A stretch of DNA of 59,564 nucleotides, from contig CAZFGR010000012.1 of the NCBI GenBank assembly GCA_964518475.1, forward strand, positions 1-59,564. Direction: 5' to 3'. Shown here one piece after another: positions 1 through 59,564 of the stretch. The number at the start of each line of letters is the position of its first letter. Within the stretch, counting starts at the first letter, position 1. A program made the position numbers and the translations under genes. The notes under the pieces were generated by a model that did not search any database, was not told the origin of the DNA, and saw nothing but the letters and a program-made list of their open reading frames with translations. Source of the DNA: an uncultured Nitrososphaerota archaeon. GTDB taxonomy: Archaea > Asgardarchaeota > Njordarchaeia > Njordarchaeales > Njordarchaeaceae.

Positions 1-2
1 TG

Positions 3-62
3 GTTACTGAAGAGCTTGTCGAAGAAGCATTGAGAGACTCCGAAATTATACTCCTTGATTAG
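3..62 (+). CDS. 3' end of a CDS truncated by the window edge (VTEELVEEALRDSEIILLD*)
   Basis: Open frame from base 3 to TAG at 60-62, converging on the E1-like gene; too short to identify. Confidence 0.4.
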   Translation, partial: VTEELVEEALRDSEIILLD

Positions 63-793
63 GTTATTCCTCCACATACTGGGCAATCTTTCCTCCTTTC
101 TATGGGTATTTCTGAGAAGCTTGTGTGATAACCTTCGAATATAAGGAGCTTATTTAAGAATGGTTCTCCATAACCTGTCACGAGTTTTATAGCCTCTAAA
201 ACTTGAAGAGAAGCCATTATTGCTGGAGTAACTCCTACTACGGGGAACTTTTCTCTCTTCTCCTTTATACCGCCAAATACACAATACAAACAGGGAGTCT
301 TTCCTGGGATTACCACCATTAATTGCCCGTCTAATCCATAGATCCCAGCATGTATCAATGGTTTTTTCTGTCGTACACACACTCTATTTAGCAGATGCCT
401 TGTCTCCCAGTTATCCAGACAGTCAAGAACAATATCAGCATCCTTTATTATTTCATCAACATTCTCCTCAGTAATCTCCGTATTAATAGCTCTTATTTCG
501 ACGTTAGGGTTCAGCTTTTTTAGCTTCTCTACGGCTGACTCTACTTTCTCTTTCCCTATGTCTGTCGTCCAGTGAAGAATCTGACGATTAAGATTGCTGA
601 GTTCAACCCTCTCCTTATCGACTATTATGACTTTCCCAAAACCTGCCGCCACAGCATAAATTGCGGCCAGAGATCCAAGTCCTCCCACTCCTATAATACA
701 GATTGTTGATTTCTTTAACTTGATTTGGCCATCTTCACCAAATAATAATATTTGGCGATCATATCTTTCCAATTCTTCTCGAGAAAGCTTCAT
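59..793 (-). CDS. moeB: ThiF/MoeB/UbaA (E1-like) adenylyltransferase
   Basis: RYDRQI, GxGGLG nucleotide-binding motif, SNLNRQ, DCLDN, and Zn-binding CLYC and CPVC motifs. Confidence 0.9.
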   Translation of the reverse strand: MKLSREELERYDRQILLFGEDGQIKLKKSTICIIGVGGLGSLAAIYAVAAGFGKVIIVDKERVELSNLNRQILHWTTDIGKEKVESAVEKLKKLNPNVEIRAINTEITEENVDEIIKDADIVLDCLDNWETRHLLNRVCVRQKKPLIHAGIYGLDGQLMVVIPGKTPCLYCVFGGIKEKREKFPVVGVTPAIMASLQVLEAIKLVTGYGEPFLNKLLIFEGYHTSFSEIPIERRKDCPVCGGIT

Positions 794-802
794 ACTAATC
801 CC

Positions 803-1084
803 CTATAGAGGTAGACCCATAGACTCAAAGAATTTTTTCAGGAAAATGAGTTCTCCCAGTACCTTCACACCCTTCTCAGTCAATTTATATATTATCCTAC
901 CTTCATCATCCTGCTCAGTAACAATATATCCCTCTTTAACCAACTTCTCTAAATAAAACTTCAATCTATCATACGGTAAATTCGCCTTAAGCATGATTCT
1001 GGATATATTAGCGCCGCCTTCCTCATCTATAGCTCTTAGTATGTCCAGTAAGACACCGACATGAGAACGGTATTTCCTTCGCAT
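803..1084 (-). CDS. Archaeal winged-helix transcriptional regulator
   Basis: RS..DIL...ANISRIMLKANL.Y..YL..L...G....YKLTEKG pattern, typical of small archaeal wHTH proteins. Confidence 0.8.
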   Translation of the reverse strand: MRRKYRSHVGVLLDILRAIDEEGGANISRIMLKANLPYDRLKFYLEKLVKEGYIVTEQDDEGRIIYKLTEKGVKVLGELIFLKKFFESMGLPL

Positions 1085-1089
1085 CTAAT

Positions 1090-1698
1090 CTACAGCCTCC
1101 AGAAAATACCCATTAAAAGAAACGCTGCTAAGAATCTTGTCAAAGCTAATACTAATAGTTCGATTCCATACGGATTCATTAGATATACCGTGAAGACGAA
1201 GTGGGATAAAGCTAGCATCAGGAAAGCTAAGATAACGATTCGAGGTGCATTGAATTTTTTCGCAAGGAGAAATGATATGATGAGAGGAAGTAAGCCTATA
1301 ATTGCTTGTGGAATGATTAAAAAACTTACTAATCCGCTAGAAGCTTCCTTATACGCAATTATGTAGCCAGTAAGTATGAGAAGATATCCGAGTAGATAAG
1401 AAATTAAAGAACCTATCCAGAAAGGTCTATATTTTGGTGCGAATGGTTCGAGGAAAGGGCTTATATTGCTTAAAAATGCATAGCTGGCCAGAAAGAATTG
1501 TATTGATTCCAGCAGAAAAGCTATGGATAGTAGCATAAATCCAAGAATGCTAGTTAATAGTTGTTTATCTCCATGTAAAACGGCTTTTCCTAAGACATAT
1601 GCTATTCCTAGACATGCCGAAAAACCGATAAGATTTGCTACTGAATAGAGTAACGAGTATATAAGTATCACGAGCCATCCTCTGTACAAGTTGTGCAA
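1090..1698 (-). CDS. Multi-pass membrane protein of unknown function, probably co-transcribed with the wHTH gene
   Basis: About 6 hydrophobic segments; 5-nt gap to the wHTH gene. Confidence 0.7.
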   Translation of the reverse strand: MHNLYRGWLVILIYSLLYSVANLIGFSACLGIAYVLGKAVLHGDKQLLTSILGFMLLSIAFLLESIQFFLASYAFLSNISPFLEPFAPKYRPFWIGSLISYLLGYLLILTGYIIAYKEASSGLVSFLIIPQAIIGLLPLIISFLLAKKFNAPRIVILAFLMLALSHFVFTVYLMNPYGIELLVLALTRFLAAFLLMGIFWRL

Positions 1699-1745
1699 TC
1701 TCTTTTATTTATCCTAGAAATCCCGATATATTAAGTTAGTCACTA

Positions 1746-1761
1746 AATACCCCTAGGTATT
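1746..1761. promoter_or_regulatory. Candidate operator (AATACC-N4-GGTATT) in a divergent promoter
   Basis: Inverted repeat in the 79-nt gap between divergent genes, one arm of which encodes a wHTH regulator. Confidence 0.35.
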
Positions 1762-1777
1762 AGGAGCTTACTAGAGA

Positions 1778-2746
1778 TTGATTCCTATGAACAAGAGATT
1801 ACTAGCACTAGTTACAGTAATTATCCTCTTGTGGAGTACACAGGTAGCTATCATTTCGTCACAACCCCTGTGGGATTGGAAAGAATCCAAAGGAACTGTG
1901 GGCAATGTCGAAGTAATTATTCAACAACATTCGCCAATTTACATCATAAAGTATGCTAATGTTAGAGACTACGGATATTCAGTGATTCTAAAGCGCCTCA
2001 TTGAATATATCGATATGAATGGAAACAAGATATATGACTCTGGCGATGATATTCTCGCCCAAGCGCCGCTTGTAAGCAAGATTACATGGAACATAATTGT
2101 GAAAAACATAACAATTGGAAATACTTCTGGATTAGTTATCACCCTAGAAGGCTCACCTCTCGTTACTGGACGTCATCAAAGAGGCCCCCCAAGAACAGCC
2201 CACGTGGTCATTACTAGCTATTTAATAAAGGATACGGGTAAAATAAACGGTTATTTCATCAATGGAACTAACGAGATTAAAGTGGATATTCAGATAGAGA
2301 GATGGCCATGGTCTTCCACTAAAAGCTATCTAGCGCTAGAAATTGAGGTTACTTGTGAGAACAAAAAGGTAAAAACAAAACATATGCAGGGGATCGGTTC
2401 GAGAAATGGGGAAAAGGCCCATAAACTTACTGTAGAAGCCAGTGGTGTTCCCTATAATTTAACTTTATGGGTTAACACCGATGTTTTAGTTAATGGTGAG
2501 AAAAAGGATATCCTAGGAACAAGCATTCTCGGTAATGTTCTTTACGTATCATATCCTCGTTTCGAAGAAAATATTATACACGATCCAATAATAAGCTTGT
2601 CAAAATTGCGGGAAACCTTCTACCGATTTGTTCCAAGCGAGTTTCGTGTTCTAACATACTACCTTGCTTTAGCCGTCTTCTGTGGAATCTTGGTCATTTA
2701 CGGTATCAGGAGGAAGATGAGAAAATACACTCAAGCATATTCTTGA
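1778..2746 (+). CDS. Secreted surface protein with a C-terminal membrane anchor
   Basis: Signal peptide, beta-rich body with N-x-T/S sites, IIHDP motif, then a C-terminal TM helix and basic tail. Start may be ATG 1787. Confidence 0.75.
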   Translation: MIPMNKRLLALVTVIILLWSTQVAIISSQPLWDWKESKGTVGNVEVIIQQHSPIYIIKYANVRDYGYSVILKRLIEYIDMNGNKIYDSGDDILAQAPLVSKITWNIIVKNITIGNTSGLVITLEGSPLVTGRHQRGPPRTAHVVITSYLIKDTGKINGYFINGTNEIKVDIQIERWPWSSTKSYLALEIEVTCENKKVKTKHMQGIGSRNGEKAHKLTVEASGVPYNLTLWVNTDVLVNGEKKDILGTSILGNVLYVSYPRFEENIIHDPIISLSKLRETFYRFVPSEFRVLTYYLALAVFCGILVIYGIRRKMRKYTQAYS

Positions 2747-2823
2747 TTGAGTCTCTTCTAGGATATAGTAGCACTTTTTAAGCCATTTTTGCTTATTTAA
2801 CCAAAAAGTTTGTTCCTGGGATA

Positions 2824-3903
2824 TTGATGAAAGAGGATATTCTGAAAAACCTTAGGGAATTTCTGTATAATTTAGTAGCTATAGAAACTCCGTCAGGCAG
2901 TGAGTCTCCTGGAATAAAATACCTGAAGGAAATTCTCGAGGAGATGGGCTTATCCAATATAGTTACGCAGTTTGTATCCGAAGACTCCCTCAATCTGATA
3001 GTTAATCCAGTAAAGTCTCCCGATTTAGTAATCATGACGCATATCGATACGATTCCTCCAATAGCTTCTGCTAGGATCATTGATGAGTACACTATCGCTG
3101 GAACTGGTTCTGTAGATGCTAAAGGGGGCATAGCTGCTCTCTATTATGCCTTAATGAAGAATCCAGAGGTGCCTTCTAACGTCTCTATCGTCATTGTATC
3201 GAATGAGGAAAACACAGGTATGGGATGCGTCAAGTATTTAGAGGATTATAGTCCTAGACGCGCATTAGTGCTTGAACCTACTAGTCTTAAGTTAGCTTTC
3301 TCCTCCACTGGGTATTTAGAGCTGAAAATTTCTCTACTGGGGGAGAGAAGACATCCCGATTTATTTGTTTTGGTAGATGATTTCGAGAAAAGAGAAGATC
3401 CTATTAGGAGAATGTTTAACTTGCTTAAGGATTTGTCTCAGGAATTATCTAGCTTAGGAATACGTTTCTCGATAACTTATGTTTCGGCGGGAGAAAAGAA
3501 TGAGACATACGCTACTCCTGAAAGATGTGATGTCATAGTGAATATTCCAATTCCGCCTAGTCAGACTGTTGCTCAAATTCTATCCCGTGTAGCAAGTATT
3601 ACAGCAAAATACGATGCGTATTATCGAGTACATGATATATCTAATCCATATATTAATAAAGATGAGGAATTTATGAAGCAATTGAAAGAGGTCTATAGAA
3701 AAGTCTTTGAGCGAGAACCAGAAATTTTTGTTTTTCCAAGCTGGACTGACGCTACGACCACGGCTGAGAGGGGTATCGGCTCTGCTATATTTGGTCCGGG
3801 AAACCCAGAGTTAGCCCATACTTTAATGGAAAAAATTGATTTGAGAGAAGTAATTAAGGCTGGAGAGTATTTACTTATGCTCCTTAAATCTATGAATCCT
3901 TGA
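2824..3903 (+). CDS. M20 family metallopeptidase/deacylase (ArgE/DapE/LysK-like)
   Basis: THIDT, GSVDAKGG, SNEE, LEPT, WTDA and FGPG...AHT..E motifs. Confidence 0.85.
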   Translation: MMKEDILKNLREFLYNLVAIETPSGSESPGIKYLKEILEEMGLSNIVTQFVSEDSLNLIVNPVKSPDLVIMTHIDTIPPIASARIIDEYTIAGTGSVDAKGGIAALYYALMKNPEVPSNVSIVIVSNEENTGMGCVKYLEDYSPRRALVLEPTSLKLAFSSTGYLELKISLLGERRHPDLFVLVDDFEKREDPIRRMFNLLKDLSQELSSLGIRFSITYVSAGEKNETYATPERCDVIVNIPIPPSQTVAQILSRVASITAKYDAYYRVHDISNPYINKDEEFMKQLKEVYRKVFEREPEIFVFPSWTDATTTAERGIGSAIFGPGNPELAHTLMEKIDLREVIKAGEYLLMLLKSMNP

Positions 3904-4758
3904 TTATTGCTCCTCTAGCATTTTTTTGATGAAATAAGGTAACGCAAAAGAGGATAGATGAATTTCTCTAGTGTAATATACTGTCTCTTTTATTTCCCTT
4001 AATGGTGTTCGCGGATCTATTTTATCCGAAGCCACTATAAAGGACCATAATCCACCAGGATAGAATGGAATAGGTGCTAGATAGAGATAAACGTTGTTGA
4101 AAACTTTTTTCACCGCTCGATACGCTCTTTTAACGACTTCTGGTTGAAAAATAGGTGATCCCGATTGAACAGCAAGAATTCCATCTTTTTGTAATGCTTT
4201 TTTAGCAGCATTAAAGAATCTTTCAGTAATCAATTTTTCCGCTGGTGTGTTGAGGTAGGGATCTGTCCAATCCCCTAATATGATATCGTATGGCTCTCCC
4301 TCATACTCCCCTAAGTATTCTAGTCCATCTTTTATAACTATTCTCGTTTTTTCGTGTGAGAGCGCGCCTTTATCTATTTTTAAAAACTCTTTGCAAGCTT
4401 CTACTACCTTCTCATCGATTTCAACTATTGTGACTTCTCTTACCTCTTTGTGTTTTAAAACCTCTCTCGCAGTGCCCCCATCTCCCCCACCAATAATTAG
4501 GACGCGTCGAGGATTCGGGTGCGAGCACATCGCTACATGGACTAACATTTCAGAGTAGAAGTCCCATTTCTCAGTAATTTGTAATGTGGTGCCACCGTTT
4601 TCTTCAAAGACGAGAACTTTTCCTAAGGGTTCTGTATTTCCTATTATAATAGATTTGAAGAAGTTCGCTGGCTTAATAATCGGTTTTTCTGATGGTTTTA
4701 GTTTTAATAAAATTGAAAAACCTAGTCGGTAATTCTTTTCGCCAATCCACTCACTCAT
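3904..4758 (-). CDS. speE: Polyamine aminopropyltransferase (spermidine synthase family)
   Basis: YSEMLVH, VLIIGGGDGG, VEID, DxTDP and YPGGLW motifs. Confidence 0.92.
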   Translation of the reverse strand: MSEWIGEKNYRLGFSILLKLKPSEKPIIKPANFFKSIIIGNTEPLGKVLVFEENGGTTLQITEKWDFYSEMLVHVAMCSHPNPRRVLIIGGGDGGTAREVLKHKEVREVTIVEIDEKVVEACKEFLKIDKGALSHEKTRIVIKDGLEYLGEYEGEPYDIILGDWTDPYLNTPAEKLITERFFNAAKKALQKDGILAVQSGSPIFQPEVVKRAYRAVKKVFNNVYLYLAPIPFYPGGLWSFIVASDKIDPRTPLREIKETVYYTREIHLSSFALPYFIKKMLEEQ

Positions 4759-4774
4759 TCATTGTCAACCTTCG

Positions 4775-5827
4775 CTAAACACTAGCTGTTTCCTCGTCAT
4801 AGTATATGTCCCCAGTAACGGGATCATTGAATCCTTTAAAGCCTTTTAATGTTTCTATCCTATAGAACGATGATGTGAACCAGTAACCGGTCGGTTTAGC
4901 TTTTAGTGGTGCTAGATCCCATCCCCGCATGGCTTCTATGTAATCCCAATTAACGTATTCGTTGAAATCTCTGACAATATCGGTGATTACAACACCAAAT
5001 TCTGTGGTTAGCATTTTCTGGAATTCTCTCCATTTATCTAGCGATGCATCCACTCGAGTCAGTCCGAAGTAACCGGCGCATTTTTCTCCTCTAAGAGCAG
5101 CTATTCCGCGACCAATGAATAGTTTGAGGGCTGGTAGGGTCTCTGGAGGGTCTGTTTGGAAAGTATCAAATTTCTTTACCAATTCGTCTGGTAAGGGATT
5201 TCTGAGGTCCATAGTATAGACTGCAGCATCAAAACCATATTCCCGAGCAGTTTTTTCGATGAAAGATGTTAATCGCTTATCGATCTCTATAACAGCTATG
5301 TGTCGGGGCCATCCAGTCAATCCCGCAGCTATGCTGACTAAATCGTCGTCTCCCAAGATTATTAATCGTTTCCCTCTTAGATCTCCTCTCTGATCCATGA
5401 AAGCGATTCTAGCGAGTGTGGTTTCGGGATTTACGTATCCCTGATCATATTCTTGAATTGCCTCTGGTCTATTCTTGACAATCTTTAGGAATTCTTCGGT
5501 TACATCGCCTAGATCCCAAGAAACGGTCTTACCCAAGCATGTGGCACATACATGGTCTCCAAACCCAATACCTAGATCCTCTAGTAGCTTCTTTCCCTTA
5601 TTAGTTAAAATTACTTTCTCAGCTTCAAAACTTACGAGACCTTTCTTCTCTAATTCCTTAACTATCCTAGCAACAACGACGAGTGGTTCTCCGCTGTAGC
5701 GAACAAGCATCCAGAAATCGGGTGACTTCTCGAGAGCCATTAGGACTAATTCTACACTCCGAGGATAACAGGGCACTTTTGTTTTCTTTTCCACAATCTC
5801 AGCGATTTCTTTAAAAACCTCCTTCAT
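4775..5827 (-). CDS. bpsA: Branched-chain polyamine synthase (N4-bis(aminopropyl)spermidine synthase)
   Basis: EYDQGYV, LGDDDLVS, FQTDPPET and FNEYVNW motifs after an N-terminal wHTH and CxxC; SD GAGGTG before ATG 5827. Confidence 0.9.
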   Translation of the reverse strand: MKEVFKEIAEIVEKKTKVPCYPRSVELVLMALEKSPDFWMLVRYSGEPLVVVARIVKELEKKGLVSFEAEKVILTNKGKKLLEDLGIGFGDHVCATCLGKTVSWDLGDVTEEFLKIVKNRPEAIQEYDQGYVNPETTLARIAFMDQRGDLRGKRLIILGDDDLVSIAAGLTGWPRHIAVIEIDKRLTSFIEKTAREYGFDAAVYTMDLRNPLPDELVKKFDTFQTDPPETLPALKLFIGRGIAALRGEKCAGYFGLTRVDASLDKWREFQKMLTTEFGVVITDIVRDFNEYVNWDYIEAMRGWDLAPLKAKPTGYWFTSSFYRIETLKGFKGFNDPVTGDIYYDEETASV

Positions 5828-5953
5828 ACAAATTCGCACCTCACTCAAGTGATTAACTCAAAAAATATTGCTACTTTTAATTTTATTACCCAACAATAAC
5901 ATCAACTCTTAGATTTAAAGAGTATCGTAAAAAATGCACAAAAGCACAATAAA

Positions 5954-6787
5954 CTACTTAGTCATCGCAATAAGTACTTCCCTAATTATTGTAGCTGCTA
6001 ATATAGCTGTTATCGATGTATGATCTTTTGGAACAACTTCCACTACATCAACTATTTTAGGTCTTACATTAATTAAAGCCTTAATCAATTGAAGAGGTTC
6101 TAGCCCCAGAGGTTCTGGATTTGCTACCTCGGGTGCGTATGGGGGATCTATAACGTCTATATCCAGAGAAATATAATCAGCACTCTGGAGTTTTTGTTCT
6201 AGGATTCTTGGGTCTTCACGGATTTCCAGGCTAGTGTAGTATTCTACTCCGTATTCCTCTAACTCTCTCATAGCATTTTTTGATACTGATCTCAGTCCTA
6301 CTAGAACAATTTTTTCCCAGCCAATAATCTCCCCAACCCTCCTCAGAACACTCCCATGCGTATATTTTGATCCTAAATAACTGTCCTCGAAATCTGCATG
6401 AGCGTCGAGATGCACATATTTCCTAATTTTTTCAGAGAAAAAAGAAATAATGGGTATTGTGATTGTATGGTCTCCACCAATGAATAAGTATCTCTCAGCG
6501 AATGCTACTTCTTTGAGTGCTCTTTTTATTCTCTGTGTAGTCTCTTCAAAGTTTCCATGCGATGTCTCGATATCTCCCCAATCTGATATCGGTAGTTCTC
6601 TAATGTCTATCCTCTGCATAATGCTATACTCTTCCAGGCTATCCGCCACTATTCTTATGTAGGTAGGAGCGAAGCGACTACCAGTGATATATGTCTGGTT
6701 ACTATCATAAGGAATCCCCAGAACCACCGCCCGGGAGCGTTGGAAGAGGGGAAGGCCGAATAATGGTTTGATGGGATTCAGAAGCAT
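5954..6787 (-). CDS. speB: Agmatinase / agmatine ureohydrolase
   Basis: GGDHT, DAHAD and SLDIDVIDP ureohydrolase motifs; SD AGGAGG upstream; start at 6787 or 6796. Confidence 0.9.
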   Translation of the reverse strand: MLLNPIKPLFGLPLFQRSRAVVLGIPYDSNQTYITGSRFAPTYIRIVADSLEEYSIMQRIDIRELPISDWGDIETSHGNFEETTQRIKRALKEVAFAERYLFIGGDHTITIPIISFFSEKIRKYVHLDAHADFEDSYLGSKYTHGSVLRRVGEIIGWEKIVLVGLRSVSKNAMRELEEYGVEYYTSLEIREDPRILEQKLQSADYISLDIDVIDPPYAPEVANPEPLGLEPLQLIKALINVRPKIVDVVEVVPKDHTSITAILAATIIREVLIAMTK

Positions 6788-7142
6788 CAGAGACATCCTC
6801 CTTATAAGGTTCTCCCCTAACAACTGTCATAGCCACATAATATCTCGGTTTTAGATATTCCAGAATTATATCAAGAGCTTTCTGAGGATCAATACCCCTG
6901 CACGTAAATATATCCAATGCAGCATAACCGAACTCTGGCCATGTATGTATGCTAATATGGGACTCCTTAACAGCTATAACTCCCGTAACTCCATGTGGGG
7001 AAAACTTATGAAATACCTCCCCTATGATTGTTGCTCCAGCTTTTATAGCTGCTTCCATCAAAATTTCTCTCAACCTGTCCAAATCATCCAATAACTTAGG
7101 ATCAACCCCATGAAGTTCAACAATTATGTGTCTTCCTAGCAT
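6705..7142 (-). CDS. speD: Pyruvoyl-dependent S-adenosylmethionine decarboxylase proenzyme (SpeH-type); an arginine decarboxylase paralogue is not excluded
   Basis: GRH, HKFSPHGVT, E|SHISIHTWPE autocleavage motif and DIFTC; ~35-aa low-complexity tail overlapping speB. Confidence 0.9.
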   Translation of the reverse strand: MLGRHIIVELHGVDPKLLDDLDRLREILMEAAIKAGATIIGEVFHKFSPHGVTGVIAVKESHISIHTWPEFGYAALDIFTCRGIDPQKALDIILEYLKPRYYVAMTVVRGEPYKEDVSDASESHQTIIRPSPLPTLPGGGSGDSL

Positions 7143-7457
7143 ATTTACTCACCCCAGGAGGAAATATTTCTAGAGAGGAAAGATGAGGTAAAAGCCGGGG
7201 CGGGTGCTCTAAAGAGTTTGGCTCAGATAAAAAAAGGTCCGTATCCCGGGAGTACGCGGAAAGATCATTACATATACACTGCGAGAAAAAGAAACTCAAC
7301 GGACGCTGAATAGGCCCCCTCCGAACACGCCCCAAGTACTCCAGTAGTGTCCTATCGCGAGATTTCAGAAAGGTCACCAGGAGCCGGGCCCTGCACAATT
7401 TCTCCCCCTCCCCTAAGGAAACGTGCCAGGGAGGGTCGGGCCCGCCCCGGCACGCAT
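7143..7457 (-). promoter_or_regulatory. Structured, uORF-containing 5' leader of the polyamine operon
   Basis: GC-rich island; perfect 11-bp inverted repeat 7441-7451/7194-7204; uORFs at 7457-7413, 7396-7352, 7335-7117 and 7268-7209; anti-SD element at 7182-7192. Confidence 0.6.
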
Positions 7458-7481
7458 AACTTTTATGATACTTACGTTACA

Positions 7482-7498
7482 TATTTAAAGTTATCTTC
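7482..7498 (-). promoter_or_regulatory. BRE/TATA promoter of the speD leader
   Basis: Minus strand GAAGATAAC-TTTAAATA, ending about 25 nt before ATG 7457. Confidence 0.65.
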
Positions 7499-7604
7499 TA
7501 TGACTTCTATCCTACTCGGAAAAGGTCCCTTAGAAACAATTACTTGCGTCCATTAGTCGCAGACAAAACATATTATAATAGTATATACTTCCAAATTAGC
7601 CATG

Positions 7605-7670
7605 AGTCCTATGATGAGCACGCCCTTCACTGATTTAGATAAATGATGAGCTCTACCACTGCTGAGGATT
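7605..7670 (+). ncRNA. Box C/D guide sRNA (predicted targets: tRNA D-loop and 5' domain of 23S rRNA)
   Basis: C ATGATGA 7611, D' CTGA 7630, C' ATGATGA 7643, D CTGA 7662; two 12-nt guides; short terminal stem. Confidence 0.9.
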
Positions 7671-7684
7671 GATAATATCAAACA

Positions 7685-8614
7685 ATGGTGCTTTTCGTGA
7701 ATAAATCAAAAGTTTCTGAATTCGGCAAATTCGTCTATAGAGTAACAGAAAAAATCATTTCTAGAGAAAAGAGCCGTAACAATATTCTCTCAGTAATAAT
7801 TTATGGATCACTCGTTGATGAAGGCTACGTAGAAGGACTTAGCGATATTAATGTATGCATAGTGACAGAGAATCTTGTGAGGGATCTCTACAGCTTAAAG
7901 AGCATCTTAGTATATCGCTTTTGGAACCAATATAAAAGAAAACTTTCCCCAGAAGTCTTTCCATACATTGTTTTTCGAGAATTCTACATCAGAGGAATTC
8001 CTCTTCCAGTAATCGTTGTTAAAAGCGGTTTTCCTATAAAAACAGATTCTGCAATAATCGATCTAAAAAGGAGAGAGTATAGGTGTGGAGACCTTAGCTT
8101 GTATTACTCGTTATGCAGAGCTGTTAGGGAGCTGTCTTTCAGCATATCTTTTTTTCTAAAAAGAGATATAGCGGGGGGCATCCGATTCCTTCAACATTCC
8201 TTGGTACATGCTCTTAGATCAATAATAATAGCTCAAGAAAAAAGAGTACCCTGCACTATCAACGATATTCTTAATCAACTTAAGAAAATGAATAAAGATG
8301 AACTATCTAACCTCCTATCTCTCGTAACAACCATGAAGAAAAATGCCTTCAGACTAGAGAAATCACTTAAAAGAAAACATTTATCGCTGAGAGCTAATAA
8401 TTCAATAATAGTGGCTCTCAAGAAAACGTATAATGTTATTTCATTAGCTTGGAGACTTGTCGGAATAAATCTCGTAAGTTACGAGGAATTAACAAATATT
8501 TTAGACAAAATACAAGCCACAGAAATCGTTATGCGTTGTCATAATAATAACCCAATTCTAGAAGCTTATGATAAAAATTGGCAATATCATCGGATACCTC
8601 TTTTCACCCATTAG
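7685..8614 (+). CDS. Nucleotidyltransferase (MNT-like) domain fused to a helical HEPN-like domain
   Basis: SVIIYGSLVDEGYVEGLSDIN resembles GS..DxD with the second Asp replaced by Asn; helical C-terminal half. Confidence 0.6.
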   Translation: MVLFVNKSKVSEFGKFVYRVTEKIISREKSRNNILSVIIYGSLVDEGYVEGLSDINVCIVTENLVRDLYSLKSILVYRFWNQYKRKLSPEVFPYIVFREFYIRGIPLPVIVVKSGFPIKTDSAIIDLKRREYRCGDLSLYYSLCRAVRELSFSISFFLKRDIAGGIRFLQHSLVHALRSIIIAQEKRVPCTINDILNQLKKMNKDELSNLLSLVTTMKKNAFRLEKSLKRKHLSLRANNSIIVALKKTYNVISLAWRLVGINLVSYEELTNILDKIQATEIVMRCHNNNPILEAYDKNWQYHRIPLFTH

Positions 8615-9059
8615 ATAGGGAGATATTATTTGCAGTAGGAAACTCTTCAAAAAGAACGTCTCAATATTTACTTTGAAGAATTCTGAGAAATCTCCAAGAT
8701 ACCTAGAGGTTAGCGTAAAAATTCTCGATCCCAGTGCGTTTCCCGATGATGTATTCTCCTGCATCAATCCTCCTATAAATCTTGAGAATGAGAATGAAAG
8801 TGCTGCATTTCACACTCTCTGGAATATCTATGAAAACGAGATCACCCTCACGATTCGGTACTCACCAGTAAAAAAGGTAATAGATAGCTAGTTCTTCATC
8901 AGAAGATTCAAGATTCTTAAAAGAAGAGGCCTTAGTAAGACTCTCACGGTTTTCATTTTAAAGCTTCTCTAACTACTACGCCAATATTAGAGGTGAGGCT
9001 AAAAGAATTTGATGAAGATTTAAAAGCGCCTAAGCACGGTTAGGCCTTAATCATGTGGA

Positions 9060-10184
9060 CTACTTTTCTTTGCCAGAGAAATACTCTAGTAGTTTTCTAC
9101 TGATTGCTTTTGAAAGTTCTGTAAGAACTACTCTTCCTAGAATAAGTGTCATTTCACTAAATAGTTGTATCGTTGAGACCCTATTCCTCTCTACATAATA
9201 CCTAAGTCTTCCCGAAGCATAGGAGTACACCAAGAAGACCATAGGAGCAACCAAGACTGCTAATGAGGAGAGAAGCCACCATTCTATAACTAATCCCGAC
9301 ACATCACTAAACGATAATATGTAATGAGCCACTAAAAGAATCATCCCGAGAAGCCCATACACGGACATGTCTGGTTGCTCTTTACTAGTTCCCGAGAATT
9401 TCAATGCTCGACTCTGGGCTATAAAAACCATCGATAGAATTGTTACTATGGACCATACTATGATATTTTGGTTTGCTCCTGCTCTAGTATAGAAACCAAG
9501 AGCGATATAGAAGATGTAGAGAACGAAAATACCTATCGCTGAACGTACTATTCTTCCATATTTTTTAACCATAAATAAAATCGTCGCAGGCACTATGGCT
9601 AATAAGAAGAGAATTAAAGATTCAATTAAAGCTCCAGAGAAAAACTTCGTTAAACCAAGTAAAAATATACCCAATAGACACAATTGAGGAAGCGGGGAGA
9701 GAAAAATTCTATACTCATCACTTCCTAAAAGTGCATAAAGACCAGCAGTGGATGCGAAGAACTCTGAAAACTGTTCTAGAAGAATTACAGCATTGAATAT
9801 TAACCAACCAAAAATCACTAGGGACGTTATCATGAAGAGTGCTTCTGGACTTATAAGAATGCTAAAATAGGTGTTCAAAAAATTAATGAAGTCGGGTAAA
9901 AAGTGTTGGCTTATAATAATTCCGATACCTATAGCTAAGAATACGGTTTCTAAGACCATGTTAACAGTCCTATTTCTCAGAGCGATAGAGACAGAAATCA
10001 GGAGAATTGCATAAAAGACTATAACTATTGATGAGACCCCTAGGAAAATTTCTGAGAGTATGAAATAGCCAATAAGGAGTGTTAAGAGTATTGTCTCTTG
10101 GCGGAAGAATAGGGGGAATCCCCCTAATAGTCTTGTTTTTATAAAATGCCAAGTTAGACGTTCTAGATAGGATGCTGGCGTAAT
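9060..10184 (-). CDS. Polytopic membrane protein; the reading frame extends 75 codons upstream of ATG 9959 to an ATT
   Basis: Many TM segments; the in-frame extension (ITPASYLERLTWHF...) is stop-free, hydrophobic and preceded by GGGAGGG. Confidence 0.65.
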   Translation of the reverse strand: MTPASYLERLTWHFIKTRLLGGFPLFFRQETILLTLLIGYFILSEIFLGVSSIVIVFYAILLISVSIALRNRTVNMVLETVFLAIGIGIIISQHFLPDFINFLNTYFSILISPEALFMITSLVIFGWLIFNAVILLEQFSEFFASTAGLYALLGSDEYRIFLSPLPQLCLLGIFLLGLTKFFSGALIESLILFLLAIVPATILFMVKKYGRIVRSAIGIFVLYIFYIALGFYTRAGANQNIIVWSIVTILSMVFIAQSRALKFSGTSKEQPDMSVYGLLGMILLVAHYILSFSDVSGLVIEWWLLSSLAVLVAPMVFLVYSYASGRLRYYVERNRVSTIQLFSEMTLILGRVVLTELSKAISRKLLEYFSGKEK

Positions 10185-10287
10185 ACATCCCTCCCAAGAT
10201 CTGGGATAATTTATTAACTTTTTATTAGTAAATTTTAATTCTTATCCACCAAAATATGCTTGAAGTAGACGGTAGGAGGTTCCATCG

Positions 10288-10968
10288 ATGGTAGAGGAGA
10301 TATTCGCTGTAAGAGAGAGACCAGAAGACATTTTTAAGAGACGATTAAAAATATTCGCTCTAATTCTTGTAGCTCTTGTCTTCAGTGTAGTAATCCATAA
10401 CTTGCTAGTAGAGTACTTATTATTAGAGATAACTAGGCATTCCCCTGCCGTAATTAATAACTGGTTCATATACTCATCGTTACTCAGCATAATAGGTTTC
10501 TTACATGGAACATTAACATGGTTAACTGGTTTTACTCTAACTCATGTTTTCACAATAGTAAGATATAGGCAGAAAAAACTAGAAATTGCTGCTCTCGTAT
10601 TGACTATCTGGGGCCTTCTTCTAATAATCACTTATCTACCACTTATCTTCAACCCTCTAACTCTCCAAGATTTCCTCAGCGTTATAGAGAGCCCACCAAG
10701 TCTTGTCGAGTATTTAATCTATGCTTTACCAGTCCTAGGTTATTTTCTACTAGGTCTTAGCTTAAGTCGTGCAGCTAAACATTTGAGCTTGGGTACTTAT
10801 CTTCGAATTGGAGGATACTTAACAATGGTGGGTGCGATATTATTTCTGGTAAGGTATGGATGGATAGTCCTTTCTGGTGGTTTATTGATTATTAGCGTAG
10901 GGTTGCTTAGATGGAGACGCGTGGAGGAAACAATGAATATGATATCTTCTGAGGAAACAACAAGTTAA
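10288..10968 (+). CDS. Membrane protein of unknown function (5-6 TM)
   Basis: Hydrophobic segments; SD GGAGG. Confidence 0.7.
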   Translation: MVEEIFAVRERPEDIFKRRLKIFALILVALVFSVVIHNLLVEYLLLEITRHSPAVINNWFIYSSLLSIIGFLHGTLTWLTGFTLTHVFTIVRYRQKKLEIAALVLTIWGLLLIITYLPLIFNPLTLQDFLSVIESPPSLVEYLIYALPVLGYFLLGLSLSRAAKHLSLGTYLRIGGYLTMVGAILFLVRYGWIVLSGGLLIISVGLLRWRRVEETMNMISSEETTS

Positions 10969-11021
10969 TATACCTTTACTACTATTAATTGTTGTGATAG
11001 ATCTCTTAGGAGATGTAAAGT

Positions 11022-11384
11022 TTGAGTGATGATAGAGAAAGAAGAAGCGATCCTTTCTTAGACTTTATAATTAGCCTTTTCTCGGCAATTTCTCATGGGA
11101 TAGAATTTGAAAGCGAGGAATATATCCCAACGACCGTGATAGAAGATAACGAAGGCGTACGAATCTATATGGATATCCCAGGACTCGCTAAAGATAGTAT
11201 AGAGGTTTTAGCAAAGAATGACCTCCTTCTCATAACCGGTTTACGCTACAATAGGAAATTCAGAAAAACTATCAAAATACCAAAGACCGCTACAGATAAG
11301 GTCTTGTCTGTTAAGTATAATAATGGAGTACTAGAACTAGTCCTGCAAAAACGCATCCGAAGAAAGCTACCAATGCCCTTCTAA
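11022..11384 (+). CDS. Small heat-shock protein (Hsp20/alpha-crystallin)
   Basis: DIPGLAKDSIEV and KYNNGVLEL motifs. Confidence 0.85.
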   Translation: MSDDRERRSDPFLDFIISLFSAISHGIEFESEEYIPTTVIEDNEGVRIYMDIPGLAKDSIEVLAKNDLLLITGLRYNRKFRKTIKIPKTATDKVLSVKYNNGVLELVLQKRIRRKLPMPF

Positions 11385-11418
11385 ACAATATTTGATCAAA
11401 ATTTTAGAAATATTAAAC

Positions 11419-11817
11419 CTACTTACTACGAAGAATCTTCTCAACAAACGATAAGATTGCCTCACTATAAGCTATACATCGCAACGCTTGATTCTCACTA
11501 TATTGAGTCACGATATTGTTAATGCACTTAACCGTTGAGAAATGATGAGATAGTGCTTCCGCGAAAGCGTATATCTCGTCTGGGATAACTATGCTTTTAG
11601 ATGCTAAAAACTCTAAATACTTTAGAAGATTTTCTGAATATTCCACTTCTCCATTGTTACTTATGATTAGTGCTCTTAGCGATAATTCCGCCGCTTGGTG
11701 TGAGAGAAAACATACTATCCCAAATCTCCGCTTTCTATAAGCCTCTCGTGCCTCTAGTAGAAATTCCTTAGCTGTGTTTATTAAATACTCTACAATATTC
11801 TGCATCCATAACCACAT
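11419..11817 (-). CDS. Stand-alone HEPN domain protein
   Basis: A..FL..A.....CFLSHQAAELSLRA pattern; lacks the usual GH and RYP motifs. Confidence 0.75.
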   Translation of the reverse strand: MWLWMQNIVEYLINTAKEFLLEAREAYRKRRFGIVCFLSHQAAELSLRALIISNNGEVEYSENLLKYLEFLASKSIVIPDEIYAFAEALSHHFSTVKCINNIVTQYSENQALRCIAYSEAILSFVEKILRSK

Positions 11818-11950
11818 CCAAAAACTCCTTAGTTAGGCAGTAGCTTATTGAACATTTCATGAAGAGAAAAAACCCATCCGCTATTTATACTTTTACACCT
11901 ATATCCTTTCTATCAATAAAAGTCGGAATAAAAAGGTAGAGGTAAAAAAA

Positions 11951-12286
11951 TTACCCAAAAAATAGTCGGATAATAAAGAGAGTTATTATCACGAAGAAGC
12001 TTGTGAACGCCGATAGAGCTACCTTATCTCTCTCTATAGCATAGTAGACTGATAGGATGAGGAGCGTAATTATGGGAGTTACGGCTAGTACTGTTATTCC
12101 TAAATAAATTATATGAAACGGGTTAGTTACAGAGAAATTTCTGAAAACAGTGATTAACCGTTCTCGATTACCGAGAGAGTAATTATTATTCACTAAGCAG
12201 GATACTAGTCCCATAAATATGAGGGATAAGCTTATCAGAAGCCCCGTCTGGAATACTTTCTGAGAAAGTAATTTATCGCTTTTCAT
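11951..12286 (-). CDS. DUF1634-like small membrane protein (TauE partner)
   Basis: 3 TM segments with LGI.VL..TP; start overlaps the tauE stop. Confidence 0.75.
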   Translation of the reverse strand: MKSDKLLSQKVFQTGLLISLSLIFMGLVSCLVNNNYSLGNRERLITVFRNFSVTNPFHIIYLGITVLAVTPIITLLILSVYYAIERDKVALSAFTSFFVIITLFIIRLFFG

Positions 12287-13125
12287 AACAATGCACCAGT
12301 CGCGGTTATAATCATTCTTAGACCCATGACTATGAAGAAGAGCGCTATTAGCGTCTTTAGTGTGACATCTTTTACCTTTATGACCACTGAAGTTCCTATT
12401 TTTACTCCAAACACGATTCCGATAACCGCGGGAGCCACAATGAGAGGATCAACAAAACCCTTAAGAAGATATAAAGTCCCTCCAACAGCTCCATTTAGAC
12501 TTATTAAGAATAGACTCAATGCTGAAGCAGCCTTGGACGGAAGACCAAGAACTAGAAGGAGTATTGGCATATTCACGATTCCACCACCCACGCCTAGTAG
12601 GGCCGATAATAACCCTCCAAAGAACGTTAATAAAGCTCCAATTACAACGTTTGAAGGTGCGTACTTCACTTCACCACCCTCTGTTTCATCATAATAGCTA
12701 TCAGAAAAGAACCTGCTAATTCTTCCATATGCTTTTATGGGGTTCTTTGAACTCTTTTTTCCTTTGCGAATCTTACGTAAGATGTTATAAGCTGAGAAGA
12801 TGAGAAATGCTCCAAAAATTGCTCTTAGAACATTTTGGTTTAATTGCATCATTAAGTGCGCTCCTACAAAAGCACCGATAGCACTCATCGGAATCAGGAT
12901 CGTAGCTAGTCTAACGTTTGTTAATTCTCTTTTAAGATATACAACATTGCTACTGAGAGCGGTACTTATTGTGCATACTAGACTGGCAGGAATGATATAA
13001 TGGATATCGATTGGTAAAAGAAGGTCTAGAAGAGGCACTAGAATAGATCCACCGCCTATACCAAATATAGAGCCTAAAAAACCAGCTAGTAAAGCCACTA
13101 AAAAAATAATAATTATTTCAAGCAT
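12283..13125 (-). CDS. TauE/SafE family sulfur-compound transporter
   Basis: Duplicated G.GGG...VP/MP repeats; about 8 TM segments. Confidence 0.88.
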   Translation of the reverse strand: MLEIIIIFLVALLAGFLGSIFGIGGGSILVPLLDLLLPIDIHYIIPASLVCTISTALSSNVVYLKRELTNVRLATILIPMSAIGAFVGAHLMMQLNQNVLRAIFGAFLIFSAYNILRKIRKGKKSSKNPIKAYGRISRFFSDSYYDETEGGEVKYAPSNVVIGALLTFFGGLLSALLGVGGGIVNMPILLLVLGLPSKAASALSLFLISLNGAVGGTLYLLKGFVDPLIVAPAVIGIVFGVKIGTSVVIKVKDVTLKTLIALFFIVMGLRMIITATGALL

Positions 13126-13139
13126 TCTTCCAAGCCCCT

Positions 13140-13922
13140 CTATCCTTTAATGGCTTTATAGACCTCTTCAGCCACTTTCTTGCCCGATAATAACATGGAA
13201 CTGAATATCGGTCCCATCCTAGGCAAATTATAAATTGACGCAACAGCCATTCCAGTAGCGTATAGACCTGGAAGAATTTCTCCCGTTTTCTCCACTACTA
13301 ATCTTTCGCCAAGAGGCGCGTACATCGATTTTTCATAGGGGATCTTTAGGTTAAACTCAGGTATTTTCTTAGACACTATTGTGAGAACCTCTGCGTCATG
13401 ACCAGTAGCATCGATAACAGCTTTTGTTGTAATAGCAAGTGGATCAACGTGCAGTTGTGCCAATAAAACAGCTGACCATTGAATAACTACACCGGTAATT
13501 CTTAACGGATTATCCCTAAACACTACATCCTCTACAGTCACTCCGAAGATGATCTTTGCCCCAGCGTTAACAGCTGCAGAAGCAAGTTTGGCCATCATAT
13601 CTGCTGTATCCACCACGTAAACTCCTGGGGATACCTGTTTTAAGTGACAACCGATCTCTCTTAATATATTATCCGCTGGTGAAGCCACTACTACTTTATG
13701 AAATAGCATGCCGCCTCCACCAATACCACCACCAAAAGACAGTCTGCGTTCAAATATTACCGTCCGTAATCCCTTTTCTGCTAAGTATTTACCAGCAACA
13801 AGACCGGAAGGTCCCGCTCCTACTATAGCGACATCAACATTCGTTAAGTTTTTCCAATCCTCCAGAGTCTCCTCAACGATTATTCTTGTGATTTCGTGCT
13901 CTTCCAGCGTTTTTAGCTCCAT
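13140..13922 (-). CDS. thi4: Sulfide-dependent thiazole synthase (His-type Thi4)
   Basis: VGAGPSG, GGGIGGGG, HVDP, DATGHDA and PRMGPIF motifs. Confidence 0.92.
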   Translation of the reverse strand: MELKTLEEHEITRIIVEETLEDWKNLTNVDVAIVGAGPSGLVAGKYLAEKGLRTVIFERRLSFGGGIGGGGMLFHKVVVASPADNILREIGCHLKQVSPGVYVVDTADMMAKLASAAVNAGAKIIFGVTVEDVVFRDNPLRITGVVIQWSAVLLAQLHVDPLAITTKAVIDATGHDAEVLTIVSKKIPEFNLKIPYEKSMYAPLGERLVVEKTGEILPGLYATGMAVASIYNLPRMGPIFSSMLLSGKKVAEEVYKAIKG

Positions 13923-14031
13923 TAAGAACACCCTAGACAAAGTCTTCTGTCAAGAATTAAGGAAAGTTGGTATTTAAGAAAATTAATTATTAATGAATAT
14001 ATTCACGAATGAAGAGCGCGCTTAGCCTTCT

Positions 14032-14781
14032 TTATAGGAGAAGAGAGAGCCAAACAGCAAAAAGACCTGTCAAGAATACTCCATCGAATGTTCCAGCACC
14101 TCCGATACTTGCGACTGGAGCACCAAGATAAGGGATCTTTTTGAGATTCATTAGATCTGCGCCAATCAGTGCTCCTAGAGACCCCGTAACGTATAGGAAG
14201 GCGTAAAAATCGATCACTGGCGGTATAAATTGTAGAATTGAACATACTAAGAGAGTAAAAAGAGGCGGTACGAGAGCAGGTGTGGCGATGCCTACCCCCG
14301 GTATTGGCTTTGCTACTTGATTAATAAGTATTGATACTATCGCTATTGATAAAATTATTTTCACAAGCGCTAAGAATCCAGAACTAATCGTTATCCTCGC
14401 TATTATATAGAGAGATAGAAGTACTGGTATCACACAGCCTCCTAGGTTAACCGCAATGAGAGTCTTATGCTCCTCCCAATCAACCTCGGGGATTACCCAT
14501 GGTACGAAAAATACTCTAACTACTCTGGCTTTGATTATTGGTTGGTAGCTTGATACATAATAAACGGGGATATTAATTGAGCTTCCTACCAGAGAAATAT
14601 ATAGGATGAGAAATACTAGCCAAGCGGGTAGGTCCAGAATTATCTGGAAGAGAACACCATAAAAGATGAACATCCAACTCATGACAAAGAATGTCACTAA
14701 GATATAGAGGAGGAGATAAATGTGGTGGAAAGGCAAATATACTTTTCCGCTCGTCCTATAACCCAAAATTTTCCTCTCCAT
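14032..14781 (-). CDS. DUF1614 family membrane protein
   Basis: GSSINIP, AVNLGGCVIP, LIGADL and SIGGAGTFDG motifs. Confidence 0.85.
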   Translation of the reverse strand: MERKILGYRTSGKVYLPFHHIYLLLYILVTFFVMSWMFIFYGVLFQIILDLPAWLVFLILYISLVGSSINIPVYYVSSYQPIIKARVVRVFFVPWVIPEVDWEEHKTLIAVNLGGCVIPVLLSLYIIARITISSGFLALVKIILSIAIVSILINQVAKPIPGVGIATPALVPPLFTLLVCSILQFIPPVIDFYAFLYVTGSLGALIGADLMNLKKIPYLGAPVASIGGAGTFDGVFLTGLFAVWLSLLL

Positions 14782-14995
14782 CAATCTCTGAGTCTGAGAT
14801 ATTAAGCATAGAAAAATAACATAATATAATTCTATTCTCATTTTGATAAAATCAATCATCATTCTACTTTTAATAAATCATTCTGTATACAGAATTATTT
14901 ACACCGTGTATTGTAAATTATGAAAAGAAAAGAAATAAATTTCATAACAACTCAATATATATCGAATCTCACCATTTTTTTCATGGTGTTTTTCA

Positions 14996-17128
14996 TTGTC
15001 ATCTATTGATCGTGTTCTTGAAAAATTAGGCTTATCTGATACCGCTAGACTTGTCTACACGAACTGTTTGGGCAGGGGTCCCCTTACACTCGCTGAGATC
15101 TCTATGATAACCAAACTCGACTATGAGACTATATCCCACGCTGTGAGAGAGTTGCAGATTCAGGGATTAATGAAGGAGATTCCCGAAACGCCTCCTAGGT
15201 ATGAGACTATACCTCCCTATAAGCTATTCGTTAACCAATTTATAGAGTATACTAATAGGTTCTCGCAGTTTGAAACATCCGTCAAAGAATTGATTAGTGT
15301 TAGCATTGAAGATTTATCAAAGAGTTTTAAAGAGTTTCAGACAAGCATCTCAAATACTCTCAAGGGAGTTATTAGCGAGATAAGCGCCGACCTCGAAAAA
15401 AGCGTCTCAAGTATATTCGCTATGATCCAAGATGCTACAAAAGAAACAACGAACGTTGTTGAGACATTATCAGAGAATATCGTAAATAGTTTTAACCAAC
15501 AATTGGCATCATCTGCAGAGATGTTTGGTTCTCAGATCAAGGGTGCACTAAACAGAATTGATGAAGCATTATCTAATCTTTCAAAGGATTTTTCAGAAAG
15601 TTCAACTAGGTACGTCACGTCTATAACAGAGGAGATAACTAAGAGTATGAACGAGGTAAACGAGTTATCACGTCAAATGACCACCGCTATAATCGATAAC
15701 ATAGGCTCATTAGCTGAGCAATTATCAGCTAGTATGACAGACTTATTCGATGCTACGAGCAATAGTGTTGCTCAAATGATGCAAACTTTCTCAACAACCC
15801 TCTCAGAAACCATGCAAAACCTAGCCACACAGTTCCAGGAATCAATGCAAGATCTCGCCAGTAATATGAGCAAACTCACTGGGGAATTAGGGAAGCAAAT
15901 AAATGATGTGCAACAAACCCTTAACCAGCTAATAGAAATGATTAAGAATAGACTAGAGGAGGCTTCTAAACAAACTACAACAGCTCTCACTAGCGTATCA
16001 GAAGGAGTTGAAAAAGCTAAGGACTCCTTAACAATATCCGTAACGAACACTTTAGAACAGCTCCAAAAGGTTATAGAGGAGATGAGGACAAAACTCGACG
16101 GATCAATGACGATCACTCTTAAGAATTTCAGAGATGGAACAGAGAAGATAAAGAGCCAGTATATTAAGACCCTAGAAGAAGCCATCGAGAATCTAAGAGT
16201 AAACATTGATAAGACAAGGGAGGAAACTTTGGGACGGATAGAAGAAAGGCTAAACCAGTTAAAATCCATGAGCGAAGAGATGACAAAAGATTTTCTGACC
16301 AGAATCAATTCTACTGTAAAAGAATTTGATGAACTCACAACAACTATAGAGAAAGAGGCTATTGAAAATATTAACAAGATATCTAAGCAAGCCGAAGAAT
16401 CTTCAAAGGAGATAAGATCAAGACTAGTCACAGATATTCAGAATGTATCTAATCAAATCCACGAAAGATTATCTTCCCTAAAAGATACCGCTATAAACGA
16501 GCTTAAGAACCGAACAGAGACGGCAGTATCAAAAATCGTTGATGCAATAAGTGAGACCGCAATTAAGCTTCAGAAAAACGTAGAAATGATCCTATCAGAG
16601 AGACTACTAAGCGAGGTACGAGACATCGCTAGAACTTTCGAAGAAGGCAGAAGAGCTATGGAGGCTCTCTATGAGGAAACCATGAAACGCGTAGCACCTT
16701 TCGTGATGAAGACGTGGGTTATTCAGGGATTGAATGGTATACTTGCTCATATAGAGGATATGATCACTAGAGCGAAAAGTATTCTCCTAATAGTTACGCC
16801 CGACATAAGCTTTATCCCCCTCCAGAAAATATTAGAATTAGGACCTATGGTACGTGTCCAAATAGCGGGGGGTATTGATCCAAAAAGAGCAGAGCATTAT
16901 AACATAGTGTCTAGACTCAAATCACGACCAAGAACACTTGTTAGAAGATACACTAGAGGAATAGTATTAGGAGCCATAGTGGATGATAAAGAAGCTGTTT
17001 TTGCCTCATTACCCTCCGAGATAACAAATCCTGATGAAATACTAGGTGTTGCAACTACCTCTCACGAATGGGTAATGCTCGCGCATGATTTCCTAGCATA
17101 TGCTTGGACTACAGCTGAGGAAGTTTAA
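14996..17128 (+). CDS. TrmB-like regulator with a very long helical/coiled-coil insert
   Basis: N-terminal LGLS...VY..GPLT.AEIS wHTH, ~450-aa amphipathic helical region, and a C-terminal TrmB/PLD-like effector domain (MITRAK..LLIVTP, IVDDKE). Confidence 0.7.
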   Translation: MSSIDRVLEKLGLSDTARLVYTNCLGRGPLTLAEISMITKLDYETISHAVRELQIQGLMKEIPETPPRYETIPPYKLFVNQFIEYTNRFSQFETSVKELISVSIEDLSKSFKEFQTSISNTLKGVISEISADLEKSVSSIFAMIQDATKETTNVVETLSENIVNSFNQQLASSAEMFGSQIKGALNRIDEALSNLSKDFSESSTRYVTSITEEITKSMNEVNELSRQMTTAIIDNIGSLAEQLSASMTDLFDATSNSVAQMMQTFSTTLSETMQNLATQFQESMQDLASNMSKLTGELGKQINDVQQTLNQLIEMIKNRLEEASKQTTTALTSVSEGVEKAKDSLTISVTNTLEQLQKVIEEMRTKLDGSMTITLKNFRDGTEKIKSQYIKTLEEAIENLRVNIDKTREETLGRIEERLNQLKSMSEEMTKDFLTRINSTVKEFDELTTTIEKEAIENINKISKQAEESSKEIRSRLVTDIQNVSNQIHERLSSLKDTAINELKNRTETAVSKIVDAISETAIKLQKNVEMILSERLLSEVRDIARTFEEGRRAMEALYEETMKRVAPFVMKTWVIQGLNGILAHIEDMITRAKSILLIVTPDISFIPLQKILELGPMVRVQIAGGIDPKRAEHYNIVSRLKSRPRTLVRRYTRGIVLGAIVDDKEAVFASLPSEITNPDEILGVATTSHEWVMLAHDFLAYAWTTAEEV

Positions 17129-17295
17129 AATATTTACACTCTCTTGCTCAATAATTTTTTTATTAAACAAATTAATATGACTATTAATAGTGATCCAGAT
17201 ATCATTACTATATAAACGGGCTTATCTCGTGCCTTAATTAAGCATTTTATCGCATTCATCTTTCTGAACTAATTGTGTTCTTGGGGTGTCAAATT

Positions 17296-17991
17296 ATGCA
17301 CGTGGGCTGGGACATTAGTCACCGAGGCTTCACAATAAGGGACTATTATTACTTCTCTAAACTAGCTTCTCTTCTCGAGTCTCTTAATATCAAAGTTCAT
17401 GAGATAGACGAGTTAAGTAACCTTAATTCATACGACGTCTTGGTATTTAATTATCCTGAAGAACCTTTTGATGAGAAAGAGAAAAAATTGTTGCATGACT
17501 ATTTACTGGATGGTGGAAGAATAATCTTATTAGGATATTTCCGGAACGAGGATCGCGTTGCGGATTCTGTTAACTCTCTCGCGAGAAGATACGGTATAGA
17601 ATTGCTTCATGATGAAGTAATCGATAAAATCAATAGTTTAGATGAGGAAGGATACTTCATCACAACTACTAGGCTTAAGGAATATAACTGGGGAGTAAGA
17701 AAAGTCGTTCTCCCATGCTCTGCTTCGATAAAAGTAAAAGATGCAAGCTCGTACCCTATCGTTTATGCGGAGAACACGGCATTTTCCAAACTAAATGGTT
17801 ATGGACCACCATTATTCGTGGCTAAAAAAGTGGGTAAGGGCGAAATAATCGTGGGCGGAACATGCGTATTCTGGGATAACTACTCAATCGATAAATTCGA
17901 TAACGCAAAACTAGCTCTCAATATAATTGCGGGTAAAGACCTATCAATTTCCCGTATACCAATTAAAATTAAGTTGCCAGCTAATCATTGA
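17296..17991 (+). CDS. DUF4350 / class I glutamine-amidotransferase-like fold protein
   Basis: WDISH, YDVLVF.YPE.PF..E, GG.IILLG, GKG.IIV.G and DN..LALNI motifs. Confidence 0.65.
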   Translation: MHVGWDISHRGFTIRDYYYFSKLASLLESLNIKVHEIDELSNLNSYDVLVFNYPEEPFDEKEKKLLHDYLLDGGRIILLGYFRNEDRVADSVNSLARRYGIELLHDEVIDKINSLDEEGYFITTTRLKEYNWGVRKVVLPCSASIKVKDASSYPIVYAENTAFSKLNGYGPPLFVAKKVGKGEIIVGGTCVFWDNYSIDKFDNAKLALNIIAGKDLSISRIPIKIKLPANH

Positions 17992-19426
17992 TTTTTTCAT
18001 TCAAATACATCATCTCTAACTTCTCACTTAAATATTCAGCAGCAGACTTCGCTTCTATGATCTCGTCATTACTCATAAGCCTGACATATCCGTCAGTCGT
18101 CATTACCCAATATCTCTTTCTAATTTCTGTGAATCTTCGAATGATTTTTGAGTCATCACCTACCCACTTAAGCTTGTAATCTCTAATAAGGATCCCCCCA
18201 ACTACGGAGTTCGTCGGTAAGTTTATCTCGTTACCGAAATAATCTAGAAGTTTTCTATTGCTTCCTAGTTTCACCCGGATAATGTTTTTCCCTCTAAGAA
18301 TAAGTCTCCGTAATATATCATTCTCATCAAGGATCTTCGGCATTCCATAATATTTTATCTCTGGCTGTAATTTAGCTAGTGGAGACTCCAATTTAAGACC
18401 TAAAGCATCTAAATACTCACTGACTCTCTCTATCATCTCCTCAACAGCTTCGTAAGCACTTATCTCCTCATTACCGAATAAGAAGAAAGCATCAATTCCG
18501 TCTCTTATTGCACGATCCCTGTTCTCTATTAGATTACTTTTCTCCTTTATACGTTCCCCTCTAATCATTTTATGTAAACCTTCAAGCGCAAGAGCAAGTG
18601 TTATTTTTATTAAATCGATTAGAAATCTCTCATCTGATTGATTATCGAATACTCTTATCTCTATTCTTGTCTCTCTAATAGACTTCCTATAATCCTCAAC
18701 AATATTTGTTATAGGTCCACGCGGCGTAATATCCAGTAATCTGCTACCCGTCTCATGTGCAACTAGTTTATATTCCTGTTTTTTAGGCTTGTTGAAAAGA
18801 ATAATGTACTTAAAAGTAGTTCTCTTGCTTCTAGGTACAATAGAGAGAGGCATCCTTCTCAATTTTGCAAAACTCGACTTTTTCAATACTCTACTAAATC
18901 TCAGTCTAGAACTCATGAATCCAGAATATTCCCCAGCGCAAATTGGAGTATTAGCTGAGAGAGATATGAGTTCCGGTAAGTGATTCCTTATATTGTTATA
19001 GACGTATTGAAGAGTCCTTATCGGTAATTTCCTATTGTTTCTTCTCCAAACAGATATGTTGATGTGCGTACCATTTATGGGAAAAGGCGAGCTTTGAACA
19101 GGATGCATGCTTCCTACGTAAATCAGTAATCCCAATTTTTTTGCTGCCTTAGCGATCAATTCACGACCAAAAATAATCGCTTCGCGAATAGCCTCTATTG
19201 GCAATGGATGGGTAACATATTCTATTTGGCTAGGATTTGGTTCCCATTGTAACCCAAACAAAAACTTTCTAGCAATCTCTAAAAGCTCAGAGGACTCTCT
19301 TAACATATTAGCAAGTACTTTCGATACGGGCTCTGCTGCTTTTACGAGAAAACCTCTTGAATTAACGATGAATAGTTCTTCCTCGATACCTACTCTAAAC
19401 TTGTATCGGGACAACAATGACTCCAA
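17981..19426 (-). CDS. Glutamate-cysteine ligase-like (GCS2/YbdK) carboxylate-amine ligase with a C-terminal extension
   Basis: GIEEE, QIE, GTHINIS, LSANTP, S.R and EIRVFD motifs. Confidence 0.8.
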   Translation of the reverse strand: MESLLSRYKFRVGIEEELFIVNSRGFLVKAAEPVSKVLANMLRESSELLEIARKFLFGLQWEPNPSQIEYVTHPLPIEAIREAIIFGRELIAKAAKKLGLLIYVGSMHPVQSSPFPINGTHINISVWRRNNRKLPIRTLQYVYNNIRNHLPELISLSANTPICAGEYSGFMSSRLRFSRVLKKSSFAKLRRMPLSIVPRSKRTTFKYIILFNKPKKQEYKLVAHETGSRLLDITPRGPITNIVEDYRKSIRETRIEIRVFDNQSDERFLIDLIKITLALALEGLHKMIRGERIKEKSNLIENRDRAIRDGIDAFFLFGNEEISAYEAVEEMIERVSEYLDALGLKLESPLAKLQPEIKYYGMPKILDENDILRRLILRGKNIIRVKLGSNRKLLDYFGNEINLPTNSVVGGILIRDYKLKWVGDDSKIIRRFTEIRKRYWVMTTDGYVRLMSNDEIIEAKSAAEYLSEKLEMMYLNEKIND

Positions 19427-19438
19427 AGTACCTCTCCT

Positions 19439-20356
19439 CTACAAGTTTATCGAATTTATATACTCTATCAGGGCTTTCTCAGCCGCTCTCCTCTTTTTCG
19501 CTTTCACCAGATTCAAGAACTCCAATTGAATCGCATTTATGAATGGGGGGAGAGAGTGGTACCTTATTATGTCCCCACCAATGTACTTGCGCTCCAGAAT
19601 AGGTCTCAAACCATGACTAGCTAACTTATCAAAAAGTTCAACTACAAGTGTTCTGGAAGAAGATAAACCACCAAAAACACCAATTTCTACATCATATTCC
19701 CCATTACTTCGCGGAGCACTGTGGATATCTAGAATAAGTCTTATCTTATTTTCCTCCAACGATAATTTTTCTATAATTCTCCTAAAAGGCGTTAACCTAG
19801 CTATTTTACGGTTATAATCTATAAATGTTCTTGATACCCTCGATATTAACGCATAAGCCCCCGTAGCTTTAGCTACTCTTCTTACAAGCTCTTCCACTCC
19901 CTCATCTCGCATTGGTGCTTGAGAATGGGGCGCGGTCAAAAGAACTGGTTTGTTCCCTCCTATAAACTCGACTCCTCTTGTCAGATCTTCCACGGGGAGA
20001 GGAAGATCAAAATGCTTAGCTACTTCAAACAATTCCTTCTTAGCAGAGCTCCATAAAGACCTAGTATTCTCCACAATAGTTTTCTCTAAAGCATCCCTTA
20101 GAATCCTAACGAAATTTACGCTTCTACCTATCTTTTTTCCAAACTTACCAAGGAAAATCTGTAACGGAAAAACCCATAGTAGCGTATAAGAAACATCTCT
20201 TTCAAGAAAATCAAAGTTCTTAATCCTCTGAACTGTTCTTTCTACAAGAGCTTTATCTATTTTATCTCTTCTTAAACTTTCCTCTAATCTATTTATGTTA
20301 GAGTATAGCCGTACTATGTTAAGGTATTTTAGCCTCTCTCTAAAATTCACATACAC
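19439..20356 (-). CDS. N-formylglutamate amidohydrolase-like Zn peptidase with an N-terminal helical extension
   Basis: LLTAPHS, SR..IDYNR, LDIHS and NAIQLE motifs. Confidence 0.75.
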   Translation of the reverse strand: MYVNFRERLKYLNIVRLYSNINRLEESLRRDKIDKALVERTVQRIKNFDFLERDVSYTLLWVFPLQIFLGKFGKKIGRSVNFVRILRDALEKTIVENTRSLWSSAKKELFEVAKHFDLPLPVEDLTRGVEFIGGNKPVLLTAPHSQAPMRDEGVEELVRRVAKATGAYALISRVSRTFIDYNRKIARLTPFRRIIEKLSLEENKIRLILDIHSAPRSNGEYDVEIGVFGGLSSSRTLVVELFDKLASHGLRPILERKYIGGDIIRYHSLPPFINAIQLEFLNLVKAKKRRAAEKALIEYINSINL

Positions 20357-20388
20357 CCCCCTAATATTCTATATTACTGCGTAATGAT

Positions 20389-21642
20389 TTATACCGCCTC
20401 ACTAATGGCTTTAGAAAGTTCAAGAACTATTACTTCTAGTTTCTTCAGAAGCGATCCTCCGATTACTACTACATGATCATCAAGTTGAAAAGTCTTATCA
20501 GCGATCCTTAGAACTCCACCTCGACTCTTTACGACTCTGATACTCTCTTTACTCGTGGGATCAATTAGTGCTAGGATAGGTGAGCCCCCAGCGGATACAT
20601 TACTTACCACATTTTCGTATCTGAGGCAACCATTATTGATAGGAGCTGGTGCACGGCGAAGGTGCACGCTTACGAGACGCCCCATGAAACCATACACCCT
20701 TATATCAAAAGCATAGTGGAGATTATTCGACAGTAAGACCGGCATTATGGGTACTAGCTCTTGTACAAGTAGGTATTTTCCATTCTGTATCTCCTTTTCT
20801 ATCTCTCCTTTTTTCGCCTCGAGTTCCTCTCTTGAATTAATCACTATGATACCCTTACCTCCAGAACCACTAGCTGGCTTGATTATAGCTTTCTTACCCA
20901 TTTCCAATAATTCCTCTACGTACCTCAGTATTTTGTTTCCCGATCTTGAATACCATGTCAATGGTATTCTTAAGTACTTAACCAACTCCTGATTAGAATT
21001 CAAGAGTTTTGTGACAACATTATATGTACGGATTTTGCTACCAGTGATATAGCCGACTTCGGATGGATTTACAACAACCTGTTTTAATCCCTTAGGGAAG
21101 TCAAAACTTCGCCTAATAATAAGATCTGGATATACTTCATTACCCGTTTCAGGGTCAATAAACCCAGCATAGCTATTCCTGGCCAAGATTTTTGACTTAC
21201 CAACAATCCAGCTCTTAATACCTCTCCTCTTTAATGCATAGCTAATGGCTATCCTCTCTGGATTAAGAAAACTCTCCCTATGGGGAGGAACCGTTACCAT
21301 AGCCGTTCGTGGCCATTCATTCCTCTCATAGTAATAGTGGAGAAGACACATCTCCACGAATCTATCAACCAGCTTAGCAACATCTTTTACTAAGTTCTTT
21401 TCATAGGGTGGTAGGAATCGTCCTTGTATTCTAGCAATGACTGAGACAACATATATTCCCGCTGGCACAGCATTCGCTTCAAGAAAGTATAAATACCCAT
21501 CTCTTCCCAAGAGGAGATCATAGCCCTCATAAGGATAGTACTTAACACGTGCCCATTCCTCTCTCGTAGCAAAGAATTCGCGTAAAATCAACAATTTGTC
21601 CCACCAATTCGGGGAGGGGAGAAAATCGAATACCTTTAACAA
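20389..21642 (-). CDS. Circularly permuted ATP-grasp peptide ligase
   Basis: YDLL..FLEANAVP near the N-terminus, followed by IIKP..GSGGKGI, VQE, DIRVY and SNVSAGG. Confidence 0.75.
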   Translation of the reverse strand: MLKVFDFLPSPNWWDKLLILREFFATREEWARVKYYPYEGYDLLLGRDGYLYFLEANAVPAGIYVVSVIARIQGRFLPPYEKNLVKDVAKLVDRFVEMCLLHYYYERNEWPRTAMVTVPPHRESFLNPERIAISYALKRRGIKSWIVGKSKILARNSYAGFIDPETGNEVYPDLIIRRSFDFPKGLKQVVVNPSEVGYITGSKIRTYNVVTKLLNSNQELVKYLRIPLTWYSRSGNKILRYVEELLEMGKKAIIKPASGSGGKGIIVINSREELEAKKGEIEKEIQNGKYLLVQELVPIMPVLLSNNLHYAFDIRVYGFMGRLVSVHLRRAPAPINNGCLRYENVVSNVSAGGSPILALIDPTSKESIRVVKSRGGVLRIADKTFQLDDHVVVIGGSLLKKLEVIVLELSKAISEAV

Positions 21643-21932
21643 CCAAAGAATATATAAATTTTATTCCCACATTTTCCAAGGAAAAACAAAAGATTCAATG
21701 CAAATACGATTTAACTGATAATCATCATCATACATTCCGGATGGGTTATTATTTTGAAGTTAAAAGCTATGTATTCTGTCTAAGATACAGATTTAACATA
21801 TATCTTTAAATTTCTAGAAACGAGAGTTGATAAGGGGTGATTTTTTAAGAAATCCTCTTTACACACATGGAAAGGGCTTTTATAAGTTATAATTATGTGA
21901 TGGAAATATTTAGAAGAGAAGAGATGAGATAT

Positions 21933-22535
21933 ATGCCTGTTAGAGAAGTACAGGTAAAAATTGTTTTAATCGGGGACGGTGCTGTAGGCAAGACTTCTAT
22001 TGCTCAAAGATTTCTCGGAAAAGAATTTACTCACGAGTACATCATGACCGTTGGGGTTGATTTCTACAAGAAAGAGACTAAGGTTGAGTTCCCAGAGTAT
22101 GGAGAGGTAAGATTTATTTGGCATATATGGGATTTAGCAGGTCAGCCCCACTGGAAGCATGTAAGACCCGCATTCTATCTGGGTGCTAGAGGTGCTATCT
22201 TAGTATTCGATATAGCGAATAGAGATTCCTATCAAAACGCTATAGAGTGGGCGAAAGAATTTATAAGACACGCTGGAGGAAAATATCCACTGGTGTTAGT
22301 TGGTAATAAAATTGATCTGCGAGAAAATATTCCGGGTTGCATAACGCCTAAAGAAGGCAGAGAACTTGCTAAGGAGCTCTCCAATCTTTTCGGATTCGAA
22401 GTTCCGTATATAGAGACATCCGCTTTACTAAACATTAACATAGATAAGGCGTTCCAGGAACTTGGAAAACTTATAGTGAAGCGAACTGTGGAAGAACTCG
22501 AAAGAAAGAAATCATCTCTCGAAGACATTGGGTGA
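21933..22535 (+). CDS. Rab-like small GTPase (Ras superfamily)
   Basis: G1 GDGAVGKT, TVGVDF, G3 WDLAGQ, G4 GNKID and G5 ETSA; start uncertain (21867-21933). Confidence 0.92.
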   Translation: MPVREVQVKIVLIGDGAVGKTSIAQRFLGKEFTHEYIMTVGVDFYKKETKVEFPEYGEVRFIWHIWDLAGQPHWKHVRPAFYLGARGAILVFDIANRDSYQNAIEWAKEFIRHAGGKYPLVLVGNKIDLRENIPGCITPKEGRELAKELSNLFGFEVPYIETSALLNINIDKAFQELGKLIVKRTVEELERKKSSLEDIG

Positions 22536-22727
22536 TCTCCCTAAAGAACTTTTCATTTACATAATTCTTGAATACGAATCTTTTTGCTGATATATTTAAC
22601 ATCAATCTTTAAAAAGTGAGTAACATTTTTGTGACTTAGGTACCAATCTTAAAACTTGTGAAAAGGCTATCTATTTGCTTACTATACTACAGAACTGGGG
22701 TATATATCGGCTCTTCAGGGGAGAGTA

Positions 22728-23663
22728 TTGGTAACAATTACTGATCCTTGGATACTGATCTTTTTCATAGGCATAGGTATATTTGCGACTTTCTTATTAT
22801 TGCTTATCTTACTAATCCGGAGAGGGGCTGGAAGAAGAGCCCTTGAGCATCCAAAAATTCCCGCACCTCCAGAGAAGACTGTTGAAGTAGTTACAGAAGA
22901 AGAGAGAATTGCTTTAGAGGAAATGCTTGTCCCGGAGCAACCAAAGACTATGATTATTCATAGTGTGTCATCAGATATAAATTCTCTTGCTAAAGAGATA
23001 CTTAGATGGTGTGAAGAAACCGATTTTTGCAGTGCTCTTGCAGATCATTTATTCAATAGCTTATCAGAAAGTGCGGTACGAAACCTATTGAAGATCTCCA
23101 GTAGTCAGTTGAAAAAAATTAGATTTGGAGAGTTTACAATTGACCAATTAACAACGATACTTGAGTATTTCAGGACAAACAGCCCCGGAACGTTAGATGA
23201 GTTAGCAAGCAAGTATTTGCCAGATTATCTCCAGAGAGCCGTGAAATCTTTCATAAGAAAGAAGAAGATAGAAGAATTCTCTGATATAATTGGTGCTTTG
23301 CGGAGAAATGGTCTAAAGTCCATAATAATAATCTCCGTTACCAAAGATTTTGGAGCTTGGCCAGGATACGTAATTGGAATGACGTCCTTAGGCTGGAAAT
23401 TGCTCCGAACGCCTCCCTTGTCTTCAGAATTATTGATAACAGCCAAGTATGCCCGTTACATAGAGACAATATCAGGAGAAAATCTTATTCTTCGTGAAAT
23501 AGTTAGGCCAGGAGAACAATTCTTGGTTATAGGGGAGATAAATGATCGCTCCAGAATTCATCAGGCCGAAGCGATTATTGAGAAAATCGCTAAGATTATT
23601 CAAGAAAATAAATTAAGGGAACCCGATTTCATCAATACTCTTAGGAGAATAATTACTGAATAG
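22728..23663 (+). CDS. N-terminally membrane-anchored protein with a possible C-terminal longin/uDENN-like domain
   Basis: Single N-terminal TM helix, Pro/Glu-rich linker, C-terminal alpha/beta domain (SIIIISVTKDFGAWP). Fold assignment is inferred. Confidence 0.55.
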   Translation: MVTITDPWILIFFIGIGIFATFLLLLILLIRRGAGRRALEHPKIPAPPEKTVEVVTEEERIALEEMLVPEQPKTMIIHSVSSDINSLAKEILRWCEETDFCSALADHLFNSLSESAVRNLLKISSSQLKKIRFGEFTIDQLTTILEYFRTNSPGTLDELASKYLPDYLQRAVKSFIRKKKIEEFSDIIGALRRNGLKSIIIISVTKDFGAWPGYVIGMTSLGWKLLRTPPLSSELLITAKYARYIETISGENLILREIVRPGEQFLVIGEINDRSRIHQAEAIIEKIAKIIQENKLREPDFINTLRRIITE

Positions 23664-25833
23664 ATGCGAGTAGCTCCAATACTTTTCTGGCTTCCTTTCT
23701 AAAGCCTCTCTTTTCGAGAATTTCAGTGGTTAATCGGAGTTTATGCTTGAAATGTTGAATGAGGAGAATTCTATCTTTAAGATGTGGGTATTTTCTAATA
23801 AACTCCGTTATTAAGGATCCCACAAGTATTGCTGAGTAATATAGTCTAGTTAAGTACTCTGGATCGCTTGCTATGACGTAATCTATCTCTTCTAGATCGT
23901 CTAAGAAATTCAAAATTTCTTGTTCATCGCAGTATTCTAGGAGTTTTTTGATAAGCCTTACGCAGAAATACAGAAATTCCAGAGACGTCATTCCTTTGTT
24001 AAAGGCTTGTTTAACCAGTCTACGATACATATTATAGATCCTTTTTAGTATGCTTAGTTTCACTGATTCGTCAGGAATAAAGCCTACTAATCGCCATAGA
24101 GTTGCTAATAGGTTATGCTCAAACCTTATTCTCCTCATAGAATCTAATTCCTTAAAGATAAGACGAAAATCTTCGAGAGATATTTTCTCTATAATTAGTA
24201 AAGGAACCCATAAGAATTCACTCGTAATCATTTTAAACTGTTCAGTTATGATGCCGTACTCATGCAGAATCGTAACTAATTGGCCTATGAATTCCCTCGG
24301 AGGTAATGCTCCTTTAAACCAATTAGTGAACAATACTTTCTCAAACTCGCTAACTAACATGCTTGATATTTGAAGGATCTCATCTCTATTCACGATCTCC
24401 CCGAGGAAACTAATGAGGAATGATAATATGTGAATAACTCCCTGAGCAATGTTGTAAAGAACTTCATGACCAATAAAGACCCCTTTTAACAACAAATCTT
24501 TCATATACCTCTTGATGATGTTCTCGTAGATATCTAGGACTATGGTTCTAAGATCATCAAAAGGGAGACCTCCAGATTCGAAAATCAATCCCATAATGAT
24601 CGATAAGGAGGATAATGAAAACATTAACTGCCTAATATATTCCTCATTCGATAGTTTAAAGATTCTTAGCTTCTTCTCAGCGTTTTTCTCATATGCTAGA
24701 ATACTCTCTATTATTTCCTTCCTATTAAAAATATAATAATCTCCGATCTCGTTCCACTTCTTATATAGATATAGCCTATATCGAATATCATGCATGACCC
24801 TTGTCGCTTTTAACCAGTTATAGAAGAAGAGGTAGCCTCCCTCCTTAAGCTTAAGTGTTATTACTTTACCAATCCTTGTTCTGAAGAGAGGAACCATGGA
24901 ATAATAATTTGTTGGAGCGAGAAGAATGAGAATGATGTCTCTCTCTTTCTTAAAATCTTCTCCAAAAACCAAAGCAGCGATATCTTCTCCATTACCTTCT
25001 AGAAATTTCTCGAATCCTTCTGGAGATGATGCTATGTAAGCCCCTATTTCCTCGAGAATATATTTCGGCAATACTTGGTATCTCTGATCAAGGGAATTAG
25101 AAATATCTATGATTTTATTTTTTAGTTCCTCAAAACTTAACGTTTTATAATTAGCAGTTGATAACAGAATGAGCAGCTCTACCTTCGTAGCTAATAGTTT
25201 CAGCAATGGATTATCGGAAGCTTCTAGTGCTCCAATGTTTTGCCATGCCTTCTTCAAATCTCCTGTCTTAAGCGCTTCTCGGACTTCATCAAAAACCATC
25301 TTAATATTTTTTACTTTCTTCTGTCTAGGTCTACTTTTTATGCTAGAATGTACTTTCTCCTCGAATTGTTTTAACTCATTTTTAGCGCGTTTCAGTAAAT
25401 CCTTAGGTAGATTGCTCAGTATATCTTTTAATAACGCGTAGTATTCTTCCTCAGTAATTTCTTCGATCCTCTCTTTTAGTGATTCATCCAAGATCCTATG
25501 GATCCGCTCCGATAGAACCTTTGTTACCAAGTCGATCTTTCCCGCTACCACTTTCTCGATCCTGTAAAGAACTTTTTTAAGTTGGGGAATAACGGCATCC
25601 TGAAATTCCTTACCAACAATGCCGATAAGAAGAAGATCTGGAGTGAAAAAACTTCTCATTACAATGATTGAGGACGTTGGGTCCTCTATTCTACGAATTC
25701 CTCCTAAACCAAAGGTGGTAGAGAGTAGGGATGCAGCAGAAATTAGAGGAGATGGGGCCTCTTTTTCCTCTGCTTTTTTCCACTTAGCGATCAGCATTCC
25801 CCCTTGTGTTATCACTAGTGCTGATCGTATCAT
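23653..25833 (-). CDS. N-terminal longin/roadblock-like domain plus a long alpha-helical (solenoid-like) region
   Basis: MIRSALVITQGGMLIAKW...LISAAS start resembles longin beta1-beta2-alpha1; the remainder is helical. Confidence 0.55.
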   Translation of the reverse strand: MIRSALVITQGGMLIAKWKKAEEKEAPSPLISAASLLSTTFGLGGIRRIEDPTSSIIVMRSFFTPDLLLIGIVGKEFQDAVIPQLKKVLYRIEKVVAGKIDLVTKVLSERIHRILDESLKERIEEITEEEYYALLKDILSNLPKDLLKRAKNELKQFEEKVHSSIKSRPRQKKVKNIKMVFDEVREALKTGDLKKAWQNIGALEASDNPLLKLLATKVELLILLSTANYKTLSFEELKNKIIDISNSLDQRYQVLPKYILEEIGAYIASSPEGFEKFLEGNGEDIAALVFGEDFKKERDIILILLAPTNYYSMVPLFRTRIGKVITLKLKEGGYLFFYNWLKATRVMHDIRYRLYLYKKWNEIGDYYIFNRKEIIESILAYEKNAEKKLRIFKLSNEEYIRQLMFSLSSLSIIMGLIFESGGLPFDDLRTIVLDIYENIIKRYMKDLLLKGVFIGHEVLYNIAQGVIHILSFLISFLGEIVNRDEILQISSMLVSEFEKVLFTNWFKGALPPREFIGQLVTILHEYGIITEQFKMITSEFLWVPLLIIEKISLEDFRLIFKELDSMRRIRFEHNLLATLWRLVGFIPDESVKLSILKRIYNMYRRLVKQAFNKGMTSLEFLYFCVRLIKKLLEYCDEQEILNFLDDLEEIDYVIASDPEYLTRLYYSAILVGSLITEFIRKYPHLKDRILLIQHFKHKLRLTTEILEKRGFRKEARKVLELLASIQ

Positions 25834-25947
25834 TTCCGATCTACTCTGTCCTAGCTCTCCATCCAGATAATGCCTTTTTTTAAAAGCATACTTTTTGGAT
25901 AAATAAAAAATATTGCTAATGTTTCTGTTTCCTAGAACAATAATTAA

Positions 25948-26592
25948 TCACTGTTTCGCGAGTGATTCTATTAACTCCTCTATAGAATCCGGCACCTCAT
26001 TTAGCACAACTTTGGAGTTATTCAGAATAACTACAGGGAACCCATCATATTCAAACTTTTCAAGCTCCTTGCCAGCCTCTAAAGCATCTATTATATTAAT
26101 ATTCAGTGAGAATACTTCATAGGCTAAGTGAATAAGCATTCTACCAAGTCTATAACACGCATGCCCAGGAAGAACATAGAGATCAATCTCTCCTCCGAAT
26201 CCTTTTAACATCTCCCGCTGCGATTCACTAAGTTTGTAGGGGACTAGGCTCTCTCCACTTATACATACAGCCTCAATAACCAGTTTTTCTAGTTTCCCAA
26301 TCATCCAGCCGACGAAGCGTAACCTATTCCCATAGCCTGTTTCAATAGATAATATCGGAGAACTCTGGAACCTGTTGGCTAGTGATTTAATAGCCTCTGG
26401 TATTTCATTCTTAACAACCACTCTATCGCTTGACATTTTTTTCAATGAGTGCAAAAGCTCTTCTACTCTTTCATAATAATAGGGATCCCCCCTCCTAACA
26501 TAGCATATAGTGACCTCTCTACTCAGTCTCGATAAAGCATTTGTAAGAAAACTCATTTCTAATTCGATGCTAAAATCGATACTGGAAGACAT
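25948..26592 (-). CDS. Double thioredoxin-fold protein (PDO/AhpF-NTD-like) with degenerate active sites
   Basis: LRFVG..G.E, LSE...E.L and IIDALE..E...Y....FP.VILN pattern; no intact CxxC. Confidence 0.65.
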   Translation of the reverse strand: MSSSIDFSIELEMSFLTNALSRLSREVTICYVRRGDPYYYERVEELLHSLKKMSSDRVVVKNEIPEAIKSLANRFQSSPILSIETGYGNRLRFVGWMIGKLEKLVIEAVCISGESLVPYKLSESQREMLKGFGGEIDLYVLPGHACYRLGRMLIHLAYEVFSLNINIIDALEAGKELEKFEYDGFPVVILNNSKVVLNEVPDSIEELIESLAKQ

Positions 26593-26836
26593 TCCTTATC
26601 CCCAGGAGAATCATTTCTCATAATTGGGATATATCATAATGTTTGAAAAAGCATGAAGTATATTTCTGTACAATGTTTATGAAAAAATTGAAATTTTCCA
26701 TAAGCTCCGTATTACGTAATTCACCGTATCATCTATTATCCTTGGCGATTAAGAATAAAATCACATTTAAAGACTCTATTGAAAAAATATGCTTAGAGAC
26801 AGCTATGAACATCATTACCATTTCGATATAATATGA

Positions 26837-28225
26837 GTGGTAAGAAAAATGCCTCTATCAACAACGCTCTTTAAGATTTTTATCACACCCTTTATAGTGA
26901 GAACTTATAAAAAATGGTACGAAGAAACTGTTGATTGGAAAAAGAATGATTGGAGAAACTGGCAAGCTGAGAGATTTGAAGAAATAAAGAAATCTAAGTG
27001 GACATTAAGACATTTTCCATGGCTAAAAGAAATCACATACGATGATCTTACTAGCATTCCCGTGCAGGAACACTATGTTGAAGCACCATCAGACTTTCCG
27101 GCGTTTGTATCTTACCAGAGTACGGGAACTATTGAGAAAAAGACTGTCAAATTTACAAAACGCGACGTAATGATGTTTCTCAAAGCGATAGGTAGGTATA
27201 TATTATGGCTAAAGGGAGAGACCCAAATGAAAAAAGGTGTTGTAATTGGGTATCCAGGATTAATAGTATGGGAATTCGGGAAACTATTTGATAAAGTATT
27301 TTGTAAGAAATGCTACTTAATGACCTACGAGGAATTCCTTAAGAAAAAGAAGGAAATAGCTAAAAGATCACCTCTTGACTCAGCTCTACTAACACTACCA
27401 GTCGCTATTCCATTTATAGAGAACCTAGAAAGGGGTCTATTTACCTCTCCTTCATTCTTCTTCGTGGGAGGAGATGTTGTAACTGACTATATACGCCTCT
27501 TATTGCATGAGAAAACCTTGGAACTGGACTTACTAGCATACTTGGTTGATATTTATGGAACCTCTGAGATAAGCTTAGGGGGTATGGAGATCCCCCCGCG
27601 AGTAACTAAGGCTAATGCTTATGTCCCTGAGACATTCATAGGCTTAATAAAGAAGACAGATGGATCATTAGTAAACATATTTGACGCGAAAAGAGGAGAA
27701 GAAGGGGAATTGATAGCTACTACTCTCGCTGAATATACGGTACCTAATTATAACCTGAGAGATGTAGTAAGAATAGTTAATGAAGAAACTCCTCTAGGTG
27801 TCCCAAGCTTCCAAGTTCTAGGAAAATCCTCCCGAAAAGTTCACTTGGCATTAAAAACATTAGGAGAGATAAGGGGGCTTAGTGCAGCATTTTTCCGAGT
27901 AAAAGGCATCTCCATAAATTCATTTGCTTTAGTGAATTTCATAGGAAAGAGCTTCGCTAGTGATTGTCTTATTCTTATAGAGGAAAAAGAGAAAAACGTT
28001 TACATGCGCATATTTGTAGAAAAACCCATAAATGAAGAAGAATTCTTTTCTAAACTGCAAGAGGATCCCGACATCGGTTATTTAATAGATGATATGAAAA
28101 TAGGAATACTCAATATTGAAATTATTCATGACAATGAAGTTATTAACGATCTTAGAGAAGTTGTAAGAAGAAAATGGGGTCTGCAAGCAGAACATCCTAG
28201 AGTAATATTATTAAAGGATAAATAA
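26837..28225 (+). CDS. Divergent adenylate-forming enzyme (PaaK/LuxE/GH3-like)
   Basis: QSTGT..K P-loop, GGD, DIYGTSE, GELIATT and NYNLRD motifs. Confidence 0.7.
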   Translation: MVRKMPLSTTLFKIFITPFIVRTYKKWYEETVDWKKNDWRNWQAERFEEIKKSKWTLRHFPWLKEITYDDLTSIPVQEHYVEAPSDFPAFVSYQSTGTIEKKTVKFTKRDVMMFLKAIGRYILWLKGETQMKKGVVIGYPGLIVWEFGKLFDKVFCKKCYLMTYEEFLKKKKEIAKRSPLDSALLTLPVAIPFIENLERGLFTSPSFFFVGGDVVTDYIRLLLHEKTLELDLLAYLVDIYGTSEISLGGMEIPPRVTKANAYVPETFIGLIKKTDGSLVNIFDAKRGEEGELIATTLAEYTVPNYNLRDVVRIVNEETPLGVPSFQVLGKSSRKVHLALKTLGEIRGLSAAFFRVKGISINSFALVNFIGKSFASDCLILIEEKEKNVYMRIFVEKPINEEEFFSKLQEDPDIGYLIDDMKIGILNIEIIHDNEVINDLREVVRRKWGLQAEHPRVILLKDK

Positions 28226-28241
28226 CTGCTGAGGAAGAAAA

Positions 28242-29348
28242 ATGATGATAAAAATTAATTACTTACCAATATTTCTCGGTACATCAATTACTTCACTAGG
28301 TATTGGTATCTTTATTATAGGATTATTAAGATATAAATTACCTGAGAGTATTAGGTCTCAGACTATTATTAAAATCCTTATATTCGGTGTTATCTTCGGT
28401 TCTATTCTCTATCCTCTTTTAGAATTAATGGGAAGTTTCGCTCCTTCTGAAATTTCTGCTAAGATTTTTTTCATACTAGCAATAATGACTTTGAATATAA
28501 CAACTTTTCTCCTTATTCTTTTCTTCGACATAATTCTATCCCCTAGTCCATCACGAGTTTTATATGGAATTGTAATACTAGCTATACTGATTAAGGGTGT
28601 TAGCCTACTTATTGAGCCAGTAAAAGTATACAGAATAGGAGCAATATGGATACGAGAAGGAGTCCTCTCTAATCTCGCTCTTTCTTCAGCTTCTATAATC
28701 CTTTTGTTACTTATTTATGAATTGTTGAAAGCTATTCGTTTAACATTATTAACGAAGAAAAAGACTCGAACAGTTCTTCTAGTCCTTTCTTGTATAGTCA
28801 TTGTCTTTATTGGTATTCTTATAATCTTTGTTTTAGCCTCGATTAATTTCATACAAAAAACAATGATACCATTTACGCAAGAGATTCTTACCTCCTCTAT
28901 CAGTCTATTATTAGCGTTTCTTGTCATTTCTAGGGTTTCTCACATATTGCTTCTTCCAATAATTGTTCATGGAATTATTATAATGACGTATGGTGGTGTT
29001 ACTGTTTATCGTGAGGGCTTTACTGATCATGGGAAAAGAACGCTTCCTATGGTTTCTTCTCTGATGGCTTCTATCATCGGTTTGACTCGGGGTATAGAGG
29101 AGCGGGAGGCTGAGAATTTATTCCGTGTCTATGAATTTGTTGAGAAGATAATAACTGTGTATTTTGGTCGTTTTTCTGTGGGGTGTGTTTACTCTAATGG
29201 TTCAAATACTGCCTTGCGTGAGTTGCTTAGGACGATAGTGAACGAGTTTGAAGAGAAAGTTGGTGTGCTTGATGAAGGAATAGTTTTTGACACAGACACG
29301 CAAATCGCCAAGGATGTCATTGGTAAGTATCGAATATTCTTTGTCTAA
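28242..29348 (+). CDS. Seven-TM membrane protein fused to a cytoplasmic longin-like domain
   Basis: 7 hydrophobic segments, then VHGIIIMTYGGVTVY..MVSSLMASI..LRELL..IVNEFE. Confidence 0.6.
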   Translation: MMIKINYLPIFLGTSITSLGIGIFIIGLLRYKLPESIRSQTIIKILIFGVIFGSILYPLLELMGSFAPSEISAKIFFILAIMTLNITTFLLILFFDIILSPSPSRVLYGIVILAILIKGVSLLIEPVKVYRIGAIWIREGVLSNLALSSASIILLLLIYELLKAIRLTLLTKKKTRTVLLVLSCIVIVFIGILIIFVLASINFIQKTMIPFTQEILTSSISLLLAFLVISRVSHILLLPIIVHGIIIMTYGGVTVYREGFTDHGKRTLPMVSSLMASIIGLTRGIEEREAENLFRVYEFVEKIITVYFGRFSVGCVYSNGSNTALRELLRTIVNEFEEKVGVLDEGIVFDTDTQIAKDVIGKYRIFFV

Positions 29349-29426
29349 AAATGTTCTGAAAATATACTTTTATTTCGTACAGAACTCTTTCTAGAAAAAT
29401 TGTTTACCTAGGCCTGGTGAGTAACT

Positions 29427-30713
29427 TTGTCAGAGAGTACTTATCATGGTGTTCTTAGCTGTGATAAGGCACTGGAGCTATTTCTTTCAGAGCTGCGTAC
29501 TCCATTTCTCGATGTTCTAGAAGTTAGTATTTTCGATTCTATTAATCATGTCTTGGCAGAAGATGTTTTATCCCCTGTGGATGTCCCACCTTTCGATAGA
29601 GCTGCAATGGATGGTTATGCTGTAAGAGCAGAGGATGTTTTCAGTGCCTCTGAAAGTAACCCTATTCCATTAAGAATTATTGGTCAGTCTATTATTGGTT
29701 CTCCATTCACTGATAGCGTTGGTCCCGGTGAAACTATCCAAATCGATACTGGAGCAAAAATGCCTGAAGGGACTAATGCTGTTGTGCCGAAAGAGTATGT
29801 AGAAAGAAGTGGAGATACGGCTCTCGTTCTTAGGAGTGTAGCTCCTTATGAAAACGTATCTAAGCGTGGGGAGGATATTAAGCGTGGAGATGTCATTTTG
29901 AGAAAGGGATTAAGAATCTCCTCATACGATGTTTCTATTCTAAAGAGTGCATTGGTTTCGCGAGTCAAAGTATATCGCTGGCCTCGAGTTGCTATTTTCT
30001 CTTGTGGGAATGAGTTAGTAGATGAGGCTCAAGAAGAGGAGTTAACTAGGTATGGTAAGGTTATAGATAGTAGTAGGACAATGATTCATAATCTGTTGAG
30101 AGAGAATTTCTGCGAGGTAATAGATTTAGGCATTGTTAGAGATGATCCGGAAGCTATAAAGAGGAAGATTCTGGAGGCTAAGGAAAGAGCTGATCTATTA
30201 GTAACGCTGGGCGGTACAAGTATTGGGGAGCGTGATTTTGTTCCTGAGGCTGTTAGGAGTATAGAGGGTGCAAGAATCGTTGTTAGAGGAGTAAGCATGA
30301 GACCGGGTAAACCGGTTGTTTTATCATTCATAAATGACTTTCCAATAATTTCTCTTCCAGGTCCACCAGTTGCGGCTTTTCTAGGATTCCTTTTCTTTGT
30401 TAAACCCGTTTTAGACAAACTCTCAGGTATTAGAGGCGTGTACGTTCCCCGGATCATCAGGGGTACTCTTACTAAAAGGCTCCCATCTCGTCCAGGTATA
30501 AAACATATCGCTAGAGTGAGAGTTGTTCGTCAAGATAATGAATACTTTGTGCATCCTATTAGGATTACTGGTGCTGGTGTACTATCAAGCATCGTTAAGG
30601 CCGATGGTCTTGTTATAGTTCCAGAAGATGTGGAAGGTTATGAGGTTGGAGATAGTGTAGAGGTTGTTCTTCTTAGGGATAGGATAGGTGTTTGGGATGA
30701 GGAAGATCTTTAG
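29427..30713 (+). CDS. moeA: Molybdopterin molybdo/tungstotransferase MoeA
   Basis: PPFDRAAMDGYAV, GNEL, GGTS.G..D, MRPGKP and LPG.P motifs. Confidence 0.93.
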   Translation: MSESTYHGVLSCDKALELFLSELRTPFLDVLEVSIFDSINHVLAEDVLSPVDVPPFDRAAMDGYAVRAEDVFSASESNPIPLRIIGQSIIGSPFTDSVGPGETIQIDTGAKMPEGTNAVVPKEYVERSGDTALVLRSVAPYENVSKRGEDIKRGDVILRKGLRISSYDVSILKSALVSRVKVYRWPRVAIFSCGNELVDEAQEEELTRYGKVIDSSRTMIHNLLRENFCEVIDLGIVRDDPEAIKRKILEAKERADLLVTLGGTSIGERDFVPEAVRSIEGARIVVRGVSMRPGKPVVLSFINDFPIISLPGPPVAAFLGFLFFVKPVLDKLSGIRGVYVPRIIRGTLTKRLPSRPGIKHIARVRVVRQDNEYFVHPIRITGAGVLSSIVKADGLVIVPEDVEGYEVGDSVEVVLLRDRIGVWDEEDL

Positions 30714-32586
30714 AAAATTGGTCTCTGTGGAAGAGGCTAAGGAAATTTTTCTAAAATTCTTTACTCCCCGTCCTGTTGGAGTAGAAGAAGTCGAGCTACT
30801 TAATTCTCTAAACCGAGTGTTGGCGGAGGACGTTATTGCTCAAATAGATGTTCCAGCATTCGATAGAACTATTGTTGATGGTTATGCTGTAAGAGCGGAG
30901 GACGTTTTCGCAGCCTCTGAAACTAACCCAGTCAAACTTCGTGTTATTGAAAGAGTTCGTACAGGGTTCAAACCGTCGAAACGTGTTGAGAGAGGATTAG
31001 CGTCAGAGGTGGATACCGGAGCCGAGATTCCTCCAGGAGCTAATGCTGTAGTCCCCATCGAGTACACCGAGGAGGAAGGAGAGTTTGTTCTTATCTACAG
31101 AAGAGTTTCTCCTGGGGCTAATATTCAGTACGCAGGCTCCGATATTGGCCGGGGAGAGGTACTATTGCGTAAAGGATACCTCCTGACCCCCCGGGATATA
31201 GGGGTATTAGCTGCTCTTGGCTATTCAAGAATTCGAGTTTATAGGAAACCTAGGGTGGGGATAATAAGTATTGGGGATGAATTACAGCTCCCAGGCACTA
31301 GTTTATCTCCAGGGAGAATATACGATGTTAATACTTATACGCTAGCTACTAGTGTGATGGAGAATGGTGGTGATCCTGTAATCATTGGAATTGCCAAAGA
31401 TGATCCAGATGATATTAGGGAAAAAATCAAGAAAGCCCTAGAAACTTCTGACTTAGTTATTTCATCGGGAAGCTCTTCTGCTGGTTACTCTGATATGTTG
31501 TATAGAATTATCAATGAGTTTGGAGAGCCAGGAGTGTTAGTGCATGGTGTTAAGAGCAAACCCGGCAAACCAGTTATACTAGCTGTTGTTAATAACAAAC
31601 CATTCTTTGGCCTACCCGGTTTCCCTACTTCATCCTTAACAGCATTTAGGACATTTGTAGAGCCCATACTTAGGAGAATGGCTGGTCTAAAAGAATTTAC
31701 TAGAAAAGAATTATCAGCGAGGATTACTCGTAGAGCCCTAGGTGAGGCTGGTCGGAGGGTCTACAAAACGGTTTCCATTCACAAGGTTCATGGCGAGACA
31801 ATTGCTTACCCACTTCCCACGATCTCAGGAGCGATAACAACATTAGCGAATGCTGAGGGATTTTTCGAGATTCCAGAGAATGAATCGTATTTACAGGAAA
31901 ACTCGATCATTAAGGTAAAGATATTTGATGAAAAGACTCAAATTCCCGATCTAGTGATTATGGGGCCGAGATCTACTAGAGTAGAGAAAGCTATTAGTTT
32001 ATTGATCAATGAGAATCCTGGTGTAAGAATAAAATATGTTAAGACGAATCCTTTATTAGCCGTGGATGCAGTACTACGAGGCGAGGCAGATATTGCTTGC
32101 GTTAATATCTTTGACCCTTCTAGCAATAGGTATAATGAGCATCTAGTCAGGAAAGATGAGCTCTCTCTAGTAAAAGGATTTACTCGCGAGATAAGTATTG
32201 TGACTGCTAGCGATAAAGAAGCTATTAACAATGTTGAGACTGCTGTGGAAAAAGGTCTTAGACTAGCAAATCGCGAGAAAGGAAGTAATTATCGTGTGTT
32301 ATTGGATCTAGAACTTATGAAACTAGCTAATCAAAAGAACACCACTTTTAATGAACTTATCGAGAAAGTTCCAGGGTACTACGATGAGTACAGAACTGTT
32401 TCATCAGCAATAATCGCTGTTGAGACTGGGAAAGCTGATTACTGCATTGCTCCTACAGAGATAGCTGAAATGTATAACGTCAATACGGCTCCATTCGCAG
32501 AGGAGAGCTTCGATTTTATAGTAAGGAAGGATACTGGTAATCCCCTAGTAACTGAGTTTTTCAACATACTTAATGAGATTAGGTGA
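30697..32586 (+). CDS. moeA: MoeA fused to a C-terminal PBP (substrate-binding) domain
   Basis: MoeA motifs (DGYAV, KPGKP, GLPGFP) plus a C-terminal NREKGS..R domain. Confidence 0.9.
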   Translation: MRKIFRKLVSVEEAKEIFLKFFTPRPVGVEEVELLNSLNRVLAEDVIAQIDVPAFDRTIVDGYAVRAEDVFAASETNPVKLRVIERVRTGFKPSKRVERGLASEVDTGAEIPPGANAVVPIEYTEEEGEFVLIYRRVSPGANIQYAGSDIGRGEVLLRKGYLLTPRDIGVLAALGYSRIRVYRKPRVGIISIGDELQLPGTSLSPGRIYDVNTYTLATSVMENGGDPVIIGIAKDDPDDIREKIKKALETSDLVISSGSSSAGYSDMLYRIINEFGEPGVLVHGVKSKPGKPVILAVVNNKPFFGLPGFPTSSLTAFRTFVEPILRRMAGLKEFTRKELSARITRRALGEAGRRVYKTVSIHKVHGETIAYPLPTISGAITTLANAEGFFEIPENESYLQENSIIKVKIFDEKTQIPDLVIMGPRSTRVEKAISLLINENPGVRIKYVKTNPLLAVDAVLRGEADIACVNIFDPSSNRYNEHLVRKDELSLVKGFTREISIVTASDKEAINNVETAVEKGLRLANREKGSNYRVLLDLELMKLANQKNTTFNELIEKVPGYYDEYRTVSSAIIAVETGKADYCIAPTEIAEMYNVNTAPFAEESFDFIVRKDTGNPLVTEFFNILNEIR

Positions 32587-32592
32587 ATCATA

Positions 32593-33228
32593 ATGATTAT
32601 ACAAGTTGAGTATCCTGGGTTAAATGTCTCTTGGGCCATTATTAGGGGCGTTAAGGTTCTGCGAACGGAGCCTCCCGCAGTTCCAAGGGCTGAAGAGAAG
32701 ATAAAACGGACTTGGAACCTTGATAAACTCTCTTTTAACCCCATTATTAGGGCGTATAGATCGTTTTTCTGGTCATTAGGCGTGGATCCTACAAAAACTA
32801 GACCATCCGCTGAAGCGTTGATTAGAAGAATACTCCGGAGAGGAAGATTACCTAGAATAAACAATGTCGTGGATGCTATGAATGCTGCTTCTGTAGAAAC
32901 TTTGATTACTCTAAGTGTTTTCGATCTTAACAAGATTTCTTTGCCATTAAGAATAAGAGCCGCGAAAGGAGGAGAAAAAATGATCGCTATAGGTCCTGAG
33001 GAATTTGTATTTCCGAAAAATTTCCCATTGATGGAGGATGCTAAGGGAGCCATTGTTGCTGCAGTAATATTTAGAGACTCCGATAATACCAGGGTAACCG
33101 AGACTACTGAGAATATCCTTGTGGTAGGCTATGCTCCAGATACCGTGGAGAGCTATATTGTTCGAAAAGCCGTTAGAATTGCTTGTAATTATATAGTGGA
33201 AGGGGCTGGTGGAAGGCTTGAGCAGTAA
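32593..33228 (+). CDS. Stand-alone B3/B4 (PheRS editing-like) domain protein
   Basis: AYR.FF..LGVDPTKTRPSAEAL.RR and INNVVD..N..S motifs. Confidence 0.88.
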   Translation: MIIQVEYPGLNVSWAIIRGVKVLRTEPPAVPRAEEKIKRTWNLDKLSFNPIIRAYRSFFWSLGVDPTKTRPSAEALIRRILRRGRLPRINNVVDAMNAASVETLITLSVFDLNKISLPLRIRAAKGGEKMIAIGPEEFVFPKNFPLMEDAKGAIVAAVIFRDSDNTRVTETTENILVVGYAPDTVESYIVRKAVRIACNYIVEGAGGRLEQ

Positions 33229-33253
33229 TGATTTTTTCTGCCGAAAACATATC

Positions 33254-33919
33254 TCAACAATCTATTTTCTTGATCACACGCATTATTTCATCAAACGAGA
33301 TATCATGAATAATAGCAGCTGCTTCTTTACTCATTAATTTAGTGGAATCTCCTTCGCTAACTATAATGGCTTTCACATCTGCTCTCTTCGCTGCTTCCAA
33401 ATCAACTGGGTGATCACCTATCATAACCGTTTGAGAAGTATCCACTTCAAGCTCCTTACATATCTTAAGGATACCGTCTGGGAAGGGTTTAGGTCTCTCA
33501 ATATCATCTCTAGTGACTAGTTTATCCACTAGATCAGCTATACCGAATCTCTCAAGTACCTTTCTGGCATATTTTTTACTGTTAGAAGTTAAGATAGCCA
33601 CTTTAAAACCCATTTTCTTTAGTGAAGTAAAGAGATCTCTGAGGCGTGTTTTTTCCTCAACATAGGGTAATGCTTCTAGCTCAATCCTCTCTATTATCCG
33701 AAAAACCTTTTCTCTTATCTTTCTCGGATCTACACCATGTTTCTCAGCTATTTCCTTAGAAATGTAGTAAATCTTTAAGAAAAAGGGTGGGGACGGAGAT
33801 ACCTTTACACCGTACTTCTCTTCTAGATATTTACTGGCTTCCTCCCTAGCTGCTCGTAGATTCTTAAAGTTTGTTTTCACCAAAGTTCCGTCGAGATCAA
33901 AGATTATCAATTTTATCAT
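33254..33919 (-). CDS. HAD-superfamily phosphatase
   Basis: FDLDGTL, LTSN, KP.PDG and IGD...D motifs. Confidence 0.9.
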   Translation of the reverse strand: MIKLIIFDLDGTLVKTNFKNLRAAREEASKYLEEKYGVKVSPSPPFFLKIYYISKEIAEKHGVDPRKIREKVFRIIERIELEALPYVEEKTRLRDLFTSLKKMGFKVAILTSNSKKYARKVLERFGIADLVDKLVTRDDIERPKPFPDGILKICKELEVDTSQTVMIGDHPVDLEAAKRADVKAIIVSEGDSTKLMSKEAAAIIHDISFDEIMRVIKKIDC

Positions 33920-33925
33920 TCTTAA

Positions 33926-34210
33926 TCACTGGAAGAAGCTCATTATTGAAAGTTGTTTATGTCTCTTGAAAACAAGATGCGCTCGTGGTCCCCTCACTTT
34001 GTATACGAGGATTTCTGTCGTAGAATTCCTCTCGATGATTTCTATTTTTACACCTCTTAAAGATCCTCCAAATAGTTCTCTCAGCCTATCCATCACATCC
34101 TTAGCACTATTTAGCTCCTCTTCCCCACTTTCTCCCCCCTGCTCATAGGTTAATCGATACGGCGGTGTTCCCTCTTTAACTATTTTTCTAAGCTCCCGTA
34201 CACCAACCAT
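33926..34210 (-). CDS. Hypothetical protein
   Basis: SD GGTGA, ATG start, 6-nt gap to the HAD gene. Confidence 0.6.
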   Translation of the reverse strand: MVGVRELRKIVKEGTPPYRLTYEQGGESGEEELNSAKDVMDRLRELFGGSLRGVKIEIIERNSTTEILVYKVRGPRAHLVFKRHKQLSIMSFFQ

Positions 34211-34388
34211 ATCTTTGGTTCACCCCACAATTATGTGAAAGCGTCAGTAGAATACTATTAACATACTTTTTGTACTTTATTAGTAACTTTTTCTATTACC
34301 GATAGTTAATGTTCGGAGAAATTGTTAGAGAAAACTCTTATTTGCGAATTACATTGCTTTCATAAGATATCCTGCTTGGTGTGGGGCC

Positions 34389-35723
34389 ATGGATTATTTA
34401 AAAATGTTTGTGAATATTCTGTCCGAGATGATACGATATAAAAGCTTAGCAATTAATAAGGAGGGGTGCGAGAATACAGCGTATTATCTTAAAGAGATAT
34501 TGGAAGAGATTGGCTTCCATGTGGAAATTCTTAAACATCCAGAGGGAAACCCGGTTGTGCTTGCTAGTATCAAGGGTTCTAGCCCTAAATACCTAATGTT
34601 CTACAATCACTACGATGTTCAACCAGTAGATCCATTAGAGGAGTGGGATAGTGATCCATTCAAACTCGTTGAAAGAGGGGGGTACCTCTATGGAAGAGGC
34701 GTCGGGGATAATAAGGGGAACATAGCTTCTCGAATAGTAGCAGTTAAGAAAGTTATTGACGAACTTGGCGAGTTACCAATTGGTGTGAAGTTCGTTATTG
34801 AGGGAGAGGAAGAGGCTGGCTCTCCTCATTTATTGGAGATGCTGCAGCAGAGAAGAGTTTTCTTTAATGATGTTGTGGGAGTAATCTGGGAGTTCGGAGG
34901 CTTTAACCGTGACAGCTCTATCTCTATTGTTTTGGGTTTGAAAGGTATTCTTTATGTCGAGTTTGAGGCCAAGAGATTAAGAAGAGATGCTCATTCCTCA
35001 TTGGCTGTCCTGTTACCCAGCGCCGTCTGGAATCTCATAAACTTCCTAATCGATCTCAAAAGAAACAATCTGAGACAAATAAAGAGCTTTTGGAAAGGAA
35101 TAGTGGACGTTGAAAATATTATTGAGGCTCTCGAGAAAACTGAATACGAAATAGCGTTTGACCCAAAGTCTCTAAAAGAGGAGTTTGGAATTAAACAATT
35201 CGTGAACAACTTAGAAGGCAGAGAGGCTCTCTTAGCATATTTTGGAAACCCAACCTTTAACATAGATGGTATACTAGCCGGCTATACTGGTCCAGGATCA
35301 AAAACTGTTCTCCCAGCAAAAGCGTTAGCAAAAATAGATTTCAGGCTCGTTCCTCACCAGAATCCAAAAGAAATCGCTGAAGAATTATGCGAATACGCAA
35401 GGAAATGGGGTATAGAGTGCCGGATTCACTCAATGACAGATCCCGCTTATACAGATTTTAAGCACCCATTTGTTCAGCGAATCTTGAATATACTAAAGAG
35501 AAAAGGCGAGCGTATAAAAGTTGCTCCTTGGTCCCCTGCTAGTGGTCCAATGCATGTATTTACTAAATACCTAGGTCTTCCCGTAGTTTCTGGAATTGGC
35601 GTAAGTTATTGGGGATCTAAGCATCACGCACCGAACGAGAATATAAGACTAAGCGATGTTCAAAGAGCCATAGAAATTCTGGAAACCATTCTAAAGAGCG
35701 AGGAACTTTCAGGGGAGGCTTAG
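34389..35723 (+). CDS. M20 family dipeptidase/deacylase
   Basis: YNHYDVQP, GRG.GDNKG, EGEEE.GS and HAPNE motifs. Confidence 0.9.
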   Translation: MDYLKMFVNILSEMIRYKSLAINKEGCENTAYYLKEILEEIGFHVEILKHPEGNPVVLASIKGSSPKYLMFYNHYDVQPVDPLEEWDSDPFKLVERGGYLYGRGVGDNKGNIASRIVAVKKVIDELGELPIGVKFVIEGEEEAGSPHLLEMLQQRRVFFNDVVGVIWEFGGFNRDSSISIVLGLKGILYVEFEAKRLRRDAHSSLAVLLPSAVWNLINFLIDLKRNNLRQIKSFWKGIVDVENIIEALEKTEYEIAFDPKSLKEEFGIKQFVNNLEGREALLAYFGNPTFNIDGILAGYTGPGSKTVLPAKALAKIDFRLVPHQNPKEIAEELCEYARKWGIECRIHSMTDPAYTDFKHPFVQRILNILKRKGERIKVAPWSPASGPMHVFTKYLGLPVVSGIGVSYWGSKHHAPNENIRLSDVQRAIEILETILKSEELSGEA

Positions 35724-35728
35724 AAATA

Positions 35729-36268
35729 ATGCATTACTCACACCCCCATGTTCATGAGAAACTACCTCAAACAGTATCCTTTGCAATAATCACGGTGAGT
35801 ACGTCTAGAGCTATTGCGAAGAAAAAAGGAGAGAAGATTGAGGATATAAGTGGTGATCTAGCCGAAGATATCATAAAGAAGGCTGGTTTTAAAGTGATTT
35901 ATCGCGACTTGATTCCAGATGGCATAGAACCTGTAAGGAGCTGCTTAGAGAAGGCTTTGCAATCCGGTGCTGACATCATTATCTTTATAGGGGGTACCGG
36001 AATCACAAAAGATGATGTAACTGTAGAGGCATTAGAACCTCTTCTTGAAAAGAAACTGAATGGATTCGGTGAAATATTTAGATTCTTATCCTTCAAGGAA
36101 GTAGGATCTGCCGCAATGTTATCTCGAACACTCGCTGGATCCTACAGGAGTGCAATGATTTTTTGCCTCCCAGGTTCTCCAAACGCCGTTAAACTGGCTT
36201 TGAAAAAACTCATCTTACCAGAATCCCGCCACATAGTGTATTTATTAAGAAGAAATCAAGATAGGTGA
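35729..36268 (+). CDS. moaB: Molybdopterin adenylyltransferase MoaB/Mog
   Basis: ITVS.S, D.SG, GGTG....DVT.EA, GFGE.FR and LPGS motifs. Confidence 0.92.
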   Translation: MHYSHPHVHEKLPQTVSFAIITVSTSRAIAKKKGEKIEDISGDLAEDIIKKAGFKVIYRDLIPDGIEPVRSCLEKALQSGADIIIFIGGTGITKDDVTVEALEPLLEKKLNGFGEIFRFLSFKEVGSAAMLSRTLAGSYRSAMIFCLPGSPNAVKLALKKLILPESRHIVYLLRRNQDR

Positions 36269-36320
36269 TTACACTATATCTTTATTTTGGGAGATACTAA
36301 GGCTTTAAGAATTCTTTCTA

Positions 36321-37562
36321 TCACTTTCTCTCCATTATAATTAGTTTTACCTTAAGATCTCCTAGAAGAATGTTTGATACGCTTTTTACTTCCCAATGCT
36401 CCCTACTGACGCTAATCATTACCTCATCGTGTGGCGTGAAGCAGACGAATATTTCTGCTCCAGACTTGTAGGAATACTCTGATAATGCTTTGTAAAGCTT
36501 TTTAATAGCTCCAGGTCTTGCTGAACGGATTCCAAAAGGTGGATTTGTAATTATCATATCAGCATGAGGAGGATCTGAGAAAAGGATATCAGCTGAGAAG
36601 AATTTTACAAATCTTCTCGGCTCGATCCCCCATTCCCTCTTTAAAAAACTTCTATATGTTTGTAAATTATCCACTGCTAACGCAATATTCTTCTGTGATA
36701 TATCGCTCCCCAAAATTTCGTACTTATCATGAAATTTCTTAGAGCGTTTCGCTAGGATCCTTGTTTCTTCTCCAAAATCACCGAGAATCCTTCTTACAAA
36801 GTCTTTTACTTTCTCTCGTCCAAGGTCGATTCCTATGGGGAATTGTTCTAGGATACTCAAGATTTCCAGTGGTATTGTACCGTATCCACACATAGGATCA
36901 TATATCACTGCTCCCATTTTTCTAGAATATGCCATATAAAAAGCTGCTGAGGCCGCAGTCGGTCTAAGAGCCGCTGAATGAATATTCTTTCTCCAAGCCC
37001 GTTTTTTATTAAGGTCACCGAATAAGTCCCAAGCTAAGATAAGAATATCTCCTATTATTGCAACGAGGATCTCTATTGTTGGCTTTTTTAAGTCTACTTT
37101 AATGCTTGGATCTAATAATATTCGCGCTGATTCACGAGCCAAATCAACGCTACTGAAGTTATGCATATATGTTTTTGTACCCCTCAGAGGGTTTCGTGAG
37201 GCAAGCCGAAGCCCTCTGAAAGCTATTCTATCTCTTTCTCTATCGATAATTTCCTCTAAAAATTCTCTGAAAACATCTCTATGTTCTCTAACTTTAGCAA
37301 GTACGGTAGAGATATCGTGGGGATCCTCTACCTCCTCTATAATCACGGGAATGAGTACTCGTGAAGCAATACGCGAAGATAAAGCAATTCTAACCAAGTC
37401 TTCGAGAGAAGAAGTCTTGACTAATGCGAAGCATCCTAGGTTTAGAGGATTGGATAAAACTTTCTCATCTATTTCAAGTTTTAGGGTTCTCTCTAGACCA
37501 GGATTCGTCATAAATAAGAGAGTTGTGAGGTTTGCTGGGTCATTGATTAGACTCTCCAACAA
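36321..37562 (-). CDS. THUMP-domain RNA amino-methyltransferase (Trm14/RlmL-like)
   Basis: T.PGLE, THUMP-like middle domain, DPMCG.GTI..E and NPPFG motifs. Confidence 0.8.
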   Translation of the reverse strand: MLESLINDPANLTTLLFMTNPGLERTLKLEIDEKVLSNPLNLGCFALVKTSSLEDLVRIALSSRIASRVLIPVIIEEVEDPHDISTVLAKVREHRDVFREFLEEIIDRERDRIAFRGLRLASRNPLRGTKTYMHNFSSVDLARESARILLDPSIKVDLKKPTIEILVAIIGDILILAWDLFGDLNKKRAWRKNIHSAALRPTAASAAFYMAYSRKMGAVIYDPMCGYGTIPLEILSILEQFPIGIDLGREKVKDFVRRILGDFGEETRILAKRSKKFHDKYEILGSDISQKNIALAVDNLQTYRSFLKREWGIEPRRFVKFFSADILFSDPPHADMIITNPPFGIRSARPGAIKKLYKALSEYSYKSGAEIFVCFTPHDEVMISVSREHWEVKSVSNILLGDLKVKLIIMERK

Positions 37563-37577
37563 AAATCCCTATATACA

Positions 37578-38852
37578 TCATAGATCTATGGGGATTACCT
37601 CGCCAAGTTCTGGTGCTACTGCGTCAAAGCCATAGTTATCACGTAGCTCGTCAGCGAATGCAACGGCGTCGTTCTCTTCACCATGGACAACAATTATTTT
37701 TTCGGCATTTTTAAGTTTTGAAACGATTTCTAATAGTTCTTTTCTACCAGCGTGTGCTGATAGGTCAAAGTACATTACTTGAGCTTTTACGTCTTTTTCT
37801 TTTCCATCAATTCTTATCTTCTTCTCGTTTAAGAGCTTGTGACCAGGTGTTCCTGGTACTTGGTAAGATACGAATATTATTGCGTTTTCTTCTTTCTTGT
37901 ACACTTTTTGGAGATACCACTCAGCCCATCCACCAGACAGCATTCCTGCCGGAGATATTACGGCTGACGGCTTCTTTAGCATTTTTCTTCTTTCACTCTT
38001 CGTTCTCATCCATTTTACTCTCCTAACGCTCGCTTTCAATGCTTTGTAATCCTTTAGGTATTCTGGATATGACAAGAGAATCGAGGTAGCTGTCTGTGCC
38101 ATACCATCTAGTGCTACTTTGCCTTTAAACCTATAATGTCTTAGAATACACATTACTTCCTGAGATCTACCAACGGAGAATGATGGGATCAATGCTACTC
38201 CTCCTTCTTTTACTACTCTCCTTACGGCTTTGACGAATCTCTTTTCTTCGCTTCTCCTCTCTGGGTGTTCTCTACTAGCATATGTACTCTCCATAATCAC
38301 TATATCAGCGTCTGTTACTATGTCCGCTCCTTCCAGAAGATGCGTCTCTATCGTATTTATATCGCCCGTGTACCATATCTTCTTACCATTGATTTCCAGC
38401 AGTATTGATGCACTACCGGGAACGTGCCCTGCATTTAATAACGTAACAATAATGTCATCGTCTATTTCTATTGGTTCATTGTATCTTACTGGAATAGCTG
38501 CTTCGAGCATTTTCTCTAAATCATATATTGTGAAGGGTAATTTTCCATTGTTTATCTTCATCATATCTCTTATTAGTAGGTCTGAGTACTCTATAGTTAG
38601 TGGCGTTGCGAATAACATTGGTCCCCTAGCTTTCTTGTAAAGCAGTGGTAATGCTCCGCTATGATCAATGTGAGCATGCGTTAAAATCACAGCATAGATA
38701 TCTAATGGATCAACAGGTAGCGGAAATTCGGGATTTTTCGAGGGTGTGCTACCATAATCAAGGAGAATCTTTTTCTGCCCCGTGTCCACTAGGATAGCTG
38801 ATGCACCGACTTTACGAGCCCCACCAAGGATCTTTATTTTCACTCTGCTCAT
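37578..38852 (-). CDS. beta-CASP metallo-beta-lactamase ribonuclease (aCPSF2-like, no KH domains)
   Basis: THAHIDHSG, AGH.PG, YTGD, MESTY, GRSQE, SAHA and VHGE motifs. Confidence 0.9.
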   Translation of the reverse strand: MSRVKIKILGGARKVGASAILVDTGQKKILLDYGSTPSKNPEFPLPVDPLDIYAVILTHAHIDHSGALPLLYKKARGPMLFATPLTIEYSDLLIRDMMKINNGKLPFTIYDLEKMLEAAIPVRYNEPIEIDDDIIVTLLNAGHVPGSASILLEINGKKIWYTGDINTIETHLLEGADIVTDADIVIMESTYASREHPERRSEEKRFVKAVRRVVKEGGVALIPSFSVGRSQEVMCILRHYRFKGKVALDGMAQTATSILLSYPEYLKDYKALKASVRRVKWMRTKSERRKMLKKPSAVISPAGMLSGGWAEWYLQKVYKKEENAIIFVSYQVPGTPGHKLLNEKKIRIDGKEKDVKAQVMYFDLSAHAGRKELLEIVSKLKNAEKIIVVHGEENDAVAFADELRDNYGFDAVAPELGEVIPIDL

Positions 38853-39072
38853 TTTTGTTCACCATTACGTACATTACTAAGTACCATATCAGGTTTTTTT
38901 ACATAACTTTGATTAGGAAGAATAATTCTAAGTCTATAGAATGTATTTAAATATTTGGATCACTACCTATGAGCCTTTCCCTCCCTTGCTCTTGCGATAA
39001 CTCTATAAACTATTACAATTAGATTTGGAATTTTAGCGAATATAAACCTACTCGCTAGGAGGTCTTCTTGGA

Positions 39073-39930
39073 ATGGAAATAAAGGTGAGAAAAGACAAAG
39101 GATCTGAAATTCTTGAATTGAGTAGGCTAATCAATGAACGCATGAAAAAGATAAAATACAAAATAGCTATAATGTCGGGGAAAGGAGGAGTAGGGAAAAC
39201 AACCATAGCTACGAATTTAGCCTATGCTCTAGCTTTAAAGAAGTATAAGGTCGGTCTCTTAGACGCTGATATCTATGGGCCAGATATTCCAATAGCCATT
39301 GGTGTTCAAGAAAAGTTTCCAATGGTTATAGACAATGCTATTGTGCCTTTCACTGGCCCACTCGGAATCAAAGTAATGTCTATTCAGTTTTTGCTTGAGA
39401 AGGAGGATCAGCCAGTCATATGGATGGGTCCCCTAGTTGCAAGAGCTATTCAACAGTTCATAGCTCAGGTGGCGTGGGGAGAGTTGGACTTTTTAATAAT
39501 TGATCTCCCTCCAGGGACTGGTGATGAAGCTTTAACCGTGATGAAGTACATACCTAATTTAACTGGTGTTGTGATAGTTGTTACTCCACAGAAGATTGCT
39601 GTTCATGATGCTAGAAAGGCTGTAAGAATGGCTCAGATCGTGGGAGTACCCGTTTTAGGAATCATCGAAAATATGCATGGTTTTGTATGTCCTAAGTGTG
39701 GTGCTGTCTCTTACATATTTGGACGAGGAGGAGGAAAGAAAGCTGCCGAGGAACTTAATGTACCGTTTTTAGGAGAACTTCCATTAGATCCAAGGATTGC
39801 TGAATTTACGGATGAGGGAAAACCATTTATTACCAATGAGGAGGCATTAATCTCGAAAAAATTCATGAGTATAGTTGAGAGGTTGTTAGAGGGGATAAAG
39901 AAATTAGAAACTTCTAAGCCTCCTCAATAG
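39073..39930 (+). CDS. mrp: Mrp/NBP35 Fe-S cluster carrier ATPase
   Basis: SGKGGVGKT, DADIYGP, DLPPGTGD and ENM...CPKC motifs. Confidence 0.93.
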   Translation: MEIKVRKDKGSEILELSRLINERMKKIKYKIAIMSGKGGVGKTTIATNLAYALALKKYKVGLLDADIYGPDIPIAIGVQEKFPMVIDNAIVPFTGPLGIKVMSIQFLLEKEDQPVIWMGPLVARAIQQFIAQVAWGELDFLIIDLPPGTGDEALTVMKYIPNLTGVVIVVTPQKIAVHDARKAVRMAQIVGVPVLGIIENMHGFVCPKCGAVSYIFGRGGGKKAAEELNVPFLGELPLDPRIAEFTDEGKPFITNEEALISKKFMSIVERLLEGIKKLETSKPPQ

Positions 39931-41149
39931 AAAATTCATAACCCTTTTCTCTCAATTTTTTAAGCAATTTTTTAATAAGTTCTTCGCTAGGAGCTTCCAC
40001 TACCAGCTCTACCTCTGCTTCAAACGGTAATATACGGGGATCATATCTCTCAGATGTGATATCTACAATGTTAATGTACGCTTCCGATAGAATAGATAGG
40101 ACATTTCTTAAGGAACCAGGATAATCTGGTAGTTTCCCTCGCAACTTAATAAGCCTCTTTAGCCTCATTTGTTCGCGTCCAATGATTTTCATGAGTGTAC
40201 TCATGCTTATATTGCCACCACTCACCACTGCTACTACCTTCTTATTTCTCGCATCTATTTTCCCAGATATTATAGCCGCTAGTGCCGTTGCTCCTGCCCC
40301 TTCTGCTAGGGTTTTTGCTCTTTCTAGCAGGAGAAATATTGCACGGGCTATTTCATCGTCATTAACAATAACTATATCATTAACTAATTCGCTCACAATC
40401 TTACTGGTTATTTCTCCAGGTTTTTTGACGGCAATACCATCGGCTATTGTATGGAGCGGCTTTTCTTTAACCCTTACTCCTTTAACTCGTGCAAACATTC
40501 CTGGATAAGCCTCTGATTGCACGCCTATTATTTTGACACTCCTCCCTAATTTCTTCCGTAATGCTATAGAGATCCCCGATATCAACCCTCCACCGCCGAT
40601 TGGTACCACTACAATATCTGGTCTTGGAAGATCCTCTAGAATCTCTAAACCAATTGTTCCCTGACCAGCGATTATATATGGATCATCAAAAGCATGAATA
40701 AATGTCAGGTTTTCTTCTCTAGCTATTTCCACAGCTTTCGCATAAGCCTCATCAAAATTCACGCCATGTAGAATAACTTCGGCCCCATAAGACTTTGTGG
40801 CAAGTATCTTCGCTAATGGGGCAAAAATAGGCATCACAATTTTACACTTTACTCCCGCCATTTTAGCAGCGTATGCAACGCCCTGAGCATGATTCCCAGC
40901 TGACGCCGCAATTACTCCTCTTCTCTTCTCCTCTGTCGAAAGCTTTGATATCTTGTAGAACGCTCCTCTAACCTTAAACGATCCAGTCTTTTGCAGATTT
41001 TCAAGCTTTAAAAAGACCTCTCCTCCAGCCATTTCAGAAAACGTTCGAGATTTGTCCAGAGGAGTTCTATGCACGATTCCTTTGAGAATTTCTTTTGCTT
41101 CAAGAATTCCTTCATAGATCGTATCTATCAAGGCAGTGACTGATCCCAA
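39914..41149 (-). CDS. ilvA: Threonine ammonia-lyase with a C-terminal ACT domain
   Basis: KLENLQKTGSFKVRG, ASAGNHAQG and GGGGLISG motifs; start probably TTG 41149. Confidence 0.92.
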   Translation of the reverse strand: MGSVTALIDTIYEGILEAKEILKGIVHRTPLDKSRTFSEMAGGEVFLKLENLQKTGSFKVRGAFYKISKLSTEEKRRGVIAASAGNHAQGVAYAAKMAGVKCKIVMPIFAPLAKILATKSYGAEVILHGVNFDEAYAKAVEIAREENLTFIHAFDDPYIIAGQGTIGLEILEDLPRPDIVVVPIGGGGLISGISIALRKKLGRSVKIIGVQSEAYPGMFARVKGVRVKEKPLHTIADGIAVKKPGEITSKIVSELVNDIVIVNDDEIARAIFLLLERAKTLAEGAGATALAAIISGKIDARNKKVVAVVSGGNISMSTLMKIIGREQMRLKRLIKLRGKLPDYPGSLRNVLSILSEAYINIVDITSERYDPRILPFEAEVELVVEAPSEELIKKLLKKLREKGYEFSIEEA

Positions 41150-41224
41150 ACACTTCACCATTATTCCTAATATAATAAAGATAGATAAACTTTTTCAACG
41201 CAACTTTCCTAGTTAAATTCCCTT

Positions 41225-41285
41225 CAGATGATGACGGGTCTTCTCTCGGAACACTCGTGATGAAGAAAAGACCGAACACTGATCC
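41225..41285 (+). ncRNA. Box C/D guide sRNA (possible 23S peptidyl-transferase-centre targets)
   Basis: C ATGATGA 41228, D' CGGA 41247, C' GTGATGA 41257, D CTGA 41279. Confidence 0.8.
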
Positions 41286-41378
41286 TCTTTGTCTCAAGAA
41301 TTCTTCAACCGTCTCGCATTTTTTAGTGCCATCTAGAATCTTCTCTAGGACAAGTTAATATGAGATATTTTTAAATAG

Positions 41379-41411
41379 TTGGTATATCCTAACATTGTTA
41401 GGATAGTCCAT
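41379..41411. promoter_or_regulatory. Tandem DtxR/MntR-type operator boxes just downstream of the TATA box
   Basis: TTGGTATATCCTAA and TTAGGATAGTCCAT together form the palindrome TATCCTAACA-T-TGTTAGGATA; TTTAAATA at 41370-41377. Confidence 0.7.
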
Positions 41412-41425
41412 ACTAGGTAAGGAAA

Positions 41426-41863
41426 ATGTTAACCCCTATCGAGGCTCATTACCTCAAAATCATATATAAGCTAGAAGAAGAGGGTTGGAGCCTCGTGGGT
41501 GCTCAACAAGTGGCGAAGTTTCTGGGGGTAACGAGAGTAACTGCGCATGAAGTAATGATGCGGTTAGTGGGGAAGGAAATGCTAAGGCATTTTCCAAGAA
41601 AGGGTTTTGCTCTTACACCTAAGGGGAGACGATTAGTTAAGAGGCTCATCCGAACTCATAGGATTCTAGAAACAATGTTTGTAAAACTATTCAATATCCC
41701 CTTAGAAGAGGCGTGTAGATGTGCTACGAGGTTAGAACTTATTTTCTCTCCCAAAATTGCAGAGAGAATCTTTTCAGCTATTGGAGCGCCAAAGTGTTGT
41801 CCGCACGGAGAATTAATTCCTCCGCTAGAAGAATGTGATGAGGTGAAGTCAGATACGTGCTAG
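41426..41863 (+). CDS. DtxR/MntR family metal-dependent repressor
   Basis: YLK.IY.L, LT.KG, HRILE and CPHG..IP motifs. Confidence 0.9.
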   Translation: MLTPIEAHYLKIIYKLEEEGWSLVGAQQVAKFLGVTRVTAHEVMMRLVGKEMLRHFPRKGFALTPKGRRLVKRLIRTHRILETMFVKLFNIPLEEACRCATRLELIFSPKIAERIFSAIGAPKCCPHGELIPPLEECDEVKSDTC

Positions 41864-42884
41864 AACTCTCTTTATCCTAGCGGTTTTGCTCATAGGATTT
41901 CTTCATACTAATCCAGACGTAGCTTCGCAAGGAGGGAAGATAAGGATAGTGGCTTCGATGGAGACTTTCGCTAGTATAGCGAAATTCATAGGCGGCGATA
42001 TGGTGTCTGTGGATTATATCTTACCGGAAGGTGCCGATCCTCACGACTATTCTCTGACCTTCTCGGATATAGAAAAGATAAGAAACGCGGATATACTGGT
42101 TTTGGCGAATTCAGAATTCTTTGCATTAGAGCAACAGATCTTAGAAAATGCTCTAGGAAAACCCTATATTGATTTCAAAGATTACGCGTTGTATAATGCT
42201 GCGATATTACCTATTCCAGGGATAGAGAAGAATTACCATGGATACTGGATATATCCTGATAACGCATTAGCGATAGCTCATGCAATTGCTGACGCGCTCA
42301 TATCTTTTGACCCAGCAAATCACGAAATTTACGAAAACAATCTCCAGGAATTTAAAGAGAGAATCCAAAAACTCAAACACTTAATATCTGAAACCGCCAT
42401 GAAAAAATCACTTAGAGGATTCGGAGCTGTAGTAGCTGTTCCAGGAGCTGCTTATATAGCGTATGCATTTGGTATGAATGTTGTTGCTAGCCTCCTTAAG
42501 GGTCCTGGAAGATTTGTTAATGCATCGGAGCTTGAGAAGATACGAGAAATCGCACAAAGCGGATTTATTAGGGTTATTCTATGTCCCTTAAGTCTCGCTA
42601 ATGGAAAAGCTGGTGAAATCTCTAACGAGCTTTCTCGAAACATTAATGTCCCAGTGGTGTATGTAAGAGTTTTCTCGAGTGGTGGGCTAATGGATTATTT
42701 CGCTCTAATGATGTATAATATTGGGGCTTTATCAGGAATCTCTAATGTTGCCAGGGAATCATTGGGTCAGAACCTATTGATGCTACTATATACTGGGATT
42801 GGGATTCTTTTTGTGATCGCTATTACAGAGTTAGTAATTATTTATAATTACACGAGGAGAGCGGAGGAGGAGTGGTATGAGTGA
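41853..42884 (+). CDS. Metal ABC transporter substrate-binding protein (ZnuA/TroA family) with a C-terminal TM anchor
   Basis: PEGADPHDY, H.W..PDNA and DPAN...Y..N motifs; a complete signal peptide requires the ATA at 41853 (the ORF track starts at 41886). Confidence 0.85.
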   Translation: MRARTLFILAVLLIGFLHTNPDVASQGGKIRIVASMETFASIAKFIGGDMVSVDYILPEGADPHDYSLTFSDIEKIRNADILVLANSEFFALEQQILENALGKPYIDFKDYALYNAAILPIPGIEKNYHGYWIYPDNALAIAHAIADALISFDPANHEIYENNLQEFKERIQKLKHLISETAMKKSLRGFGAVVAVPGAAYIAYAFGMNVVASLLKGPGRFVNASELEKIREIAQSGFIRVILCPLSLANGKAGEISNELSRNINVPVVYVRVFSSGGLMDYFALMMYNIGALSGISNVARESLGQNLLMLLYTGIGILFVIAITELVIIYNYTRRAEEEWYE

Positions 42885-43668
42885 TATGAAAAAAGCGTTA
42901 GTTGTTAGTAACCTAACTACTGGATACGACAGTACGGCGGCGATAGAGGATGTTACTTTTGAAATGCCCCATCCCTCAATGATGGTAATTATAGGGCCTA
43001 ATGGTGCTGGTAAAACAACTTTATTAAAAACTATTATTGGTTTGCTGAAACCATGGCGAGGAGAAGTATTTGTGTTTGGAATTAACGTTTATGAGAATCT
43101 CCCAAAAGTACGCCGATTAATAGGATATGTTCCCCAGAGAGAAAGACTGTCTGAAACAGTGCCTCTGCGTGTTAGGGATATAGTTTTAATGGGTAGAATG
43201 ATTAGGAAAGGTCCGTTAAGCATTCCAACCAAAGAAGATATTAGAGCAGCAAAAGAAGCTTTAGAAAAAACTCTTGTTCCCCGTGAATTCTGGGACAAGA
43301 AATTCTCTGAACTTTCTGGTGGTCTTCAGCAAAAGGTTTTAATAGCTAGGGCTTTGGCAATAGACCCGAAAATATTATTGCTAGACGAACCTTTCTCCGC
43401 AGTCGATGCTCCTTCTCAACGAGAAATCACTGAGTTATTAGCTGAACTACGGAGAAAGGGTGTTTCTTCATTAATCGTGACGCACGACATAAACCCGTTA
43501 ATAGAGTATACGGATTATCTTCTCTTGTTAAACAGAAAGGTTATCGCATTTGGAAAACCAGAAGAGGTTCTAACGGAGGAAAACCTCTCTAAAGCCTATG
43601 GGATTGATGTTAAGATTATCTCCCATGAAGGGACTTGCTACGCTATAATTGGTGATTACCATGCCTAG
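42877..43668 (+). CDS. Metal ABC transporter ATPase (ZnuC-like)
   Basis: GPNGAGKT, GYVPQ, LSGG, LLLDEP and VTHD motifs. Confidence 0.92.
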   Translation: MSDMKKALVVSNLTTGYDSTAAIEDVTFEMPHPSMMVIIGPNGAGKTTLLKTIIGLLKPWRGEVFVFGINVYENLPKVRRLIGYVPQRERLSETVPLRVRDIVLMGRMIRKGPLSIPTKEDIRAAKEALEKTLVPREFWDKKFSELSGGLQQKVLIARALAIDPKILLLDEPFSAVDAPSQREITELLAELRRKGVSSLIVTHDINPLIEYTDYLLLLNRKVIAFGKPEEVLTEENLSKAYGIDVKIISHEGTCYAIIGDYHA

Positions 43669-44491
43669 CGTCTTAGATCTATTATCGAACCCATTCGTGC
43701 TAAGAGCATTAATTGCGGTACTGTTAGCTTCCATGTTATCCGCTACAACTGGAAACTTAACAATCTTCAAGGGATTATCGTTTTTCGTAGCTACTATAGC
43801 CCATGCAGCTATGGCTGGAGCTGCTCTTGCAATCTTCTTAGCATCTTATGGCATCTATCCGCTGAATCCCATAATAGGTGGTTGTTTATTCGGTATTACT
43901 CTGAGCGTTCTTCTTGGAATCGCCAGTAAAGGAACTGTATCTAGTGAGAAATTAGACGCCATAACAGGTATATCGTTTGCTTTGTCTATGAGCTTAGCTA
44001 TTCTTTTTATATCACTGATAAAGGAATATGCGGTGCAGGCATGGGGCCTAATTATGGGAGATCTCTTATTATTAACAATGAACGACATCCTCCTAATGAT
44101 CATTACCTCTACAATAGTTGTTTTCCTGATAATTCTATTATTACGAGAATTCCTCTTTATCTCGTTTGATCCCGAGGGGGCAGAAGCTTTTGGATTAAAA
44201 ACCTCTTTATATAATGTAGTAATGTTAACTCTCGTAGCGCTTTCTGTAGTAGTTATGATGAAGGCTGTGGGAGCAATTCTTGTTTATGTAATAATGATAA
44301 TTCCAGCAGCTACAGCTAATAGAATAGCGAGAACACCATTCTCGACCGTTTACATCTCGTTTTTAGTATCGTTATTTAGTGGAGTGGTTGGCCTTATCCT
44401 AGCTCTTTATATAGATATAGCACCAAGCGCATTGATAGGAATTATTGCAACTCTTATCTACCTTCTGTCTCTCATTAAAGGTGGGAAGTAA
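43661..44491 (+). CDS. Metal ABC transporter permease (ZnuB-like)
   Basis: IAHAA..G, SFDPE.A...G and VG..LV....IIPAA.A motifs. Confidence 0.9.
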   Translation: MPSVLDLLSNPFVLRALIAVLLASMLSATTGNLTIFKGLSFFVATIAHAAMAGAALAIFLASYGIYPLNPIIGGCLFGITLSVLLGIASKGTVSSEKLDAITGISFALSMSLAILFISLIKEYAVQAWGLIMGDLLLLTMNDILLMIITSTIVVFLIILLLREFLFISFDPEGAEAFGLKTSLYNVVMLTLVALSVVVMMKAVGAILVYVIMIIPAATANRIARTPFSTVYISFLVSLFSGVVGLILALYIDIAPSALIGIIATLIYLLSLIKGGK

Positions 44492-44559
44492 CGATTTCAT
44501 CTCTGTTTACAAGTGAGCATATTTATATACCGTAGCTTTCAGAATTTTTCTACCTAGAA

Positions 44560-44573
44560 TTAGACTATCCTAA
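44560..44573. promoter_or_regulatory. DtxR-type operator at the feoAB promoter
   Basis: TTAGACTATCCTAA; its reverse complement matches the 41398-41411 box at 12 of 14 positions. Confidence 0.7.
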
Positions 44574-44611
44574 AATTATTAAATAAACCAAATTTTAATG
44601 AGGGGGACGCA

Positions 44612-44851
44612 ATGAGAATTACGAGGGATCTAAGTTCTCTCCCCACGGGTACTAGAGGACGAATCGTCTCTATTAACGGAGGGTGGGGCGCAAGACAACG
44701 ACTATATGAAATGGGGGTTTATCCGGGTGTAGAAATCGTCGTTGTTGAAAATAGGGGGGTAGGTCCGATAATTGTCGAGAGTAAGGGTGGAAAAATAGCT
44801 ATTGGAAGAGGATTGGCCCGAAAAATTCTTGTGGAGGTGCTCTCTTCATGA
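44612..44851 (+). CDS. feoA: Ferrous iron transport protein A
   Basis: RL.EMG..PG, GPIIV and IAIGRG.A.KI.V motifs. Confidence 0.92.
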   Translation: MRITRDLSSLPTGTRGRIVSINGGWGARQRLYEMGVYPGVEIVVVENRGVGPIIVESKGGKIAIGRGLARKILVEVLSS

Positions 44852-47094
44852 AAAATGACGAAGTGGATATAGTGGTTGCTGTCGCTGGTCCACCAAACGT
44901 TGGTAAATCCACCCTCTTAAATAAACTAGTTGGGGCATTATCACACGTAGGTAATTGGCCTGGAAAAACCGTTGAGATTATTACTGGCACTATCGAGTAT
45001 AAGGGATATAGAATTCAAATAGTTGATCTCCCTGGAACTTATGGATTAAGTGGAGTTACAGAGGAAGAGGAAATAGCGAGAAAATATATTCTGGGAGAAT
45101 ATGGGGAACGTGTTCATAGACACCGTAGATTCATATGTGAATCTTGTCCTCTGTCACGGTATTGTGTTTTCTCGATTCTATGCCCAGCTAGGATATTTTC
45201 TAAAGTATTTCAGCATCGTACTCGCGGAAGCCGTATACTCTATACACCAGATATCGTAGTGGTTCTAGTCGATGCTACACTTCTTGAGAAAACCCTTTAC
45301 TTAGCCATATCTGTTCTTGAACTTACACCTCATGTCGTAATAGCTCTAAACAAAGTGGATGAATTAGAGGAGCAGGGCATTAGTATTGATACTGAGACAC
45401 TATCTAAACGACTTAAGGTCCCAGTGGTCCCGATTTCTGCATTAAAAGGAAAAAACATTGACAAACTATTAGACACAATCATACTCGAGTGGAAACGCAT
45501 AGTTGCTAAAAAAGAAACATTGAAAATCGATTATGGCGTACTAGAACATTACATCCAGAGAATCATTAAATTGCTTGAAAAAATCGATCTACCACCTCAT
45601 TACCCAAGACGCTGGGTCGCTATAAGGCTACTTGAGAAGGATAATGAGCTCTTTAATAAAGTAAGAGAGCTCAATGAGACTATTGCTTCCGAGATAGAGA
45701 ATATAGTAAGAGAAGCTGAGGAACGGTTCCACGACGAATTAAGCGCCGTCATAACTCGGGTAAGATATAATTACATAGCAGAGATCACGCGAGATGTTAT
45801 CACAAGAAAGGAGATTAGAGAACCAGAATTGAGACTAGTGGACAGGATATTTACTCATACGATCATCGGACCAGTACTGAGTATAGGTCTTCTCTTCTTA
45901 ATATTCATCGCAGCATTTAGCATTAATATCGGCTTTCCTCTGAATATTCTTTTCAGTAGCTTCGGTTTAGAGAATCTAGCAGAAGCTGTAGAGGAGTATA
46001 GTCTCGTTACCTTAATGGAGAATATCATAGACCTAGGCATAGGCTTTGTTAGATCTCTCTTAGAGCCTTATTCAGAAGCCCTCGCCTCCTTCGTAGCTGA
46101 TGGTATATTAGGTGGCCTTGGTCTAATTCTCACATTCTTCCCCCTGATAATGCTTGTTCTATTCATAATCTCTCTTCTAGAAGATAGCGGTCTAGCTGCT
46201 CGAATTACAGTAGCTTTGGATACTTTATTCTCCAGACTCGGATTAACTGGAAGAGCAGTTTTTCCACTAATAATCTCTCTAGGCTGTAACGTGCCAGGAG
46301 TAATGGCTTCTAGAACCTCGATGAGTAGAGGAGAAAGATTAGCGTTAATCCTCTCGGCACCCTTCGTTATTTGCCAAGCCCGTTTGATAGTGTTAATAGC
46401 AGTAGTATCAGCCGCCTTCGTTAACCCTCTTCAACAAACTCTCGCTTTCCTAGGAGTCTACCTAATCTCGATCCTCCTATACTTGATTTTCGCATTAATC
46501 TTTGTTCGCATCTTCGGAGAGAAAGGCGAGGTCAGGGCTCTTATAATGGATATCCCACCCCTTAGGAGACCTAGCATTCGAGTTGCTGGGTGGAATGCGT
46601 GGATTATGGGTAAGGAGTTTATAAAGAAAGCTGGTACGGTAATCGTCGCTCTTTCAGTGCTTACATGGTTCCTCCTAAACTATGGTCCTAACGGTTATAC
46701 AGCAAACATTGAGCAGAGCTATGGGGCATTAATAGGTAAGTACCTGAGCCCATTAGCCTACGTATGGGGCATAACAAATATGGACGTTGCATGGAAAATA
46801 ATGTTCGCCTTACTCTACGGATTCATAGCAAAAGAAGGGTTACTAATAGCGATCGCACAACTCGGGAAAACACAAGCGACCTTCCAAGAGGTATGGAGAT
46901 CCTTCGGACTCACACCAATACAAAGCTTCGCACTCCTACTCTTCTTCATGACATATGTCCCCTGCATGGCCACAGTAGTAGCTATAAAGCATGAGACAAA
47001 CTCTTGGAAACTCACAATATTCTCCATTCTCTTAATGGTGATAACAGCTATCGCACTTTCATCCTTCATAGTATTCCTCTTTAATATTATCTAG
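44848..47094 (+). CDS. feoB: Ferrous iron transporter B
   Basis: GPPNVGKS, NWPG.TVE, DLPG.Y, NKVD, LEDSG, GCNVP and YVPC motifs. Confidence 0.93.
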   Translation: MKNDEVDIVVAVAGPPNVGKSTLLNKLVGALSHVGNWPGKTVEIITGTIEYKGYRIQIVDLPGTYGLSGVTEEEEIARKYILGEYGERVHRHRRFICESCPLSRYCVFSILCPARIFSKVFQHRTRGSRILYTPDIVVVLVDATLLEKTLYLAISVLELTPHVVIALNKVDELEEQGISIDTETLSKRLKVPVVPISALKGKNIDKLLDTIILEWKRIVAKKETLKIDYGVLEHYIQRIIKLLEKIDLPPHYPRRWVAIRLLEKDNELFNKVRELNETIASEIENIVREAEERFHDELSAVITRVRYNYIAEITRDVITRKEIREPELRLVDRIFTHTIIGPVLSIGLLFLIFIAAFSINIGFPLNILFSSFGLENLAEAVEEYSLVTLMENIIDLGIGFVRSLLEPYSEALASFVADGILGGLGLILTFFPLIMLVLFIISLLEDSGLAARITVALDTLFSRLGLTGRAVFPLIISLGCNVPGVMASRTSMSRGERLALILSAPFVICQARLIVLIAVVSAAFVNPLQQTLAFLGVYLISILLYLIFALIFVRIFGEKGEVRALIMDIPPLRRPSIRVAGWNAWIMGKEFIKKAGTVIVALSVLTWFLLNYGPNGYTANIEQSYGALIGKYLSPLAYVWGITNMDVAWKIMFALLYGFIAKEGLLIAIAQLGKTQATFQEVWRSFGLTPIQSFALLLFFMTYVPCMATVVAIKHETNSWKLTIFSILLMVITAIALSSFIVFLFNII

Positions 47095-47198
47095 AAAGCT
47101 TCTTAGTCACAGCTAACCTCCTTGATTATATCCTTGAGAATTTTTGAGATAGAGTATTAGGAAAAGTCTTGTCTTGTTGAAGTTCTTATCATGGAATT

Positions 47199-47942
47199 TC
47201 AATGTCCGATGATTTTTTGCGTTTTCTCAGTTTTCTTTTTTAAGAGTTCTGGTGCACTGTCTCTTAGTCTTTTGCCGAGAAAAAGTGCGGAGAGGTCTAT
47301 CATTATCATGCTGAATCCTAGGAATAGGAGGAAGGAGCTCATTATCATTAAGAAGCTTGGGAAAGATATCTTCTTTAGCGGTTTTATAGAGATCGAGAGG
47401 GCATAGTAGCCATATCCCAGCATTAGAAATGCTGTCATTGCGGCTAGGGTTGTGGCTTTATCTATTGTATACGATACCTCTATCGCTTTTTCTATATAAT
47501 CGGGAAAAGTTGCCTGCGGGGTTGTTAACTTTATTCTTATGGCCTCTAGTAAGAGATCAATTTTTATCAATGTATACAGAGAGTTTACCAACCTGAGAAA
47601 TGAGAAACAGAGAAGAGGTATGAAAGAATATTTTATCAACGTATTTCTTACCAAACCGCCTAATTTCTTCGATCTAAGGGCTAAAAAGATCAAAGCAAGC
47701 ATCACGGGTACATCTACGCCTATAGATAAGATAGTGAAAGATTTCCAGAATGAGATAACTCCCTCCACTTCCCCATAACTAGGGAATAAAAAATACCGAA
47801 CATACACTCTTAAAGCTACTGAGAAGAGCTCTAATGCAGAATAAATAATCAACATGATACCTGCTCTAGACACCGGCTCATCAATACGCACATCCTCTGG
47901 CTCTGTGGGAAATTCTAAGGGAATGATACTCAAAAAAGGCAC
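47199..47942 (-). CDS. Membrane protein of unknown function
   Basis: About 5 TM segments; true start may be the TTG after SD GAGGTG. Confidence 0.65.
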   Translation of the reverse strand: MPFLSIIPLEFPTEPEDVRIDEPVSRAGIMLIIYSALELFSVALRVYVRYFLFPSYGEVEGVISFWKSFTILSIGVDVPVMLALIFLALRSKKLGGLVRNTLIKYSFIPLLCFSFLRLVNSLYTLIKIDLLLEAIRIKLTTPQATFPDYIEKAIEVSYTIDKATTLAAMTAFLMLGYGYYALSISIKPLKKISFPSFLMIMSSFLLFLGFSMIMIDLSALFLGKRLRDSAPELLKKKTEKTQKIIGH

Positions 47943-48114
47943 CTCGTCCTTGTCAGAAAGAATAAAGGCTTAAAACTATTTATGAATATCCCGCATAAAG
48001 AAGCTCTCAGCAAGATTTGATAGATAATAAATATGTGTGAATGTACTGATTTGGCTTCCTCTCTGCACTAAAGTGCAGGAGCTTCTAAGATTCCCCTTGT
48101 AGGGAGAGAGTCAA

Positions 48115-49011
48115 TTATTGTTGCATTTTTGTTTCTTTTGGGATTATTTTCTTTACCAGGAGTGTGTCGAGGCTTCCGCTTCTATAGCCTAGGAGATCGA
48201 GGGTCACGAATTTGTATCCTAGTTTCATGAGCTCGTAGGCTATTTTATCCATAAGTTCTTCGTTGAAGAGTTTTTGTCTTTCATCTCTTCCTACTTCGAT
48301 TCGAGCTATATAGCCGTGGTCCCTTACCCTTAATTGTCTAATCCCTACGAGTTCCTTTATTGTTTTCTCCGCGAGAGCTATTCTTCTTAGTCTTTCAGGG
48401 GAGATGTACTCACCGTAGGGTATTCTTGAGGCGAGGCAGGCCATGGATGGTCTGTTGAAGTTGGGTAATCCTAGGATTCGTGCTATGGTTCTTGCCTCTT
48501 CTTTGGTTATTCCTGTTTCTGCGAGAGGACTTTTAACTCCCTCTTCTTTTAGGGCAAGAAATCCTGGTCTGTGTTCGTGGAGATCTGACGCATTGGTTCC
48601 TTCTACTATGGCCTCGGCGTTGTATTGTTTCGCGATGTTTTTTAGCTGTTTTATTAGGTTTTTCTTGCAGTAATAGCATCTTTCGGGAGGATTACGTACA
48701 AAATTTGGATCTGATAACTCATTGGTTCGTATAAGAATATGCTTAACATTCAACATACTTGCTATTTTCTTCGCCCATTCTAAATCTTCTTCTGGATGGA
48801 TAGGAGAAGTGGAGGTAACTGCTATCACTTTATCAGAACCTAGAGCTAGGGCAGCGGTGGCTAGGATCACTGAACTATCCACTCCTCCCGAGAAGGCGAC
48901 TATAACTGGTCCTTCAATCTCTTTATACCACTTAATCAGTTCTCTAAATTTCTCTCTTAAATGCTCGTCGAGGGATCTCATAACATCTTCTAAGTTTATC
49001 TTCCATTCCAT
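48115..49011 (-). CDS. larE: LarE-like ATP-dependent sulfur transferase
   Basis: FSGGVDS, RCYYCK, RPG..A..E, CLASRIPYG, RVRDH and GYRSGS motifs. Confidence 0.9.
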   Translation of the reverse strand: MEWKINLEDVMRSLDEHLREKFRELIKWYKEIEGPVIVAFSGGVDSSVILATAALALGSDKVIAVTSTSPIHPEEDLEWAKKIASMLNVKHILIRTNELSDPNFVRNPPERCYYCKKNLIKQLKNIAKQYNAEAIVEGTNASDLHEHRPGFLALKEEGVKSPLAETGITKEEARTIARILGLPNFNRPSMACLASRIPYGEYISPERLRRIALAEKTIKELVGIRQLRVRDHGYIARIEVGRDERQKLFNEELMDKIAYELMKLGYKFVTLDLLGYRSGSLDTLLVKKIIPKETKMQQ

Positions 49012-49227
49012 TACTGATCCTCCTCCATTCCTATAGAAGTATTCTAATAACACTGTTTTAAATAATTAAGTAAGGAGGAAAAACTAGATCGTGGCTAAAT
49101 GAGGGATAAGTATTCGTACTAAAGACTAGTCACTTTAGATTTCCCAGATTCGGGGAAGAAGGCAAGAGTTAATTACTTCATGGAGTTCTTCGAGTTCTTC
49201 TTAATTTAATAGAAAACGTGCATTTTG

Positions 49228-50007
49228 TTACGCTACACCAATTGCTTCTATATATTTTCGTCCCGGCAACACGGGTCCGTCTCTGCATACTATTATTCCT
49301 GAGCCTTTTAACTCACATGATCCACATAGGCCTATTCCACATTTCATGTACTCTTCTCCGATGATCCATACTTCTATATTGTTGCTGAGCGCCATTTTGG
49401 CCGTTTTAAGCATCATTTCTTCGGGTCCACACGCAATTATCGTGTCGAAAGATTCCCTAGCGAGAAGCTCTTTTACCAGGTCTGTTACGAATCCTTTAAA
49501 ACCCATAGAGCCATCGTCTGTTGCCACATATACTTTCGCACGAAGTCTTCTTGCTTCTTCGACAAATAACAATTGATCTTTGGTTCTAGCCCCTATTGCT
49601 ATTGAGATATCTGCTAGATTCGCCGCTTCCTGTGCGAAGAATATTAGGGGTGCGACCCCGTATCCACCTCCTACAAGTAAGTACCGCTTCCCTTTTTCTG
49701 GCTCGATATAGTTGCCTAATGGTCCTTTAAGACCTAGAAATTTTTCTCCACGCATTCTGTGCATTGCTTTTGTTGTCGCTCCCCTCGCAGCTACTGTGAT
49801 TCTTACGAGACCCTCTTGGGGATACCATCCAGAAACACTTATGGGAATTTCCTCATGCCCAGGTACCCATACCATAAAGAATTGCCCCGGTTTAGGGGGT
49901 TTGAGAGGCTTAACTGGTTCTAAGTAGAAGGACTTCACAAAATTGTTTTCTTTCACTATCTTCTTTATTTTTGCCGCAATAATTTCTCCCAGGACACTCA
50001 TTATCAC
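49228..50007 (-). CDS. pyrK: Dihydroorotate dehydrogenase electron-transfer subunit-like flavoprotein
   Basis: PGQF.M.W.P, GP.GN, GGG.G.APL, CGP and MKCGIG.CGSC..C.DGPV motifs. Confidence 0.85.
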   Translation of the reverse strand: MIMSVLGEIIAAKIKKIVKENNFVKSFYLEPVKPLKPPKPGQFFMVWVPGHEEIPISVSGWYPQEGLVRITVAARGATTKAMHRMRGEKFLGLKGPLGNYIEPEKGKRYLLVGGGYGVAPLIFFAQEAANLADISIAIGARTKDQLLFVEEARRLRAKVYVATDDGSMGFKGFVTDLVKELLARESFDTIIACGPEEMMLKTAKMALSNNIEVWIIGEEYMKCGIGLCGSCELKGSGIIVCRDGPVLPGRKYIEAIGVA

Positions 50008-51269
50008 TAGCCCCGGATAACGTAAATGATGTCGCCATTTGCTGTTTTTATTTTCTCGATCTTAACAATGTTTGAACCGTTTTTTATTAGGTCTTTAACG
50101 CTTAGGTATAGTTTCTTGTTCTTAGTGACTTTTTTAACTTCACTTTCTAAAGTGTTTCCTATAATTATTTTTGGCTCGACTAGTCCTCCATTATTGCTGA
50201 TCAGTGATAGTAGGGTTCGTGATATTATTATTTTTTCCAGCTCTTTGGAGATTCTCTTCGCACTACTCATTAAGTACATTATTTCCTTAATTATAGTAAT
50301 TATTTCCTTCAGTTTGGTTATGTCATCCGTGTAATTATTAGGAGAGACTGCGGATTCTGATTTATTTTCAATAGTTATTGATTCTAGACGAGGTCTGAGA
50401 GAAACCTTGCTTAGTTGCGCACTATTATTCGAGGCTGTATAGAGTTTTTCGATAACGTTTTTGAGCAGTTCTCGTAGGAATTTCTCATTAATGAAATCTT
50501 CTATGCTGTATTCGCTACCTAAGAGTGTTTTAAGCTTCCTGATTTGCTCCGAGATGTTAATAGCTTTTAGGTTCGGGGGTTGAGAATTGTCTGGTAAGTA
50601 GACGTAACAGTTCTCTAGGTCATTAGATATTAGTGAGAGACTTGGTAGACTGAGATAATCTATCCCAGTATCTGAGCAAAAGAATTTTCCTTTAGCATTG
50701 GGTAGCGTGATTATTGTGTAGGGTAACCAGCTTTCCCCGATCCCTATACTTGCTATGGATTCGTCTAGTGGGGTCGGTACCAGGGTATATTTTCTCCCGA
50801 AAAATTCTATTATGAGTGATCCGTAGTATTCTAGTGATAGTTCTCTGAAATTCTCTTGTAGGGTTGCTTGTGCATCTTTTATGAAGGAGAATATCTCTTT
50901 CAGAATGTTTTCCAGCTCTCTGATAGGCATTCTTGTATCTATGATACACGCGATGTGCACATCCTCTCCTTCTAAATTAATGGAGATATTTTTCTTATTG
51001 AAGTTATATCTTTTAGCTAAGTTTTCCACGATTTCGCGCGCTTTCTGGAAACGTCCAATCCCAAGCAGTGCGTTCAAGAACATTATTTGACTGCCGGATA
51101 GGAGTACTATGAATGGTCTTTTCCTAATCTTGCAAGCTGGGAATAGCGTAATGCTTATCTCTTCGTTATCTCTCTGGATATCTCTCAGTAATAGGGAAGG
51201 CATTGAAAATGTCTCAGCTGCTATCTTTTTGATGTTGTTAGCTAATCCTTGGAGAAGATCTAGTTGCAT
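50007..51269 (-). CDS. Hypothetical protein
   Basis: 420-codon ORF abutting pyrK; no recognised motif. Confidence 0.6.
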   Translation of the reverse strand: MQLDLLQGLANNIKKIAAETFSMPSLLLRDIQRDNEEISITLFPACKIRKRPFIVLLSGSQIMFLNALLGIGRFQKAREIVENLAKRYNFNKKNISINLEGEDVHIACIIDTRMPIRELENILKEIFSFIKDAQATLQENFRELSLEYYGSLIIEFFGRKYTLVPTPLDESIASIGIGESWLPYTIITLPNAKGKFFCSDTGIDYLSLPSLSLISNDLENCYVYLPDNSQPPNLKAINISEQIRKLKTLLGSEYSIEDFINEKFLRELLKNVIEKLYTASNNSAQLSKVSLRPRLESITIENKSESAVSPNNYTDDITKLKEIITIIKEIMYLMSSAKRISKELEKIIISRTLLSLISNNGGLVEPKIIIGNTLESEVKKVTKNKKLYLSVKDLIKNGSNIVKIEKIKTANGDIIYVIRG

Positions 51270-51365
51270 AAAGACTCATCCTTTTTAAAGAACCCTAGCC
51301 ACTAGCTGGTTTAGGACAATATAATTATTTGTATCATAGGAATATTTCCTCGGAGGTAAATATTC

Positions 51366-52202
51366 TTGGATTTTGTAGAAATATTCGTCCTAGCGCTTAT
51401 TCAAGGATTCTTGGAGTGGATACCAGTAAGTAGTGAAGCTTTCCTAATGATTGCTATGAGCATTTTTCGTTACCCCCTCTTGACCTCTTTTGAAATAGCC
51501 ATCCTCCTGCACTTATCAACAGCGACTGCTGCTCTAATATACTATAGACACGAGTTCTGCGATGTTTTTAGAAAAATCGTAACGTTTCAAGCAGGAAATC
51601 ACGCATTAACACGATTTCTTTTCTGGACAGTTCTTTTCACGGGCTTATCCGCGGTTCCAATCAGTTATATTCTAAGGAATATTTTCGCACAATTCGAGAT
51701 GGATCTATTGGTGGCGAGCATTATTCTTTTCGCAATAATAGGTTTCGCAATGATATCAACTGGTATCTACATGTTCGTAACTAATCGTCGCGGAGGAGAA
51801 AAGACAGCTAGAGATCTTCGTTTCAGAGATTTCTTTATCATAGGCGTTTTACAGGGATTAGCGATTATTCCCGGAGTGAGTAGATCCGGTATTACTATAA
51901 GTACGCTCCTTTTTCTAGGAGTAGAGAAAGAAGAGTCTGTTCGATTATCATTCCTGTTGTCAGTACCAACCATTTACTTAGCTGTACTCTTCGAGATAAT
52001 GACTCATCCAATTAGTTTTTCGATAAATCTTATTACCACTCAGGTTCTTCTAACCCTTTTTCTAACATTCCTCTTAGCGATTATTGGGTTGAGATTAATG
52101 ATTAATTTAGCTAAGAAACTCGCATTTCACAAATTCTTACTAGCATTCGGTTCTCTGATGCTTCTGCTGAATATCATTCCCCTAATCAAGTTTTTGCAGT
52201 AA
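51366..52202 (+). CDS. uppP: Undecaprenyl/polyprenyl-diphosphatase (BacA family)
   Basis: QG.LEW.PVSS and QG.A.IPG.SRSG.T motifs. Confidence 0.9.
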   Translation: MDFVEIFVLALIQGFLEWIPVSSEAFLMIAMSIFRYPLLTSFEIAILLHLSTATAALIYYRHEFCDVFRKIVTFQAGNHALTRFLFWTVLFTGLSAVPISYILRNIFAQFEMDLLVASIILFAIIGFAMISTGIYMFVTNRRGGEKTARDLRFRDFFIIGVLQGLAIIPGVSRSGITISTLLFLGVEKEESVRLSFLLSVPTIYLAVLFEIMTHPISFSINLITTQVLLTLFLTFLLAIIGLRLMINLAKKLAFHKFLLAFGSLMLLLNIIPLIKFLQ

Positions 52203-52203
52203 T

Positions 52204-52268
52204 AAATCAGTCGTGGCGGGTTCGATCATCGCTAAAAAAAGCTCTCTCCCGCCATTCCTCATCATTAC
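52204..52268 (-). ncRNA. Box C/D guide sRNA with both guides complementary to a tRNA-like T-arm
   Basis: Minus strand: C ATGATGA (52265-52259), degenerate D' GAGA and C' GCGATGA, D CTGA (52210-52207). Confidence 0.7.
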
Positions 52269-52370
52269 GAAAATCCATCAAAAATAAATCTAAAATTATG
52301 AATAAAAGCGTAAATACCTCCGTTTTGAATAAAAAAATAGGTAATAAGAAGCGAAGGCTTTGTTCATAGC

Positions 52371-53033
52371 TCAGATTTTGAACATGCCCACCCTTTCCTT
52401 CAGGAGTGTTAGAAATCTTATGTCCCCGTTCTCTATATATACCGGGACTCCGTACTTATCAATAATCATGAGGATCCTCACGATCAATGAGTATGGGGGA
52501 CGATATTGGGGAAGATAACCTATGAAGTATATCCGAGAACCATTCCTAGTAATCGATACATTAAACATCCCGTAGTGATCCGCGAATCTCTCCAAAGCCT
52601 CAACCAGTCTCGTGGGATTGAATATAGGCACGAACGTGAACCCAGCGTGTGGGCAAAGAAATACTGCATACTTATATATTTTCATCTCGAACCAGTACCA
52701 CTCGTCACTTAATTCAATGGTCTCATTAAACCTGTATAGATAGCTCCATCTCTCACTGTTTATCTCAGATGCTGTACCGTTGATCCACCATGTCTCATAG
52801 TAGACCTCATTATCCCGAATCTCCACAGAGAAACTGACTGTACCGTTGATCCATGTCCGCGACATATTCTCGAAAGGAGGTTTGCACCAAGCGTCCCTGA
52901 TATCGTATACTAAGTAGTAGTTTCTAGGGATCCTATTACCGAGGTATGGTGAGAAGATGCTTAGCGAGGTGATTATGATCATTGTAAATGTTAGAGAGAG
53001 GAGAATTTTCCTACCAAACATCCCGACCGCCAT
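52371..53033 (-). CDS. Secreted or membrane-tethered hypothetical protein (aromatic-rich, N-glycosylation sequons)
   Basis: N-terminal hydrophobic helix; repeated WINGT; several N-x-S/T sites. Confidence 0.6.
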   Translation of the reverse strand: MAVGMFGRKILLSLTFTMIIITSLSIFSPYLGNRIPRNYYLVYDIRDAWCKPPFENMSRTWINGTVSFSVEIRDNEVYYETWWINGTASEINSERWSYLYRFNETIELSDEWYWFEMKIYKYAVFLCPHAGFTFVPIFNPTRLVEALERFADHYGMFNVSITRNGSRIYFIGYLPQYRPPYSLIVRILMIIDKYGVPVYIENGDIRFLTLLKERVGMFKI

Positions 53034-53341
53034 TAAAACCTTAACACGAGATAGCCTAGATAGTCATCAATTAGATACCAGTTAGAGTCATGATTATAAT
53101 TACTATACCAAGTCATTAATTACTTATAGTACATTTATCTTTAAAATTTTTCTAAAAAAAGAAGAATTGATTATTTTTGTGATTTTTTCAGAATTTTAGT
53201 TAATTTGCTATATTTTTAAAAACTTCTACCACGTATCAATCTTATAGAAAGATCATCTACAGTAACCCTAGTACTACAATTTCGCAAAATAAATAAGAAA
53301 ATAAGTCTCACCAAAAATAAGAACAACAGCTTAAAGTATTA

Positions 53342-54586
53342 CTACCAGAGATGCATCGACGCTCGAATAATGTTTTCGAGATCTTCCAGAGTGACCGGTC
53401 TTGGGTTGCCAACTAATAATCTATTCAATTTGAAAGCATCCGCCGCTATTTCTGGTATATCTTCCTCCTTTACACCAATTGCCGCTAAACCGTTAGGTAA
53501 TCCTATATCCCTCTCTAAACTAATCACTGCTTCAACAGCAAGTTCTGCCGCTTCGAGAAATGATAAGCCCTCGATATTCTCTCCGAAGAAATAAGCGATG
53601 GTGGCTAATCTTTCAGGTGCTGCGGGGGTATTAAATCTCATCACTTCTGGGAGAAATAATCCGCAGGCAATTCCATGGGGAACATGGTATCTTCCTCCCA
53701 GAGCCATTGCTAATGCGTGATCAGCACCTAATCCTGCATTAGTAAACGCAACCCCTGCTAAGAATGATGCTAATAACATATTAGACCGCGCTTCCAAGTC
53801 CCTGCCATTATAAACTGCTCTTCTCAAGTACCTAGCTATCAATTCAATAGCCTTTTCAGCGAACATATCGGTTATCGGTGTTTTTCCCCCATACGGAGGC
53901 CTCTCCATCGGGGTTTTAGGGCGTTCTTTCCAGTCAAATCTCCTAGTAACATAAGCCTCTATAGCATGAGATAAAGCATCAATCCCCGTACTAGCGGTAA
54001 GTTTGGGAGGCAGTGTTATCGTGAGTTGTGGATCTAGAATCGCTAGATGGGGTCTACACTCATCATCAGAGATCCCGACTTTTATTCCTTGTGGCAAACC
54101 TATGACTGCGACTGGAGACGTCTCGCTTCCCGTCCCAGCCGTTGTTGGTACGGCTATCATAGGTCTTAATCTTCCCGGAACCTTCTTTCCTTTACCAGTG
54201 GGTGGAGATACGTAATCTATAATGTCTCCTCCATAAGTAGTAATCAGGTTTATCACTTTCATAGTATCTATTGAGCTGCCCCCACCTAGACCGACGAAAC
54301 CGTCAATATCCCTGTTCTTGGCGAAGTCAATCCCATTTTTTATACTTTCAATCGAGGGCTCGGGCTCTACTCCCGCCCAAATCTCCGCTTTTATGCCCAC
54401 TTCCTCAATAATACTCTTGACTTCCTCGGGCCATCCTGTTTTCATGAGCCCTTCATCGGTTACGATTAATGCCTTCTTAACGCCCATTCTAGCGAGATCG
54501 TATCCAATTTCATTTATGGCTCCTAAACCAAATTTTGCTCGTGTAATCCTTAGATCCCATACAGAATCTATAGTTGGGAGAAACAT
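53342..54586 (-). CDS. Iron-containing alcohol dehydrogenase, hydroxyacid-oxoacid transhydrogenase (HOT/ADHFE1)-like
   Basis: GGGSSID, PTTAGTGSE, DALSHAIE, HAL and PHG motifs, plus a HOT-type RP..P..RP.Y.G..PI.D insert. Confidence 0.85.
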   Translation of the reverse strand: MFLPTIDSVWDLRITRAKFGLGAINEIGYDLARMGVKKALIVTDEGLMKTGWPEEVKSIIEEVGIKAEIWAGVEPEPSIESIKNGIDFAKNRDIDGFVGLGGGSSIDTMKVINLITTYGGDIIDYVSPPTGKGKKVPGRLRPMIAVPTTAGTGSETSPVAVIGLPQGIKVGISDDECRPHLAILDPQLTITLPPKLTASTGIDALSHAIEAYVTRRFDWKERPKTPMERPPYGGKTPITDMFAEKAIELIARYLRRAVYNGRDLEARSNMLLASFLAGVAFTNAGLGADHALAMALGGRYHVPHGIACGLFLPEVMRFNTPAAPERLATIAYFFGENIEGLSFLEAAELAVEAVISLERDIGLPNGLAAIGVKEEDIPEIAADAFKLNRLLVGNPRPVTLEDLENIIRASMHLW

Positions 54587-54820
54587 TATTCTTCCCTCCT
54601 GTGCCTTCAGAAAAACTGTTATTTCCTTAAATAAATATCTTCTTATACCTCAACACTTTCCAACACTAACTTTTAGTTGTAAGAATAAAATCCCTAAGAC
54701 ATATTGGAGAAGATCTTACGTCTTGTCTTGGAATCAGATTTTTCCCGCTTAGTTAAATATTTATGTGTTAGAATTCAAAGCTATTATCGGGATCGCAAGA
54801 AGTTTAGGGTTGTGATTTTT

Positions 54821-56770
54821 GTGGCTTGGAAAGGTTCTAAATTATTGGGAGAGGTTGTTGGCGCTGAAATTACTAGATTTAAGCATAGATGGTTTGGTAT
54901 CCTAGAAGTAAAAATTGGCAAAGAGATCATTGAACTATACATGTCCGGTACCATTGCACAATGGTTCGTTACTGGTGATAAGGTAGAACTCCTTCCTATG
55001 AGAGAACCAAGGCGAAAAAATGGTAGATTATATTTCGCTTTTGATGATTACGTCTTGTACAAATATTATGAGAAAGAGAAAATCCCTGTATGGCCCGTGT
55101 TTGATAAGATAATGAAGTTACCTCGGAGAGATCCAGTTACTGGTAGGGAACTGTATAGGTATAAGCTTAGGGGTCGAGAAGCTGTTTTTGAATCAGATTA
55201 TGAGGCGATTGCGGAGCTAGAGCAATTTCATTACGCATCTAAGAAAATAGTGATCGCAATCTGGCGCTGTGAGAAATGTGGCTTATTCATCAAGAGTAAT
55301 ACGAAGCCTATCTGTCCAAATTGTAGAACTGACGAGACTGTTCACATATTCGAGATAAGAGGGTCTACGCCAGCTTCTAGATTCTTAGTGATCGAGCTTG
55401 TTGATCGTGAACCTTATGAGCCTAAGATAGTGGCTTATGTGAGAGTAGATCCTCCGATCCCTCTAATGCATAGGAGACTACCAACGGGGGAAATAGTAAA
55501 AAATATTAGGGAGAGAGTGTTTCCTAAGGAATGGTTCCATCCAGTTTTCTGGCCCGAAGTCATTTATAGAAAGAAATTAAAAAAACTTAGGAGCCAATAT
55601 GGTAGGGCAATAGCTTCTGCTAGATTGTGGGAAAGTGCTAAATGGGAGGCTCTTAGAACCTCTAATACCGCCGCAGCTAGGATTTCTAGAGTCGTTGTTC
55701 ACCCAGATTATCGATCAGATGGGATAGGGCAAGCAGCAGTTAAATTCGCTATTGATTGGATAAACGAGAGAAGAATACCCGAGATGAGGAAGAGGAAACA
55801 TTTAGTAGAGACTATCGCTATGATGGCTCGGTATAACCCATTCTTTGAAAAAGTGGGTTTCAAATATCTCTGGGATACAGCTAGTGGCCGACCAGTTCTA
55901 TACTACCCCTTAACAGACGATGCTAAGCGAATTATTGAAGATTTCCTTACAAAGGACCCTTATGCTAGGGAGCATAAGGGGCGTTTGTGTGTATCGAGAT
56001 ACTCTAAGGTAGAGCGACTAAAGAGTAGTATAGTACTCAAAAACGTTACCAAGATCTTTGAGAATATCCTGACTCTGGAGAAACTAAAACCAGAGCTTAA
56101 AAAAGTGCTAATAGCTTTCGGTGTTCGTCAGAGAAAGCTTCAAAGACTAGTTCTCAGAAACGTTAACCTAGAAATAAAACCGGGAGAAATCGTAGTTGTT
56201 GTGGGTGCTTCCGGGGCTGGCAAAACGACACTATTACGCCTTATCTATGGAGCGATAAAGAAAATATCCGAAGAAAAATTTAAGCCGACACGAGGAGTAA
56301 TACAAGTCCCACCCAATGCTAAAGCGTCGATACTGCTCCCGGGGGAAATCGAGCCATCTTTCGGTAACGAATCGCTACTTGAACATCTCTATGAGAAAAC
56401 TAGAGATGAGGCATTAGCTGTTGAGATACTTAATAAAGTAGGACTCAGCGATGCCGTGCTTTACAGAGCTAGATTCTGGGAATTATCTACGGGGCAGAAA
56501 GAAAGAGCCAAGTTGGCAAGTTTATTAGCGGAGAGACCAAATTTGCTTCTAATAGACGAGTTCGCAGCTCATCTAGATACTTTAACAGCAATGCGTGTTG
56601 CCGCAAAATTATCCTCATTAGCTCGACAGGCAGGCATAACCCTTATACTCGTGACTCATCGATCAGAGATAATCAAAGTCATTAACCCTGATAAAGTGGT
56701 CTTCGTGGGTTATGGAACTGCTCGTGAAGCGAAGAAAGAAGAGTTGAAGGCTATCATAGGGGAAGAATAA
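54821..56770 (+). CDS. GNAT acetyltransferase / Zn-ribbon / ABC-ATPase fusion (COG2401-like)
   Basis: LEQFHY, CxxC..CxxC, RISRVVVHPDYR.DG.G, GASGAGKT, LSTGQ and IDEF motifs; likely GTG start at 54821. Confidence 0.88.
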   Translation: MAWKGSKLLGEVVGAEITRFKHRWFGILEVKIGKEIIELYMSGTIAQWFVTGDKVELLPMREPRRKNGRLYFAFDDYVLYKYYEKEKIPVWPVFDKIMKLPRRDPVTGRELYRYKLRGREAVFESDYEAIAELEQFHYASKKIVIAIWRCEKCGLFIKSNTKPICPNCRTDETVHIFEIRGSTPASRFLVIELVDREPYEPKIVAYVRVDPPIPLMHRRLPTGEIVKNIRERVFPKEWFHPVFWPEVIYRKKLKKLRSQYGRAIASARLWESAKWEALRTSNTAAARISRVVVHPDYRSDGIGQAAVKFAIDWINERRIPEMRKRKHLVETIAMMARYNPFFEKVGFKYLWDTASGRPVLYYPLTDDAKRIIEDFLTKDPYAREHKGRLCVSRYSKVERLKSSIVLKNVTKIFENILTLEKLKPELKKVLIAFGVRQRKLQRLVLRNVNLEIKPGEIVVVVGASGAGKTTLLRLIYGAIKKISEEKFKPTRGVIQVPPNAKASILLPGEIEPSFGNESLLEHLYEKTRDEALAVEILNKVGLSDAVLYRARFWELSTGQKERAKLASLLAERPNLLLIDEFAAHLDTLTAMRVAAKLSSLARQAGITLILVTHRSEIIKVINPDKVVFVGYGTAREAKKEELKAIIGEE

Positions 56771-56795
56771 TCTTGAAGACGCCTTTGATCATTAT

Positions 56796-57203
56796 TTAAG
56801 TGCTTTCGTAGAAAATTGCTTCGATTTTTTTCAGTATTCTCTCATCCCCCGCTAACAATTTTCCATGCTTTACTATTTCTTCCACAATTCTTCTCTTTTG
56901 CTGCGCCATTTTGAAGATTTCTTGCATAGTATATACTCTTGGTTGTATATCTATTGGTAATGTGGGATCCAAAAATAACTTGATCCTATCAAGAGGATTC
57001 TCCGGTGCATTATCCAATACAATAACTACGTCAGCATCAGAAAAAGCTGTGTAGTCGCCTCTTGCCAGCGATCCTATTAATACTACCAGCTTAGCGTTTT
57101 TCTCCAATGCTTTTTTTGCATAGATTTTTAGAGCCTCTAGTATTTCCGAATAATTAAGCTTGAATAATTTTATCTCTGCAGAAATTGATGATTTCTTCTG
57201 CAT
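56796..57203 (-). CDS. Minimal nucleotidyltransferase (MNT) antitoxin
   Basis: GSLARGDYTAFSDAD; overlaps the HEPN gene. Confidence 0.88.
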   Translation of the reverse strand: MQKKSSISAEIKLFKLNYSEILEALKIYAKKALEKNAKLVVLIGSLARGDYTAFSDADVVIVLDNAPENPLDRIKLFLDPTLPIDIQPRVYTMQEIFKMAQQKRRIVEEIVKHGKLLAGDERILKKIEAIFYEST

Positions 57204-57549
57204 ATTTAACAGCCCTTTCTGCTTCTTCTTTCGTATAATAATCTAACGGAGCCCCCTCAGAATGAAAATTTGGGTATCTAGTAGGTATATAATGTTTGTC
57301 GATTTCCTTAGCTTTGTCTATTAATTCTTGGGGAGGCTTATAGTCATTTGGCAGATTACTGAGCATGCGAGAAATAGAGTGGCCCCAGATCTCAATTCCG
57401 AGTTTTTGAAAAAGTGCTTTTACGGCTTTTTCGGCTGCTTGTTGCGCAGCAAAACATGCCCACTCATAATCTCCGATCTCTATCGATCTCTTAGCATGAT
57501 TAAGATCCTTAAGCGCTTGTCTTAACCAATCTTCAGCACGAGACACCAA
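57154..57549 (-). CDS. HEPN domain protein (toxin of a HEPN-MNT pair)
   Basis: WACFAAQQAAEKAVKA, WGHS and HYIPTRYP motifs. Confidence 0.9.
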   Translation of the reverse strand: MVSRAEDWLRQALKDLNHAKRSIEIGDYEWACFAAQQAAEKAVKALFQKLGIEIWGHSISRMLSNLPNDYKPPQELIDKAKEIDKHYIPTRYPNFHSEGAPLDYYTKEEAERAVKYAEEIINFCRDKIIQA

Positions 57550-57796
57550 TTACGGACCCTCACAATACCGTTAGCTGAGAGTCTTAGTTTATTTATGCTT
57601 TTTAATATTTCTACCTAAAATACTTAACGCTGTGAATCTAAATACTTTTGAACTATACTATTTTTCCAGCATTCTTAATCACTTTTTATAAAAATAAAAT
57701 TCAGGGAATTATGGAGAAGTCGACGTTCAGTCGTTCACAAAATCCTCTCAGACTCAGCTAAGATCCTATATTTCTCCTCAGTCCTCAACTCATGCC

Positions 57797-57925
57797 CTAC
57801 AACGACGACAAAATTGTAGCCATTATAGCCAAGCTCCGATGTTCAGCAGCTATTACCCCAACAGGATCAGCACCAAGAAGACCCCTTAGAAGTCGTGCAA
57901 ATTCATCGACAGCTATTAACCACAC
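57797..57925 (-). pseudogene. Possible decayed MNT-like gene fragment
   Basis: The minus frame reads DEFARLLRGLLGADPVGVI, like an MNT N-terminus, but has no GS/DxD motif. Confidence 0.25.
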
Positions 57926-58022
57926 TTTTGTCTGTCACTTTATTTTCTTTCTTACAAGATTGCCGTTTTCTTGTATCCCAACAGCACATTTCTACTTCTC
58001 ACCAGAGATGTTTTGAAATAGA

Positions 58023-58079
58023 AAATCAGTTGGTGGGCAGTTCATCAGGCGTTCAGCACCGCAGCCCAGTCATCATCTC
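58023..58079 (-). ncRNA. Box C/D guide sRNA (23S rRNA domain V)
   Basis: Minus strand: ATGATGA-ctgggctgcggtg-CTGA-acgc-CTGATGA-actgcccaccaa-CTGA. Confidence 0.9.
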
Positions 58080-58208
58080 ATCAAATCTTTAGAATAAATA
58101 ACATTTATTAAAAATAGTGCTGTCGAATAGAAAGAGATAGAGTCGAAGTCTTTTGGGTTTCTTGCTGTATCCTTAATCTTAAAATTAAGCGCTGAGACCG
58201 CAGGTTTT

Positions 58209-58619
58209 TCAGGTTTTAAAGACTTTAAGTAGGTATACAAGTTTTTGTTTATCCAGAATCATGTGTGGTTTTATGTCGACCCAGATTACAGGTCCTGGAG
58301 GAATATTGATCGTTATAGGTTCTTTAAACTCTACTGGATTATCTAATCTCCAGGCATATAAGGGCTTGCCTCTCGATATTTTATTGAGCGTTTCCCTATC
58401 CGCCTTATGATACGGATAATACCTCATCAATTCATCTACACTAAATGGTCCCTTAACCCCTACTAATTCTACACTACCAAGAATTCTTTTCTTAGATACA
58501 ATAGCAATTTGTCCTCTTATCTTAGTACGTTGAGAGCGAATCTCCCACTTCTTAACACCCTTTACGATCATTGAAGCATAGGGCTCTCGTACAATCAATC
58601 CCTTGGCAATCGCTGACAT
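58209..58619 (-). CDS. ASCH domain protein (PUA-like RNA binding)
   Basis: GL.VREPYA.MIV.G.K.WEIRS and YAW.L..P motifs. Confidence 0.9.
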   Translation of the reverse strand: MSAIAKGLIVREPYASMIVKGVKKWEIRSQRTKIRGQIAIVSKKRILGSVELVGVKGPFSVDELMRYYPYHKADRETLNKISRGKPLYAWRLDNPVEFKEPITINIPPGPVIWVDIKPHMILDKQKLVYLLKVFKT

Positions 58620-58814
58620 CTTCGTAACACCTTCTGATTCCCTAGTTAATTAAAGTCATAGAATTATTTTATCAGAAAGTCTTCAAGGAGTATAGTTTAT
58701 TACGTCTTGATGATAGAAACTAAATTCTATTCTAGATTAAATACTCAATGAATTTTAAATTTTGGTCATTTTATCTAGAACGGAGAAAATGATTGATTAG
58801 TGACTTTTACTACC

Positions 58815-58872
58815 CACTCAGCAGTTCCGCGCTCCGCATCTATGATTCGGCATAAGCCCTCTTCATCATATC
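58815..58872 (-). ncRNA. Box C/D guide sRNA
   Basis: Minus strand: ATGATGA-agagggcttatg-CCGA-atcatag-ATGCGGA-gcgcggaactg-CTGA. Confidence 0.7.
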
Positions 58873-59347
58873 TACTCTAATGTAACTTATCTTATTATAG
58901 GGTAGTAATTTAAACAATGCGCAGGAGAAGCCTTCTGAATGATCAAATACCTCTGGTAATGGCTTTCTCGTAGGCCTCAGTGTTGCGAGATTCTGAAGCT
59001 AGGAAGAGATTCCGTCCCTCTTGACTTTTGACGAGTTCTGCGCGCCCTTCCTCTTTGAGAGAATTGCCAAGGTACTTGTCGACGTCTATGTTACAGAGAT
59101 ACTCGATGTCAAACGGTCTCCTTAGCGATTACTTACTTTCCAGAATAAATTTTCTTAGAGCTTATCCGCCTGCTCGATTCTTGCTTAGTTTTGGTTGCTT
59201 CGTATAATGAATGTCTAGACGAGCAAAACTCAAAAACCAACGAGCCAAGAGATTTTTAAAAAAAGACATAGTGAGCACGCTTCATCAATAGTTTGAATTA
59301 AATAGTAGTTATTAAGGATTGTTTTAAGTACCAATTAGCATGTTGAG

Positions 59348-59564
59348 GTGTCCCCTATCCCGTTTAGGAGAAAAGCTGGTAGCATTGACTATGAGCTACT
59401 GCTTGATGTTATAATAAAGATTGACATGTTACGAGACTTAAAGATAACTGATCCCGAGAGACTAGAACGCATGTTATTAAAGACAGGGGTTAGAGGCCTT
59501 AGAGAGGAACTAAGAATTATAAGGAGGGAGGGTGATCGACTGGTCTCTATTCTAGTTAGGGAGA
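59348..59564 (+). CDS. 5' part of a hypothetical CDS running off the window
   Basis: Stop-free frame (IPFRRKAGSIDYELLLDVIIK...) after SD GAGGTG. Confidence 0.5.
   Translation, partial: MSPIPFRRKAGSIDYELLLDVIIKIDMLRDLKITDPERLERMLLKTGVRGLREELRIIRREGDRLVSILVRE

Follow-up and report, generated by a model that had tools for sequence, protein, structure and literature searches.

Gene control by leader ORFs acting in cis and by RNA switches is textbook knowledge for bacteria, as is uORF control of S-adenosylmethionine decarboxylase (AdoMetDC) for eukaryotes. To our knowledge, translational control by such leaders has rarely been documented in archaea.

AdoMetDC uORFs, among them the plant ones and the mammalian MAGDIS uORF, arose at least three times in eukaryotes, and AZIN1 provides a further eukaryotic precedent for uORF control (PMC2811004). 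The plant leader combines a tiny uORF with an overlapping small one of 48-55 codons; the latter acts in a sequence-dependent manner and is repressive, and initiation depends on scanning from the cap (PMC2811004). Among the bacterial leader ORFs, SpeFL-speF (ornithine; bioRxiv 10.1101/604074) also belongs to the polyamine pathway. Like TnaC and SecM, it combines a peptide block of about exit-tunnel length with alternative leader RNA structures, and the position of the ribosome decides downstream expression. Antizyme +1 frameshifting (PMC2811004) likewise concerns a polyamine-pathway mRNA, on which a short ORF stops where conservation switches to the +1 frame; the downstream frame has no start of its own and the shift site is conserved. 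In archaea, termination-reinitiation has been described for pairs of genes on the same strand, with the upstream stop near the downstream ATG and a Shine-Dalgarno (SD) sequence before the downstream start (PMC6728339, PMC10666635). In Haloferax a spacing of 13-14 nt keeps 40-60% of the efficiency while one of 22-23 nt abolishes the process (PMC10666635). The archaeal literature searched otherwise contained only ribosome-profiling hints of small ORFs in 5' UTRs of Haloferax (PMC10117724). As an initial annotation of the DNA studied here had supposed, no archaeal equivalent of a polyamine-sensing uORF leader turned up in it.

The speD locus and the distribution of its leader

The window, that is the whole stretch of 59,564 nt analysed here, carries speD, the AdoMetDC gene, at 6705..7142 (Pfam AdoMet_dc, E = 4e-39). 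All features described below lie, like speD, on the minus strand unless stated otherwise. The gene is the first enzyme gene of a speD-speB-bpsA-speE operon, and the genes located 3' of it match the Pfam profiles Arginase (an agmatinase-type gene), BpsA_C and Spermine_synth. The 350 nt located 5' of speD contain a GC spike, reaching 64% compared with about 35-40% around it, in an AT-rich genome. The sole recognisable promoter element in this region is a TATA box (TTTAAATA, 7489-7482). From the archaeal TATA-to-TSS spacing only, transcription is predicted to start between 7455 and 7460, in keeping with the start at about 7457 predicted in the initial annotation. The GC-rich leader would therefore be part of the speD mRNA, a placement that we infer from this single TATA box.

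The leader was compared with those of 12 relatives (13 homologous leaders, at least seven SpeD lineages). These were collected by way of SpeD within the GTDB genus of the window, from one metagenome contig and from contigs obtained by protein searches; one SpeD protein of the set appears at NCBI as Candidatus Njordarchaeum guaymaensis. The leader lies directly 5' of the AdoMet_dc gene in 13/13 cases, including those in which the operon order or the neighbouring genes differ. All 13 share the same plan: a TTTAAATA box, a hairpin (P1), a variable second hairpin (P2), a G-rich SD tract, a start codon followed by TG, and an ORF. Wherever a leader sequence reaches far enough, the TATA box precedes P1 by about 36-40 nt. 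The SD tract is conserved as GGGGAGGGGGAG or GGGGGGGGAG and lies 2-4 nt before the ATG or TTG of the leader ORF. Both the TATA box and the purine-rich SD of the initial annotation are thus real and conserved in relatives.

Motif and covariance-model searches show that the element is single-copy per genome and present at speD only. Within the genus 6 of 7 genomes carry it, whereas the 144 other genomes searched in the phylum gave no hit. The conserved peptide of its ORF is likewise confined to the genus within a class of 14 genomes. The leader is absent from the related SpeD P0038/L289, from a GC-rich 'MLGIHII' SpeD clade (L278) and from the order-level relatives L010-L016. Scans of the sequence collection with the P1 motif were permissive and matched GC-rich bacteria, with one true homologue (L156) among the matches listed. 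The element is therefore restricted to one genus of Asgard (Njord-type) archaea, within which the SpeD tree of the lineages is too short to resolve the monophyly of those bearing the leader.

Two alternative folds of the 5' leader

The conserved 5' zone includes the RNA segments a (GGGGCGGGGCC), b (CCCUCCCC), e (UUUCCCC), c (GGGGAGGGGG, the SD tract) and d (GGUCCCGCUCC, codons 3-6 of the leader ORF). Two mutually exclusive folds are possible. In one, the local hairpins P1 (a:b) and P2 (e:c) form side by side; in the other, a pairs with d and b pairs with c in a nested arrangement.

In the window, P1 (7423..7453) is composed of segment a (GGGGCGGGCC, 7448-7439), a loop and segment b (CCCUCCCU, 7435-7428). 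At 37 C its predicted stability lies between -23 and -27 kcal/mol in all species, and at 75 C between -9 and -13 kcal/mol; 98.9% of the alignment cells are paired, compared with at most 67% in slid controls. It carries a conserved 1x1 C.U mismatch. Covariation within P1 is not significant (66/500 shuffles) because the hairpin is almost invariant. The initial annotation had read this region as a first uORF, uORF1 (MRAGAGPTLPGTFP, from an ATG, 7457-7413). This frame exists in the window and in its closest relative L005 only, corresponds to P1 read in a frame that the other leaders drop, and some species have no ATG at all at its position. P2 (7409..7421, UUUCC/GGGGA), whose 3' arm is the beginning of the SD tract, forms in all species with differing stem extensions (CAC/GUG, AGAA/UUCU or AA/UU). 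It is short and weak in the window (-5.9 kcal/mol), longer and of other sequence in the relatives. Over the whole set its stability falls from between -6 and -16 kcal/mol at 37 C to between 0 and -6 at 75 C.

RNAalifold gives the nested fold as its consensus; in this fold the SD and the first codons are buried. It can be formed in every species, with 8-12 bp in a:d and 8-13 bp in b:c. Segment d of the window (GGCCCGGCUCC, 7380..7390) covers codons 3-7. The predicted energies of the nested fold and the P1 state are 2-8 kcal/mol apart at 37 C, a gap that narrows to 1-4 kcal/mol at 80 C. Three pairs of the a:d helix are changed on both sides. In a model-built alignment, 93.8% of the cells of the nested fold are paired, slid controls reaching no more than 73%. 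Both partners differ between species in four of the pairs, and none of 500 shuffles attains the covariation score. These statistics are favoured because the alignment was fitted to the nested fold, and the sequences are also related.

The C.U mismatch of P1 becomes a C-G and a U-A pair in the nested fold. At the two variable positions of segment a (alignment columns 9 and 18), changes in L006 and L275 are matched in both alternative partners. The window has lost one G in segment a together with its U partner in segment d, and a nearby insertion restores the frame. All three observations fit a switch, and with two conserved, mutually exclusive folds of similar predicted energy the leader is a candidate bistable RNA.

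Two further pairings were considered. A local hairpin (P3) between the SD tract and codons 4-6 was not robust and was dropped. An 11-mer downstream in the window (CCCGCCCCGGC, 7194..7204) is the perfect complement of the 5' arm of P1 (7451-7441), a score reached by 1 of 300 shuffles. This 11-bp long-range helix is species-specific and was rejected as a conserved feature since it is absent from the relatives. L005 has instead a 13-nt complement of its SD tract.

The leader ORF and its end-point at speD

The ORF that follows the SD tract (GGGGAGGGGGAG, 7413-7402 in the window) starts with ATG in 11 of the 13 leaders and with TTG in the window and L005. In the window it occupies 7117..7398 (93 codons plus TGA) and overlaps the beginning of speD by 26 nt. 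Its length ranges from 54 to 93 codons across the set, and gene callers had predicted it on four contigs. The TTG frame described in the initial annotation at 7335-7117 does cross the speD ATG (7142); rather than a separate uORF, it is the back end of this longer ORF, whose TTG lies at 7398.

Constraint along the leader falls into three zones. Third codon positions of speD are only 43-50% identical in the closest pairs, showing that neutral sites are saturated. Against this background, the identity of close pairs is 93-100% from the beginning of the leader to codon 7 (zone 1) and 74-87% over codons 8-35 (zone 2). The rest of the ORF drops to 32-39%, which is random, and is unalignable (zone 3). 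The ATGTAA start-stop and the fourth uORF (uORF4, 7268-7209) of the initial annotation fall in this last zone; present in the window, they are species-specific.

In zone 2 the constraint acts on the long frame. Its pN/pS for codons 17-36 is 0.40 in a group of seven species and 0.19 between the window and L005, compared with 1.9 and 1.6 respectively in the +2 frame and 0.8-1.9 over the other frames. The long-frame codons of the closest pair differ by 8 synonymous and 3 non-synonymous changes. These ratios indicate peptide-level purifying selection on codons 17-36 of the leader ORF. The conserved block (DRTLLEYLGRVRRGPIQRP, codons 15-33, 7300..7356 in the window) has the consensus [DN]RTLLEY-x6-GPxQR[PL]. 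It is missing in two lineages (L006 and L275) in which the RNA leader and the end-point of the ORF are kept, suggesting that the peptide is an added layer and not part of the core design. The leader peptide matches no Pfam family. A search of 5.8 billion proteins brought up relatives within the genus only, and an ESM Atlas feature search with it gave no usable match. AlphaFold predicts no fold (pLDDT 56.6, pTM 0.15, from an alignment of only 10 rows), and the predicted complex of SpeD (1-120) with the leader peptide (1-40) scored 0.00, which speaks neither for nor against binding.

The variable tail (7120..7299 in the window) is free in sequence, and its frame is open up to the speD ribosome-binding site. 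In all 13 leaders the ORF ends between -19 and +23 nt of the speD ATG, whereas each of the two other frames of the tail contains 4-9 stops. When the tails are shuffled, the first stop of a given sequence falls this close to the speD ATG with a probability of 0.09-0.24; multiplied over the 13 largely independent tails, this gives about 1e-11 (log10 P = -11.2). A tail that is random in sequence and nevertheless open implies that selection ignores what the tail encodes and maintains only an uninterrupted frame up to the speD ribosome-binding site. The only explanation for such an unconstrained tail ending at the speD start would be that ribosomes must arrive there.

The speD gene has its own SD (GGGGTGAG, 7148..7155), of the GGTGA or GGAGGTG type in all leaders and 5-9 nt before the ATG. 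Stop-to-start spacing is -26 to +16 nt in 13/13 leaders, always on the same strand and with the SD before the speD start. All 13 spacings are inside the functional range of Haloferax (PMC10666635) and follow the usual spacing of termination-reinitiation pairs (overlapping, or within about 15-20 nt). No TATA-like box, conserved oligo-T tract or intrinsic terminator was found in the variable tails, and masking of the speD ribosome-binding site by the tail is not supported in silico (mean z about 0). Coupling would therefore occur by ribosome delivery and/or protection of the leader, and not by unmasking.

A probable translational control leader and its alternatives

The speD leader is long, conserved and physically tied to the speD start, and the comparison makes it very likely that it is translated. 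It is a strong candidate for a translational control element, real, conserved and new in its details. We consider it fairly probable that it acts specifically on speD through a two-state RNA, composed of the 5' UTR and the first seven codons, and a leader ORF that delivers ribosomes to the speD start. In the first state, P1 would lock the C-rich segment b and leave the SD tract held by the weak P2 only, so that the leader ORF can be initiated. In the second, segment a would pair with codons 3-6 and segment b with the SD tract. This nested fold of ~19-21 bp, with the SD and start region buried, would be the OFF state, and the equilibrium between the two would set the frequency of leader-ORF initiation. 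Initiating ribosomes would then translate the 54-93 codons of the ORF. The conserved peptide of ~20 residues (codons 16-35), about the length of the exit tunnel and ending in GPxQR[P], is a candidate nascent-peptide element. Ribosomes terminating at the speD ribosome-binding site would reinitiate on speD, and ribosome cover may also keep the long leader from being terminated early or degraded. As input we favour feedback by polyamines, dcSAM or SAM, exerted on the balance between the RNA states, on the nascent peptide or on both, a natural guess for a speD-specific element. As counterpoints, the SD of speD itself is good and unmasked, so that speD might also be initiated independently, and the leader ORF of the window starts with a weak TTG.

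A more ambitious form of this scheme, possible although we would not call it probable, is that the leader represents an independent Asgard feedback control of AdoMetDC. Polyamines or dcSAM/SAM would shift the leader RNA and/or arrest the ribosome on RTLLEY..GPxQR, thereby setting the number of ribosomes that reinitiate at speD. An overlapping 14-codon ORF in the +2 frame may contribute as well, through decoy initiation or a +1 frameshift of the antizyme kind.

The plant AdoMetDC leader resembles this arrangement in the enzyme controlled, in the translational logic and in its long uORF with a conserved peptide, possibly accompanied by a second short ORF overlapping its start. As in AdoMetDC leader uORFs, the archaeal ORF is conserved across species and its peptide appears to be under selection. 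However, no sequence relationship is apparent in the one direct peptide comparison, that with MAGDIS, which is absent from all 13 leader peptides. Initiation at the archaeal leader is SD-based instead of relying on cap scanning. Its uORF runs to the main start, so that coupling is probably activating where the plant small uORF is repressive, and the structured RNA switch has no plant counterpart. Restriction to one archaeal genus also implies an origin independent of the plant system. With SpeFL, TnaC and SecM the element shares a leader ORF, a block of about exit-tunnel length and alternative RNA structures. It differs in having no conserved terminator or RBS-masking element and a much longer ORF ending at the downstream start; its arrest is only a candidate, and there is no homology. 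The documented archaeal coupled pairs consist of two real protein genes, whereas this ORF conserves only its openness past codon 35. The archaeal element thus joins an SD-gated, putatively bistable leader to a long uORF that ends at the main start, a combination that differs from each of its analogues.

Temperature is a serious rival to metabolite feedback. The leader could be an RNA thermometer in which the helices sequestering the SD (P2, or c:d) melt with heat, allowing translation of the leader ORF and, by coupling, of speD, and raising the long or branched polyamines. In Thermococcus, branched polyamines increase with growth temperature, and the operon considered here includes bpsA. The DNA comes from hydrothermal-vent and sediment metagenomes, and P2 is predicted to weaken from 37 C to 75 C while P1 stays stable. 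However, both predicted states persist at 80 C, P2 of the window is very weak already, and a thermometer needs neither a conserved peptide block nor a long ORF reaching speD; we regard it as unlikely. Selection on codons 17-36 would also be expected if the long ORF were a small-protein gene, translationally coupled to speD in the way common for subunit pairs, whose product acts in trans, for instance by binding SpeD as a regulator or subunit. Genes for complex subunits show an excess of short overlaps and spacings (PMC10666635), and the gene callers took the ORF for a gene on four contigs. Such a protein would nevertheless be unalignable over half or more of its length between close relatives, and it lacks a predicted fold, a Pfam match and relatives beyond the genus. 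Since two lineages replace the whole block and keep the RNA leader and ORF end-point, this reading seems improbable. Very little speaks for an independent structured RNA gene (SRP RNA, RNase P RNA or a guide RNA) located 5' of speD, beyond the GC spike in an AT-rich genome and the 11-bp terminal complementarity of the window. The latter is specific to the window, no conserved terminator precedes speD and the conserved part runs on into a coding signal. No Rfam 15 family, known riboswitches and other cis-regulatory RNAs included, matches the leader on its strand even at E <= 10, the sole matches nearby being sub-threshold C/D-box hits on the plus strand (7606-7650). Such a gene is hardly credible here. 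The archaeal SRP RNA model (RF01857) has no match in 7050-7650 at E <= 10; the SRP RNA of this genome lies on another contig (G000:C1:134980-135329, 137 bits).

The remaining alternatives concern the short frames. The +2-frame ORF (uORF2; 7352..7396 in the window, GTG, 14 codons, TAG) is the only short uORF of the initial annotation kept in all the relatives. It is 13-15 codons long in 13/13 leaders, usually with a second in-frame stop behind, and its stop coincides exactly with the point where conservation of the long-frame peptide begins. For codons 2-15 the +2 frame has pN/pS values of 0.58 and 0.32, below the 0.94 and 1.42 of the long frame. Dual decoding at the overlapping AUG/UUG and GUG might thus occur, the +2-frame ORF serving as a decoy in competition with the long ORF or undergoing an antizyme-like +1 shift at its stop into the frame of RTLLEY..GPxQR. 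The L281 junction reads UCC UGA U, which we take to be the antizyme shift site. However, the codon before the stop varies (UCN, UUU, CUU, CGA or GGA) and the long frame keeps its own ATG or TTG and is open through codons 1-16 in all 13 leaders, unlike the second frame in antizyme. Much of this pattern may be a by-product because the GTG of the +2 frame follows from the Met-Cys, and its TAG from the Asn/Asp-Arg codons, of the long frame. The three apparently synonymous changes of the window are better read as the indel pair that preserves a:d. Selection on the +2 frame is therefore unproven and we give dual decoding only a small chance. Smaller still is that of the scheme originally proposed for the window, in which four uORFs with Pro-x-Pro-Gly motifs report polyamine levels through aIF5A-dependent stalling, on the precedent of eukaryotic AdoMetDC and AZIN1 (PMC2811004). 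All the ORFs claimed for the minus strand of the window are present, and all four carry the P-x(0-2)-P-G motif, but the motif is conserved in no frame. In uORF2 it reads GPAPG in the window and L281 only and GPAPV, GPAPI or GPAPE in the others. Among the 13 leaders, three of the four uORFs are not conserved or were mis-delimited. uORF1 is part of P1 and exists in just two closely related leaders, and both the start-stop and uORF4 belong to the tail that cannot be aligned; only the long ORF and the uORF2 frame are retained in relatives. The stalling scheme is thus largely refuted by the comparison. It had included neither the 54-93 codon ORF with its RTLLEY..GPxQR block nor the two-state fold predicted for the 5' leader.

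The leader is compact (~330 nt), and its generality is limited because it is restricted to one uncultured genus. It makes a clear comparative case for an element of this kind in an archaeon, in which three layers of constraint (nucleotide, peptide and frame only), a predicted two-state fold and a fixed end-point occur together. If our reading of a translational control leader is true, uORF control of AdoMetDC would have arisen once more, and independently, in the archaeal lineage closest to eukaryotes.

Leader and operon context of speD

The order of the genes around speD varies by lineage. speE is found upstream in two lineages (L272 and L275) and bpsA lies on the opposite strand in a third (L273), but despite these differing arrangements the leader always stays with speD. 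SpeD proteins encoded downstream of the leader are 139-152 aa long whereas those of relatives lacking it are 119-135 aa, the difference corresponding to a C-terminal extension. In the window (6705-6823, minus strand), it overlaps the longest possible speB frame, which starts at TTG 6823. The gene call on another contig places the speB start much later, which would cut the Arginase domain short.

Genes and RNAs outside the operon

The leader is neighbored by a divergent ORF of 309 aa (7685-8614, plus strand) without a Pfam match, and this ORF is also conserved beside the leader in the congeneric genome G002. By eye, its GS..D.N motif looks nucleotidyltransferase-like. Between this gene and the speD promoter, the sequence at 7605-7670 (plus strand) probably corresponds to a C/D-box guide sRNA. 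In Rfam it resembles snoR9 (25.6 bits, E = 7e-4) and sR4 (E = 0.03), each with a score below the threshold. The guide GCACGCCCTTCA and the box sequences are kept in G002 (locus L003, about 1822-1885). The genuine archaeal SRP RNA of the window's genome (RF01857, 137 bits) is located on a different contig (locus L001, G000:C1:134980-135329, minus strand).

Pairings and T tracts in the leader-ORF tail

Within the variable tail of the leader ORF (minus strand), positions 7194-7204 form a perfect 11-bp complement to the 5' arm of hairpin P1 (7441-7451), a score reached by 1 of 300 shuffled sequences. This complement is restricted to the window's genome; in its place, the tail of the closest relative (L005) has 13 nt that are complementary to the SD tract (score reached by 5 of 300 shuffles). 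Both pairings are lineage-specific extras. The tail also includes T5 and T7 tracts (7286-7290 and 7229-7235, minus strand), a kind present in only 4 of the 13 leaders; in the window's species, these tracts might partially terminate transcription in the archaeal manner.

Follow-up and report, generated by a model that had tools for sequence, protein, structure and literature searches.

Upstream of speD, on a stretch of DNA of 59,564 nucleotides that is called the window here, we find what is probably a clade-restricted form of gene control in an Asgard archaeon, exerted through a leader ORF and its 5'UTR. The explanation that we favour, with moderate confidence, is that this leader ORF is gated by RNA structure, translationally linked to the downstream gene and probably responsive to polyamines, and that it is part of a portable cis-regulatory cassette. 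The underlying layout, which consists of a TATA promoter, a GC-rich 5' leader of ~80 nt and an ORF, is conserved in 11 distinct leaders from one genus-level clade of the Njordarchaeota (Asgard). It has to be kept in mind that these sequences are contigs of MAGs or metagenomes from this single clade and that the 11 leaders are not independent of each other.

The polyamine operon and its promoter

On the minus strand of the window, speD is followed by an agmatinase-like gene and by bpsA, and the protein domains encoded by these genes mark them as a polyamine operon. The features of the operon and its promoter are the following:

6705-7142, minus strand: speD (S-adenosylmethionine decarboxylase; Pfam AdoMet_dc, 4.3e-39), gene 1 of the operon
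5954-6823, minus strand: agmatinase-like gene (Pfam Arginase, 2.9e-58), gene 2 of the operon
4775-5848, minus strand: bpsA (Pfam BpsA_C, 3.1e-102), gene 3 of the operon
7481-7489, minus strand: TATA-like box TTTAAATAT

The TATA-like box is immediately preceded by a purine-rich stretch and is found at the same position in every leader with upstream sequence. From the usual spacing between TATA box and start site in archaea, we infer that the transcript starts near 7460-7455. The region that follows stands out by its composition, as positions 7300-7450 form an island of 59-64% GC in a genome of about 37% GC. Past the AdoMet_dc domain, the frame of speD continues for ~35 residues and reaches into the listed agmatinase-like ORF, whose start is given as TTG at 6823 (overlap 6705-6823, minus strand).

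On the strand opposite to the speD leader, positions 7607-7668 (plus strand) hold an element that resembles a C/D-box sRNA and has the boxes C, D', C' and D. In Rfam it comes closest to snoPyro_CD, with a score of 30.8 bits that is below the threshold of 45, and the same element is also kept upstream of the leader in the G002-type relative (leader L005). The element adjoins a divergent ORF of 309 aa (7685-8614, plus strand) that has no Pfam match.

The nearest public relatives of SpeD are encoded by MAGs titled Candidatus Njordarchaeota or Promethearchaeati (Asgard archaea), and the DNA runs that contain the window stretch are sediment and hydrothermal-vent metagenomes, whereas no RNA run was listed for it. 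DNA contigs over the locus represent only a G002-like variant and fragments identical to the window. Of the 7 genomes of the genus, 6 have the leader immediately 5' of speD, as do 3 metagenome contigs, and a profile of the peptide encoded by the leader ORF is matched in 5 of the 7 genomes. Three more such peptides were found in public assemblies, each encoded directly 5' of an AdoMet_dc gene. The GC-rich element is present upstream of speD in four further relatives as well, and in these a single frame is open from a conserved AUG UGC (corresponding to the TTG at 7398 in the window) to the start of speD.

Searches beyond the genus gave a narrow distribution. In the other three families of the order, speD has a short leader and no such ORF was found. 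A covariance model of the leader (R1), searched across the order, matched only the speD leaders of this genus and one spurious intragenic site in G004. A pattern scan of genome contigs with the GC-rich arm was swamped by high-GC bacteria and gave nothing new, and when metagenomes were scanned with the peptide profile, all sequences obtained were already part of the set. One candidate from the search of representative proteins, P0007, was discarded because it is an unrelated repeat protein that matches the GP.QR stretch only.

The leader ORF is under selection

The ORF that occupies most of the leader, and the elements within and around it, are the following:

7117-7398, minus strand: leader ORF of 93 codons with a TTG start and a TGA stop, overlapping the start of speD by 26 nt
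7402-7413, minus strand: G-rich Shine-Dalgarno sequence of the leader ORF, GGGGAGGGGGAG, 3 nt upstream of the start codon
7297-7398, minus strand: conserved part of the peptide, codons 1-34, MC[RK]VPLQ ... [ND]RTLLEY[LF] ... [RK][RS]GP.QR, with a coding signature
7120-7296, minus strand: unconserved, stop-free spacer that cannot be aligned between relatives
7148-7155, minus strand: Shine-Dalgarno sequence of speD, GGGGUGAG, within the 3' end of the leader ORF

Homologous ORFs, identified by HMM searches, have 65-101 codons in the 11 leaders and start with ATG or TTG only. The Shine-Dalgarno sequence is conserved in all 11 leaders, where the start codon follows a GGGGAG-type tract at a distance of 2-4 nt, and it is complementary to the 3' end of the 16S rRNA, which reads GAUCACCUCC in two genomes of the genus. 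Start codon and Shine-Dalgarno sequence are thus both conserved among the relatives, as would be expected of a regulatory leader ORF.

Three lines of evidence suggest that the frame itself is maintained by selection, apparently for translation. Firstly, in the distal part (codon 37 to the stop) of 8 leaders with 338 codons altogether, there are 0 stops in frame 0 compared to 25 and 29 in the other frames, the chance of this part staying open being 0.05-0.11 per sequence. Secondly, a pair of +1 and -1 indels, 10 nt apart (7369/7379), between the window and its nearest relative (G002-type) restores the frame. Thirdly, pairwise dN/dS values in the conserved part (codons 2-35) are 0.19-0.46, dS being saturated in the distal part. 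In codons 16-34, the variable sites are distributed 10/7/18 over the three codon positions.

The ORF also ends at a characteristic place. In 9 speD leaders its stop lies between -14 and +26 nt from the AUG of speD, at or over the ribosome-binding site of this gene, and the cases include AUGnUAG-type overlaps (L007 and L008). A strong Shine-Dalgarno sequence precedes the speD AUG by 3-5 nt in every leader. In L006, L216 and L219, the leader ORF is in the frame of speD and parted from it by a single UGA and 1-2 codons; the frames differ in the other leaders. Fusion of the ORF with speD by readthrough or frameshifting was dropped as an explanation, because the frame offset between ORF and speD varies (0, 1 or 2) among the leaders.

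These observations bear on the idea of an independent gene for a small non-coding RNA at 7455-7300, with speD as a chance neighbour downstream, which we consider extremely unlikely. The GC island, the TATA box of its own and a T5 tract after the conserved part could be read in this way. However, the coding signature, the conserved start codon and a frame without a stop over another 31-67 codons until the next gene is reached would not be expected of such an RNA. Moreover, there is no Rfam match, and the T-tract is not conserved.

The 5'UTR and the head of the ORF may form two alternative structures

The initial annotation had paired an arm near the 5' end of the transcript (7451-7441, GCCGGGGCGGG) with a partner at a distance of about 235 nt. 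The conserved partners of this arm proved to be much closer, at distances of 10-70 nt, within the ~80-nt GC-rich 5' leader (7455-7378), where the arm can pair either within a local hairpin, P1, or with the leader ORF at its codons 2-6:

7421-7455, minus strand: hairpin P1, with the 5' arm GUGCCGGGG-C-GGG paired to CCC-U-CCCUGGCAC; it contains 7451-7441 and a CCUCC-like tract, C1 (7435-7428)
7378-7395, minus strand: codons 2-6 of the leader ORF, with tract C2, GGGCCCGGCUCC, at 7391-7380; can pair alternatively with the 5' arm (10-13 bp) or with the Shine-Dalgarno tract

When sequences were folded singly, P1 was present in the minimum free energy structure of 6 out of 8 leaders, with 11-13 bp between the arm and C1, a bulged C, and additional pairing of the leader-ORF Shine-Dalgarno sequence with C2. 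RNAalifold predicted instead an 11-bp helix of GGUCCCGCUCC (codons 2-6, C2) with the 5' arm GGGGCGGGGCC, which encloses the pairing of the CCUCCCC tract (C1) with the Shine-Dalgarno sequence of the leader ORF as well as a covarying inner hairpin. There are thus two arrangements, one with arm:C1 and SD:C2 and one with arm:C2 and C1:SD. Upon constrained folding at 37-80 C, their free energies differed by between about -3 and +6 kcal/mol in 8 out of 9 leaders, the outlier being L005 with +9.6 at 37 C. The G-rich Shine-Dalgarno sequence (7413-7402) is paired in both predicted folds.

Sequence changes among the leaders are consistent with these pairings. Throughout codons 1-8, all three codon positions are conserved, and a U-A pair of P1 in the window and L005 is replaced by C-G in the other leaders. 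The most informative case is G005 of the same genus, which has the same 5'UTR followed by a 65-codon ORF that ends 5 nt before speD. Here the arm is changed to GGGGCGGCCCC and codons 2-5 to GGGGUCGCUCU, so that both strands are changed and the helix is kept. The C2 tract of G005 pairs with its own arm at -18.5 kcal/mol, compared to -9.5 with the consensus arm, and the G005 arm pairs with its own C1 at -28.5, compared to -18.6 with the consensus C1. In cross-compatibility matrices, native arm:C1 and arm:C2 combinations were favoured over swapped ones, which suggests that the arm co-varies with both partners, in 2-3 independent lineages and within low-complexity G/C tracts. It should be added that the covariation stems mainly from two lineages, namely window/L005 and G005, and that the G- and C-runs permit many other pairings, which makes the helix assignments soft. 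The four G4 tracts might, in addition, form a G-quadruplex. Compared to shuffled sequences, the 88-103-nt leader was more stable in 7 out of 8 leaders (z-scores of -2.1 to -3.8), the window's own leader having a z-score of only -1.04. By sequence conservation and predicted folding, the 5' arm is real and looks functional, with conserved partners at 7435-7421 and 7391-7380.

A riboswitch aptamer of a new class in the GC-rich 5'UTR, which would gate the leader ORF by specific recognition of SAM, dcSAM or a polyamine rather than through general helix stability, is in our opinion improbable. The two alternative conformations with matched changes, the conserved bulged C, the conserved loop and junction sequences and the presence of the element in two operon contexts would be compatible with such a device. 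However, the helices are mostly G/C runs with few conserved unpaired nucleotides of the kind that would line a ligand pocket, the element is confined to one genus, and the Shine-Dalgarno sequence is freed in neither predicted fold. A SAM, dcSAM or polyamine riboswitch had already been raised as an option in the initial annotation, and the Rfam search of the leader did not bear it out, as no family scored above its threshold. Even at E ≤ 1 there was no Rfam match within 7143-7460, and in four homologous leaders the only matches were antisense ones to ctRNA_pGA1, with 35.1 and 28.9 bits at a threshold of 45. Known structured RNAs, such as SRP RNA, RNase P RNA or a riboswitch, were rejected on the same grounds. 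Likewise, a tRNA was rejected since ARAGORN finds none in the window, and a MITE or repeat with terminal inverted repeats was rejected since the element is present in a single copy in its own genome, G000, according to BLAST and the covariance model.

The long-range helix is specific for the window

The long-range helix proposed at the outset does exist as a complementarity. All 11 pairs between 7451-7441 and 7204-7194 (CCCGCCCCGGC) are perfect, and every base cited for them was confirmed by reading the sequence. As a duplex, the helix reaches -29.6 kcal/mol compared to -21.2 ± 2.8 for dinucleotide shuffles, only 4 out of 500 of which were as good, and it is therefore stronger than expected by chance. 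It is also found in both the minimum free energy and the centroid fold of 7185-7460. The fold of these 276 nt as a whole has a z-score of 0.02 against dinucleotide shuffles and is thus not extra stable.

The helix is not shared by the relatives. No partner for the 5' arm was found in the distal leader of any of 7 homologous speD leaders, for which 55 to 500 out of 500 shuffles were as good, and the closest relative was among the worst in this respect (496 out of 500 shuffles did better). The 3' arm (7204-7194) is located within the fast-evolving, unalignable part of the leader ORF. G002 of the same genus (leader L005) matches only 7511-7298, with 87% identity, beyond about 7298 it can no longer be aligned, and the 3' arm is missing even in this closest relative. 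The 11-bp helix is consequently a complementarity specific for the window, most likely due to chance and otherwise no more than an addition private to this sequence.

A second stem had been described between 7192-7182 (UUUACCUCAUC) and 7153-7144 (GGUGAGUAAA), just 5' of speD, as an anti-Shine-Dalgarno element. Although this pairing with its one bulge and one G-U can indeed be drawn, its stability is at chance level, the local minimum free energy being -9.1 kcal/mol with a z-score of 0.16, and 106 out of 200 shuffles folding as well. The hairpin does not recur in the homologous leaders either. Nor is the Shine-Dalgarno sequence of speD sequestered, as had been assumed. In none of eight leaders did its pairing exceed that obtained with a shuffled sequence upstream, and in 4 of these 8 it is more open than with all 40 upstream shuffles.

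The remaining parts of the proposal concern features that are largely private to the window. The upstream frame called uORF1 (GTG at 7453) is present only in the window and its closest relative L005 and is not conserved, and an AUG at 7457 is likewise confined to these two. The HPPR and FPPG motifs, regarded as ribosome pause sites, are window-specific and located in the unconserved part. T5 and T7 tracts, which had been likened to archaeal terminators, do occur, but among the homologous leaders their positions differ or the tract is absent, 3 out of 9 leaders having none at all. Among these 9 leaders we found no T-tract of at least 5 that is conserved in position, as would be needed for an intrinsic oligo-T terminator or attenuator of archaea. 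The lengths of oligo-T runs fit the base composition, with a P of about 0.06 for the longest T-run.

Taken together, the switch as proposed, in which ribosomes on uORF1 would melt the long helix, or ribosomes paused at HPPR/FPPG would cover the anti-SD stem, with the U-tracts serving as attenuating terminators, is very improbable. What speaks for it is the perfect complementarity that few shuffles equal, the occurrence of the helix in the 276-nt minimum free energy and centroid folds, and the ability of the window's 3' arm to pair also with the speD Shine-Dalgarno region in a minimum free energy structure. Against this, the helix recurs in 0 of 7 homologs with its 3' arm in unalignable sequence, the anti-SD hairpin of the window is at chance level, as is the sequestration of the Shine-Dalgarno sequence in every lineage, conservation is lacking for uORF1, for the PP motifs and for the T-tracts, and a single hit with a P of about 0.008 among 8 sequences is unremarkable. 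The more general part of the annotation was sound: the speD leader is long and structured, has an upstream ORF, and contains mutually exclusive helices that make use of the 5' arm. It was the particulars, namely partner, uORF1, Shine-Dalgarno sequence and U-tracts, that did not hold. A striking perfect helix may thus be private to one sequence while the real structure adjoins it, which calls for caution.

The cassette also precedes an ABC importer operon

When 1.8 billion representative proteins were searched exhaustively with the profile, two further members were obtained, P0005 and P0006. Both have the same promoter layout, 5'UTR and N-terminal peptide, and both are located upstream of an ABC importer operon instead of speD. 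This operon encodes a PotA/CysA/MalK-type ATPase, an SBP_bac_8 binding protein, a fused ThiP/PhnU-like permease and a deacylase of the ArgE/DapE family. In L237 (JGI 3300014887 contig Ga0180302_10003900), the importer operon behind the leader cassette extends over 2400-7246, and it is most similar, though only weakly, to transporter families for thiamine, 2-aminoethylphosphonate and polyamines. The two ABC-linked copies have 5'UTR identities of 79-96%.

The ABC-linked leader L236 and the speD-linked leader L218, which is identical to L216, come from the same assembly. Their identity is 80% in the promoter, 96% in the 5'UTR, 78% in codons 1-35 and 55% beyond codon 35. In one ABC leader the ORF stops at -10, as in the speD leaders at or over the downstream ribosome-binding site; the exception is L236, in which it stops 47 nt before the next start. 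Since promoter, 5'UTR and the head of the ORF are found together at two operons, they appear to behave as a portable cassette, and this favours a cis-regulatory role over that of a protein partner specific for SpeD.

The same finding weighs on the alternative that the leader ORF encodes a trans-acting small protein with an N-terminal module of ~34 residues and a disordered tail, for instance a regulator or partner of polyamine enzymes that is co-translated with the operon. We regard this as rather unlikely. The purifying selection on the peptide, the prediction of the ORF by gene callers in public assemblies, and the two helices predicted for the peptide by AlphaFold2 would all be in agreement with such a protein. 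However, the pLDDT of this model is only 64, which is too weak for a fold search, and the peptide has no Pfam family and no usable match in the ESM Atlas. Further, the C-terminal 31-67 residues are unalignable and resemble translated AT-rich DNA (rich in F, L, S, C, N and I), and codons 1-8 are constrained at the RNA level. In G005 (L222, G005:C4, 2010-2205, minus strand), the RTLLEY...GP.QR motif is largely replaced, whereas the 5'UTR and the open 65-codon ORF are kept. Lastly, it is the promoter and 5'UTR that travel with the ORF to the second operon, which is a better fit for a cis element.

A model for structure-gated leader translation

Under the favoured explanation of a structure-gated leader ORF, the TATA promoter would start the mRNA a few nt before the GC-rich segment. 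The two G-tracts (arm and leader-ORF Shine-Dalgarno sequence) and the two C-tracts (C1 and codons 2-6) would then pair in two nearly isoenergetic ways, and, the ribosome-binding site of the leader ORF being masked in either fold, initiation would be set by the stability of the structure. Ribosomes that do initiate would make the N-terminal peptide of 34 residues, cross the fast-evolving stop-free spacer and terminate on or beside the ribosome-binding site of the first structural gene. Translation of the leader ORF would in this way set that of the downstream gene, by re-initiation or by occlusion. Polyamines stabilise GC helices, and polyamine status might act through such stabilisation, through the nascent peptide, or through both. 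Polyamine status is probably the signal because the cassette is shared by an operon for polyamine synthesis and one for an ABC importer. The effect might go in either direction, as speD has a strong and open Shine-Dalgarno sequence of its own.

Some observations are not easily accommodated by this explanation. The strong and apparently accessible Shine-Dalgarno sequence might permit translation of speD independently of the leader ORF, G005 keeps the ORF but largely loses the peptide motif, and in L236 the ORF stops well before the next start. G005 could in fact serve as a natural test of whether the sequence of the leader peptide matters.

The conserved RTLLEY...GP.QR motif is located 31-67 codons before the stop, far from the site of termination. 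As the distal spacer is at least about as long as the exit tunnel, the N-terminal module would already be outside the ribosome when the stop is reached, which we offer as a lead only. A more far-reaching version, which we hold to be less likely than not, is a polyamine-sensing leader regulon, in which the bistable 5'UTR and the nascent peptide (by arrest in the tunnel, or through the emerged N-terminal module at the stop) control how ribosomes are delivered to speD and to the genes of an amine importer. Archaea would then have evolved, independently, a counterpart to the SAMDC uORF of eukaryotes and to bacterial SpeFL.

Comparison with known systems

Eukaryotic AdoMetDC (AMD1/SAMDC) mRNAs have uORFs of 6 or about 50 codons, such as the one for the mammalian MAGDIS peptide and the conserved-peptide uORFs of plant SAMDC. 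For the eukaryotic AdoMetDC uORF, Law et al. 2001 is cited in PMC10117724. The archaeal leader shares with these a conserved-peptide upstream ORF before the same enzyme and a plausible feedback of polyamines on translation. However, there is no sequence similarity, the archaeal ORF is far longer (65-101 codons), its conserved part is N-terminal and not at the stop, and it ends at the main Shine-Dalgarno sequence in a coupling of the prokaryotic type. Its confinement to one archaeal genus suggests that its origin was probably independent of the eukaryotic uORFs.

Arrest-peptide leader ORFs are known from bacteria, for example SecM upstream of secA and SpeFL upstream of speF in the ornithine/putrescine pathway. 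The arrest motif of SecM is ...WI....GIRAGP, and the [RK][RS]GP that follows a hydrophobic/aromatic cluster in the archaeal peptide may bear a loose likeness to it. As in the bacterial cases (for the speF leader, see PMC6386406), a leader ORF is located upstream of a gene, in the case of SpeFL also one for polyamines, alternative mRNA structures can form, and the ORF ends beside the downstream ribosome-binding site. Unlike in these cases, the archaeal motif is not at a site of arrest or termination, and there is no logic that involves Rho or an attenuator.

Termination-reinitiation coupling is known for overlapping gene pairs of prokaryotes, including archaea. The position of the leader-ORF stop relative to the downstream AUG, including the AUGnUAG-type overlaps, resembles such pairs, whereas the upstream partner is here not a conserved protein gene but an ORF in whose distal half only the absence of stops is under selection. 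With RNA thermometers and small pseudoknot riboswitches such as SAM-II, SAM-V and SAM/SAH, which are 5'UTR switches that sequester a Shine-Dalgarno sequence, the leader shares a short 5'UTR in which a CCUCC-like tract masks a Shine-Dalgarno sequence and can be paired alternatively. It differs from switches of this kind by the lack of an Rfam match, by the pairing of the Shine-Dalgarno sequence in both folds, and by the fact that the unit under control would be a leader ORF and not the enzyme gene directly.

Regulatory leader peptides and translational attenuators are textbook knowledge for bacteria, as is the control by AdoMetDC uORFs for eukaryotes. To our knowledge, almost nothing comparable has been characterised in archaea. 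Full-text searches of the literature brought up no description of a leader or upstream ORF for speD in archaea, and a study on Haloferax described many new sORFs in 5'UTRs that abut the downstream gene and compared them with leader peptides (PMC10117724). If borne out, the conserved and portable cassette in front of two operons would offer a tangible system, readily accessible to mutation, in which to study translational feedback in archaea, and this in an Asgard lineage.
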